This document shows, in pieces, positions 1 through 64,000 of a stretch of 64,000 nucleotides of DNA. The notes beneath the pieces are model-generated. The model had not been told where the DNA came from. It did no database searches and saw only the letters and a program-made list of their open reading frames with translations. The DNA comes from Paraphysomonas bandaiensis. Its lineage: Eukaryota; Protista; Chrysophyceae. The DNA is taken from contig CBFFRP010000281.1 in assembly GCA_965644295.1 (NCBI GenBank), positions 372,001 through 436,000 on the forward strand. The letters are read 5' to 3'. Position 1 is the first letter of the stretch. The number at the start of each line of letters is the position of its first letter. The translations under genes and the position numbers were made by a program.

Positions 1-1697
1 CAACTGTAGCACGGTCCACTGGAACGCGATTTATATGTACACTCTGCACGCAAACTCGCTCAAATTCACCACGAAGGTTTGGGCCAAAATACATCTGAGT
101 ACCATACACTTACAATTTTATATTTCACATATTCAGTGATAAATCTACATGTATCACTCAAGCACATCTCGTATGAACAAGCAAGCAGCCTTTCTACCTC
201 ATCGCCTGGTGAAACTCCTGTGCCGTGACGAACTGCACCTTCCACTATCAGTCGGCCGCACCGTCCCCTCCGCATAATGTCACTCTCCATATAATCTTCA
301 TTACTCTCTGGATAATATGTTGCAAGGACAGCAACTTCAGTGTGCTTCTTCGTCTCTTCTTGTCCCTGTTCGGTGCTCGGAAGACGGAATAATAGGTGTT
401 GTAGAAGATCCATGCCGCGCCCACTCACGCTGGAAGTCACGAACAAAGGGACATGTACTGTATTTTGAACGCCACTATTATCACCATAACCGTTCATGAG
501 GGTATCTATGTCCTCTTTACTATCAATCAGTACCGGCTGACGCTTACAGGATAACAGGATTCGTTTTATGTAGTCAACTGTTTTCGCTAAACTGTAGGCA
601 GAAGCCACCTCAGACTTCGTTATCACCAAAACAATCGGTACGTTCAGCGCAAAAGCAATACCCAGGTGCTCGGTTGTCATCCGCAGAGGTGAGGAGGAAG
701 AGGCGGGGAGACAAAGTAGCGTGTACTGTGGCGCATGACTTACTAGACCATAAACTGTTGTTTTAAAATATTTCTCGTGCCCTGCTAGATCCACTAAAGT
801 AACCGTTTTTTTGGCTTCCGTAAGTATATCGAGGTCGCTGAGAGAGCGACATCTACTCATTAAATGAGTCTGGACAGTAATATTCCCCTCATAACCCTCG
901 TTGAGGACCTGTACATGTTATTGGTTAATATGAAGTGTCCGACACCTGTGTTCTTACCTTGCCAGTGGAATTGAAATATAACTTGTGGCGACTGACAGAA
1001 GAAGTGCGGCCAGATAATATTTCATGCTGATGTCGTACAACCTATCCAACCCATTACTGTACACGGGTCATGTTATTATAATCGTACCTGCGTTCTTGCC
1101 AGACCACGTCCGTTGTCCAACTGCCCAGATAACAGTACACCTATCAGCGAGCTCTTGCCTGCATACATATTATTACTAGCCTAAATACACCCAAGTCACA
1201 AATACCAGTTCCAAAAGCTCCGACAACAGCAATATGTATCTGTCAAAATAGTAAGTTTTCTACTCTCATTTACAGTGCCTACATACATTTTCAGGGAGTA
1301 ACTTCGAATGTGCTTTCCTCTCAATCAGAACTTCTGCAGTAATCCCACACTCACCCCTCAAATATTTTCTAACTGTCATATTACAGTTATTTGAATCAGC
1401 CATTCTCTGAAGTGCTTTCAAAGAAGACTGTAACTCTAACTCACTAATGCCTATAGGCTGTCCATTATCTCTGTATCCTATCTTATAGATTGCTTCATCT
1501 CCACCTTCATTCAATCTCCTGTATAATGATCTCTTATAGTGATATGATTATATAGTATTTATATACCAGTGCATTTGTGTTACTCGATGATTAAACTGAT
1601 CATCAGATAGATCTGTTAATCTATACTTATACTCTATATTCCCTTCCTCTATTTCAGGGGGTAACCATCTAGCTTCTTCCATTTCATTCTTATCCAT
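1..1697 (-). CDS. GTP-binding protein GTPBP1/GTPBP2 family translational GTPase (multi-exon, 3' end runs off the window)
   Basis: Spliced translation gives LPPEIEEGNIEYK...HRVTQMHWRLNEGGDEAIYKIG, G1 VVGAFGTGKSSLIGVL..GQLDNGRG, RHQHEILSGRTSS and DLAGHEKYFKTT. GT-AG introns are about 50 nt. Confidence 0.9.
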
Positions 1698-2325
1698 AAC
1701 TAGTGTATGTTTATATCAATCATACTCTTTAATGTGTGTCTATTGAGATATGGTCCATAGGGAGAACCACAAGGAAATATGATCATATCATATCACCACA
1801 ATCATGATTCTGTTACCTAATATATATGTAGCCGGGAACGGGAGAGTAGGAATTACTATATAAAATATTGATATATATGAACGGCTGGGTAACGGGAGGA
1901 TACTTTACTTTTCAAAGAACTTGCTTGCATATACGCATATACAGTATTGTAAACTGGGGTATATCTACTGTAGGTATGCATACAACACTACAGTATATAC
2001 GTACAGTACGTACTGTACCTATTCCTATATAGGACAAATGAAGCAACGAGCGAAGTGTGTATGTATGATATCTCCATATATAATACTGCTGCATACAATA
2101 TACACAGCACAGTTCCATATACTATCATACGTACTATAGCAGCATACACACCATACATGGAGAGGTAGCTACATACATATGATACATACATGTACATATA
2201 TATATATAGACATCCCTCATATATCTTTCTATTGACATTTAACTGAATAAATCAATGGTTTTCAACAATAACATAGTGTGACAATAATTCAGTGAGATTG
2301 TGAGCTTATCTTATCAATAGAATAC

Positions 2326-5300
2326 ATGTTATCAGTGTCTCTAATCGTTCTATTGACTGTATTGTGTATATGTCAAGCAGTACCTTCAAATCAACAAGAT
2401 AAAGTTTACATTGAGAATGAAATCACACGATTAAATGCTTATTTAAAAGATAGTGAAGGAACTAATGCGAATCTTGGTCCGTATTGGCTTCAGCTGGGAC
2501 TGTATTATCAGGTACATCTACTGCATCATAGATGGTCTGATGTTATGTAATTGTTTCGTTCAGACAAGTGATATACGATGGCACAATGGTGGTGAATACA
2601 AACCTTTAGCTTTGGAAAGTTTTGATAATGCGCTTAAGTATCCACTTTCTTCTTCCGAACGCATTACTGCACTACAGCGTAAAGGTCTTTTACTGAAGAT
2701 GATGAGTCGGGGCAACGAGGCCGTTGCTAGTCATGCAGCTATACTTGACATTCCACAGGCGACAGATAGAGACATTGCTGCGGCTTATGTTAATATGGCC
2801 GACGCGAAAAATATGATTGGAGATGTCGGCTCAGCCCTATCCCTTCTAAACGAGGCATTGGAAACTGACCCACTGTATTTGGAGGCGTACTATCCCCTTA
2901 TTAAAACTTGTGAAGAGATAAAGTGTAGAACTAAACCACAAGAGTGGAGTGTATTAGTATCGGGTATAGAGCGTGCTCTGAAAGAGGCTTTAGAGTCAGA
3001 AGATCTTATACCAGTAAGTATCTATTGGGCCTTATTCGAAGCAACACAGAAAACAGGTCTGTTACGGCTGCACTGTCACGAGTTTTTGTTGTAGTCAATA
3101 AGTTATACTACAGTCGCTTTTCTTTCTGTCATTTCTAACTCATGCTTAGGTAATTTGGATCAGGCATGGTCGTACCTGACCACAGCTCATGAGATTGAAA
3201 TTAGCCGGAGACGAGAGAATTCCCATGCATTGGATGATGACAGTCTACATGATATGACAGACCAGATTCGGTCTATATTTCGGCGGGGTTTTTGGCCAGC
3301 TGGTGTAGGGTCCGTATCACGCACCCCTATATTCATTGTCGGTATGATGAGGTCCGGCTCAACTCTCCTTGAGACTATATTAGATGCCCACCCAAGTGTA
3401 TACGGTCTCGGTGAAGATAGTGTGTTCAATAGCCACCTCCCTCTTGTGCGCAACGACATAGTGCAAGCCAGTGCGGAAGGGCCTGGAAGGGTATACGACG
3501 TTGTAGAAAAGAGTGCGAAAATGATATTGAAAAAAATGCATAAGCAGTCGAGAGAACTTAATATTAATGACAGTAGCAAACGAAAAGTCAAGCGAATGGT
3601 GGACAAAATGCTCTTCAACTATAGAAACATCGGATTCATTCACCTCTTGTTTCCTCATGCTGTTATACTACACACTGTAAGGTACATTTTGCGTAATTAT
3701 CTATTAGTAAATTCTTCAAACATGTATTTCTCAGAGATCCTATGGATACACTGCTAAGTTGTTTCACACATAAGTTCGATGACAACGGCTTAGAATGGGC
3801 ATTCGAGCCGTATACGCTTGTACAGCAGTATGTTCATTACCTTCAGATAATGGCCCACTTCAGGCGAGAACTTCCGAGGCGTGTTGTAGACATTAACTAT
3901 GAAGATTTTGTGTCGGATCCCGAGACGCAAATTCGGTCTCTAATTGTGGATCAGCTGGAGTTGGAGTGGGATGACAGGTATGTTTTGGCAGCTCATTAAA
4001 ATTTCGTCAATAAGCCAATTCATGGGTGTGGATGGATTATAACTTGTTTATGATATTGGTATTGGAACTTATATTGATATATTATTGCAGGGTGATGCAG
4101 TTTCATAAGCTAAACCGGTCTGTACACACCCACTCAATGCATCAGGTGAGGCAGGGCATATTCAAATCTGGTGTAGGGAAGTGGACAAAGTATTATCAGC
4201 AAATGCAGCCGATACGAAGACTTCTTTTACCTCATCTACAAGCTATGCACGAACGAGGAGACCTTCCTTTTAAAAATAAGATTAATTGGCTTCTGGATCC
4301 GAAATACCCATACGGTATTAGGAACGACAGCGATACACTGTCTCAGCAGCAATCACACTCTGCAACTTCTACGGTGACGGATTCTGGAGCTACAGCCTCA
4401 AGTATCAAGGAGGGAGAGAATGATCTACGTGATAACACGGTGAGAGTGCCCAAATCTGGCCCTAAGTTAGAAGATAGGTTAGTTCCGCCAAAGCAATTCG
4501 AAGGTCGTCGAAGTGGAGGGGTCGTATTCCCCGATGACGAAGCCCTAGAGGGAAGACATATGAAGCGGCGTAACAGTCGAGAAATGGAGTTCAACTTGAA
4601 TGATTACGACCGTGCTGCGCAGTATGTGAATCACGAGGGTGATAGCTACCACTCTGCGGCGGACCACGTTGTCGATGAAGCTGAGTATAAACCCAGGCAG
4701 TTTGGGAAGCGTCGTCGACGACTTCCTTCCAAATGTAGACGGCGAGGTAAGCGACGTGGACTTGCTCGTGGCTGTAGAGCCCGACGGCAGATAGTTGACT
4801 ATGACGATGAATACGCACCAGTGGACGACGATGATGATAGTGTATCACAACTCGAAACAAATCAGGCCTTCCCAAAGCGCAGTCCAGCTCTTGCTTTAAA
4901 AATAAAGGAGCTCAGCAATAAATATGATAGTCTAAAATCCAACGGCATAAACATCCCCTTTAAGCATGGAGATAAAGTTGTGGATGACTTATGTGGGGTA
5001 GGGGTGTTGTTGTTCAACTACGGCCGCCTTGCTGAGGCCATCGAGTTGCTAGAACCTGTAGTTGCGTATTATACGAATGTGTACAGTGCGTATGTTGTTC
5101 TCGGAAGTGCGCATGCTATGGCCGGAAATTTCACTGAAGCACTAAGAATCATGAATCGACTGGTGGACGAGTTAAGATCAAGTAAATTGGAGCAGATTAC
5201 GATAGATATTTATGAGCGTCGAGCTCAGATATTAGTAGCCACTGGTGATTTTGATGGGGCTATCCAGGATCTAACAGATGCACTTGACCTCGAACAGACG

Positions 5301-7591
5301 GCAGGGCTGTACTTTTCACGGGGCAATGCTTATATGAAGTAAGAGAAGTGCATGTATGTTATTTCTTTGACTGTTTACTTATAATAGGAAGAAGCTATAC
5401 GTAGCAGCCAAGCAGGATTTGCTTGCTGCCGTAACCATGGGTATGAATGTACCGGAACTTTGGAGTCTAATAGGTCATTGTGAGAGGGAATTTGGCGAAC
5501 CCAAGCGCGCCATTGCAGCGCTCACGAAGGCTCTCGACCTGGATAAGAATCACAAAGAAACTCTCCTTGAACTAGCGCTAACATACATGAGTATCAGCGA
5601 CTCGAATAAATCTCTGGAATATATTGCTAGGGCTCTTGCAGTCGACCCCACCATAAAGAATGCCTATGGTTATAAAGGACTACTATTTCAAAACATGGGT
5701 CTCGTGAATGAGTCTCTAGCCGCATTTCGTGCAGTCTACGATCTTGATCGCACAGACGTTCAAGCACTTCACTTTACTGGGGTACTGAACCAGGCAAAAG
5801 GGGATTACGAAGCTGCCATAGAGTGGTTCGATAAAACACTTGAAGTGGACGAGGAACATTACTGCTGGAGTTTGCGGGAGATTGCATTTTACCGATGGGG
5901 GAAATTGGACACCCCTCTTGTAGAATATAACCCAGATACAGACATTCACTGGCTGCTCAAGGTAGTTTACAATTTATACAGTTGGTATGTGTGAAACGCT
6001 ATGTATAATGGTGCGTAGGATGCCTGGATTCGGCGGGCGAGAATTCAAAACTACTGTGTACCGGGAGTAGTTTCTTACTGCCACCATGGGCTTAAACTGC
6101 ACCAAGCAGATGACATAAAGAAGTTATCGACGAGCAGCGTTGGTATTAGTATGACTAACTTTTACGATTCTAAAAACCGAAAGAAGGAGCAGTTCCGAAA
6201 TCTGGTGAAGATGACGGAACGCATCGCTCAATGGATTCAAGTCGATTCGCCTGGTTTCCTCCGCCACCGTAGGCAGCACATAATGTTTGGCGTCCTTGTC
6301 CTTCAGATGGCTCAGCAATTACGCACACACTACAGAATGCTTCGCAATGGGAGCTTACCTGGTCTCATGATACCTAATAGTGCTGGAAGCCGCCGTGTAC
6401 ATACGGGAAATGAGTTTCCAAGCGATATTGATGAAAGCAGTGACACTGACGATGACTATTTCGGGAGAGACTCTAGAAATAGTACAAAAGGGGTCGAGTT
6501 TCACGCGTTAGGCTGGCGAGATATGTACGATATCGCTGTCAAGTGGAGACAGCTGGCTGAACCCTTCGACACCGTGCTCTGGATTGACTGCACAGCTGCT
6601 CAGGAAAATAAGCATGATAAAGTTGGTCTACAAACATTTCTCTATCATGGTATGCAATATGTATAACATATTGCTAATGTTTAATATCGTTATGCAGGAG
6701 TAGGAAAGAACATAAGATACTATCCGTACTTTAACCAAACGTTTACGTTAATGAAGAATCTACTTCCCGGTGGTTATTATGTCGGAAATGATGTCTTCGA
6801 ATTCCAAAAGCCATCTGCTCGAGTAGTAAAAGGAATAGAACGATCTAGTAATCTAAAAGAGTTGCTAGAGGTTGTACCCGCTCTGTACGTCTTGACTCCA
6901 CTCAAAAGCGCTGCTACTCCAGAAAAAGGGCCTCTTGAAGGTGTATAATGTATATTTGCAGTGTACCAATTTATAACGGTGTTTCTAGGGACCAGAATAG
7001 CACTGTCGCATTCAACACCTGCCGGTGAAGAACTTTATATTAGCACTGGCACATCTAAAGAGAGGTAGGAAAATGTGCTTGAAATCTGCTAGTGCTTATG
7101 AACATGTCTTGTCTAGATACGCTCGATATAAGAAAGAGCTAGATTTGTCATTCCAGAACATTATAGATTTTGCGGTTGAGAATAATGCTCCTGACTTCGA
7201 GGGTATGAGCAATGGAGAGGTACAAAATGTTAAGGACAGAGGACTAGAGTTATGTTTAGAACTTTATTTTTATTGGATTAATTTCTCCCCTCTCTCACGC
7301 GGGACTGCTGCTGTTGGTTATGCCAGTGTTGTCGCGTGCGTTCTCAGTTTTGGTGATATTCTAGCCACTCCGCTACCCTCGGGCATTCAATTAGATTGGG
7401 AAGCCATCTTATCTTCACAGCCTAGTGATTTTATAACTGTAGCGCGGAAATGGCTTGAGAGTAGAGTAGATGCCAATGATATCATCGAAGAGTGCTGGCT
7501 GCGTGAAGACACCTCTTGCAGAGTAGATGCTACTGTCGAGACAGCACGGGATGTATTGTACGTTATAAATGAATTGTATGAGAGTGGCTAA
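2326..7591 (+). CDS. Secretory TPR + PAPS-dependent sulfotransferase + TPR + TTC13/SRFR1-like fusion protein (multi-exon)
   Basis: Signal peptide MLSVSLIVLLTVLCICQA; TPRs; PIFIVGMMRSGSTL (5'-PSB), VDKMLFNY, VR|DPMDTLLSCF (3'-PB) and FHK..RSVHTHSMHQVRQGIFKSGVGKW; further TPRs; TTC13/SRFR1-type WRDMYDIAVKWRQLAEPFDTVLWID and FYWINFSPLSRGTAAVGY...GIQLDWEAI. Confidence 0.8.
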
Positions 7592-7829
7592 CCTATTGTT
7601 CATGGTGGGCCGTGTATTTCGTATCCTTAAGAAATGAAGACAGAATAGCAATATTTTTAATTTAAAGTATGACCTTCTGGTTACTTTTTGCGTAAAACTA
7701 CACGTGTTATCTTCATAGGAGTACGTTAAGTTTGTATCAACCATGACCATTGAGCAGCTACAGAATAGCGTAGTGAATGTCTGAGTATTAGCAATAGGCG
7801 TGTATAAGTCAGAACTAATGTAGCAAAAA

Positions 7830-7986
7830 AATTTAACTAACTAGTGCTTAACTCTGATATCCTACCATGATTTAACGCTACGAGAGCTGCTTGTGCGTCA
7901 CCGCAATCACCAAGGTGCAACCCCTTTCGCTCTATCACTCAAAGCGATCAGAATATTGATATACCTGACATCTGCTGACTTCAGAA
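7830..7986 (-). repeat. Dispersed repeat family A, copy 1 (inverted relative to the copy at about 44372-44533)
   Basis: Its reverse complement aligns by eye to 44372-44533, e.g. CTTTGAGTGATAGAGCGAAAGxGGTTGCACCTTG...TGCGGTGACGCACAAGCAG. Confidence 0.8.
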
Positions 7987-8747
7987 TTTTTGTCCTTGAT
8001 TTTAGTAGACAGCCCCATACCCCATACCCAGGATGCCCTTGAGGTGGCCCGTTCCCCATTCCCGGATGCCTGTTTATTCATCGAGGTGTCAAGTTATGAC
8101 GCTATTGGATGATTTACTAAGTTAACTGAACGTGTATTCACTCATTAATCTTGTTAAAATTGTTTTCATGTTATCTTTACGACCAATCATTTCTCGTACG
8201 ATCTTACATCGTCACTACCTGATCAATATATTATTATTACTATAGTCAGTTTCATTACTATAGTAGCTATCATGTTGATAGTTCTCATAATACTGACTGT
8301 TAACCACTATTGTATTCTTCGACTAGCGGTCATAATTCCAATACCTTACAAAATTACAGCTTTTAATTGCTCAAACAGCAAAACCCAACACAAGGCCCCA
8401 AACGTCTACACAAGTGAGACTTGTTGGTATCATCCCTTGCACCTTGTACTACTCAAGCATTTGGATATGAGTGGGCAGAACAATATCAGCTGACTTTATA
8501 TGCGGCTCACGTTTTAGTTTCTCGGAGAAATATATCTCCAGTACTTATTTCCCAGATCACCACGAGAAGGTGCAAGTCTGACTTTGTTGAGAGGGGGACA
8601 CGATATAAAACGTTTCTAACGTTGATTGTCTTTTTTTTGTTCTAGTATGATGAGAGCTATGTTGACCAAATAATTCAGGTTAAAAACTCAGGTTTTCTAA
8701 TGCAGTGCACTGTAAGCCCAAAATGGAGATGAGAACATAAATATTTC

Positions 8748-8930
8748 TACTAGTCAAAGTCAACTTCACTAGGTTTTTTGTGATTAGGACAATAGGTCGG
8801 GAAATATTCTTTAACCTAGTCACACTAATTTAACCGTAAATAACAATAGTAGTCATATAATAAATAACTCAACCAAGTCAATTTTGTTATTAAACCTAGT
8901 CGTTCTTATATCCGTAGTTGCTACACAACA
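8748..8930. repeat. Dispersed repeat family B (CCTAGTC/GACTAGG motif array), copy 1
   Basis: 8812-8930 aligns with 31569-31690 (ACCTAGTCACACTA...GTAAATAA...TAGTC...TAATAAAT...CAACC...AGTCAAT...CCTAGTC). Confidence 0.65.
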
Positions 8931-9420
8931 TTCTTATGACGGTCTAAGATACTCGCTCATACCACAACATAGCGTTCTAATGGCTTGCAGAGCAACAAAC
9001 ATAACAATAAATTCATATTCATATGTATGTCTATTCAGCATATCTATATAGCTTATTAATATATTATAGCGATGAATCCCATGTCAGTATTATGGGGAAG
9101 AGGAGGGGTGTCGACATCACCACAGATAGCAACGATTTTGATGATTCCATTGGCTTCCAGGAGTACATGAATCATGAATCCAGTAACATGCGGTGTGTGT
9201 CGGAGCCCACAATACTACATTCAACATCCACCCCCAATAGACATTTTTATTTTTCAGTTAAAACAATAACTATCATGGTTCTTGGTATGTATGATTTGGA
9301 AATTCGTATTGCTTGTTAATTTGCATCGAATCGGTAAAAGCTTTACAAATGCATCACATGAAAGTCCAATAAATTATTATGATATCTAGAGTAGGAACCA
9401 TGTAATGGAGAGAAGGCATT

Positions 9421-12400
9421 CTAAAATCTATTCCTGGCTAATAAGCTCTTGGCTGCTTTGGTTTTTAATTCATCCAACTTTGCTATATTTTGCCTGTAAT
9501 GCACAGCATTAAAATCAGAAAAGAGTAACCCATCGTACTTACAATGACGTTGCAATTCCCATGAGTTCTTCAATACAGGCAATCGCTTTGTTATACAACC
9601 CGACGTCCATCAAGCATAATATCTATAGCAAATCATTAAGAAACACAGCATCACAGATACCACAAAATCACCTTCTTGAACTGCATCTGCTTGAGCGTGG
9701 TATCTTTGTGAAGGCGCCTGCACAAAAGCACACATTCCGTATAATATCGAACGGCAGCGTGCTAACAAACATACATAAATATGGTATAATATCATGATAT
9801 CGCACATATTGACCTGGTTACCAAGGCTGGATTCAACTGTGGCTAGATTGCCGAGGGCACGCATCTCGATCTATATACATTACATCATTCGCAAAATATC
9901 AACGAATTAGTGGGTAACATTAGCAGCGAAAGCGACTCTACATCCACAGCAATTACAATTCTTACCACTTCAGCTCCACAGAACCTGCTCGCCCTAATTG
10001 CTCTACGAAAATGAGCACTTGCTGCGGGGTAGAATTCAGGGCCCTTTTTAAACTCACTAATACCGATGTCAAGAAGATCCTGCGCATGTGCATTATTCTA
10101 TAAAACACTGGCTACGTCCCGAAATGATCGCTGTTTCGAAACCCCCAACTTAAAATGCACTACACGTACCTGTGCATCACTATCATTCGCCTGGGGACAG
10201 AATCGGCAGCATCCCGAATCTCCATTATGCGTATACGTCGATACTAAACCTTGAATATGCTTCACAACAACCTTTCGCAACTCAAAATCAGAGTCCAACA
10301 GCATCATCGATAATTCCTGCCGTATACAGTTAACAACTATTATAAACGTAATAATAAATATCCACCACAACCTCTGCAAAATGATACTCTGCTTTTTCAA
10401 AATTCCCGCGACACAGTTGTACTTCAGCAAGCTGCCGCACCCGTAAATTGACATTCACCAAAGTGTGCTGCAAATCATACCTTTCTATGTACCCTGATAA
10501 ATGTTTGGGTATCCTCAAAACGTCCACGATCAGATCTCTCTATTCTGTGATATATACTTTCCAGAACATCATGACTCTATATCCCAAGAATAGTAACGAC
10601 ACGCACACAAATACAACACTTCATACCTCCTGGTAGGACCTCGCGTACACATCCATGTCACCATGCATGGCCTGTCATAACAATCAAACCATTACGAGCG
10701 CCAGTTACGCTATCAGTTCAATACCTTCTGAATATCGCCCTTTTGTAAGAGCGTCTTTGCAAGCAATTGCAAGTCGTCTGTTGGCACAGACAACAACGGG
10801 TCCTTCGATGATTCAGTACAGTGTTGAGTTAAGGGGTTTATAGGTCTGCCACTGTCATCGGGTACTGATGACGAGAGCGTATGGACGTTTTCAATGAAAC
10901 TTCGGATCATGTGATCGACATTATTCGCCAAATGTAAGGCCTTCTCTAGATCCCCTTCCCTTTCGTGATGACAAGACTCATCAAGCATACCTGACAAGTC
11001 TCGTCTGAGCTGCACAGTTGACCCTTCGCCCATCACTCCAGCACCACCAGACGCCCAAGTTGAGCTGAACCCAGATCGAAGAGTCAGTGAGTCAGGATAT
11101 ATACTAGAATCACTATTAGCGTGAGATATATTAATGCCTTCACCATCGCTGCGAGCGCGTAAATGATTCGCTGGTACAGAACCATTCGTTAAATCCCCAG
11201 AAAAATATCCTGTGATGGAACAAATAAAAAGTCATATATCGCAGAGGGGTAGACGGTGAACAGCATAAGCAAAACACAGCGTATCAATTGTACCATAATT
11301 ATCATCCGGGCACTCGCTTCCTTCACTTGGGATATGTTGGAAATGGGCGGTGGTGGCTGGTGTAGTTGGGGTACTGTAGACATGAATTGGAGGTGGTCGT
11401 CCACCGCCGTCCTCCACACAGTCCTCGCCGAAGAATCCGTAAGGACTTGTATCAACGCTGCCGCTACTACATTCTATAAACAAGTTACCCATATATTCTT
11501 TAAACACTTGCACCGCTATTCACACATTAATCTATACGCGGTACATTCGCAGGGCATAGCGTACCTAGTCCAGACGCCAGTGGGGACTGACAGCTAATAT
11601 CAGTACCAGTGGTACCAAAACAACCGTATGGATCTTGAGGGGATAGTTCATGGGGCGCACCCGTAGCTGAAGTGGTACCTATACATTGATTTCATCACGA
11701 TTAGAAAGTATAGAGCAAAAATAGCCAGCCTGTGGTTGATTCGGCGTTGCTGTCGCATCCATGTCGCGGCACAACTGCGGGTCCCACTTTCAAACATTCC
11801 CTGTAAAGCACCGACTCAACAGCATGGCAGAGTTTGGTCGAGTGCAACGACAAGAAAGCTACAAGCTCATTAAATAAAAAAATAGTGATCATATATATAA
11901 AGTACCCGGCAAATTATCAAAATATCGTCCGTCGGAGCATTCTTCTCGCTTTTTCTCAAGACCATATCCACCCTCCTGATAATTGTATACTAGCACATTC
12001 TTCAAACTTTTATCGCTGGTGACATAAACAATAGTAAACTTCCCTGGCTGAGATTCACTCAACCGAACCAAGAAACTACCTTCCGGTAAAGATCGTAAAA
12101 TAGTTTGGGACTGTTCCCTCGACAAAGACCCATGAAACCAAGGATGCAAAATACCCTCGTTATCAAATAGGTTTGAGCATACTTTAACAAGACATAATCT
12201 GAGTGGTCCAAATAATTTAAGAAAATTCTCAAATCCTGATTGTGAAACAAATTCATCTTGTAGTACAATAGAATATTTTAATATTCTACTAATATCAATT
12301 CCAGGATGGCAACTTGATGGGAAGGTTGATGTAAAATATTTCTCAAATGTTGCTATAAATGCTTTCCATTGAACTTTAGTTCGATTAGGAAACAATATGC

Positions 12401-12431
12401 TCCATAATGAGGATTGTGTGGTTGATGACAT
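9421..12431 (-). CDS. EF-hand-like linker (Cbl/STAT type) + SH2 domain + Tyr-motif linker + C-terminal TPR protein (multi-exon)
   Basis: LWSILFPNRTKVQWKAF..FENFLKLFGP resembles the Cbl-N EF-hand-like/STAT linker. SH2 motif WFHGSLSREQSQTIL..GSFLVRLSESQPG. C-terminal TPR-like helices (EMRALGNLATVESSLG). The spliced frame ends at TAG 9421-9423. Confidence 0.75.
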
Positions 12432-12464
12432 GCTTTTTTTAATAGAGTAATTCACTCACTCTCT

Positions 12465-12900
12465 CTGTGTCTGTCTGTATGTGTATGTATATATATGTAT
12501 GTCTGTATGTCTGTATGTGTGTGTGTATGTGTGTGTGTCTGGTTGATTATATTGTCATATGAAATATCTATTAATGAGATAGTTGAATAGTCGATTTCAT
12601 TAGATTGAGATATGTGTGGTGGGTTATATCGTGGAATAATAGTTCGATGAGATGGATGTTAGTAGCTTATGTATATGTATATATGTACTGTATGTATGTA
12701 TGTATGTATGTATGTATCTATAGATCTCTGTGTTGTACTGCTGTGCGTGTCTTGTTATATACACAACGACGTACACGACGACTTGTATATGGAGTATACA
12801 TGTACCTACACACCATCGATATGTACATGTATACCAGTATGTGTATATGTGTACATGTAAAGAACATAGAATATATGATGTACCTGTACACATGAGGGTA
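12465..12900. repeat. TATG/TG low-complexity microsatellite region in a divergent promoter
   Basis: Imperfect (TATG)n and (TG)n tracts lie between two head-to-head genes. Confidence 0.8.
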
Positions 12901-13297
12901 CGTATGTAGTTCTATATACAGACCAGAATACATCAGACTGAGGAATACAGTTACCTATACAGGGGCGTATGACATATCCAGATATCCGAAATTTTGACAT
13001 CAAAATGTATAATATTGCCAATTATTGGTATAATATACACAGAATACAAAGATATGCAGCAACATGTGTGTCTTCCTGTATCGCTAGGGGTATATCGCAG
13101 TCTCTATACATACAGTACATATACAGGACTATACAGTAGTGTTGAGTTGTACTTCTTTCCCTCAGACCCTCCAATCACACCTCCATATACTAACATATGG
13201 ACAAAGACGTACATTGAATCACAACCTCATTCATACTACTTTCTATTCATATACCACTAAGAGGGTTAAAGGATATCCCTCTATCATTGTTTTCAAC

Positions 13298-15313
13298 ATG
13301 AGAGGTTCCTCTAATCAACGAAACTATCGTCCAAAATCTGCAGGTGATACTCTACGACATAAAGGGATCAATGGACACATACAATCCACTGGATCCATAC
13401 ATTCCTTATATGGAGACTTACCATCAACATCTAGATCTGTGATTGAGACTATGAATCGGGTTCAATCAGCCCGTGAAACCAGATCAACACCAATTCCTAA
13501 GATGCCCACATGTCCTCATTCAGCTCGAGAGATGTTATCTAGACACATATCAGCCACAGAAATGTTGTCAAGATCAAAAGCTCGTCTTGCTCATTCATCA
13601 TCATCGACTAACAATCTCACTATTAGAGAGAAAATATTAAAAGTACGAGATACCATTGAAAGGGAACATAGTCCGGAATATAAACACTCAACTCGCTCCT
13701 CATATCCAAACCATTGTGAAAAGAGTCGTAAACTACCCCCAGTTATGGCATGTCAAAAAAGAGAGAGTATAATAATTGCCAGTGCGGCTGAGAGAATTCG
13801 TAAACAGTTACTGGTCAAGGAAGCTAAATCGAGAATGAACGATGAACACCGAAACTTTATCGACGGTCGCATTCTTATTCGCGAACGGAGAGCTTCACTG
13901 GCCACACAAAAGCGTATTGAACGGGAGCAAAAGATTTTTTTAATGACAACTGTGAAATGTTTAACCTTTGTGTCGCTAGTAGGGTTTCATGTTCGTATGA
14001 AGCGACGAATGTCACGACCCGTAATATTTTCCAGCAGAAAAGCAATGCAAGGTTACTCACGAAACGGAAGAGACAGCAATGACGATATAGAAGACGACAT
14101 GATGAAAATAGAACTCCTTTCTTCCTACCGCCTTTTTGTACAGTCTATATGCAAATACAAGTGGAGAGTGACCCTAGCTTTCAATATATTACGCAAGCGT
14201 GCAGCCTCAAGGATACTTAGAAGAAGTCTTAGAGCCATACTGAAAGGACCCGAGGTATGATTTTTATAAAATCCGTGCCTAATCTGCTCATTGTATTGAC
14301 TCTGCTCTTGAATGAGTAGGCAAGAAGGTGTATTAGCAATTTTCTCCGGAAAATTTTTGTTGTCCAACGTGCGATGCGGTCATTCCTGGCTGCTCGACGA
14401 GCCCGCTTCTACCTTCTTAGTCAGGAATGGGAAAAAGAAGATTTCAAATATTGCCAGGTGAATTCTTCCGTTGCTTTTTAGTACAGTTGCTGATTTTATT
14501 CTAGGACATGCTTCTACAACGCAAACAACAATCCAAAAAAAATTTAGAGAAAACTCTGGGAAACTTTAAAACGATTCCAAAAGATGTCAAGTATGTACAT
14601 CAGCTTTTGTGTGCTCTGTAAATTTACTTCCATCTATAGACACAAAATCGCACGTCAACGACGTCGTTGGAATGCAATCGATAAAAATATGAAGAAACTG
14701 CTGCAAGTATGATTCTTATGCCTTTTTTCCGTTTTGATTGGTTTTACATAGAAAATATATGAGGATCAACATATTAAAACATCCGTCCTGTTTATGCCCA
14801 CAGAAGAGGAGTCTGACGACGAGGATGACTGTGTAACATTTTCTCATGTGAAACAGTTAATGGTACCCGACTGGGCGAAAGATATCGCAATGCGTGATAT
14901 TGTCAAAGAAAAGGTTGTTGTGCTATGGCACATGTTGCAATGCTGCCATTGAGTTGACCTTTTTTTCATAGCGAAAAGAATTTCTTGCATACCTCGAGCT
15001 AAAGCTCAAGCCTCAAAAAACGAGTTTACCGACGGTTGTATAACGCTTTATATTTCGACACAATTTTAATATATGTGCAGCACTCAATTGAAGAGGCCAA
15101 GCTCTATATTGGGGGGTTTAAAAATAATTCAGCTGCAGCCAATATAGTCCATTCCTACACGTTTTTCAATCTATTTAAGTAGGTATTGTACTACTATAAA
15201 TTTGCATTACTTACTATGCGTTTCATTTTAGAATGCTACGCGAAAATGAAATTCGAGACAAGATAATCGCTGTTCACAGACAACTCGGAACCTTTCAAAA
15301 TTTTTATGTGTAA
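13298..15313 (+). CDS. Uncharacterised basic/coiled-coil protein with an IQ-like motif (multi-exon)
   Basis: A long first exon (ATG 13298) is followed by about 7 short exons separated by about 50-nt GT-AG introns. It has an IQ-like VVQRAMRSFLAARR and stops at TAA 15311-15313. Confidence 0.6.
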
Positions 15314-15789
15314 TACTATCATTATCAGAATTCGATCGAGAGCCTATGAACCACATATTTTGATGCACTGTACGGTGGTCTATTTGTGGTATACAATAAT
15401 GCTATACTTTGTATTATTCACTTTCACTAAATACTAGGTGCACTAAATAGATACTAAGAAGTATTGAGTAGTGCATAAGTTTTATATAAAACTCCTGTCG
15501 TAAACTATAAAGTATTAAAAAGAGATACTTGCTCCTAAAAGCGATCACTTCTTTCTCGAATTCATACAACCGAATCCTTGTACTTTTGGTATTAATTATA
15601 TCAACCACCGCCTTAATTTTATCTTGACAATTATAATTAGCAATCAACAATTTTCATATGTTCATTCATCTTCAGCTACACTTATATTCAACCGCGACAT
15701 TTATTTGCATGAATTCATATTCATACGCAAAAACGTTAAATGATTCGTACAGATAACCTTAGTCCGTGTACTCCGCATCACGAAATCGA

Positions 15790-18700
15790 TTACTCCAACG
15801 ATGGAAAACTCTGACCTAAGAAGTTTAAACTGCACCCTTGCCAACGTGTTCTTAAGACCTTTTGACAATACACAGTTAATATTAATTTACGCTTTTAGTT
15901 AGTGCAATATTGACTGATTGATATTATAGGAGATATAGTAAGTTTATGATGTTGTAGCCCTGTGAGTTAGGAACCACGTCATTTACCAACATCAACATTC
16001 TGTTCTACAAATCATATCTTTAACAGCTACTATATTTTCAGTTTCTTTGTATACTTGTAATAGCTACTCCTATACTGTAGTCATGTATATTCTGTATTTC
16101 ATTGCTACATAGAATACAGGATAACTACTAGCGATTGACTTTACCAAACTTCAAGTACGCACGTAGGAGTTGGTTGTAGTTCAATACTCCCACTCAATGA
16201 ACATATCAGAATATACTGTGATGAGCAAGTCTACTTAGTGCGATACCATAGTGTGCACATGCTGATAGTGCAGCTTCTCGGACAAGGCTTTAGTCATCAC
16301 GTCTGCTGTCATCTCTGCCGTTGGCACATGATTCAGCCTGACGATACAGCCTCCCACTTGCTCTCGAATCCAATGATACTTGATCCGAATATGCTTGGAA
16401 CGTTTATGATTTACCGGGTTCTGAGCTAGATCAATCGCACTCTTGCTGTCCATATTCAAGATTGTTGGAGACGCATTCTTACTGAGCTCAAATCCACGAA
16501 TTCCGAGCTCTGTCATCACCCCTCGTATCCATACAATCTCCTGAATTGCAGCATATGCAGCCATATATTCAGCTTCCATAGTCGACGTAGCCACTGTTGG
16601 CTGCAGTCTGGACTGCCATGCAATTGGAGCACCCCACAGATATACGATATACCCTGTAGTGGATCTGCATGTATCCAGATCTCCGGCCCAATCTGCATCA
16701 GAGTACACACATAGAGGGTCTTCATCTGTGAAATTAGGAAATATGATACCTTGATCAACTGTATTTTCTAAATACAATAAAGTATGCAGAGCAGCTTGAC
16801 ATGCAGCGTACGTGGGTCTTGTGGTGAACCGGGAGAGAAGATTTACTGTATATGCCATGTCTGGTCTAGTATGCACTGCCAAATACATTAAGGCACCAAT
16901 AACAGATTGATAGGGAAATGCATCAACGTATTCTCTCTGTTTTCGAGTTTCTTCCTCTTTTGCATCCTTGGACAACTTTAGGCCAGGTGGTAGAGGTGTG
17001 GTTGCCTTGCACCGTCTCTTCTTTTCTGACAACAAGTGATTGAATCTGGCCACAACATCTTTAGCATATGCAGACTGATGTAACTTAATCTGGCCATTAT
17101 GACGCTCAATGGTAAGACCTAAATAATGCTTAAGGTCCCCCATATCTTGCATGGCATATTGAGTCTTAAAGGCGCTGATGACTTCTTCAATATGACGGCT
17201 GTCAGAGCTGAGCACAATGATATCATCTACATACACAAGTATCATATGTAGGTTATCATCAGTACCCTTGAGTACAAATAAACATGGGTCAAGAACACAT
17301 TGTTTATACCCCATCGCCTTTATACTGTCCTTCAGCATTGAATGCCAATTTCGAGGCGCTTGTTTTAGGCCATACAAACTCTTCAGAATCTTCAAACAAC
17401 AGCCTTGTGGAATATCTATTCCTGCAGGTGGAGACATAAACACGTCTTCGTCCAGATCTGCATACGGAAATGCCGTTTCTACATCGAGTTGACGGAGTTG
17501 CAGATTGTATCGCAGAGCCAGTGCTAGTGCTAGCCTAAATGATACACCTTTAGCTACTGGGGAGAATGTCTCATTATAGTCGACTCCTTGTTCTTGAGTA
17601 AACCCTTTCGCCACAAGTCGAACTTTGAACTTCTTAATTTTTCCAAGATGGTCGCGCTTTACTTTAAAGACCAATTTAGATTTTATGATTTTTCGGTGTT
17701 TCGGCCTTCGGACAATCTTCCAGCATGTCCTTCGTTCAAGCTTGTGCACCTCCTTCCTGGTAGCTTCAATCCAGTATGTTCTCTGTGGAGTCTTCTTTGC
17801 TTCTGCCAGCGTCTGTGGCTCTTTAATTGTGCTGTTGGAGGAATCAAGAAACAATGAGACATCGCCGAGGACACCAACGTTAACAATGTGCCGTTTTTTT
17901 CGAGGTCGTTTTTCAGTTCTGGGATTTCGATCTGCCCCACCTGTTGAAGATGCGCCCCGATTTGAGCGGTCAGGAGTCCTCTGTTCATTGTCACTGTCAT
18001 TACAAGTCTGATCCAACTCATTTCGCAAACTATTAAACTTGTCGGTCTGACACTTTGTAGAGTGAGTCATCTTTACTACATCTTTGATATGAATTGGAGT
18101 TTGCTCCTCGGTAGTATTTCCTTTCATATCTAATCTCCTATATGCAACAATGACTCCTCTTCTCTCTATCACTCTGGTGGTAACATAACACAGGTGTCCA
18201 TCAAGATGTCTGAGGCCCACCAGGTACTGATAGTCATTTACACTCTCTGCTGTTTCTGAGGTGTCGATTTGTAGATTATCTATTTCGTCGAAATACTCCT
18301 GTGAACGCTCTGGAATTGACTCATCAAACTGTGCATTGACTGCAACAATAATAGCATTCAGGTCTGGAATATATATTTGGTGTCCAACAGGTTGTTGACA
18401 TTGTCCCATATAGTATCCAGGTTTTCCCTTTTCTTTCCACTCTTTGCGGCGCTGCTCCTTCGGCACAATAGCCCATGCCTTGCAGCCCCAGATCTTCAAG
18501 TCACTCACATCTGGTGCGGTTCCAGTAATATACTCAAAAGGTGAGATGTATCCTTTCGTTGTCTTCGTAGGTAACCTGTTGATCAGATATACAGCATGCA
18601 AGACTGCTTTGAACCAAAATACTGATGGCATGCCACTATCGAGCAATATAGCAAGGGCCATCTCCTTCACTGTACGATTAGTGCGTTCCGATAGCGAATT

Positions 18701-21700
18701 CATTTCGGGTGTGTCACGTGGAGTCCAAGTAACCTGTACAGTCCTTGTGCTGGTGGTTTCACGTAAGTACTGCCTGACATGTTGCCCTACTAGTTCTCCT
18801 GCGCCATCTGCATGATATCGTCGTAGTTGCAATCCTTCTTTGACAAGTTGGGTCTCTACCATGTCCTTCATACACTTTAACACTTCACTCCCAGTCTTGT
18901 TTTTCAACCCATAAGCCCATACATGTTTTGCATCACTGTGCTTGAATAGTAACACATGTTTGTAGCCTTCCATCGATGGCGTGTTTAGGACTTCCATCGT
19001 ATCTGCACTGAGCACCCCTCTCTCCTTTGGGTTGTTGTCTAAGTTCATCAACTGGCGTGGAGTCCTGAAGTTCTTTCTCGTGAGTTTCGATCGCATGCAG
19101 GTATTACATTTGCATATCGTTTTTTTGTGTTTTTTTCTGAAATATTTCTTGTCCAGATTTATTCCATCAACTAGGCCTCGGCGGTCGGACTCAGTCAGTT
19201 TATCATAGTTGACATGGCCAAGTCTTTTGTGCCATAGAATTCGCTGGTCATCAAACCCCTGCTCCTCAAGTGCTGCTGAGGATTCTTCTCCAAGCTGAAG
19301 TAAGTCTTCGAGTCGAACTGGATATAATCCATTAACACTTCTCTGTCTAATGAGTGTCTTGTTCGTAGTCTTATTTCGAATGACGACTTCATCATTATCG
19401 AACGTCACAACACAACCCCTATCTGTGATGCTCTTCATATCTACGAGGTTCTTACTTGCTTCAGGTGCGTAGTACACCTTTTTAAAGCTTCCTACATCGC
19501 CAACACTGTGTATTGACAGTTTACCTTTGTTCGCTGTGGACATCTGCCTATCAGCGCGCTGAAGGTTGGTCATGTGGTTTTTGGAGGTAAGGATCATCTT
19601 GTTGCACCCGCTGTCTAAATAAATAACATCTGACATGCTCTGTGCTAGATTCACCTCTTCTTCCACACATATCATCGATTCGTATCCCGCTTCATCTTCT
19701 GAATCATGTACAGACACTCGCGGTTTCTTCTTGTTCTTGTAGGGTGCCGTTTCCCTTCTAGAGTCTCGCCCCCGTTTAGAACTGACCACTGCAGCTTTAG
19801 CAGTCTTCAAGTGGAAGCAGTCTTTAGTCTGATGGCCTGGGATGTCACATATCTCACACACAGGTAGCTTTGTTTTGTTATCACCCCTGTTTCTGTGATC
19901 TCTATCTTTTCTCTGTGATCTTGTCCCCTTCATCCTCTTTATGACATGCTCTGGAGTCTTGCACTCCCTAGCAAAGTGGCCAAGTTTCTTGCACTTATTG
20001 CATCTGCCCTTTCTCTTGTGCTCTTTCCATTTACTGTCATCCACTGCTTGATTGACACTGTCTTCCCCTGAATTTTGCAACGCATGCTTGCCGAATGATG
20101 TGTTTTCATACCCTTTGATTAGGCTGCTTGCTCTTGCGTATGTCACATCGTTTGCTGTATACAGGCTGTGTGCTAGTTGGGAATATCTCTTGTCTGTGAG
20201 ACCTTCCTTTAGTCGAGTGAGCTTGTCGTCTTCCGTGACTTCACGACCTAGATTCTCGAGAATCTTGGCCTGGGCTTCAACGCTGTCGACGAACTCTGCT
20301 CCTGACTGACTTGAGGTAATCTTCATTGAATTGAACTTTGTGACCTCTGCCTGTACTGTATTCTTTTCAACATTGAGAAATCTCTCTTCCAGTGCCTGTA
20401 GTAACCCTTTTGCTGTACTTCCTTCGTAGAGAGCCGCTGTTGTGCCTGCTTTTGGGTGAGCATTGCACACTTCCATCAGGAAGGAGTACGCGGTCTCGTT
20501 CCGGGTGTTCCAGAGTTTCTTCGCTTTGCGTAGTCGCTTCTTCTGTGCATCAGTCATATGAGCTCCCGCTGGGACTGTAGAGTCTAGATCATGAATGTGC
20601 CTTGGTTTATCCTTTGAGAGGACAAGATGAGCTCGATTGTGTCTCATGAGGAATGAGGTGAAGAACTTCTTGAATTTCTTGAAGTTCAGTTCCTCGAAGG
20701 GAGGTACCTTTGAGCCTGAGGCGACATTCGTGAAATTTCCATCCGCTGCCATATTAATTTACGCTTTTAGTTAGTGCAATATTGACTGATTGATATTATA
20801 GGAGATATAGTAAGTTTATGATGTTGTAGCCCTGTGAGTTAGGAACCACGTCATTTACCAACATCAACATTCTGTTCTACAAATCATATCTTTAACAGCT
20901 ACTATATTTTCAGTTTCTTTGTATACTTGTAATAGCTACTCCTATACTGTAGTCATGTATATTCTGTATTTCATTGCTACATAGAATACAGGATAACTAC
21001 TAGCGATTGACTTTACCAAACTTCAAGTACGCACGTAGGAGTTGGTTGTAGTTCAATAGTTAATACCAAAACACGATGTACTCATACGGTTACCTCCTCC
21101 ATAGGGCATATATTTGATGCTACTAAGGACTCCTCCGCAGTAAATCCGATTGCCTGACCAATTGAATTCACTGCAGATCTATACCATTGATAAGACGTGA
21201 TCGCAAGCATCGAGTGAAACAGCATCAGATACCATACCTTCTATACAATATAAATTTACAAAGACTTTTAGTATTCCCGACTCCTTGAAAACCATTATAG
21301 TGATAAAGAACAAAACTCTCATCATCCTTCCCGGCCACACTATATAGTCAGAAGCAGATAAGAGCACATTGAAGAAAGTTAATGCTGATACCTGTCGCTG
21401 CGATGTCGTGTACTTCGCATTGCAGGGTTTGGAGAGGTTTCACCTGATAATATATCAGCTTAGACACAAACACCATAAAACAACTTACTCTGATTACTTA
21501 AATCTGCTACTATATCTGAGTTCCATTCTTCCTGCATCTGTCGGGCAATTTCAGAATCTGAACGAGGACGCCCTGGTGAGGCAGAGTTAGGAGTTGCTTC
21601 AGCAAGGCTATTAAATCCAGCTTGTATCTCTCGCGCAACATCACTATCACTTCGATGACGAGAATGATTCGAATTCTTAGGAGACAAAAGCTCATCCAGG

Positions 21701-23268
21701 GTGGTTCCCGTCATGAGTTGGGATATATTCTCCCAGAAAGTGCTCCAGATAATGATGCCACCATCTAGCTGCAGGAATGAACTAAGCCTAAAGCACAACC
21801 GAATAAGATATCGAAATCGCATAGCACTCGCATAGAGTGTTACCTCGCAACCGCATCCTTGTCGTTAGCTAGTGGAATCTCAAGACTTGACAGTATTTCG
21901 CCAAGACGTTGCTCCATAATGAACCCGCATCCGTCGATATCGACTGCCTTGAAGGCACGCTGCACACGCGCCAATATCTCCTCTTCTCTAGATTCCTCAT
22001 TCAGTCGCCTGTCATTTGCACATAGCTAAAATAAAACGAAACGGAGACACACACTCCAACACTTATGGATATAACAACGTACTTATCTAGAGAGAATAAA
22101 ACTGAAAAGTGGGACGAACTCCCAATCACCCACACTGGGAACTCAGGAGTCTTGTAGTAGCTTCCCACCTGTAGTCCAAATTGTTACTTCATTTTAGATA
22201 ACCATTGTAATATATATTACTTGGCAGTATCTCAAGGCTTCTAGGTGCGATAGATACCCGACTTGAGGACGATGTGGTACACCCTTTAGAACGAGCGACT
22301 CGCCATCAGAGGAAGTAGATCCCTGGAAAGGGAGGTCACCGTCAAAAACATAAGTAGATGCCCTTCCTATAAGAAGGAGGTTGATTAACTCCTGAGTACA
22401 GTGCCCATACTGTCCGATCACTACGCAGCATGCGTACAGTAAGTTGTGCAATAAGAACCAGGGTTGCTACTTACACGACGTTTCGCTATCGTCCATATCA
22501 TCTCTGATAACTGAAGCCCCGCTAGAATGATGCAAACACGATTCATAAAGCAGATCAAAAAGTATACTATTCTTAAATTCTCACCGGGTTAGTATCAGTG
22601 ACAGAAGAAACAAAAAACAGCCACACTCAGAGCGGTATTGCGGCATTAACTTGTTGAAAAGTTCATGAAACATGACTTCACTGTAACACTCGTGTACAAC
22701 AAGTTTCGAGCAGGAAGGAATATCAAAAATCGACTCATTAGCTGGGTCGACCTAAAAGATAATTATAGAAAGCAAACTGTGACCACTTGTTGGTTACCAT
22801 ATATACTGCGTCGTCAGTTTTACATCGATGTAGGATATTCCATGCTGCCGTCACAAAGCTGTGTTTTATAGCATTAGGGTCAACTGACATAATGTTAGCG
22901 TCAGTAATGTTATTATCACTGCAAAAAAGTAGATCTTTCATAATTTCTGCCTGCATTGCAGCCAAAATTCCACATGGTCCACCATGACCTTGCATCAATC
23001 CAAAGTTTGGACTATCAGCAAACTGAAATCCCTGAGAGAACCATCTCTTCATATCATCCGGTTCAAAACTAGTTCCAATTGCTGTTTTTATAATACTCTC
23101 CATATTTCCTGTACCAATGAGTGTAATAGGACTGCATACACGTTCTTTTTTTACTAATGGACGATCCACTGCACTGATGTGAGAGGTATGGATGCTACTA
23201 TCATTGTTCGATATATCATCATCAAATGCACGTATACGTGCTTCACGCATTTTATCTTGTTCATTCAT
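15790..23268 (-). CDS. MINDY-3/4 family (DUF4205) deubiquitinase; last intron interrupted by a Copia element
   Basis: Catalytic [43 protein letters not shown] and [15 protein letters not shown]. It has an EF-hand-like segment and two UIM/MIU-like repeats ([24 protein letters not shown]). The terminal exon 15858-15790 reads [15 protein letters not shown]... Confidence 0.85.
15880..16186 (-). repeat. 3' LTR of the Copia element
   Basis: Direct repeat of 20752-21058 with no difference seen by eye. Termini TATT...AATA. Confidence 0.95.
16235..20752 (-). CDS. Copia Gag-Pol polyprotein, 1505 aa, uninterrupted
   Basis: Two CX2CX4HX4C knuckles, protease YLDSGC, integrase WHKRLGH..CNTC plus [30 protein letters not shown], RNase H YSDADWAG. 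Confidence 0.97.
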   Translation of the reverse strand: MAADGNFTNVASGSKVPPFEELNFKKFKKFFTSFLMRHNRAHLVLSKDKPRHIHDLDSTVPAGAHMTDAQKKRLRKAKKLWNTRNETAYSFLMEVCNAHPKAGTTAALYEGSTAKGLLQALEERFLNVEKNTVQAEVTKFNSMKITSSQSGAEFVDSVEAQAKILENLGREVTEDDKLTRLKEGLTDKRYSQLAHSLYTANDVTYARASSLIKGYENTSFGKHALQNSGEDSVNQAVDDSKWKEHKRKGRCNKCKKLGHFARECKTPEHVIKRMKGTRSQRKDRDHRNRGDNKTKLPVCEICDIPGHQTKDCFHLKTAKAAVVSSKRGRDSRRETAPYKNKKKPRVSVHDSEDEAGYESMICVEEEVNLAQSMSDVIYLDSGCNKMILTSKNHMTNLQRADRQMSTANKGKLSIHSVGDVGSFKKVYYAPEASKNLVDMKSITDRGCVVTFDNDEVVIRNKTTNKTLIRQRSVNGLYPVRLEDLLQLGEESSAALEEQGFDDQRILWHKRLGHVNYDKLTESDRRGLVDGINLDKKYFRKKHKKTICKCNTCMRSKLTRKNFRTPRQLMNLDNNPKERGVLSADTMEVLNTPSMEGYKHVLLFKHSDAKHVWAYGLKNKTGSEVLKCMKDMVETQLVKEGLQLRRYHADGAGELVGQHVRQYLRETTSTRTVQVTWTPRDTPEMNSLSERTNRTVKEMALAILLDSGMPSVFWFKAVLHAVYLINRLPTKTTKGYISPFEYITGTAPDVSDLKIWGCKAWAIVPKEQRRKEWKEKGKPGYYMGQCQQPVGHQIYIPDLNAIIVAVNAQFDESIPERSQEYFDEIDNLQIDTSETAESVNDYQYLVGLRHLDGHLCYVTTRVIERRGVIVAYRRLDMKGNTTEEQTPIHIKDVVKMTHSTKCQTDKFNSLRNELDQTCNDSDNEQRTPDRSNRGASSTGGADRNPRTEKRPRKKRHIVNVGVLGDVSLFLDSSNSTIKEPQTLAEAKKTPQRTYWIEATRKEVHKLERRTCWKIVRRPKHRKIIKSKLVFKVKRDHLGKIKKFKVRLVAKGFTQEQGVDYNETFSPVAKGVSFRLALALALRYNLQLRQLDVETAFPYADLDEDVFMSPPAGIDIPQGCCLKILKSLYGLKQAPRNWHSMLKDSIKAMGYKQCVLDPCLFVLKGTDDNLHMILVYVDDIIVLSSDSRHIEEVISAFKTQYAMQDMGDLKHYLGLTIERHNGQIKLHQSAYAKDVVARFNHLLSEKKRRCKATTPLPPGLKLSKDAKEEETRKQREYVDAFPYQSVIGALMYLAVHTRPDMAYTVNLLSRFTTRPTYAACQAALHTLLYLENTVDQGIIFPNFTDEDPLCVYSDADWAGDLDTCRSTTGYIVYLWGAPIAWQSRLQPTVATSTMEAEYMAAYAAIQEIVWIRGVMTELGIRGFELSKNASPTILNMDSKSAIDLAQNPVNHKRSKHIRIKYHWIREQVGGCIVRLNHVPTAEMTADVMTKALSEKLHYQHVHTMVSH
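20752..21058 (-). repeat. 5' LTR of the Copia element
   Basis: Direct repeat of 15880-16186. Its last base on the minus strand is the A of the gag ATG. Confidence 0.95.
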
Positions 23269-23758
23269 GGTATTTATTATATCCACGATTATATGAGATG
23301 AACTCCTTGCAATGTGATTGCTTGTTAATATATATATACACTCTACTGCTGTATGTATGCATATGACTATAGATCCATGCATTGATCCATAGCCCATAAC
23401 ACATACAGTACATACTGCTACTGGGCTGTGTATAGTATGTGAGTGGTGTACCATATATATACATACTATACATACTATACATACCGAATACACTGGCACC
23501 AACAGACACACCTCTAGACCTGTTATCTGTTATACTATTTGGAATACAATATACGACGGATCTTTATCCGGGACCGGATAGAAACGTACGGTAGACTGTG
23601 GATGAACAAAGAACTAAGAAGTTCTGCTGGACATTTCCAGGAATCAGTATTGTTTACAAGATATAGCTATATGTGTTCCTTGCCACGTGGACAACATAAC
23701 AACATAACCATTACAAAATCTATCATTAATCATTACCATTATTCTTTGACAAGCAACA

Positions 23759-25534
23759 ATGCAGAATCTTACTATTAAATCACTCGATCAGTCTCGACTT
23801 TCCCGTTTGAGCAGATGTCTGACATACACAGCAGCATTGGGAACTATCACAGCAATGGAGATGTACTTCGACAAGGACGAGTCTGAGTGGATGGATTACA
23901 CAGGTTCGAAAGTAGGCAACCGAATCATTGAAAAGTGTGGCACATATCTCTTGGCTGTGTCTCTGTCTGAAATCATACTCCCTTTAATCATCCCGTCTGG
24001 CAACGAACAAACTGTTAAAGTTGCTACTTTGGACAAGGATCTTCAGACTATTCGTCAGCCAAGCGTAGATGAACTTCGTCGTCCATGGATTCTCTCGAAT
24101 CTGTCCATGCTGCCAGAAAACATGGACCATTGCAAGAAAATTTGGATTATGGGGAGATATAAAGTGGGAAAATCTACTATACTTCGGATGCTGGGTGTTG
24201 AATCAGCTTCTCCAGCCAATCTTGTCAACACAAAAGGCGAAGTATATCTCACTGACAGCAGCTGGCCTAACACTATATTTGTCGACACGGAGGGTTTCAT
24301 GCAGCCCATCGATACCAGCGAGCCTGAGTTTCGAAAGCACTTAGTTGTCAAGCATGCGCATAAGGCCTCCGATGGCATTATTTTGGTCTTACCAATGCTA
24401 ATTACTAATGACCTCACTCTTTTCACGAAATCTGTAAAAATGCTGCATGGTAGACACAGGTACATATGCACATGATGATATTCCTGCATCACTTTTTCTC
24501 ATGAATTGCTTGATGATATCAGGTCTTTGTTTGTGGTTCATAATTTGCCCAACTTTGAAAATGAGTCTGAAATTCTTCACTATCGTGAAACATTTCAGAA
24601 AATCTTTATAGACATGCCAGATACAGAGTGCAGTACACGTGATGACAGTCGAAATATCCTTAAGAGTTGGCATGGGCATCGCGACAACAGTGTGTGTGTG
24701 GTGCATTTTTTTCTGGGAAATTCTAAAGCACTGAAAGGATGGAATGAAATACAGCTAGAACTTCTGAAATCGAGCATTACCGGATTGAACACGCATAACC
24801 ATCCCCTCTTGGAAACATTATCGGAGTCTTTGGCTTCTGTGGGTGATTTTGCGTACAGCTTCGGTACTCCAACAACTATTACGCCCGAAGGCTCTGAATC
24901 GCAAAATAGAAGCGAAGAAGTAACGGCTGACCAGACACGAACTAGTAATAGAAGTCCCACCTGCCCACCTCCACCTCTTACTTGCATGTCCACCGTAGAT
25001 GAAGATAATGACTGTTTGGTGTTTCAGTTCAGTCGACCAATCGTCGGTTCAAAAGCACGGGAAATCGGAGATAATATTATCATGGGGAACACACTTGATT
25101 TTGTTTGGCTTCCTATGATGCCCGTGATAGGTGGTAAGGGATATATGCAGAGCCTTATTATTGACATGAGTCGTATCAGTCGTATTTTTCTTACTATTGA
25201 GGATGAGCGAACGTTATTATGTGAATTCACTGTTCTGAATATCAATTCTTCTAGTAAATATGACGAGAGTCAGTGTGTTGAACGTATTTACAGTGAATAC
25301 CCTATTCCCGTCACTCAAGATACAATATTCGTTCCTGTTGGGGTCGATCACGAAGTTGACGATGAAGTGAATGCTGCAGGAGAAGTATACAAGGTTCCTC
25401 GTCTATCATCTACTACAGGGGCTACAATCAACAATAACTGCACGAATAATACTCCTACAAAGGAAGTACTACCAGGGGAATACTTGCCCCAGTCCAGAGA
25501 AATGCGGTACAATATCAGATTAAACATTATTTAA
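23759..25534 (+). CDS. P-loop GTPase with GBP/atlastin-like G1/G3 motifs, copy 1 (about 570 aa, intron 24460-24522)
   Basis: GRYKVGKST (G1), NTKG (G2), FVDTEG (G3) and LFVVHN (G4 position). A 63-nt GT-AG intron joins the 238-aa and 342-aa ORFs in frame. Confidence 0.8.
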
Positions 25535-26978
25535 TTATTACAGTGTTTAGTCTTGACTTGAGCCTGAAGTGCTGTCATTTAAGTTCTTAATGGGTGTATA
25601 CCACACCAGATTATTCAATTCTTAATGCATAATAATACAATAATAAATTGGATATCGTAACTTAAATGTAGTCATGCCTTACAGCCCGAGGTTTTCAAAA
25701 TTACAGTAATCTGTTTCCTATACTATCTTGAAGAATGGTTATAGTACATAACGATTGTGTGCACTCCTTTGTAAAATAGTACGGAGGTACCATCAATGAG
25801 TAGACTTACACGTGCCTGGGTAACTCGAGAATAGTATGTACTATATAATTAATTAAATTGTAATAGACAAATTAATAAGGATAACGATTTAATATTAATC
25901 TGCATGCCACATCCGTATTGCGAAATTGTGTGAAATGATACAGTGGGTGAAAGTTGAGGAGTAGCTTAGAGAGACATCTAGTAACAACTAAATCACTTCG
26001 AATATAGGCAATCTAGGTTCTGCGTAAATTTGACTGGTGAATACCTGACTCTATTAAATGGACAATACATGGTTCATTGCAAGACATATGACAAACGATC
26101 AATAAATTCAATAAAACATCTTCCACTGAATTATACACGGACTTGTTAGTATCTAAAATCCACACCATGAGGTCCATAACCGATATGTTTAGCTGATAAA
26201 TCTGAGAAAAGAAGCGGCCGATAACCCCAATGACACTTACATACTCTCATAAGAATAAGTCTCAAAGCCAGAGAAATAGTGTTTTCATGGTCTCCGGTGA
26301 TACCTTACCATCCCTTTATAAGAAGGTATTTATATCTGTCTATATGTCAGCAATTGTCTACAGTTTTATATATTGCATATGCATATATATATACATATGT
26401 ATATATAAACGAGAGTCATTGGGAACTATTGCACATGCATGGGTCATACATGTAGCATTGAAAGGAACGAGGCGGCTTTGTATGCATATATTCCTGCTAT
26501 TGCATATGAGCTCCATGAACTGCACAGCTGTGGACGATATCTCGGATCTCCATTATGTCAACAGTCAGTATGCATCCCACCTGGACTGTATGTAGGAGCG
26601 TGTATATCTGTGCGTACACTCTATGGCAATGTATTAATGTATGCATACAGAAGGACTGATATACTCAAAACCCGGGGTTTTACAGTGCGCGAAAGAAAAT
26701 CGCGACATATAGTGCGATAACCGCGTTGTAGGCAGAAACATCTACATAGACCACCGTGATACTATACAATATACGACAGATCTTTATCCGGGACCGGATA
26801 TAAACGTACGGTAGACTGTGGATGAACAAAGAACTAAGAAGTTCTGCTGGACATTTCCAGGAATCAGTATTGTTTACAAGATATAGCTATATGTGTACCT
26901 TGCCACGTGGACAACATAACAACATAACCATTACAAAATCTATCATTAATCATTACCATTATTCTTTGACAAGCAACA

Positions 26979-28958
26979 ATGCAGAATCTTACTATTAAAT
27001 CACTCGATCAGTCTCGACTTTCCCGTTTGAGCAGATGTCTGACATACACAGCAGCATTGGGAACTATCACAGCAATGGAGATGTACTTCGACAAGGACGA
27101 GTCTGAGTGGATGGATTACACAGGTTCAAAAGTAGGCAACCGAATCATTGAAAAGTGTGGCACATATCTCTTGGCTGTGTCTCTGTCTGAAATCATACTC
27201 CCTTTAATCATCCCGTCTGGCAACGAACAAACTGTGGAGACAGATAACCAAACTGTGGAGACAGATAACCAAACTGGGGAGACAGATAACCAAACTGTGG
27301 AGACAGATAACCAAACTGTGGAGACAGATAACCAATCTGGGGAGATAGATAACCAAACTGTGGAGACAGATAACCAAACTGGGGAGACAGAGAACCAAAC
27401 TGGGGAGACAGAGAACACACCTGATCCAGCAATGAATGTTAAAGTTGCTACTTTGGACAAGGATCTTCAGACTATTCGTCAGCCAAGCGTAGATGAACTT
27501 CGTCGTCCATGGATTCTCTCGAATCTGTCCATGCTGCCAGAAAACATGGACCATTGCAAGAAAATTTGGATTATGGGGAGATATAAAGTGGGAAAATCTA
27601 CTATACTTCAGATGCTGGGTGTTGAATCAGCTTCTCCAGCCAATCTTGTCAACACAAAAGGCGAAGTATATCTCACTGACAGCAGCTGGCCTAACACTAT
27701 ATTTGTCGACACGGAGGGTTTCATGCAGCCCATCGATACCAGCGAGCCTGAGTTTCGAAAGCACTTAGTTGTCAAGCATGCGCATAAGGCCTCCGATGGC
27801 ATTATTTTGGTCTTACCAATGCTAATTACTAATGACCTCACTCTTTTCACGAAATCTGTAAAAATGCTGCATGGTAGACACAGGTACATATGCATATGAT
27901 GATATTCCTGCATCACTTTTTCTCATGAATTGCTTGATGATATCAGGTCTTTGTTTGTGGTTCATAATTTGCCCAACTTTGAAAATGAGTCTGAAATTCT
28001 TCACTATCGTGAAACATTTCAGAAAATCTTTATAGACATGCCAGATACAGAGTGCAGTACACGTGATGACAGTCGAAATATCCTTAAGAGTTGGCATGGG
28101 CATCGCGACAACAGTGTGTGTGTGGTGCATTTTTTTCTGGGAAATTCTAAAGCACTGAAAGGATGGAATGAAATACAGCTAGAACTTCTGAAATTGAGCA
28201 TTACCGGATTGAACACGCATAATCACCCCCTCTTGGAAACATTATCGGAGTCTTTGGCTTCTGTGGGTGATTTTGCGTACAGCTTCGGTACTCCAACAAC
28301 TGTTACGCCCGAAGGCTCTGAGTCGCAAAATGGAAGCGAAGAAGTAACGGCTGACCAGACACGAACTAGTAATAGAAGTCCCACCTGCCCACCTCCACCT
28401 CTTACTTGCATGTCCACCGTAGATGAAGATAATGACTGTTTGGTGTTTCAGTTCAGTCGACCAATCGTCGGTTCAAAAGCACGGGAAATCGGAGATAATA
28501 TTATCATGGGGAACACACTTGATTTTGTTTGGCTACCTATGATGCCCGTGATAGGTGGTAAGGGATATATGCAGAGCCTTATTATTGGCATGAGTCGTAT
28601 CAGTCGTATTTTTCTTACTATTGAGGATGAGCGAACGCTATTATGTGAATTCACTGTTCTGAATATCAATTCTTCTGGTAAATATGACGAGAGTCAGTGT
28701 GTCGAACGTATTTTCAGTGAATACCCTATTCCCGTCACTCAAGATACAATATTCGTTCCTGTTGGGGTCGATCACGAAGTTGACGATGAAGTGAATGCTG
28801 CAGGAGAAGTATACAAGGTTCCTCGTCTATCATCTACTACAGGGGCTACAATCAACAATAACTGCACGAATAATACTCCTACAAAGGAAGTACTACCCGG
28901 GGAATACTTGCCCCGGTCCAGAGAAATGCGGTACAATATCAGATTAAACATTATTTAA
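26979..28958 (+). CDS. P-loop GTPase with GBP/atlastin-like motifs, copy 2 (about 638 aa, intron 27884-27946)
   Basis: Paralog of copy 1 with a 68-aa insert containing 9 heptad repeats. Confidence 0.8.
27228..27416 (+). repeat. Coding 21-bp minisatellite x9 (CAAACTGTGGAGACAGATAAC; QTVETDN)
   Basis: Directly visible tandem repeat, in frame in GTPase copy 2. Confidence 0.95.
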
Positions 28959-30402
28959 TTATTACAGTGTTTAGTCTTGACTTGAGCCTGAAGTGCTGTC
29001 ATTTAAGTTCTTAATGGGTGTATACCACACCAGATTATTCAATTATTAATGCATAATAATACAATCATAAATTGGATATCGTAACTTAAATGTAGTCATG
29101 CCTTACAGCCCGAGGTTTTCAAATTTACAGTAATCTGTTTCCTATACTATCTTGAAGAATGGTTATAGTACATAACGATTGTGTGCACTCCTTTGTAAAA
29201 TAGTACGGAGGTACCATCAATGAGTAGACTTACACGTGCCTGGGTAACTCGAGAATAGTATGTACTATATAATTAATTAAATTGTAATAGACAAATTAAT
29301 AAGGATAACGATTTAATATTAATCTGCATGCCACATCCGTATTGCGAAATTGTGTGAAATGATACAGTGGGTGAAAGTTGAGGAGTAGCGTAGAGAAACA
29401 TCTAGTAACAACTAAATCACTTCAAATGTAGGCAATCTAGGCTCTGCGTAAATTTGACTGGTGAATACCTGACTCTATTAAATGGGCAATACATGGTTCA
29501 TTGCAAGACATATGACAAACGATCAATAAATTCAATAAAACATCATCCACTGAATCATACATGGACTTGTTAGTATCTAAAATCCACACCATGAGGTCCA
29601 TAACCGAAATTTTTAGCTGATAAATCTGAGAAAAGAAGCGGCCGATAACCCCAATGACACTTACATACTCTCATAAGAATAAGTCTCAAAGCCAGAGAAA
29701 TAGTGTTTTCACGGTCTCCGGTGATACCTTACCATCCCTTTATAAGAAGGTATTTATATCTGTCTATATGTCAGCAATTGTCTACAGTTTTATATATTGC
29801 ATATGCATATATATATACATATGTATATATAAACGAGAGTCATTGGGAACTATTGCACATGCATGGGTCATACATGTAGCATTGAAAGGAATGAAGTAGA
29901 GGAGCAGTCAAGTTACACAATCTGTTGACTGTTATATATGAGGCGGCTTTGTATGCATATATTCCCCCTGCTATAACTGCACCGGTGTGGACGATATCCC
30001 GGTTCTACAGCCAGTCCATATCTACGAAGTAGTACTGGCTAAATGCATGTCGTGTGTGTACTCTGCATATCTATCAATACTCTGCTGTATGCATACAGAA
30101 GGACTGATCAATTGGGAATACACAAAACCAGGGGTTTTATAGTATATATTATGTGGTCCGCAAAAGAAAATCCCGATTTATAGAGATATAGGAACCGCGT
30201 TATATCGCGAGTGCCCTGTATATGAATAGGTCGAATACATGTACATGTACAGAGAAGTATATATACATACATTGCCAGTGGAGTGTATATATAGCTCCAT
30301 ATATATATATATAGTACATAGCTCATTCTAGTGCAGGACAGTACAACAACACATCTACTAACACAACCATTCCATCAACATAATACATCATAAACCTTCA
30401 TT

Positions 30403-31322
30403 ATGGCTGCTCGAGAAGGAAACTTTGATAGACAAATCACTATATTTAGCCCTCAAGGGCACTTGTATCAGATGGGTATGTATACATATATACATACATA
30501 CATAGATAAGCAACTGACTGTTATATCACTGATTATACACAGAATATTGCATAAAAGCAGCTACAAGTGGAGGAAATACTGCACTTGCTGTAAGAGGCAA
30601 AGACTCTGCAGTGTTTATTACACAAAAGAAAGTTCCTGTGAGTATATATATATATATGAAACACTCCAATCTAATTAATTGACTGTACTCTGTGTAGGAT
30701 CGTCTTATTGACCCCTCATGTGTAACAAGCATTTATCGTGTCACAGATACAATTGGATGTTTAATGCTAGGACTTCTACGTAAGTTTCATTTCATATTAC
30801 GCCTCGTAATTTATTTTTCGGGCTCTTGCAGCTGATATTCGTTCTCAAATTGAACGTCTTCGTTATGAGGCAAACGAATTCAGATTCGCTAACGGATATG
30901 CGATGCCAGTTCATGCGCTTGCTCAGCGTATCGCTGACATATGTCAGGTTTATACTCAAGAAGCATCTAACCGTGCCCTTGCTTGCGTCATATTGTTGAT
31001 TGGAGTTGATGATGAAAAAGGTGCGCAAGTCTACAAGGTTGATCCCGCAGGCCACTTCCTCCCATACAAGGCAACAGCCACTGGAAAATCTGAACAAGAG
31101 GCTATCAATTTTCTTGAGAAGCGTGTTGATGACTTGACATCCTTGGATGAAAATGAAACTATCGAGTTAGCTATTTCGGCGATGCAGTATGTGCTGTCGA
31201 CTGATTTCAAGAGTTCTGAAATTGAGCTCGCAGTCGTTTCCAGAGGGGAGAAATTACGAAAACTAAGTGAGGATGAGATTGAGGAGAGACTTAATTCCAT
31301 ATCTGAGAGAAGTGATGTTTAA
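30403..31322 (+). CDS. PSMA6: Proteasome subunit alpha type-6 (alpha1), 4 exons
   Basis: [58 protein letters not shown] and YKVDPAG. Confidence 0.93.
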
Positions 31323-31529
31323 TGCTTTCTCGTTTTGTGAAGGTGTTTGGTAATATTAACCAGAAATTTATTTTCTTTGTATTTGTAGCCCCTTTTGGTT
31401 TTCTTAATACAGACAATATTGAATTGTAAAATAAAAGATAGGTTAAATTTACGAATATCATTTATTGGAAATTCAGTTGTGCTTTTTATCTATGTTACCG
31501 GAATATCAGTTTCCTTTATTTGGTTGTAT

Positions 31530-31690
31530 TTCCTAGGTAACCCTAATTCTTAATTGAATTGGTTGAATTACCTAGTCACACTATTTTTAGTGTAAATAAA
31601 TATTTAGTCGAAGTAATAAATTATTCAACCTCTAGTCAATATTATTTCTAAGCCTAGTCCTTAATTGTACTTGCATATTGCTACGCATTA
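31530..31690. repeat. Dispersed repeat family B, copy 2
   Basis: Same CTAGTC motif order and similar spacing as 8812-8930. Confidence 0.65.
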
Positions 31691-32805
31691 CAGAACGATC
31701 AACGATCAAATCACACAGCAGGTATAGTGAAACCAACACGAGTATAGATGTATAGATCAGAGCTAAGTTAGAGAACAGAAAAAGAGATATTTTATAGCAT
31801 AGACAGGATTTTACTCTTATTTATTCACTGATTAAAATCTTCATATATATACCACGTTTCCTTCGAACCAAGCTGTCCGGAGGGTTGTCAGTGTCACTTA
31901 TGTATATATATCAATTCCAATGCACTGATATTAAAACAATAATCAACAACCTCACATACACAAAACAACATATTCAAATGGTTGGTTACAAATATAAAAC
32001 CGCATCTTGAAATGATTTGCAGTTAGTTTTATACATCATACCAGAAAGATTCTGACTGATTGAGCCTACCCCTCCCCAGATTGCGGGGATTTTTTTACAA
32101 TCATGTATGAACTATTCATTTATAATGTAGATCAAGATGGAGCTTGCTTGCTGCCACACGCAGAGAATACCCTGGGATGTGAATAAATCTATGCTTAGAT
32201 CGTTTCAATATCTCGGTGTATAGGACTTAGGATATATCAGTAGCAGATTTTACAGAAGCTACGTTTTCTGTATTAGTATTTGTAGTACCATTACCTAGCC
32301 AATAGCTTCTATGTTAAATTATTGTGTAGGTTTGAAATTTCTCGACTATATGGTTAATAGCTGCAGCAGTCAGGTAGTAATAAATTTGAATTAGTAGGCA
32401 AGAACTAAAAGCGAAAGTTTCTGTTTTAGGGATCAATATGAGATATAAATCCATTGTATTAAATTTGCAAATACCTTTCATACTTCAGAAGTGAATATGT
32501 AAACATAGAAATCTGATAGGTAGTTGTCATTGTGACGCAGCCAGTATCCGTCAGTACGGCACGATGCTACTCGAGTTGTTGTGGCTCGTAGAACGAAGAA
32601 AGCACTGAAATATATCTGTATTTTAGAGCTTATGAGGGGGTATGAAAGACAGAATGCGACGGAGTCAATCAACAAATTAGTGGTAGTAGTAGCCTAACAA
32701 ATTCCACTAAAAACCAACAAAGCTTTGAATGCATTATAAGTGACTATGTCAAATAAGTAAAAACAGAATTGCCTTGGTATTATTTAATGAATATTCATAG
32801 TTATG

Positions 32806-33840
32806 TTAGACAGCACGTTTGGTTTTGAAAGTCATGAGACCTTTCTGAACAATATCAAAAGCTTCTTGTTCAGATATCTCAACTAGGTCATCGGGGAGGG
32901 ACGTGACCTTGCTGGAATCGAGGGCCGACTGGAGGGAGTCCTTAGAGCAGCAACTTGTGGAGATATTGTCATTACTATGTGCTGTTGTGGGGCAGTCGTT
33001 ATGAGTGCTTGAGGGGTGGGAAGGTGCTGGCGAAGGAGATCGGTTTCCCCGTCCACCTTCCAGGGAGGAATTCCGCTGTCGAACCTCCGACGACTCTGGT
33101 GATGGCAGTGATTCACTTTCCGTCGCAACAAACGACGCCATCACATAACTGAATATAACGTGAATCACAACAATCAATATCATGCCTAGTATTCTGTAAT
33201 AGTCATTAGCACCGCTCCAAGTAATACGTGACGGTGGATGCAGCATCAAATCACAAGATATCGCGCTACCAGGTATTTCATTCTCTCTAATAAGGCATAC
33301 TGGCATTTCAACTCCCCAATAGTATAAGTACACGATCGGTATTCCGACTGACGACAGGGAAACTGCACTATATTGCCAAGTGTTGCCCAAATGGGCACGC
33401 AAAACAATAGACGTTGTGATAAATACAGCCGTCAGCCACTTCCAATGAAGGAAATGATGAAGGTCATCACCAGATGCACTTCGAAAATACAGATCGAAAC
33501 AACCTACCCAACTACAAGTCGAAGAAATGTGATACAATATTTGAGCACCCGGGTATTTTATGAAGTATCCAGATGTGACAAGACAAAGCACTACGCATGT
33601 TACTAAAGGAGTAACTTGCTCTCTGAAAATAAAAGACGCAAGCAATAGCGTCAACAATAGCGCACTCCAAATCCGCGTGATGGATACTACCTCCGAAGGG
33701 ATGTTGTACACAGACTTGTCAGTATTAATCAAGCAAGATGACTGATAACAAATAACAGCTGTAGAAAGAGAAACAATGAGCGCAATTTCAAATAATTGAG
33801 ATGCGTCCATATCTGCCCCTCCCGAAATAAGAGGAATCAT
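32806..33840 (-). CDS. Uncharacterised multi-pass membrane protein with a Ser-rich C-terminal tail
   Basis: Single ORF with about 7 hydrophobic segments. The first plausible ATG is 33840 (MIPL). Confidence 0.65.
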   Translation of the reverse strand: MIPLISGGADMDASQLFEIALIVSLSTAVICYQSSCLINTDKSVYNIPSEVVSITRIWSALLLTLLLASFIFREQVTPLVTCVVLCLVTSGYFIKYPGAQILYHISSTCSWVGCFDLYFRSASGDDLHHFLHWKWLTAVFITTSIVLRAHLGNTWQYSAVSLSSVGIPIVYLYYWGVEMPVCLIRENEIPGSAISCDLMLHPPSRITWSGANDYYRILGMILIVVIHVIFSYVMASFVATESESLPSPESSEVRQRNSSLEGGRGNRSPSPAPSHPSSTHNDCPTTAHSNDNISTSCCSKDSLQSALDSSKVTSLPDDLVEISEQEAFDIVQKGLMTFKTKRAV

Positions 33841-34514
33841 ATGTGGAGTGTTTATATATCGCAGTAGAATAAAATTAAAGCTGAAATATACAGTGATATT
33901 CTTCTTATTCTTTCTTTTAATAAAGAATATAAGAGTAGTGATGAAATAATCTTGATTAAATAGATTATTCAACACCAATGGCTTAACTATATGATTGTGT
34001 AGAGTATATATAGACTTTCTATTATATTATTGTGTGGTGATGTTAACAGAAGAAAATCCTCATGTAAGCACTCGTCATTATAATATAAGGGAAAATACGT
34101 AGAGATGAGATGGTGTTTTTACTCACATTTTCTATAATGTTTCAATAATATTTTTTAGGGAAAATTGTCAAAGCCAGAGATTTCTGTATGGAAAGAGTGG
34201 TAGAAATCAGTTCTTTTGGGGACGTTTCAAGAATCGTACGTCAGGAATGGAACTATTGGGGTTTTATCCGCAAATTCTTATAAAAAACAATATAGTCAAC
34301 GAAATCGGTAGTTTTTGTCATAATAATCAAAAAAACGAGAAAAATGCATCAAAATCTAGAAATCTGGCATTTATTGTACCATATGGTAGTACGTCGTACG
34401 ATAGGTCAGTCCTCCTGCAGAGAATGGTCTGTCATGGTTGTCCACTTTACTAATAGTGTTATATATATATCACTGTGTTGTGATAGCCTTGTATATTTGT
34501 TCCTCTTATCAATC

Positions 34515-35296
34515 ATGTCATTTTCACCACCAACTGCAGATGAGCTAATGCAAGTGGAGGATTTGCGGTCCCGTCTTATCTCATCAGGTGTGTAGGGTAG
34601 ACTGGGTACTGTATACATTACTAATGAGTCACGCAGGAGTTACTTGCAAGATATCAGATGTGGGCCTGTTGCGTTTTCTTAGGGGAAGGGAACGTGTCAT
34701 GGACAATGCTTATAGGGCGATTGTTCGCCATGCCCAGTGGAGAGAAGAGCATGGTGTTGATACCTATAGCGACTATGATATCGCCAACGAGAAAGAAAAG
34801 CGTAAAGCACACATATATGGGACCGACAAGAATGGAAGACCTCTTATTTATGTTTATGCCCGTCGACACAAGACATCGGATAGGGATATTGATGAAATTC
34901 ACCGGTTTATTATAGCCATCATTGAAGAAGCTCTTTCGAAGGCACTACCTCACGAAGAAAGAATTGTCATTGTCTTCGACTTAGCAGCCTTTTCTTTCGA
35001 CTGCATGGATTACGAAGCTGTCAAAATACTAATAACAGTGTTACAATACAACTACCCTGAATCTTTAGACGTTGTACACATTATCAATGAGCCGTGGATA
35101 TTTAAGGTGAGTTCGCAAACAAATTAAAAGCTGTGTGACCTTATACATGACAACTACACAGGCTTGTTGGGCGATTATCAGTGGATGGCTACATCCTGTT
35201 ACTGCTAAGAAGGTTAATTTTATTCGGCAAGCAGAATTGCAGAAGTTTGTACATGAAGAATCAATACCTGATGATGTCCAACAGTCCTTACCCTGA
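34515..35296 (+). CDS. CRAL-TRIO/Sec14-like lipid-binding protein (3 exons)
   Basis: LLRFLRGR, GTDKNGRPLIY, VFDLAAFS..MDY, LQYNYPESL, PWIFK|ACWAII.GWLHPVTAKKVNF. Confidence 0.9.
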
Positions 35297-36796
35297 CGAA
35301 TATGTAGCGATCACAGCAGCTGTACAAACGTGAATAGTGCATCTGAACAATATAAATACAGCATATATGTAATATGTATTTTGTAATGACTATTTCTTAT
35401 TTTAGAAGCTGCTTTGCAAACGTTTTGAAAATCAAGCCTGGTATGAATGTATGAATACATGAGGTAAAACGAATATAAGCATCTGCACAAGGAGAAGATA
35501 TATGTCTGTATCTTTATTGATTACTACACTCGTTTCCATATATTCTTTGTGAACTTGATGCATTAAGAGTAGCGTAGAATTCTGAATTGTACTGTAGGTT
35601 AGGTACTTCATTGCAAGCAATTCCTTGTCCTGATATTGTTGTAGTCAGCGCGCGCTTGGGAACAATAATACATTATAATACTATTGTATGCTAGCTTCAA
35701 TAACATTGAAATACTATTGTAACTAGTCCAACTATTCGTATTGAGTATACTGCGGGCACAAACTACTGCTTTACGCTATGCAGTTATCATTCAAGACTTC
35801 GATAACAAGTCTATTCAACAACTCGTAAAAGTGTGTCACTATCAAGTTGGTCACACAAATTGGAGGATAGCTGTCGACGACGCCTTTAATCTATATAAAT
35901 TCATTAACCAGCGTGTAAGTTGCTCCTGTGCGGCTGCTTGTAGAAGTAGAAGGATCCAGTTCTTTACCTACTCCACACTCCCCTGAAGTCTACCTGTTGC
36001 TAGCACTAAATATCTCCTACGCAAGCGGAATTCGACTGTGACAGGACACGTAGATTCAATTAAAGTGCATTCTCTGGTTTATTTTACGCAACTCGTTGTA
36101 TGTCCACGTTGCTAGCTGAAGTGTATAATTTTCACTTGTCTGTAACAGTAACAACACGACACCGTTACTTTATATTACAGGTGTCGGTGCAATCTCAAAT
36201 TGAAACTTTTATTCCATTGTGTTTTATTCCTGTGTTTGAAAAGCTTTCATGTCATTTTGTATAAAGTCTTATAATCTGCACATGAGCAACACTCACATGC
36301 TATATGTAGTTGTGCAATATGTCCAACTATGTCCCATAAATAGTATACACCACACCACGCGGTATACACATGTATTCATACTTCATACGTATGTGTATGT
36401 GTATGTGTGTATGTATTCGTATTTGTTTTTTTTCTACTTGGATCGCTCCCTCCGCCACTTTATCATACGACAACATACGATGTAGCAGCGAACTACAGAG
36501 AAGTACAGGAGGCAGTATATGATTGCAGAGGTATGAGACGAAGTGTGTATATGCCTGCCGAATGTCACCAAATAGATCCACACACTCCTCCATACAGCAG
36601 CAGTATATAAAGACGTCAACTTCTTCACTTCCATACTTCTTATTACTCACATCTATTGAGCAGATATTCCCTTTATCAGTGTATACCGTATAGTCTCAAG
36701 TATCTACTGAGTGTGTGTGGTCATATATACGTATATATATCATACTATCATACTTCACTCCACTGCATATATATATACAGATATACAGATATTAAT

Positions 36797-38822
36797 ATGA
36801 GTAAATCATCACCATTAATATTTGAAGATAGTATTAACGCTCCAACTGATCTTGAAATACTTGTATCACGTGGTTTTAATGAAAGAGAAGCCTGTGAAGC
36901 ACTATCTCAAGCTCGTGGAGATATACATCAAGCTCATCAGATATTATCTGGGAAACAAGTAGATAACTCATGGTTAAATGAAATACCTGGTGAATGGGAG
37001 GATAATGCTACTATATCAATGACTACACCAGGTGAATGAGATTCATATGATTACATGACATGTATTCTTATGTATATGTTAATATATAGGATCTTTACGT
37101 GCATTATGGAAGTCTCCTTATTACGTGCGTGTGGGTAGTTTTAAACGAGTACAAAGTACTGATACTGATAAAGAAGGAATATTATATATAAACACAGTCA
37201 TTACACGGGATGGCAGACAGTGGACAGTCGAGAAACGTTTTACTGAGTATTATTCCTTATGGATGTCGTTACCGGTTGGAATTACCAGAAATTTTGAGAA
37301 TAAATTTCCAAAATTGAGTGTTTTTCAATACAATTCTTCGTCTTCAGATTCGAAATGTGAAGAACGAAGATTGAGACTGGAGGAATGGCTACGGGAATTG
37401 TGTTTCGATGAAAAATGCATGACTAATCCGAAGGTTCTGAAGGCCATGGATAAGTTTTTATGCGCAGATGAGCATGGTGATGATGTGGATAACATTACCT
37501 CAGGTCCGTGCCATGTAGCTATATAGCATGTGTGATATTGTTACTATGGCTACTGTATCTATTGTTAGTATTGCATAGTTAATGCAGCGTGTGTGACTGA
37601 GAAGCATGTCATTACTGATACCAAATATCAACAGCTTCAGATTCTAGTGTTGCGACAAAACTTCTGGAACAATCGAAATCTTACCTCCACGACTGGGTTG
37701 TAATTCCCCAAACATCAATTGAAAATTTACCGGGTATGTATAGCATATATTGATATATCTACTTGAAAACTGAACTAGTGTTTCACCATACCAGTATCTC
37801 TAGACGTTATTACTTCCTCTCTCCCTTGCAAGATTGATCTCGATTTGGTTCTCGGGTCACGTGGAGCACATAGTCTAACTGGAAAGGACATTACCGATGA
37901 CCAGCTATCCAAAGACCTTTCAAGGGATCGGATAGTCATCCAAGGTCGGAGAATAATGGGTTCCAATACGGACTTGGGATTTATATTGACGCAAGCTATT
38001 AGCACAGCGAACAATGTACTTGCGGAGCGAAATTCGAAAACTTTTCCGCAAGCGCTCGTAAGTGCGCTGTGCAAGCGATCGCTCATGCTCGTCTCGCGTA
38101 CAGAATCAGCATATGCCTCGCATGCAGCGTTGCAGCTTCTGTTGACTCCGGATACACTCACTGAACTAATCGTCGTCCCAGAGGCTCAATTAGCTAAACC
38201 ACTTCTTATGCAATTTCGAGTGGAAACCCCTGTTGATAATTCTCAAAAGGAATCAGCTGAAGCGAAGCCTCGTAAATCTCTGTCATCAGTAAGCAGTATA
38301 AGTGCATCTCCAGGAACTCCAGGAGGCGACTCCACTCAGAGCTCCCGGCGACAATCCATAGGAAGCACACAACTGAATAGTTCTCCGAGCACTACAGCCA
38401 ACGCTCCTGTTGAGCGAGATTTGATATGTGATATTCAAGCATCTACAGTTTTTCGTTTAGTGGACGCGGAAACAATGGAGAAAACACATTTGCAAGTGAA
38501 AATAACGTTTTGCAAATCAATAAAACTATCCCACCTTGCATGCAATACCAATTTAACCCATGAACCGAATCGTCAGTCAACAAATCCTTTCGATTCACCG
38601 GTAGCTCAACCGACAAATACGAATCCTTTTGATGAGTGTGACGATAATTGTGAAATGGGAAATCAACCTCAAAGTAGCGAGCCTCCCGCTGCTACATCTG
38701 CTGCCAGTGCACCGAGCACGAACTTTGATGACGAAATTGCCCAGTATTATACCGACTCGAGCGCATATTTAGTGTTCGAGAGAGAGACGACATCTACGAA
38801 GAGGGATTGGGAGAATAAGTAG
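36797..38822 (+). CDS. UBA + PX domain protein with C-terminal NPF motifs
   Basis: UBA LVSRGFNEREACEALSQARGDIHQA; PX WTVEKRFTEY...FPK...EERRLRLEEWL; two NPFD motifs. Confidence 0.8.
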
Positions 38823-39399
38823 TTCTAATATTATGGGAAGATGTTTTGCAAGAAGGCAAAGTTTAGTGTATCATTTTAGTTCCGGGGATAATTTTGTGGT
38901 TTTAAGGTTAATAAAATGTTTTCTCCAGCCAGTGGGTCTGTTATTCTGGAGTGATGTGCAAGAGCCCTGAAAAACGCTTAGTAAGAAACCAATCCGGAAG
39001 TTACTACATCTAATAGGTAGTAGATTATCCGCCCGTACATACTTTCTGGCAGGACTATGCAAAAATTAATTGAATTGCAATTAAATTGGATGGAATATAC
39101 GTAATAATTGCAATTTAATTGCTCGCAGGAAGGTTGCAATTAAATTCAAATTAATTGGCAATTATTTACTATATTGTATAAGGTATAAGGACATATATAT
39201 TAGGATTAGAACTTGGAAAACTTTAAGGATGACAGCCATTTATTTCCCTTAATAGCCATCGCCCTTACTGACTATTATTCATTGTTCATTGCTACACGAC
39301 TGCTATCTGTTATCTACTACCAGTTACCAAAGCCCCCCTCATGATAATGTCGTCAATGTTTAATATTTCGGTCATTAGCTTACATTCTGAAAGGTGCTG

Positions 39400-40760
39400 T
39401 TTCTTTGTACGGTAGATGGTAGATTACGTTTCTTTCCACTTGGCCTTAAGCTTCAAGACTTTGGTCTGCTCGATCCATCATAGCGTATATGTAATGCTCA
39501 ATACCCTTCTAGTTTTAAGATATGTAGAAGTAGTATGGCACTCATATTCTCACCAATCCTACCCTACAGGTTGAAGTTCACTACAAACTGGTATGCTCAT
39601 GGTATTATCAGGGATTTTTACCGTTTTATGCAGTCGAAATCCTGGATATTGAGGTATTTCGAGTTTTGGTCATGTAAAATCATACTATTATATCATCATA
39701 ATAATTTACAATAGTGTGTCTGACAACTTAACACCAGAGTCAATTTCAAGGGTGTTTCTACTCTCGAGAACTTTGATGATGGCCCTCAGAAATGGGAATG
39801 CAGAGAATATGTCAAAAATCGTATCAGTGACAGAGATAAGCAGGATGGTCCACTGGGCTCAGCATGCAAAGCAGCACGAAGGCTGTGATGATGTCAAGAA
39901 AGGCAGCTTTACGTTGAGGTGATCCCATGGATTCTTATGTTGAGAGAAAAGTTTCTCCTTCCCCTCTTATTGCGTTCAGATGGTTGAAGTGGATAATTAT
40001 GGAATATCATCCATTTTCTTTTGTGGAGAACGCGTTCTGTTGTAGTGATTGACGAGAAAGAATACCAATCTGAAGCCAATATCAAGAAGCACAATTATGA
40101 AATATCTGTATGCTTTGGTTGGAGGACACTTTCACTCGACCTTGGACAACACTGATGAAGAAGAAAAAGGAGATGATGGTGTGGACTCACTGATGAGAAT
40201 ACACCAAGCACACAAAGAACAAAAGCGACTATACGCACGACTAAGTTCATGTAGTCGAGATGAAAATTTAGATTTTCCTTATGCCAAGCGTTCTCCGACA
40301 TGTTTTTGACTATACGTTTGGCCTCCTCTTCGCTGATATCATGTTTCTCTGCCAGGCGCGATGTTGTCATAATCTCGGGTTCATTGAGGTGATCCACATA
40401 CACCGCCATCCACAGGTTAGATAATATATCTAATACCCTCTCTCACGCATATGCTCCTCTCGTTCCTTCATAAGATAGAGTGTGGCTTGTGCACGCCTGA
40501 TACTCATGCCGTAACGCATATAGCAAGTATTTTGCTGGTGCTTTTTAAACATTTCAAGGCGTTTCCCCTCAGTCACATATGTGTTCGCCACATACTTTGA
40601 CTCAATAGGGGAGTTATCTGCTTCAACCAGCCAATCAGGCTCCTCGGATGAAAAATTAGAAAACTTGCTATCTGAATGTGAGGGACGCCGCGACTATCGC
40701 CGCATGCAGCCCCAGAGACTCGACCAGCTGCCCTCACTGAGCTACTCAATACACGGATCA
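39400..40760 (+). pseudogene. Decayed intron-containing gene or transposon-derived remnant, family not recognised
   Basis: Several coding-like fragments (39716-39922, 40049-40309, 40581-40763) with splice-like junctions, but interrupted by stops. Confidence 0.3.
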
Positions 40761-41199
40761 TAATGCCAACAGAGTGCTATGATTACTAAACCTAAATATA
40801 CTAAGTGAGAGGGGGGTGCACAGACACAACATCATCAACTGAGTGTACAGTGGAGAACTTCCAAAAATGCAACATCCGCACCGGATTATTGGGTTTTGTT
40901 CCACCCTTTGTTCCGGTGGATGTTCCGGAACAAAATTTGTTGAGACGAAAAAATCGTCTCTGCAAACTGATCCGATCGGATCAAATTGCTCCCCCCTTTA
41001 CAAGAGCCCTTGTGTGCTATGCATACATAAGTGAAGTGTTAACATGGCTATATATACCGCTCCATGATGGTTGCACTGCATGCTGCTGCACATAAGAGAC
41101 ACTTGTTGATGAAGCTATTGATGCTGGAACGCGTCAGATTGATGCTTAGAGGGCGAAATTATATCACAAAGGATTGTTTTTAGTGAAGCCTAGCCAATC

Positions 41200-41750
41200 T
41201 CCATGGATTAAGAGAAGTTGCTATATGTGTTTTCCCGCCATTTCCATCGCCAATGGCGACCAGGAAAGAAAGGTCTTAAGTCTTGGGCTGTGCATTGGCT
41301 TACTACACGGACACCATGTCAGCGAAAACTATTTGGTATAGTGCCAGCCACTCTTTCCAGGACACTTTTAAACTAGCCGAAGAGGCCCTTGACAGGTCTT
41401 TAAGTGAGGCTAAAATCTGTTGGCCTACGTTGGATCAACAGCGAATTTGGCCCTTTCAAGTTAAACTTGCTAAATCAAAGAAGAATTTTCCAGGGCATGG
41501 GGTAGTTGCTGATTCCGCTTTTCTTGTGAGTGGGGAGTGCTATGGCAGAATAATGACATGCGACGCAAATAACCTCGGCTAGACAGGCTGCTGAATGGGG
41601 TATGGGAGCAGTTGAGAAGGTGTATCGTAGGCTACTTCTAGCTCTGTCGTAATCAAATTCGACGCGGTTTGATGCTACGCAATATATACCGCTTATACTA
41701 CTACCGTGTGAGAACTTGAGGTATATTTCAGATTAGGCAAGTATTTTTTG
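41200..41750 (+). pseudogene. PIF/Harbinger (DDE_Tnp_4) transposase remnant
   Basis: IxWPT, VVADSAF, ITSARQAAEWGMGAVEKVYRRL and RLYYYRVRT*GIFQIRQVF. It has frameshifts and stops and lacks the first catalytic-Asp region. Confidence 0.8.
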
Positions 41751-41821
41751 CGCAATCATAATAATAATACTAATTCTAAGTAGCCATAATTTTAAGAATA
41801 CTAGTTAGTATGAATTGCTTA

Positions 41822-42731
41822 TTAGTTACCATCCGGTAAAAAGTTACTCAGTTTACCACCAGTCAGAGCTGCCAACATCAACATCATGTTACGGTCATCC
41901 CTTCGTTGCTGTTCTTCTCGTTTTGCGCGGTCCTCGCGACGTTGTTCTTCACGCTCCTCTTTTTCAATGCGTCGCAATTGCTCGCGTTCAAGTCGCTCCT
42001 CCCGTCTTCTTTCCTCTCTCTCGATGCGTTCAATCCTTCTCTCTTCCATCTCTGCCTTGTGCAGTTCGATGAGGCGATTGTTAGGATCTCCAGTGGTATC
42101 AATGAAGAAGTCTATTTTTTGGCGTTTAGTACCCAAGAAAGAGGGTGAAGGGGACGAACCACGTGAACTGTAACCACTGTTCATAATTGCGCTTCCACCA
42201 GGTGGTGGAACCGGTTCCACTGCTGTACGTAACAACAACCTAGCCGCCCTTTTTGTAATTAAAACCTCCGCATGGACACTGTCATCATCTTCATCAGACG
42301 ATGAAGAGCTGCCATCAAATTCTTCCACGGACTGGCGTTTTTCGATTTCTCGCTGGGCTCTTTTTGCCCTCACGACTTCTGGTGGGCAAGTAGGATCACC
42401 TTAAATAATTCATTATTTTTATGACATATATTGATTGCAAGCAGCAGTACCTGTGGACTTTTTCTTGTTTCTTAAACCTTTGAACTTATTTCTCAGGGAC
42501 TCCATGTCCCGTGAAAGCTCAAGTGGGAGTTGGCGATTGTACTCCAACGTCAGGTCCTCCCATCCGTCTGAAGTATAATGAATCACATAATGTAGGATGT
42601 TATTGCACATGCTTACCCATGCCCAGAGGCAGTCTCTCTTCTACAAGAGACAGCAGAGTGTCCAATTCCAGGTGGGTGTAGGTCCGCCCTCGTCCCTTCC
42701 TCTTTTCAGGTGTAGAGCTCATCGTAGGCAT
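41822..42731 (-). CDS. Harbinger-associated Myb/SANT-like DNA-binding protein (3 exons, intact)
   Basis: GRTYTHLELDTLLSLVEERLPLG|DGWEDLTLEYN..RDMESLRNKFKGL..KKSTG|DPTCPPEVVRAKR, followed by an E/R-rich coiled-coil tail. Two GT-AG introns of about 50 nt keep the frame. Confidence 0.8.
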
Positions 42732-43249
42732 GCGAGCTTCCAAACTATTGTGGTGAATGCTACACTATACTTTAAGACACTGCTCTGAGTGGCGATGTTC
42801 CGGTGCAAAAATTGATTCATTTTGGATCCACGTTGGAACAAACGCCCGGATTTCAGTCAGTCAGCATCTTATTTTTCGGGAATAAATTGAAGCAAATATA
42901 ATCTACATAATTGCTGTACAACTACGTATGGAATACAGATAATTGTTGTCTCTATATTAGAGGCATCTTTGAACAAAAATATACAAAGGATGCTGATACG
43001 GATGTTCCATTTTTGGAAGTCCTCCAGTGTGTCAACACAGTAGCACAAAGCACTCAAATAGTAGAAAAAAACACAAAAAAGTACTACCTTTTCTAGCACA
43101 GTGAGTATACTGTAATACAGGAACTGTAGTCGTGATTGTGTTGATCTCGTATGTATGATATGAGGCAGTGTGGAGTTAAGTTATTGTTACTTTAAGGGGA
43201 AGCACTGACCATATATTAGCATCCAGGTTCTGATTTATTTGATATTATC

Positions 43250-44139
43250 ATGTTTTTCCTTAAGAAACTTCGACGTGATATTCAACTTGAACCTATACAT
43301 TTTGGACCGAATTTAAAGGAGCATGTAAAGTAGGTGCTTGTTATGGATGCTGTTGTGCAGGTAATTTTATGGGTTTGACAGAGATAGAGTTAGGAGGGAG
43401 CTACTGGGGTCGTCGTTAGGGAAACATGGTTACGTTATTGAGGTACTGTGACTCCATGCGTACTGACTATGCGTCTAAATGATTATTGCATCTCGTGTGC
43501 TCATATGTTTGCAGATAATTGAAATTGCAGATGAAGATATCATATTCGGACTTTTAGGTATGATTTACGTGTATGCTACAAGTGAATAACTTATCTGCCA
43601 GACAATGATTCCGGTGCTGTGAACGTGACGGCATGGTATAGTGCGATTCTTTTGCGACCCTTCCCCAACGAAGTATTAGATGCTGTTGTGGTCAATGCTA
43701 CAGAGGTGTGTTTGTTCCGCACTCCTTGATGGAATTTTCTCACCATATATCGACAGAGTGGATTCTTTGCGAGTGTGGGACCCTTGGTTATATTTGTATC
43801 ACGCCATGTGAGTTGGCTGTGCAAGTTTGTGTGTTTCTGTATGTGTGGGTCATGTAATTCCTACACAGGCGATGACTGAAGACATACGGTATGACTACAC
43901 CAGAGGAGACTGCTGGTGTTCAGACGACCAAGAAGTTGAAATCAGGGAGGGATCTGTGGTTCGGCTTCGTATTATGGGTATCACAGTGGAAGCTGGAGCT
44001 GTGGTAAGCTTCATGTGTATGCCTTTAAATTGCTCCATACCGCCCTTACCATCACACATCATGATTTTCATGCGTCTTTTACACGCAGGGGGCTGTGGGA
44101 ACTATTAAAGATAACTACCTTGGACACTACGAGGAGTAG
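43250..44139 (+). CDS. RPB7: RNA polymerase II subunit RPB7 (multi-exon)
   Basis: MFFLKKL..DIQLEPIHFGP, RPFPNEVLDAVV, GFFASVGPLVIFVSRH, VRLRIMG and AVGTIKDNYLG. Confidence 0.9.
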
Positions 44140-44292
44140 ATTAGTTATAGACGGGTGTTGTATGTGGGTTTCAAATGTGCTGTATTCTATCTCTTTTGCT
44201 ACGTTTCTAATTTAATTGCAAAGTACCAATGCCGTTGTTTGCATTTATTCTGGATATGCTATGTATACCAGGGTCTAGTCGGTAGTTGGATC

Positions 44293-44363
44293 TCCCGATT
44301 AGTCCAGTAGTTATGACATAGCTCTCTCAGAGCTGAGATCCACGTTCAATTCCCGATCGGGAA
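44293..44363 (+). pseudogene. tRNA-Glu(CTC)-derived pseudogene
   Basis: Acceptor stem TCCCGAT/ATCGGGA plus A; anticodon arm TAGCT-CTCTCAG-AGCTG (CTC at 44326-44328); GTTCAATTCC B-box. The D-loop GG is lost and the T-stem is broken. Confidence 0.7.
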
Positions 44364-44371
44364 TAACTTTC

Positions 44372-44533
44372 CTGAAGTCAGTAGATGTCAAATGTCAAGT
44401 ATATTAATATTCTGCTTGCTCATTGCGTTTGCTTTGAGTGATAGAGCGAAAGTGGTTGCACCTTGATGCTTGCGGTGACGCACAAGCAGATTTCGTGGCG
44501 CCAAACAGTAGAATATTAGAGTAATTGCTAGTA
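44372..44533 (+). repeat. Dispersed repeat family A, copy 2
   Basis: Homologous to the reverse complement of about 7830-7986. Confidence 0.8.
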
Positions 44534-44974
44534 ATAAAACATTCATTACAACACGTGAGTTATTAAATCTTAAATTTGTATAATGTGTTTAGTGTTCTAT
44601 TATTGAATAGGCTTGCAAAAGTAAATTTTTAACTACGATCAGGAGTACTTTATTTCAGTGACAGTGGCATGCACAAGTGATAGAGGTGGCTGACATACTG
44701 ACATATACATATTGATATATTGATAAACAATAAACACTGGGATCACGTATGTCTGATATCTTAAGTAATATTACATTTACTTCGAATTCTAAACCAGCAC
44801 CTACCATTCAAAATGCAGTTGACAATATAAGGCATACTCCTATTCAGACAGAAGAAATAAATGATCGTAACTGCACGATGAACGAACACGTAAGTACTTA
44901 GAATAGAACCCGATATGTTCAGACTAGACTATTACATCCCAAACACTAACACCTCATTCTTGGTGAAGCGTCAG

Positions 44975-45853
44975 CTAAGCAGCCCCTCCTTCTAAATCAA
45001 CGGTTTCATTCACGGGTTCTACTGGGTCTTTTTTCGGACTGTTGTTTACGTCTGGCTGAGTTGGAGGGACTGCAACTGAATTCTGTCCAAACGGCGAGCT
45101 TGCTGAGGTCGCATAGTATCCGTTTACAGCACTGCAGAAAATATAAGAAAATCAATTTTCATACTTAAGCAACTTCAACAGTGCAATTCAAATATATATA
45201 AATAAGAAAAAGTATACACACCGTCCAGTAGAGTCTCTATTATCTTTCGGAATGCGATGAAGGAAGCCACATGCAACATTCGCACCTAGAATCCCTTCTC
45301 CACCCCACTCATTCGATGGCATGATGACCACATTCCTGACTTCATCTGTCTCTGAGCTATACACATAGAATTCCAACGGTTTATTTAGATGTTCTTGTAG
45401 CTCATCAAAAAGAGCATCAACATCACGGAAGAATTTTTCTGTTGTCCCAAGAATATAATCAGTACCCTCCTGGAGACCAGCCAAGTCTGCTGGAGAATTG
45501 GGTTCGACTTCCAAGACATGACACACATAATCTTCTGCATTATGATACGTATCAAAACGAATCGTAATACCAAGCATCCCTTCGCCAGCCCAATTACGAC
45601 TTGGTGTTAAAGAAACTTCTCTAGTTGACTGAGATTTCCAGTTATATACTGTTAATGGAAGCATCACATCTTCTGATGCTTTAATGAGATCAATAAATGT
45701 TGTATCCATTGTACGTAACGGAACTCCATTTGCAGCAATAATAAAATCAAAAAAGGATACTAAACCACAATTACTAGCAGGTGAATTAGGTTGGACTCCT
45801 AGTACTCTATAACCCACACTATCCAGCTCCTCTTGACTTGGACTATTACCCAT
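44975..45853 (-). CDS. Golgi reassembly-stacking protein GRASP55/65 (2 exons)
   Basis: MGNSPS myristoylation start; GYRVLGVQPNSPA..FFDFI; HVLEVEPNSPADLAGL; WGGEGILGANVACGFLHRIP. Confidence 0.93.
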
Positions 45854-46514
45854 GATTAATATAAGAGGTAATAGTACCCTGTAATGTATATAAAATAGAT
45901 AATAATAGAGAGAATATGAAGATTAAGGGGTAGAGAGCATGAGATTGAGGGTGATGAAACACTGACCTGCCTGGAGTGTTGTGCGTGTATTGTAAATATA
46001 TACCTACGACACTGCTGTACATGTACAGCAGTACATGTCGTACATATATAGTATATCGTATACATTGTACAGCAGTATTTGTACAGCAGTACATTTGAAT
46101 ATTGTATTTAAAATAGCCCTTGTTTATTTAACGCATATCTTGGATAAAATCGGGATTTTATGTAAAATTAGGGATTATTGAGGGGTTAAAATCTGCAGTA
46201 TTTTACCTATTTTCTATAACAATAAGATACAACTGCGACTTTGTTTTTATACTGCTGTAGTATAGGCTTATAAATAAATCACGTGCATCTGTATTTGTAC
46301 CTATGTATGCGTGCCACAGTATGATGGATACACACAGATACATATATGAGGATACTGTATAAGATATACATGCATACAGTCATATATATAGAAGCAGATG
46401 CGTATGTAACATATGACTCAACACACCCTCATATCACTCTTACATACACTTTCATACAAACCTCATATTTCATTCATTTCCTATACCATCATATAGAGCA
46501 ATAGATCAATCAAC

Positions 46515-49221
46515 ATGTCAAAGATTACCACTGATTCAACGAGTATCCCTATAAAGATGTGGATAGCTTCATTATTAGTTTCATTACCATCATTTTTATT
46601 CGGTTATGTAACAGCAGCTCTTAATTCATGTCTCATAACAGTATGATTGATATCCCGTTATCACTATAGGATTGTAATAGTCTGTTAGGGGGATGCCGAT
46701 AGTGCCAGTAAGTGTTTCAATGATAATGATGACGGATCGCCCAGTTGTCCCCCTGGAACTATATATAATGATGTGAAGTTAACTACAGGTTGAATATTAA
46801 AGATATATTTTTTATTAAATTAATAGTTTTGTAGTGGAAGCAGCTGTTGCAACTTCACTCATGGTTGTCGGCGCTTGGATTGGATGTCTGATGGGTAGTG
46901 CACCTTCTGAGGTATGCGGAATATCATACTCGTGTCTATAAATATAACTACAAGCTAGAAATATGGACGTAGAACGACCATACTGTTAAATAATCTTACT
47001 TTTATTGGGGGAGCAATCATGTGTTCCATTGCGAACAAGTATTTGATATACATTGGCAGATTCCTCGCAGGTAAAACTACTCAAATTATTGAAATCTCAT
47101 TTATAAATTTCTGTCAATATTTTGTGAGTTTCCTTAATTTTGCGTATGCTTATAATCCTTAGGGTTTGGTGTTGGTCTGGAGAGTGTAGTTGTTCCAGTC
47201 CTCTTGTCGGAAATCGCGACTGCTGAAACCAGAGGCACAATTACTACCCTCCATCAGGTGCTGAATTGAATACATTGACTGTGTACGAATATTTAGATGT
47301 TTCCATCTTACAATGTTTCTTATTTTGATCTGTTTATCATGATTCCAATGATATGTTATTTGAACTTCCATATTCTTCTCGATATATTTTATACAACCAT
47401 TCTAAACTTCATGGTTCCAGCTGATGATTACATTTGGAATATTTGTGGCGGGTCTTGTTGGGTATGGATTCGTGGAGTATGTGAACCACGGATGGGTGTA
47501 TGTACAGGTTGGTTGTGTATTGCACACTGTATTGTTGTAACATTCTCATTCATGGCGACGTGTAACACAGGCTGGAATTGCTGTGCCTGCATTAATTATG
47601 ATTTTTGGTATGGGTTTTATTCCGGAATCTCCTAAATGGCTTGTCCAGCACAACAGGTACCTGTGTTATTGAGTATGACACCTACCCGTCTTACGCTTTC
47701 TGGTGCCATTATTATAGAGTTGACGACGCCAAAACCTCTTTGCACATATTGCGACAACCGGAGCATGACATTAACGCAGAGGTTCAGATTATGGTTAACG
47801 AGGGGCGAAGTGGAGGTGACCTTGAGGTATTATTCAGTATATTCGACTCATTTGTGCAGTAATATATCATCGTAGGCTACATGGACAGAAGTATTTTCGT
47901 GCCGGACGGCAATGATAATTGGCTGTGGGCTTATGTTCGGATCGGTACAGTACCTGCTGCGTAGAATTGCTATTGTACACACTCATTCCGTTAGAACAGG
48001 CGATGTCAGGCGTTAACACCGTAATATTCTACTCCTCTACAATATTCGGATTTGCTGGATTTGACGAGGCTATTTTAGCGACTGCTGCAGTCGGAGGTGT
48101 GTTGTGTGCTGAAATACACTGCAACTTCGTTACTACATCGTTCGCTAACAACCACTTTCAGCTGTCAATTTTATTGCAACCGGATTCGCAACGTACCTTG
48201 GTAAGTAAAGTTATCGGAGTGTTTTTTTCTCTAATATGATTTTGCTAGTGGATATCATGGGCAGAAAACAGCTTCTGGAATATGGAACGAATTTGATGTA
48301 AGTTCGTATTTTGCCGAAATACTGAATGATTTGTCTGTGTGTGGTGCTATGCAGGACCGGTTCATTGCTCCTGTTGTCTATAATTTTACTCACTGCCAAC
48401 GGTTCAGAGAAAGTTCAGGTCAGATTTAAACCTGTAAAATAGGGTTTTTGTAATAATGGCATGCAGGGTTTTGTGGCAGTATTTGCAGTTTTGGTTTACG
48501 TTGTTGGGTTTGCTATCGGTCTGGGAGCAGGTTAGTTAATTGTGTGGTCATATGCGTCATGTAGTTTTGATGACATGATAGTATCATGGGTGGTAATGTC
48601 GGAGATTATGTCCACGCGGCTTCGAACAAAGGCATTCGGTCTTTTCGTGTCCATTAACTGGGGCGCCAATCTAATCATTGGACTGCTGACACTTTCGGGT
48701 ATACGTTACTATTGATTTATTCAAACTCCTCAATATATTTGTGCGTTTCAGCTATTGACTTACTTGGCGGAACTACTAGTAATATGGATGACGACGAGGT
48801 GTAGTATTTTTTGTTGTGCCTATGCTTTTAGTATAATATTATGTTTAAGACCGCGGATTCTCGCAAGAAAGGAGTAGCCTACCTCTACATTATTTTGGCT
48901 GGTGTGTATTTCTGATGTGCATTTTGCAATTGGTAATATTCAGCTATATAGGTGTCTGCTTTGGTACAACATTGTTCATTGCGGCCTATGTACCAGAAAC
49001 TAAAGGTTAGTAGGCTTGTGATGATTTCATTGAAATTTGTTCATGCTTCTGTATTGTAGGGAAGCACCCCGAGGATTTCATGGAAGATACAGTTGGTATG
49101 TACGGTGCTGCACTACGAAAAGGAGAGGTATAAAAATAATTATAAATGATCGCTGGTTAATTGCTGCGATTTCATGTAGGGTGACTTGGTGAAGCCACTT
49201 ACTTCTGACGTAGATCCCTAG
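46515..49221 (+). CDS. MFS sugar porter (GLUT-like), about 19 introns
   Basis: YGRR, IGRFLAG, PVLLSEIA...RG, PESPKWL, QAMSGVNTVIFYSSTIF, GRK.LL, WVVMSEI...LRTKA and PETKG. Confidence 0.88.
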
Positions 49222-51002
49222 TTGTGATTTTAGCGGCTGATATTCACCAGAATTGGTGACATACTTGATACTTAAGCATTACTTAGATAATATTCATGTC
49301 TTACTTGATATGCGTCAGTACTGAAATGCATATGTATCATAGTCTACTGCTATAGTATCACTGTTGTACTGAATAGTCGTACGCCTAGTAGTGTACAGTA
49401 AGTAATCTTGCTGATATTGTTAATATGCAAGTCACATTGTAAGAGAGTAAGAATGGATATTGACTTATTTTAGTAACTACTTAACTCTGTATGGGAGGCA
49501 CTGAAATCGAGATATCGATTAAATACTAAGTAGAAGATATAGAAACGGTCATACTGGGATGTTTCGGTTAATCGTCCTGCAGCTAACAGGGCTACGTATC
49601 AATTAATTGTCAATTAATTGACGCAGGTTGTAGTCAATTATAATTGCAATTATTACTTGCTGTCTCCACTAAACTACATTAGCTGTCAATATAGCTACCT
49701 CAACTGTCATTTCATTCCAGAGGTGACGGTTCATGCGTAAAAACACATTGTATGATATGAGACACACATTATTGTGGCCCAAACCCTGAAAGAACTGGAT
49801 TTCACTGCCCTTAACCAACTATACATAATCAGATATGAGTTGTTCAAAGTACTGGTTATGAAGATAGGTCGCTCGCATTAACATCATTATGATCATCCAC
49901 ATCAGTCGAAGAATAGGATACAATTTGGAGTGTTTGATGATCAGCTTTGGATAGATGACTCATGATTGTGGTTTCTTTAGAATAGTGTACTATAATGAAT
50001 TCAACATCATAATTATAATAGAAGTGAGCTTCTGTTGAACCTAATATTGAAGTTGGTAGGTCTATATTGGCCCGGTGCTGATATGAACGCTCTGTTGAGC
50101 CCAAAAGAAATCAGGTAAAAAAAAGCTTTGTTGAGACAAAATGGCGATAATATAGCTATTTGTATCGTGTGTGCTGTAAGAGAAAGTAAGTTTCCTATTC
50201 AATGGAATAAACATTTATTTCTAGTCGTGATGCTCAATGAAAGATACAATTGTATATTTAGAACCTAATTATATAGACTTCACATAAGATATTGAGTATT
50301 GACCATTTTCAGACAATGAGATCGTTTTAAGAGAAGTTTAAGTTTGTCGAACTAGATAGCTTACGTTATTATAATTGTATACACAATTGTGTGTGTTGTC
50401 ATGTAAAACATGTCAACCACATGATAATTTATTTCGTTCATGTCAACCACTGCTCAACTTCCGTGTCTTGTATCGTCATGATATCATACTTCAGCTTCAC
50501 GGTTATAACTATATAGCACCTTTGACTATTGACTACGTATTACTGTTTTTCACATTGTATTTAACGTATTCTACAGTACCATCTAAGAGAACCATACGTA
50601 TTCCGACATAAGAAATAAAGCCTAATATTATAACAGCAAGACATGGTTATAAATTAGGAATTAAAACTAATCACACGTATCTAATATAGTCTGATAATAA
50701 ATTGGTTTTCATTGTATCTAGTTGTAGTCAGGAGTATTTATGAATTAGTGAATCTATACATTTACAACCTCATCAGCATATACCATGACATTGTATTAAT
50801 ATTAATAATGGGTGTTTGGACGCTCGGGATTTTAAGATATTCAAGTCCACTCTAATGACTGCAATCGCAGAAAATATTGCTATAAGCTTTTCGTAATAAG
50901 TACATTCTTAATTTATGCAGTAAAAAAGGTGTTGTGAAACTAATACTGTATTACGTTGGCATTACTTCAGAAATTCACCGCATATCACGTAGTCGAATAA
51001 AT

Positions 51003-51533
51003 CTAAGAGACCTCTGTGTCATGAACTATGCTTTCAATTCGCAACACACATATGGTTCTTCGATATCCACGAAGTTTTTGTGTGTTCTTTCTCCTGCGCT
51101 TCTTGAATATCATTACCTTGGCATCTTTCAGCTGTTCCTCCATTACAGCTCGGACCTTAGCACCAGTGATATATGGCCGCCCGATATACGTTGATGCAGC
51201 TGATCCAACAAGAAGGACTTTGTCAAGCTCAATTGGTTGTCCAATGTCAAAATCCTCTATCTTATTCACAATAATATTATCACCGGGTGTTACTTTATAT
51301 TGTGTACCCGAATATTCGACTACTGCAAACTTAGAGGTATCCCACTCTGATGAAACAGATGGAGAGATACCTTCCTCTGATTCTTTTTTGTTAAGCTGAT
51401 ATGGGTGCTCCACATATGACATTACAGGTTTGTTACCTGTGGAGGCAAGAGTATTGCAATACCGTGTAATGTGTCCCATGAATTGTGTAGGCGACAGCAA
51501 GCGGCCACGAGATAATGCTGCGCGAAAGGCCAT
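51003..51533 (-). CDS. Ribosomal protein bL21, probably mitochondrial (Arg/Ser-rich presequence)
   Basis: FAVVEYSGTQYKV, VLLVG....IGRPYI, KVMIFKKRRRK...GYR. Confidence 0.9.
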   Translation of the reverse strand: MAFRAALSRGRLLSPTQFMGHITRYCNTLASTGNKPVMSYVEHPYQLNKKESEEGISPSVSSEWDTSKFAVVEYSGTQYKVTPGDNIIVNKIEDFDIGQPIELDKVLLVGSAASTYIGRPYITGAKVRAVMEEQLKDAKVMIFKKRRRKNTQKLRGYRRTICVLRIESIVHDTEVS

Positions 51534-51665
51534 AACTCACGTTTACACAAAATTAAAGTGTGTGTACTTCTATTACTGTAAACGTAATTACAGTAATTTA
51601 ATATTATTACATGAACTCAAACACAATTAAAACACTGCACACACACATCTCTTGAGTGGTCGAGC

Positions 51666-52035
51666 CACACACACACACACACATACATACATTCCATACA
51701 TACATACATACATACATACATACATACATACATACATACATACATACATACATACATACATACATACATACATACATACATACATACATACATACATACA
51801 TACATACATACATACATACATACATACATACATACATACATACATACATACATACATACATACATACATACATACATACATACATACATACATACATACA
51901 TACATACATACATACATACATACATACATACATACATACATACATACATACATACATACATACATACATACATACATACATACATACATACATACATACA
52001 TACATACATACATACATACCTACATACATACATAC
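51666..52035 (+). repeat. (CA)n followed by a long perfect (TACA)n microsatellite
   Basis: About 330 bp of TACA units, in a divergent promoter. Confidence 0.98.
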
Positions 52036-52465
52036 AACAGTATATACGGCAGAGCCGTTTTCTGACTGATAACATGATTTCTCCCAATACTTGTGGCTCT
52101 CATAATTACAACTCAGTATACCTTGCTGTATACCGTGGAATACATGTACTTTACCCTACAGTACAATGAATAATGATAAGATTTTGGTTGCTTCGTAGTA
52201 CAGTAGTTCGTAGTGGTATCGTCGCAGTCGTAATGGTGATATTCACCACTTCAAACTTCAAATAACGAGAGCAAATCAGAGGCATTTGTTTGACGATACT
52301 GTAATATTATTTGTCAGATGAAATTGAAGTGGATAATTTTTTATCCTTATATCAAACAAACAATTGCAAACTTGCTGCTATCACATTTAGTTCACACCAC
52401 TCGGACAGCCAGAAGCAAGACAATATCTACAAGCACTACATTAAACCATATATATCACTCATTCG

Positions 52466-53476
52466 ATGGGATCTTGTCAAAGCTCTTCAGTGGACTCGAT
52501 CAGTTCTGTCCTTCTAAAAGAAATTGGACTGTCATACTCTGAGCTCAATCTATTGTTTGATGTGTTCTCCGGCTTATCTCCTCCGCACTGTGATAGTGTC
52601 GACCTTCATAATATATTTACACAATTGGGATTACAGGCCGGAAGGTTGGAGCATAAAATATTCAGTCCCCGAAGATTCTGTCAGGTGGCCGGTGCGAAGA
52701 GTGTGAATTTCTCTCAGTTTGTGTGTCTGGTTTGGTGTTTTTTATCACTGGAGGCCTGTGAACTGGCACCCTACATATTCATTGTATATGACGACGATAA
52801 TATCAATACCTTAACGTCTACAAATATACGGAAGCTACTGGTAGATATCCATGGAGACAATTTAAAAGACGATGCAAATATACATGCTACATCTGAACTA
52901 TTGTTGAGTAACGACAACATAATTACTGCTAGCATGTTTGCTCAATGGTGCCAGGGCCACCCTTCACTATGCTCTCCCGTTAAAACTTTACAGACTACTC
53001 TTCGCCGTCGGATCTGTGGTGAGGCCTTTTGGAGTACGATCTGCGATCGTCGCAGCAAAAGGAATGGTCAGACGGAGGCATCCTATGTACGGGTGCTCAG
53101 CTCAAAATATAAAGATATAATATTTAGACAAGAACTATCCTCCAGATTGGCTGCAATAAAGAAAGAGCTAACAGATATGAAGACTACAAACTACTCCGCT
53201 GGAGGGGTATTTAGAACCCTGAGCAGTAGTGTATGTAGCTTTATTGATCGTAACGAAAGCATCTCTACTGAACGAATGCATGCTCCTAGCCCGAAGCAAT
53301 ATGATAATCCACTGGTTAATGCTCTTAGAGAATACGAGATGGATAACTACCACCCATTTCGAATAAAATGCAAACCCCTGAGTACATCTTATACGCCTTC
53401 TCAAGGCAGCAGCTCAGTAAGTCCAGCGTCGTACACCACAGCCTCTACTCCAACAAGAGTCACTGAGTTTGCGTAG
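52466..53476 (+). CDS. N-myristoylated EF-hand (calcineurin B/NCS-like) protein with degenerate EF hands
   Basis: MGSCQS start; VNFSQFVCLVW and FIVYDDDNINTL. Single-exon ORF of 336 aa. Confidence 0.7.
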   Translation: MGSCQSSSVDSISSVLLKEIGLSYSELNLLFDVFSGLSPPHCDSVDLHNIFTQLGLQAGRLEHKIFSPRRFCQVAGAKSVNFSQFVCLVWCFLSLEACELAPYIFIVYDDDNINTLTSTNIRKLLVDIHGDNLKDDANIHATSELLLSNDNIITASMFAQWCQGHPSLCSPVKTLQTTLRRRICGEAFWSTICDRRSKRNGQTEASYVRVLSSKYKDIIFRQELSSRLAAIKKELTDMKTTNYSAGGVFRTLSSSVCSFIDRNESISTERMHAPSPKQYDNPLVNALREYEMDNYHPFRIKCKPLSTSYTPSQGSSSVSPASYTTASTPTRVTEFA

Positions 53477-54586
53477 AAATGGTCTCAGATATCCCTTTTG
53501 CGCTGCAGATGATTCCCAATATTTTTTTGCTTTATATTCCATTGATTTGCACTGTGAGCAATATTTATGTTCTTTTGTACGATTTATTTTGAAAGCCCAT
53601 TATTTTATTATTACCATCGACTTAACCTAGCTTCTTATTTATTCTTCAGCAAGTAACTAAACTCCTAATCAGAGTGTCGATACAGAATTCTAAGCTATGT
53701 ACTTTCTGATTTATTGATTACTTATTGGTCTAGTTTTTTGAGCGCCTACATTGCCGTTAACTTAGACATACAGACATGCGTAGTGCACATTGCACTTATC
53801 TACTGACTGCTTGGATCCCTTCTAAATACTTTTAATCTATAATTGTTACATTTAACTACGGCTTAGAAGGAGGCTATATCGTCTTGCACTCGAAATTTTT
53901 ATATCTGGTGTTTGTTAGCCTGTTGTGCTCTTCTGCTGTGGTTCGTATATATGTGTATAATAATATATATAATATGGCATACAACATATTATATTATACA
54001 GTGTTGCATATATACAGCAGTCCATATATATATATGTCTATAATATATGAAGCAGCAGTCCATATGTTGCAGATGTACAGCAGCACTACTAGTTACACAG
54101 AGGCCTTTATATCCATATTGCAGCAGGTTACAGCCACGCAGTCCGAGATGCATTCGTTCTTGATAATATATATGTTATCAGAGTTGTTATAATCTTATAA
54201 CACTAATCAAGCGTATAATATTATTATATATATACTATACTCTACTTTACACCAGTATCATGTATTTAAGCAATCATATGCCTCTGTCTGCTATTCAAGT
54301 TTTCAGCGTTGTGTCTTCTTCCAACCTGACATTATAATAAATGAACATTATTGTCAAGCTCCATTATGCCTGAAAGGATTTGCGGCAGTCCTTGCAATAA
54401 TTCCAGTGCCTGGAGATATGTATATGCTTGGATTGGTGCTGGTATACAAGAGGGTTTCGATGGCAGCGTCGGTTCTCTGATGCCCCTGATGAGATATTTG
54501 TCCATCCTAAGATACGATGCTGAAATATATGATGCACATTGCATATATTGCATACATACAATATTTGCTAGAGTATGCTCCCACGT

Positions 54587-54730
54587 TCGACTAGGTGAAT
54601 ACCCTATTCCACCTAGTCATTGTAAAGTTAAAAATCTAATTATTTAATGACTAGGTTTTTCAACCTTTTGACTAGGTTTTTATACCAATTTTGGTGTGAC
54701 TAGGAAATTCCACCAAATTGACTAGGTCGA
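54587..54730. repeat. GACTAGG motif array with hairpin (family B related)
   Basis: GACTAGGTG...CACCTAGTC inverted pair followed by four direct GACTAGG copies. Confidence 0.65.
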
Positions 54731-55083
54731 AAAATAGATCCCTAATATTATATCTTATAGACGCTACACTTACATAATATTTTTTGGGTAGTAATAGACG
54801 GCTTAGACTGCTCGTGGTGGGTTATATTTTATGATGATACACATGATATATATATATTATGATGAGGAGTGTCTTTGGATTAGAACTAAAAACTGTTTTA
54901 CTACTTTATTCTTAATAATAATGAATACAAATAATATACATAACGTAAAATGTTACACAGCTTTAAATTTCGTGCCTTTCAGCAACGAAACAGAAAGATA
55001 TACAGCATTATAAAAACATATTACAGATGATGATACTTAGACAACTATATAAATCGATGCCACGAAATACACAATACACTAAC

Positions 55084-56678
55084 CTAATAATATTGCTCCT
55101 CGCCGCCTACATCGAGTTGCACAAATCCGATGTCTTCAGAATCCTCATTCCTTCTATTACTAGGGCCTAAAGGAGGTTTTCCATGGTGAGGTGCCCTCTG
55201 TTGATTAAAGGAAAATGTATTAGAGTTAGTGGCGCGATAGGGTGACCCCGCTTGTGGGCTCCAGGAAGACGAGAGACGTGCGGTCATCATAGCATCCGAT
55301 AGAGTGGACGGTGATTCTGGGGACGGTAAAGTGCCTATGGTATACATTGGTGACTTGTTAGCTAATGTACACGTCGAGGCAGAGTGTCTAGAGTGTAATA
55401 CTTTCATTTCCTTGAGAGCTTTTTCATTTTCCGTTATGTGTCCACCAGAAGGAATAACTTGTCCTATACTAGGATTGCGGGCATATTTCCTCGAACGCTG
55501 TTTACGTCTAACTCGAAGTCGCTCCTCTAGTAAAAGTCCAAGTTCATCACTTACTCCTAATATATTAGTACTGAGAAGGTTTTCGTTTTCCACATTGTCT
55601 TGGGGAACTTCAGGTACCGTATCAGGAACGCCTTCTGTTTTCTCGTTTGACACACTTCTAGTCCGGACTTTATTTGGACTGGGCTCTTCAAGCAACTCTG
55701 CGTATGTAAGAAACCCATCACCATTTGAATCTAAAGCGTTATATCGCTCAATGATAGCCTGTATTAGTCCTGGATCGGCTACATTGAGTCTCAGCATACA
55801 GAGAATAATGAACTCTGTCCGATCTACCACTCCATCCCTATTCTCCAATCCAAGGCGCTGCATTGTCAGCACGTCATCCGGAGTGACACGGGAGCATATG
55901 GATTTAAACGTATTAGAATGAGGAGAAGTCACCAGCATGGCAGCAGTGAAGCAAAGGGCATTAGCCAGTAGTGGAATTCCCACCATCGCATAACAAGCAA
56001 CTGTGAAAAAGGCAATATTAAAAATTTTTAGACAAAAGCTAATGCATACCACAAAAAAATCTAAAATCAGATGAGTCAGGAGAAATGTTTGAAAACCCTC
56101 CAGTTAGAAGACAAGAAAATGAAAAGAAACACGCCTCGAGAGCACTGAAAGGAGTTAGCAAGTATGCTACAAACGTGCCACCAGCAATCCATATCATCAC
56201 TAGCGCCATCTGGCGCAACCACGTACGATGTGTTTTAAACCACAAAATAATGCAATCCCACCACAGTCCTCGAGAGGAAGCCTCCATAAAGTCCTCGAAT
56301 TCGATCACCCGTACATACCACTGGCTTTCCTTTGCAAGAATGTCTTCCACAAACTTGCCGAGAATATACATGACAACCGAGGCACCCACAAATCCGTGAA
56401 CAATTGAAAACACGATAACTCCATCGGATGGATTCTCCATGAACTCCCAACCCACACTGTATCCCACATTCACTGCGTAATAAAACCCCTTGAAGTATCC
56501 CAAGTCGCCGTATATACTGTAGAATAAGGTACCAAAACCCATCCACATACACCTTACATACATAATGTTATTAGCTCCATATCAATTCATACAGTAATAA
56601 GTACCATGAGAAAAAAGCATTCAATTTCCAGTGAAACTTTAAATTAGGGAAAAAAATCTTTAAAATTGATAATAACAT
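55084..56678 (-). CDS. Two-pore-domain (4TM/2P, TPK-like) ion channel with C-terminal EF hands (3 exons)
   Basis: TM-P-TM twice (FYYAVNVGYSVGW; FFSFSCLLTGGF), VGIPL, and EF hands DGVVDRTEF and DSNGDGFLTYAEL. Confidence 0.75.
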
Positions 56679-57189
56679 CAACGAAACACACTAACTAATG
56701 AGCCCTATAAGGTAAACTAACATAAGTGATAATCTAAGTAGAGATATATTGATATATTCATAGTACTGGCACTGTCACCATCTCTCACACTCTCTATATG
56801 TATGTATCAGTCCACTCATGTTTTGAAATCGGCCAGTGTGCTCCATATGCATAGACGGTATATAGCTACGCGATATTGTCGTATAAAAGGTATACGATAC
56901 AGTATACTGGTAATACCATTGTATTATTTGTAACCCGTTACGGGTAGGATGTAATCCGTATAAATTGTTAAGGTGTAGACAATGTACCTTCTATACCATA
57001 CCACCCGGCTGCAGTGTGAGACCATATATACACACTACATACACAAGCAATTGCAGAATCCGACAACATAATCCACCCACACAGCAGTTCATACGGGGAC
57101 TCATTGACACTGTTGTGGTCTTATTTAACTTGATATTCTTCGTATAAACTTATTGGTTACTTATCTGCGTATATTATATAGTCATATTA

Positions 57190-58077
57190 ATGTCCAGTGA
57201 ACTGCACGATGCTGTCAGAGATAAGGACATTGAGTCCGCCAAGCAGTGCATAGCGAATGGGGCAAATCTAGATGCTGTGGATAGTATGTCTCGTACTGCT
57301 CTTCATCTTGCTTGTTGGAAAGGAGATCCTGATATGGTGAAGCTCCTGCTTCGTTCCAAAGCTTCTCCGACTGTTAGAGCGCGTGACAATTTCACTCCTT
57401 TACATTTTGCTGTACAGTCAGGTAGTATTGAGTGCTGCAAAATTCTGTTAGAACACGAAAAGAAACTCCTCACAATGCGTATTAGCAAGGGAAATAAAAG
57501 TGCCCTTCATCTGGCAGCTGCGAAGAATAATCTCGAGCTTGTTCGCTTCCTTTTAGACGAAGGTGCTGACCCTTCGTCTCTAACGAATAAACGTCAGACA
57601 GCACTTGACTTTGCAAGAGATGAAGCAGTCTTTGCGCTCATTAAACAAAGAATTGAATCTAAAATCACCGGTGATTCTTTGATGTTACAGAAGAAAGCTT
57701 CCTCGAAACCTAGTTCCCAAGAAGATTCCATTTGTGGACAGAAACGACGCGCTGATAACTCAATCAACATGAAGTCTACGCCATCCACAAGCGATCGTGA
57801 ACAAATTACAGATGTTGCGTCTCCGAAGTTATCTGTCCCTCAGTCCTCAGAAGGTAGTGACAGTACTCTGCCGTTGGATTTGCATGAGGGAGAAATTGGC
57901 CCATTTCTTCCCACTAAAGGTAACATACCACTACCTACAGATAAAAATGATGCTACTGAGGAAGTTGCTAGTAACAATACCAATATAGTTAAAATTGACT
58001 TATCTAAGCGTCCAAAGAAAAAACAGAAGATAGGCATTCAACTTGCACACTTACACAATGATGACGATATTGAATAG
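57190..58077 (+). CDS. Ankyrin-repeat protein with a basic NLS-like tail
   Basis: TALHLAC, TPLHFAV, SALHLAA and TALDFA; KRPKKKQK. Confidence 0.9.
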   Translation: MSSELHDAVRDKDIESAKQCIANGANLDAVDSMSRTALHLACWKGDPDMVKLLLRSKASPTVRARDNFTPLHFAVQSGSIECCKILLEHEKKLLTMRISKGNKSALHLAAAKNNLELVRFLLDEGADPSSLTNKRQTALDFARDEAVFALIKQRIESKITGDSLMLQKKASSKPSSQEDSICGQKRRADNSINMKSTPSTSDREQITDVASPKLSVPQSSEGSDSTLPLDLHEGEIGPFLPTKGNIPLPTDKNDATEEVASNNTNIVKIDLSKRPKKKQKIGIQLAHLHNDDDIE

Positions 58078-58315
58078 CTAGGCTTTTGACAGTTCGCTTA
58101 ATTGGCTTCATAATTTGTACTATCTGTGCTTCGTAAATATTAAAATCTGTAAAATAAATCTGCCTCCCCATTCACTTGTTCACGTGCTATGGCGATCAAG
58201 GTAATATTCTAAATTCTAAACATAGAAATTATATTGACCTCATTGAAAAATATCAAATTTAATTACTACTTTTACATTATGTACAATATGCACATTTCTT
58301 GACATACTCAATCAA

Positions 58316-59146
58316 CTATACTACAACTAAAACTACGGCCATCCATTTAAGGATAGTTTCAGCCAATTTTAAATTCATACAAGTGCCAGAGAATATTTGG
58401 ACCACCCCTGGATACATAGAAATGAGGTCCTCTATTCTAAGAATATTCATTGCCATCGTTCGAACTACTGTATCCGCGATATCTGTTTTATTGAAGACTA
58501 ATAGAATAGGTTTGCCCTCCAATGCAGTGCGATTCGAGAGTAGTTCGTTGAGCAAGACCCATGCTGATGCAAAACTCCCGGGGTCGGATATATCCACAAC
58601 GTACTGAAAACAGAAACTTTGGAGTAAAATACTATTAAAGATGTATTGGGTAGATACACACCATTAAGCAGTCACAATCTGGCAGGTACTTTTCCCTATG
58701 AGAATGCCATAATGTTAAGTAAAAAGTACGGTGAAAACGGGATATATTACCATCTCGAAGACATAGCGGATCCAACTTCTCGAAAAGTAACTTTTTTTCC
58801 GTTGACTAATACATCAACCATATCGGATCCGACCTGAAAGTTATCATACAAAGGCATATATAAACTGTAGTAGTACCGTTGGAATAGTACCACCCTCAAG
58901 TGTAACTTCAGTATAATCTAAGTTGGCCTCTGAGTTACATTCCATTAGTCCTCAATTTAAAAGAAGTATACACTACATAATACCTCGTAATCTCCTTGAT
59001 AGTAAGGATTTACCGCCTCCTTCGGCACCCACAACGAGTACCTCGTAGCTCTTTGCTTTACGCTGAGCTGACGCTGATGCTGACCCCTCATTCTCTTCAA
59101 CTTGATTATAGCCAAATGAGGCGACAGAGCCAGAACTTTTAAACAT
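58316..59146 (-). CDS. ARF-like small GTPase, ARL16-like (multi-exon)
   Basis: VLVVGAEGGGKS, TIPTVG, FREVG (E at the G3 Asp position as in ARL16), YVVDISD and NKTD. Confidence 0.75.
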
Positions 59147-59315
59147 TCTATCAATGGCACAATGTGTGCTTATTGAGGAGAGGATACGGAGACTCTTCTC
59201 TAAACTATAACTATTATATTGGCTTTCTATTCTGTATATACGAATATATCTGTACTATAGTGTGCATGATGTTTGTGCGTATATAGGTAGGTCAGTCTGT
59301 ACTAGTCGGTACAAC

Positions 59316-59365
59316 GACCTTCAGAATACAGTCAGTAGTTGACCTTCAGAATACAGTCAGTAGTT
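59316..59365 (+). repeat. 25-bp perfect tandem duplication
   Basis: GACCTTCAGAATACAGTCAGTAGTT x2. Confidence 0.9.
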
Positions 59366-59644
59366 CACATAGTGCATATACAACATGCATGAGAGGCATA
59401 GTCAGCAGGTTGTGTATGTATGTATGTATATGTACGTGTGGTATAGCTATGGATGTGTAGGTACCTAGTTGAATGTGTGGTTCTGACAGATTGGACTTTC
59501 ATCTCTGTTATTAACATTATAACTCCTTGCCTTATGGAAGTATGCCTTGTTTAAAGTAGAACAGGCTGTTATAGCAATGATAAACGTACTTGAGTGTGCT
59601 CCGAGACAATGCCGTTGAAATGGTGTGGATATGAGGTAAGACAC

Positions 59645-60375
59645 GCAGCTAGCATGCTATTGAGAACACAATACAAGGAATATTGCTTCCATTGTTGGTT
59701 ATTTTGGTATTTTCGGTCATACTGATAACTCTGAAATAACCGTTTCCAGTACAGTGGATGTCCAGACACCTTGTTATATTGAAATCACACTTTCATTGAC
59801 TCGAGGCTTGCCTCCTGTGTCGTATATACTCTCACTGTCTACATTACATGCATGTAGTGTTGTGATAAATGAGATACATGTCAGTGTGAACACGAATACG
59901 TTGTAGAATAGCATTATGTTGACTGATGGGTATTATTCTAACGATTTTGTCAGTATTAATGCAGATCTGTTTCCGGGTACACGAAACATGGCCTGACACT
60001 TCAGAATGGAATTGCCGCAGAGCAGTAAGTGGTACTGCGAGGAGTGTAGTCGCCATTTCTACACCCTTAGGACATGGACATTCCGTACAATAGAGGTGAG
60101 AAACAGCAGCTAGCATGCTATTGAGAACACAATACAAGGAATATTGCTTCCATTGTTGGTTATTTTGGTATTTTCGGTCATACTGATAACTCTGAAATGA
60201 ACCGTTTCCAGTACAGTGGATGTCCAGACACCTTGTTATATTGATATGGAGCATTCGCTCTTTCTATCGCACTTTCATTGACTCGAGGCTTGCCTCTTGT
60301 GTCGTATATACTCTCACTGTCTGCATTACATGCATGTAGTGTTGTGATAAACGAGATACATGTCAGTGTGAACAC
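59645..60375 (+). repeat. About 250-bp direct repeat pair (59645-59893, 60106-60375)
   Basis: Near-identical copies; copy 2 has a 21-bp extra segment; the spacer is about 210 bp. Confidence 0.9.
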
Positions 60376-61441
60376 AATATAAGTTCATATTTATGGTGGT
60401 ATGTATTTAATTATGTTTGTTTTAGGTTTCTCTCAGCGACAAGTGTGCTCTAATATGGCCGTACGGATTAATAGTCGATGTTCGACTGTGCAATTACCAT
60501 TCTGTTGTAAAACGGAATAGCGGAATGTTGAAATTGTTATAACTAATTCGCTATACACTAAGAAAAATATCACATTGTCTAAGTGAACTAGGTAGTTTTA
60601 TCCACTGAGCGTCAAGCAGCCTAAATACAGGGTTAGGGTTAGAAACTGTTCTACTTTCTACATTTCTACAAAATTAACAAGTCAGCACAAAATAAGAGAC
60701 GAGATGTAGAAATATCAAAGTACAGGTGCACGAGCCATGTTGTATGTACTTCCAATACATGTGAAATGTGAACCCATGTTTAGTGCAGCTAAACTTATTA
60801 TCTCAGTGTTGCGCAAAAGTATACATCCTACTACACTTAATATGATGTTATTTCTGAAAGTTAATCGACACTTGCGGCCGGATGCATACATATATTTCAA
60901 TTAATTTTGAATGATTGTAGTGATGATGACGTCATCGATGATGGCTCCGATAATGAGTACGAGGACAGTTGTGATTAACTAAACAGTAGGTAGTCTTCGC
61001 TTGGCAGCGTAGTGGGTTTGGTTAATCATGTGAACTTAGAACTTAATGAGTCGACGGGTACTAAAAATGGAATCTACGCATGTGTATATTTGCTGAATAA
61101 TGGTACTAATATATTGCAATAGTATTTTTGGACCATTTTTTAAAATATCATCAATATTATTGGTGAGACGCTATCTAACAATATAAATAATAGCCCTGGT
61201 GTTAATATAGAGTGTATGACAGCTCTTACGTACTACAACCAAAGCACGTCGTAGTCTATTATAATTTCAAGTGTTATTGTCTGTCCCAATATAAATAATT
61301 AACACGCAGCCCTGGTCCTTGTAGCAGTTACTACCAGGTTCCATTTGATTTCTTTCGGAATTTGTTCACATATTCTATGTAATCGACATAATTGTTATTT
61401 TCGATTAATTAAAAAGTTAGATTATATACATGGCAACAGTA

Positions 61442-62671
61442 TCATATCATCTCCAACTGCTTCGATTTCCGAGAATTTTCTGCTCTTATCTTTTCTACAA
61501 TAGCCTGCATTAATTTCTCTTGTGATTCCATACTTAACAGCAGAGCGCACTGGCTGCGGGCTCGATGCAAATTGTGAGCTCCGCCTCTAGCCGGATCTGT
61601 TGCATAGTATATATCACCAAGCAAGTAGTCAGTCATAAAGCGAAGCGCCTGTTCGTAAGTAATCACCTGCAAAAATATTGAACAAACCAATACAGAATAT
61701 ATGCAACCAACCTGAGCCGCAATAACAAGGTGGTCTATCTCTGCCTTTATTAGTTGTCCATTTACCGCACCAATATTAGATCCAAGATATCCTCTTGCCA
61801 CGGCTTCAAACATACTTAAGTTCATATGAACGGCAGCGCTATCAGGCTCATCTTCTGGACACGTATTGACGGAGCTCCGGACCATATCGCCGAAGTCATG
61901 GAGAGCCAAACCGGGCATGACAGTGTCAAGATCAACCACGCAGAGTGGATCCCCACTAATACTATCAAGCAAAACGTTATTCAGTTTTGTGTCGTTGTGG
62001 ACTACCCGCAGAGGGATGGCTCCGCTAGCTCGCTGAGACTCCAAGATATCCACATATCGGCCTTCTCTAGACATCAGAAAATCAATATCTACATGTAGAT
62101 TATTGTTGACAGCTCTCCCCAGCCTATCTTCCTGAGCAGCTTTCTTGAATGCTTCAAACCTCATTCGCGTATTATGGAAATCCTTGATAGTAACCTCCAA
62201 CTTGTCGATTGGGAAATCTCTTAAAGCGTATTGAAATTGACCAAATGCATATGCAGCTGCCTGCGCATCCTCAAGAGCCGGTACATCACCCACAGCACGA
62301 CAACCTCGCACATATTCATACACCCGCCAATATCCCCCATGTGGAGCCTTCAAATACATAATCTCGTCTTTATTATCACTGCGAGGAGGAATAAGTTTTA
62401 AAGTCATAATTCCATGAGCTTGTAAGTATGATGTAACGAGACTTATATTCTTCATTAAAACACTAACATCTGTAAATATCGTATCATTGATTCGTTGTAG
62501 AACGAATTTCATTTCTGTAGATGTTTCTATATGTATAAAAGTCACCAGATATGTCTTATGAATATGTCCATTGCCATATACAGATATATCACAGTGATAA
62601 CTATCTATATCAGGAATACTAAACTTTCTAATAATTTGAAGTAATATCTCTGGGGGATACTCTTCACTCAT
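61442..62671 (-). CDS. N-acetylhexosamine 1-kinase (NahK/LnpB)-like APH-family phosphotransferase
   Basis: GNGHIHKTY, FVLQRIN, DFHNT, PLRVVHNDTKLNNVL, VDLDTVMPG..DFGD, EQALRFMTDYLLGD and HNLHRARSQ. There is a probable 45-nt in-frame intron at about 61667-61711. Confidence 0.85.
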   Translation of the reverse strand: MSEEYPPEILLQIIRKFSIPDIDSYHCDISVYGNGHIHKTYLVTFIHIETSTEMKFVLQRINDTIFTDVSVLMKNISLVTSYLQAHGIMTLKLIPPRSDNKDEIMYLKAPHGGYWRVYEYVRGCRAVGDVPALEDAQAAAYAFGQFQYALRDFPIDKLEVTIKDFHNTRMRFEAFKKAAQEDRLGRAVNNNLHVDIDFLMSREGRYVDILESQRASGAIPLRVVHNDTKLNNVLLDSISGDPLCVVDLDTVMPGLALHDFGDMVRSSVNTCPEDEPDSAAVHMNLSMFEAVARGYLGSNIGAVNGQLIKAEIDHLVIAAQVGCIYSVLVCSIFLQVITYEQALRFMTDYLLGDIYYATDPARGGAHNLHRARSQCALLLSMESQEKLMQAIVEKIRAENSRKSKQLEMI

Positions 62672-62929
62672 ATCTAATCAGCGGTGAATATATCCAGATT
62701 ATAAGACGAATATAAGATAGTGTGGATTAAAGCAAATTCAGGAGATTATGCGATGATCTCCATGTATAGAAGAGGGGTAAGTGTAATGGTTAGATCATAT
62801 GGAGAGATATGCAAAGATATGGTGAGTAGAGACTGATTGATTTCGAAGAGATTGTTTTGAACTATCTATATGTATGTATATAATTGATACCCATAACACG
62901 ACACTTGTTGAATACCCTCACACCAGTAC

Positions 62930-63188
62930 TGCTGTGTACTTACCTACCCATCTATATATACATCTACCTACCTGCCTACATACATACATACATACATACA
63001 TACATACATACATACATACATACATACATACATACATACATACATACATACATACATACATACATACATACATACATACATACATACATACATACATACA
63101 TACATACATACATACATACATACATACATACATACATACATACATACATACATACATACATACATACATACATACATACATACATACA
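62930..63188 (+). repeat. (TACA)n microsatellite with a degenerate TACC leader
   Basis: About 210 bp of perfect TACA units between the head-to-head NahK-like and ABCF genes. Confidence 0.98.
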
Positions 63189-63377
63189 GTGTACTCTGTT
63201 GATGGTACAGGAAAGACTGGTCTGTGTGTCTTGTATTCTTTTTGTAGAGGAATGTGCGGCTTATACAGTGATGTGTATGTTAAGCTCACTGCTCATACTT
63301 CTCAACAATTCTTCGACTATTAATACATATACACATATATTTAATCCATCTAATTAGTTTATTTGTATTACTTTACT

Positions 63378-64000
63378 ATGCCAGCTAAAAAGCGTGCTGA
63401 AAAGCAGTCTAAAAAGGCTGCCAAAGCAGCTGCTAAACCCGCCCCTGTATCAGCCACTCCCTCTGAAGATGTCGAGCCTGGAGACATGCTTAGATCACAA
63501 GGAATTGTTGTTACTTATGCACAGGACTCTAATAAGTTAACTCATAGAAATGTTAGAGATATCAGTGTATCTAATTTGACTCTCACTTATCATGGAACTC
63601 CGTAAGTGCACTGTCTGGTGTATGCAGTATAGTACTCATATGATATCATCTATGCAGTCTTATTGAAGATGCGGAGTTCACTCTTAACTATGGAAATAGG
63701 TTTGTATTTTAATGAATATTTACTGTGTAATTTGCCTCTTAGATACGGATTTATTGGACGAAATGGCTGCGGAAAGTCGACATTTATGAAGGCAATTGCT
63801 GCCCGATGCTTTCCAATTCCTGATGGCATTGATATATTCCACTTGAGTGAGGAAATTGAAGCATCTGACATGACTGCAAGAGAAGCTGTGATGAGTGTTG
63901 ATGTGGAACGTATGAAACTGGAGAAAGAAGCTGAAGCTTTAAACGAGTTGATGACTGATACTGAGAACACCGAGGACCAAGATGAAGTTATGGAACGCCT
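63378..64000 (+). CDS. ABCF2: ABC-F family ATPase, ABCF2-like (5' part; runs off the window)
   Basis: RDISVSNLTLTYHG, LNYGN|RYGFIGRNGCGKST and IDIFHLSEEIEASDMTA.EAV..VD.ER.KLEKEAE. Confidence 0.85.

Follow-up and report, generated by a model that had tools for sequence, protein, structure and literature searches.

Introduction

Several LTR retrotransposons are directed to particular targets: Ty1 and Ty3 to Pol III genes, Ty5 to Sir4 heterochromatin, and Tf1 to Pol II promoters, with DGLT-A and Skipper as further target-specific elements in Dictyostelium; the targeting determinants of Ty1 and Ty5 lie in the C-terminal region of the integrase. Introners are short, non-autonomous elements that give rise to many introns, bringing along or creating the two splice sites. 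Amongst the diatom CoDi elements a few families do not have TG/CA termini, and the cloned Copia insertion sites of P. tricornutum are all outside genes (Maumus et al. 2009, PMC2806351). Bacterial insertion sequences are enriched between convergent genes, an excess that has been attributed to selection (Plague 2010, PMC2942039).

The window, a 64,000-nucleotide stretch of DNA from Paraphysomonas bandaiensis, contains an intact Ty1/copia element within the last intron of a gene for a MINDY-3/4-type deubiquitinase. As with Introners, this is a transposon within an intron whose target duplication is a candidate part of a splice signal; unlike Introners, it is a 5.2-kb autonomous element whose splicing-out is hypothetical, and most of its family is not intronic with splice-signal-like duplications, as a recognisable gene holds only one of the 22 sites that were mapped. 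It shares with the target-specific LTR retrotransposons a compact genome and the confinement of its copies to a harmless niche, targeting being a candidate explanation here; however, that niche is the 3′ ends of genes between convergent genes, with no Pol III gene nearby and no chromodomain found. To our knowledge, such a niche has not been described for any LTR element.

The element is like other Ty1/copia elements (Pseudoviridae, e.g. CoDi) in its LTRs, 5-bp duplication, gag-PR-IN-RT-RH polyprotein, CCHC knuckle and RVT_2 domain, like CoDi in its recent bursts and insertions outside genes, and like a few CoDi families in termini that are not TG/CA; this likeness is one of features, not phylogeny, and unlike in CoDi the gag ATG lies across the boundary of the LTR and the primer-binding site. 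The excess in convergent spacers and the avoidance of promoter-containing spacers are shared with bacterial insertion sequences, which unlike this family are prokaryotic DNA transposons with a pattern ascribed to selection (PMC2942039).

The host gene

The interrupted gene (Table 1) has the MINDY-3/4 catalytic domain, in which the GGPCG cysteine motif is present, as well as the conserved C-terminal tail LRTRW-GC...PS(I/L)(D/E); it matches the PDB MINDY-3 chain 9rmd_A at E = 6e-6. The lengths of exons 1-11, summed as individual exons and not taken from a joined coding sequence, give 1,743 nt or 580 aa; continuity of the frame was followed by exon-length arithmetic and exon-by-exon alignment. 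Through comparison with 400 homologues the last two exons were found to be colinear with the C-termini of full-length homologues, and the terminal exon aligns with the last 22-24 residues of homologues P0056, P0011, P0041 and P0047; as judged from these alignments, the terminal exon is real and corresponds to the C-terminal end that MINDY-3-like homologues conserve. Searched alone against the PDB, the 22 aa of the terminal exon were too short a query and gave chance zinc-finger matches only. A second gene of the MINDY-3/4 family is present on contig C25.

The MINDY introns were defined by homology instead of de novo joining of open frames across GT-AG, for which the signal in the window was not above that of a TG-GA control. 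The ten introns are 45-74 nt in length (median 53), and a strong branch consensus is absent from them; they display a loose yTnAy only.

Table 1. Features of the MINDY gene and the inserted element, in gene direction (window positions)
Feature	Position	Strand	Basis or remark
MINDY exons 1-10	21094..23268	-	PF13898 matches, homologue alignments, intron boundaries
MINDY exon 10 (penultimate), ends ...CPMEE	21094..21178	-	local tblastn, homologue P0047 residues 541-569
5′ part of interrupted last intron, donor GTAACC	21064..21093	-	if retained, frame stops after VTV
Upstream copy of duplication, TTAAC	21059..21063	-	GTTAA on + strand
Complete Ty1/copia LTR retrotransposon	15880..21058	-	identical LTR pair, 5-bp duplication, single gag-pol frame
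5′ LTR, 307 bp	20752..21058	-	termini TATTG...TAATA, not TG...CA
Predicted cryptic acceptor, inside 5′ LTR	21021..21022	-	prediction; first AG past upstream TTAAC
Putative primer-binding site TGGCAGCGGATGG	20739..20751	-	directly 3′ of 5′ LTR
gag-pol frame, 1,505 aa, single	16235..20752	-	open frame and Copia-type domains
Polypurine tract GAGTGGGAG	16187..16195	-	directly 5′ of 3′ LTR; same in all copies
3′ LTR, 307 bp	15880..16186	-	100% identical to 5′ LTR
Downstream copy of duplication, TTAAC	15875..15879	-	16 nt before terminal exon; best branch-site candidate of restored intron; GTTAA on + strand
3′ part of interrupted last intron, TGTGTATTGTCAAAAG	15859..15874	-	acceptor AG at 15860-15859
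Terminal MINDY exon (exon 11), 22 codons + stop	15790..15858	-	aligned to homologue C-termini

The element and its insertion site

The element is intact, 5,179 bp in length and in sense orientation relative to the host gene. Its single gag-pol frame has Pfam matches for gag (residues 70-202), zf-CCHC (250-265), gag_pre-integrs (476-556), an SH3-like integrase domain (743-814) and RVT_2 (1010-1238); the order gag, protease, integrase and RT-RNase H with a copia-type RT, together with the paired direct LTRs and short target-site duplication, places it in Ty1/copia, while the TG...CA termini that are usual but non-obligatory in this group are replaced by TATTG...TAATA. At the thresholds used, Pfam gave no match in this frame for the rve core or RNase H. 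The A of the gag ATG is the last base of the 5′ LTR. A tRNA matching the putative primer-binding site was not found in the DNA examined; a self-priming (Tf1-like) site was rejected, as no stretch of at least 8 nt in the LTR is complementary to it. The canonical poly(A) signals AATAAA and ATTAAA are absent from the LTR, which is weak information for a protist. Following the SH3-like integrase domain is a module of four β-strands (residues 837-895) in a single-sequence AlphaFold model with a pLDDT of 55; the module has no Pfam match, no chromodomain was found in the element, and Foldseek against the PDB returned nothing below E = 0.2.

The 5-bp target-site duplication is perfect. Removal of the element and one duplicate restores a GT-AG intron of 35 + 16 = 51 nt (GTAACC...CAAAAG) joining ...CPMEE to VLRTRWQGC...LE and the stop codon; when occupied, the intron is 51 + 5,179 + 5 = 5,235 nt, about 100 times the local norm, and the element is situated 85 nt upstream of the MINDY stop codon. 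Neither an empty-site allele nor a DNA paralogue is present in the assembly, where each flank occurs once. A sequence-only reading had described this element, its coordinates, identical LTRs, duplication and sense orientation, all of which were recovered when the sequence was re-read; the growth of the intron from 51 to 5,235 nt and the joining of ...CPMEE to the terminal MINDY exon, which it also proposed, are borne out by the restored junction and the homologue C-termini.

The same reading had pointed to the TTAAC located 16 nt before the exon and to the rebuilding of TATTAAC. Both are present, the latter arising from the LTR end and the duplicated target: the LTR ends in ...TTAATA, so TATTAAC again stands upstream of the acceptor. 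The rebuilt branch motif is the automatic outcome of duplicating a 5-bp target that contains the motif, which leaves just the 2 matching bases, TA, of the LTR terminus to coincidence.

Fate of the MINDY transcript

The MINDY transcript may be spliced across the 5.2 kb, spliced at a cryptic site, or ended in the LTR. Since local introns are 45-74 nt, one of 5,235 nt would probably be removed correctly only with low efficiency; transcripts that terminate within the sense-oriented 5′ LTR, or in which the normal donor is joined to the LTR's first AG, would be likelier. Use of the cryptic acceptor is predicted to give a 73-nt intron and a protein ending in ...CPMEE-FGKVNR, and the conserved 22-residue tail would be lost by LTR ending and cryptic splicing alike. 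Between a lucky insertion and a truncated deubiquitinase, truncation is, if anything, the likelier. Tolerance of the insertion could rest on its recency, on possible heterozygosity and on the second MINDY-3/4 gene.

The family and its genomic surroundings

Exact LTR ends of the family number at least 104, of which about 40 pairs at a spacing of 4,872 bp correspond to about 40 full-length copies. Near-identical copies number about 50, and 22-26 of these were examined, a sample that does not extend to some 17 other full-length copies and some 20 single LTRs. The LTRs are identical in every pair examined, the median difference from the window copy is 3 substitutions over 5,179 nt, and the full frame is kept in 15 of 18 copies; the window element was inserted very recently and belongs to a Ty1/copia family that is active.

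All 24 duplications that were read are 5 bp and perfect, comprising 22 distinct 5-mers, and TTAAC occurs in the window copy alone. The duplication GTTAG on contig C259, which is CTAAC on the strand of the neighbouring gene, is the second branch-like 5-mer (about 0.2 expected among 23). A recognisable gene is present at the insertion in the window copy only (one of 22 mapped sites), with genes called from open frames and Pfam, so that small-exon genes, such as the 3′ half of MINDY, could hide intronic insertions. A long ORF is interrupted at none of the 22 sites, compared with 31-38% of control positions in one 59-kb region. Taken as a whole, the family shows no sequence or intron specificity.

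The surroundings of the copies are oriented: the Pfam-confirmed flanking genes point toward the insertion in 19 cases and away in none (sign test p = 4e-6), and the 10 ORFs that point away all lack a Pfam match. None of the mapped insertions is in a tandem or divergent spacer, and several are 85-385 nt past the stop codons of genes with complete C-terminal Pfam domains. Up to 100 nt from the sites the GC content is 0.32, compared with 0.37-0.38 for every intergenic class of the window; divergent spacers are on average as AT-rich as convergent ones, and the orientation and AT biases are thus separate. Taken together, the inward-pointing genes and AT-rich sites show the retained copies to lie where convergent genes end, in AT-rich DNA between their 3′ ends, with the window copy just inside a gene. 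Most of the flanking DNA is unique, but several sites have at or beside them an abundant 310-bp repeat and a solo LTR that belongs to a different LTR family. Another, equally young LTR family of this genome has an LTR spacing of about 5,161 bp. ARAGORN found no tRNA genes near the insertions in 30 loci, and Rfam found a single tRNA in 15 loci, 1.5 kb from one site; targeting of Pol III genes, for which insertions within about 1 kb of such genes were sought, was rejected.

Origin of the insertion and of the family pattern

The window copy is very probably an ordinary, very recent insertion whose branch motif was not selected, from a family residing at AT-rich convergent gene 3′ ends. The element landed by chance in the last, 51-nt intron of the MINDY-3-like gene, the branch motif not being chosen, and the 5-bp staggered cut of the integrase happened to span TTAAC. 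Repair of such a cut duplicates the motif on both sides of the element, and through this duplication the TTAAC on the acceptor side automatically keeps its original 16-nt spacing. As to what produced the family pattern, integrase preference and selection are about evenly matched.

Selection would have acted on integration that was random or AT-biased, with purifying selection clearing exons, introns, promoters and tandem spacers until promoterless convergent spacers remained; this account comes close to an even chance of being correct. It is favoured by the same convergent-spacer excess in bacterial insertion sequences, ascribed to selection (PMC2942039), by the P. tricornutum Copia sites, all outside genes (PMC2806351), and by the solo LTR and 310-bp repeat that share several sites with the family. 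However, selection alone does not explain the extra AT-richness of the sites or the absence of copies from the 3′-proximal parts of tandem spacers; recessive insertions would be purged slowly if the organism is diploid, and the MINDY insertion, which has been kept, is probably a damaging one.

The integrase may alternatively be tethered to, or prefer, terminator DNA at the 3′ ends of genes that is AT-rich and poor in nucleosomes, the MINDY copy being an overshoot into the last 4% of the gene; this is plausible, if somewhat more apt to be wrong than right. The 19:0 orientation, the tandem and divergent spacers free of insertions, and sites richer in AT than any intergenic class, a bias separate from that of orientation, argue for it, as do the near identity of the copies and the location of the sole genic insertion at an extreme 3′ end. 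The occurrence of other repeat families at the same spots instead fits DNA that is generally permissive, and identical LTRs still allow up to about 1 million generations of selection under an assumed mutation rate. The β-strand module at residues 837-895 is placed where the targeting determinants of Ty1 and Ty5 lie, although its pLDDT of 55 and lack of a significant Foldseek match count against reading much into it; that the integrase steers the family to AT-rich 3′-end terminators of Pol II genes, with this module as a possible determinant, is suggested tentatively.

The sequence-only reading had also raised targeting to introns or branch sites by an element that is then spliced out, a safe haven in a compact genome. 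The window copy itself invites this view, being sense-oriented in an intron, with a duplication that is the best branch-site candidate and a restored TATTAAC acceptor context; the CTAAC duplication on contig C259 is a further point in its favour. The check that this reading itself proposed goes against it: the 23 other duplications are heterogeneous and without TTAAC, and no other mapped site is in a recognisable gene; the sites 85-385 nt past the stops of genes with complete C-terminal domains, the absence of evident splice-site design in the element and an intron about 100 times the local norm make such targeting very improbable. Of the safe-haven proposal, the existence of a family pattern holds, but the niche is gene 3′ ends between convergent genes and not introns. 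Mis-joining of repeat reads that put the element in the gene, for which about 50 near-identical copies are a classic source, has a negligible probability given the perfect 5-bp duplication at the element edges, flanks that are both unique in the assembly, and their rejoining into a homology-validated intron/exon junction.

Significance

It would be remarkable if a retrotransposon aimed at branch sites and so hid itself in introns; the evidence is against it, and the window copy is thus taken to be an ordinary, recent and probably damaging insertion. The remaining interest is in the family pattern, with about 50 near-identical copies of which those examined outside a gene are all past convergent gene ends in AT-rich DNA. 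If selection is the cause, the family would be a clean eukaryotic counterpart of the pattern of bacterial insertion sequences. If integrase targeting is the cause, it would represent a new kind of safe haven beside the yeast and Dictyostelium cases, and a natural, still active system for the recognition of transcription-unit ends by a retroelement; the MINDY copy would then be an overshoot marking how near to coding sequence the targeting works. The MINDY locus is also a ready test of a 100-fold intron expansion in a short-intron organism.

The element and its host gene

The element is a complete Ty1/copia LTR retrotransposon whose single open frame follows the Copia domain order: copia-type gag, CCHC knuckle, pre-integrase, SH3-like integrase domain and RVT_2 reverse transcriptase (RT). 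Its LTRs end in TATTG...TAATA rather than TG...CA; the gag ATG consists of the final LTR base and the first two bases of the adjoining putative primer-binding site TGGCAGCGGATGG, and the polypurine tract GAGTGGGAG directly adjoins the 3' LTR. A module of ~60 residues (aa 837-895), predicted to contain four beta strands in a poor model, sits between the SH3-like domain of the integrase and the RT; it has no Pfam match and no significant structural match.

Coordinates of the element, its host gene and related loci (unprefixed positions refer to the window; G000:C and L numbers denote contigs and copy loci of the same assembly)
Feature	Position	Strand	Remark
Copia element	15880-21058	minus	
LTRs, 307 bp each	15880-16186 and 20752-21058	minus	mutually identical
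Target duplication, 5 bp, perfect	15875-15879 and 21059-21063		GTTAA (plus) = TTAAC (element and gene strand)
Open frame, 1,505 aa	16235-20752	minus	
Module aa 837-895	18068-18244	minus	
MINDY exons	23268-21094	minus	PF13898 match
MINDY exon 7	21444-21787	minus	
Residues preceding tail	21180-21094		...SNICPMEE
Conserved tail	15858-15793		then stop
First AG past upstream TTAAC copy	21022-21021		38 nt inside LTR
Second MINDY-3/4 gene	G000:C25:60866-61657		
Copy with inverted LTR end (L005)	G000:C343:1-2515		
Lengthened copy (L019, L022)	G000:C41:345122-352620		
Solo LTR, second family	L035:7650-7947 (G000:C90:36627-36924)		
~310-bp repeat	L041:7596-7903 (G000:C288:127649-127956)		

Both the MINDY-3/4 catalytic domain and the solved MINDY-3 chain 9rmd_A are matched by the host exons. 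When exon 1 was searched, without a profile, against 1.8 billion representative proteins, 400 relatives came back, of which the closest share just 35-46% identity. The full-length relatives (585-657 aa) share a conserved C-terminal tail, and local tblastn maps this tail and the residues preceding it to opposite sides of the element; they are therefore adjacent exons of one gene. When the element and one duplicate are removed, a 51-nt GT-AG intron, GTAACC...GGTATTAAC TGTGTATTGTCAAAAG, separates the last two exons, and the sequence-only reading, which had placed the element in such an intron of a MINDY gene, is correct in every observed detail. With homology-guided boundaries the ten MINDY introns measure 46, 63, 54, 52, 74, 56, 45, 52, 59 and 51 nt, and the exons total 1,743 nt (580 aa), arithmetically in frame. 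None of the exons or catalytic motifs is damaged, which fits a recent insertion; no empty allele of this site is found anywhere in the assembly. It is known from the diatom P. tricornutum that Copia elements insert outside genes and that their insertions are heterozygous (PMC2806351). Exon 7 carries R(S/H)RSDS(D/E)(V/I)AR..Q twice, between an EF-hand-like insert and the C-terminal part; distant homologues share the motif (RSDSDIARELQ), and the repeat is, judged by sequence, a conserved short linear motif.

Branch site and predicted transcripts

The branch consensus is weak across the ten MINDY introns, being a loose yTnAy located 8-25 nt from the acceptor in most. TTAAC is considered a reasonable branch-site candidate because it is the sole motif of this type in the last intron, its A lying 17 nt from the 3' end; the insertion splits it. 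The motif's regeneration as TATTAAC, which had been credited to the element, is not an element property, as any 5-bp duplication leaves an intact target copy on each side and the spacing of the acceptor-side TTAAC is therefore automatic. Of the rebuilt motif, coincidence accounts only for the TA dinucleotide from the LTR end.

With introns here of 45-74 nt, a 5,235-nt intron is unlikely to be removed both accurately and efficiently. The first AG past the upstream TTAAC copy could act as the predicted acceptor of a 73-nt intron, within the local size range, giving a product that ends ...CPMEE-FGKVNR*; intron retention is predicted to yield ...CPMEE-VTV*. Transcripts that terminate in the sense-oriented LTR, or that use the cryptic acceptor, would lack the tail conserved in distant homologues. 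A second gene of the MINDY-3/4 family, in a 542-aa stop-free open frame, might stand in for the interrupted one.

Family copies and target duplications

A search of the assembly (62.6 Mb, 669 contigs, the window being on contig C281) with the LTR gave 289 first-look candidates, and a 25-nt LTR-end pattern gave 104 exact matches, including ~40 pairs at exactly 4,872-bp spacing. Both flanks were read for 22 copies, the window copy included, and several more were read by one flank or as a damaged copy. Every complete copy has a perfect 5-bp duplication and LTRs identical within the copy. The other duplications are GAGTT, TGTGG, AAAAA (twice), TATAT, AATAC, ATAGG, CATTT (twice), GATTG, TGTTT, GATAA, TATTG, AAATG, TTATA, GCTTT, CATAC, AAAGT, CTAAA, GTTAG, GTTGC, ATATT and GACCG (a solo LTR); they have an AT-rich middle and are otherwise unrelated, and TTAAC occurs in the window copy alone. 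At the 22 aligned sites, A directly follows the duplication on the element's 3' side in 15 and C stands two positions before it in 10; this is a weak target bias, not palindromic and hard to interpret.

Over 5,179 nt the median difference between a copy and the window copy is 3 substitutions, and the full open frame survives in 15 of 18; the family is therefore the product of a very recent burst. In L005, near a contig end, 18 nt of the same LTR's 5' end, inverted, directly abut the 3' LTR, suggesting either an insertion (nested or head-to-head) or a rearrangement. The C41 copy has matching ATATT duplications, an LTR spacing of 7,194 bp and foreign sequence beside the 5' LTR, and probably carries an insertion of ~2.3 kb.

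Genomic setting of the insertion sites

The empty site of each copy was rebuilt, and stop-free frames were mapped and scored by codon usage. No site lies in a long ORF, versus 31-38% of control positions in the window (p = 2e-5 to 3e-4). Taking the element's orientation as reference, the closest ORFs upstream of the sites run on the plus strand and those closest downstream on the minus strand, so that neighbouring genes converge on the insertion. Pfam supports 19 flanking genes directed at the insertion (sign test, p = 4e-6), with NOG1, a TPR protein (weak), ankyrin, Mlf1IP, ribosomal L2, TBP, Band_7, a RING protein and MINDY upstream, and VIT, Pyr_redox_dim, ADH, CXXC_Zn-b, RCC1, Metallophos, FG-GAP, thioredoxin, Sel1 and Nucleotid_trans downstream; ORFs pointing away have Pfam matches in 0 of 10. 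Several genes whose C-terminal domains are complete have their stop codons just 85, 89, 176, 369 and 385 nt from the insertion. GC drops from 0.40 to 0.32 within 100 nt of the sites, below every intergenic class of the control window (0.36-0.39), in which divergent and convergent spacers are equally AT-rich. The flanks are mostly unique DNA, and the sites show no association with tRNA or other Pol III genes.

The family occupies gene 3' ends between convergent genes, and this pattern is real and statistically strong. The window copy, which lies in the last MINDY intron with 85 nt left to the stop codon and has the next downstream ORFs on the opposite strand (neither with a Pfam match), fits this niche. 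Targeting of introns or branch sites by an element that is spliced out, the safe haven first offered as one of the alternatives, is refuted at the level at which it was put: TTAAC is unique to the window copy, and the 21 other two-flank copies show unrelated 5-mers at gene 3' ends outside long ORFs, not introns.

Other repeats lie near some sites. A second LTR-retrotransposon family (~454 first-look candidates, pairs spaced ~5,161 bp) has a solo LTR 66 nt from the insertion at L035, and at L042 the Copia element lies inside an LTR of that family. A ~310-bp repeat, which may be a MITE or solo LTR, is 12 nt away from one insertion site and close to two more; it has 833 first-look candidates, copies 90-98% alike and an internal 39-nt palindrome. 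About 1.6-2.4 kb downstream of the L035 site is a long tandem array of period 4-8 nt, matching short arrays in L041 and L050.

Origin of the niche

Integrase preference and purifying selection are about equally probable as the cause of this niche. A preference that directs insertions there is favored by the extra AT-richness of the sites, by tandem spacers holding no insertion at all, by how young the copies are, and by the fact that the sole genic insertion lies at an extreme 3' position; the aa 837-895 module is its candidate determinant, although the module's model is poor and lacks a fold match. Purifying selection has a bacterial precedent (PMC2942039); several of the same spots also harbour another family's solo LTR or the ~310-bp repeat, and even identical LTRs leave many generations for selection to act. 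The window insertion is an ordinary event of known type; the family-wide convergent-spacer pattern is the part that deserves a proper genome-wide and experimental test.
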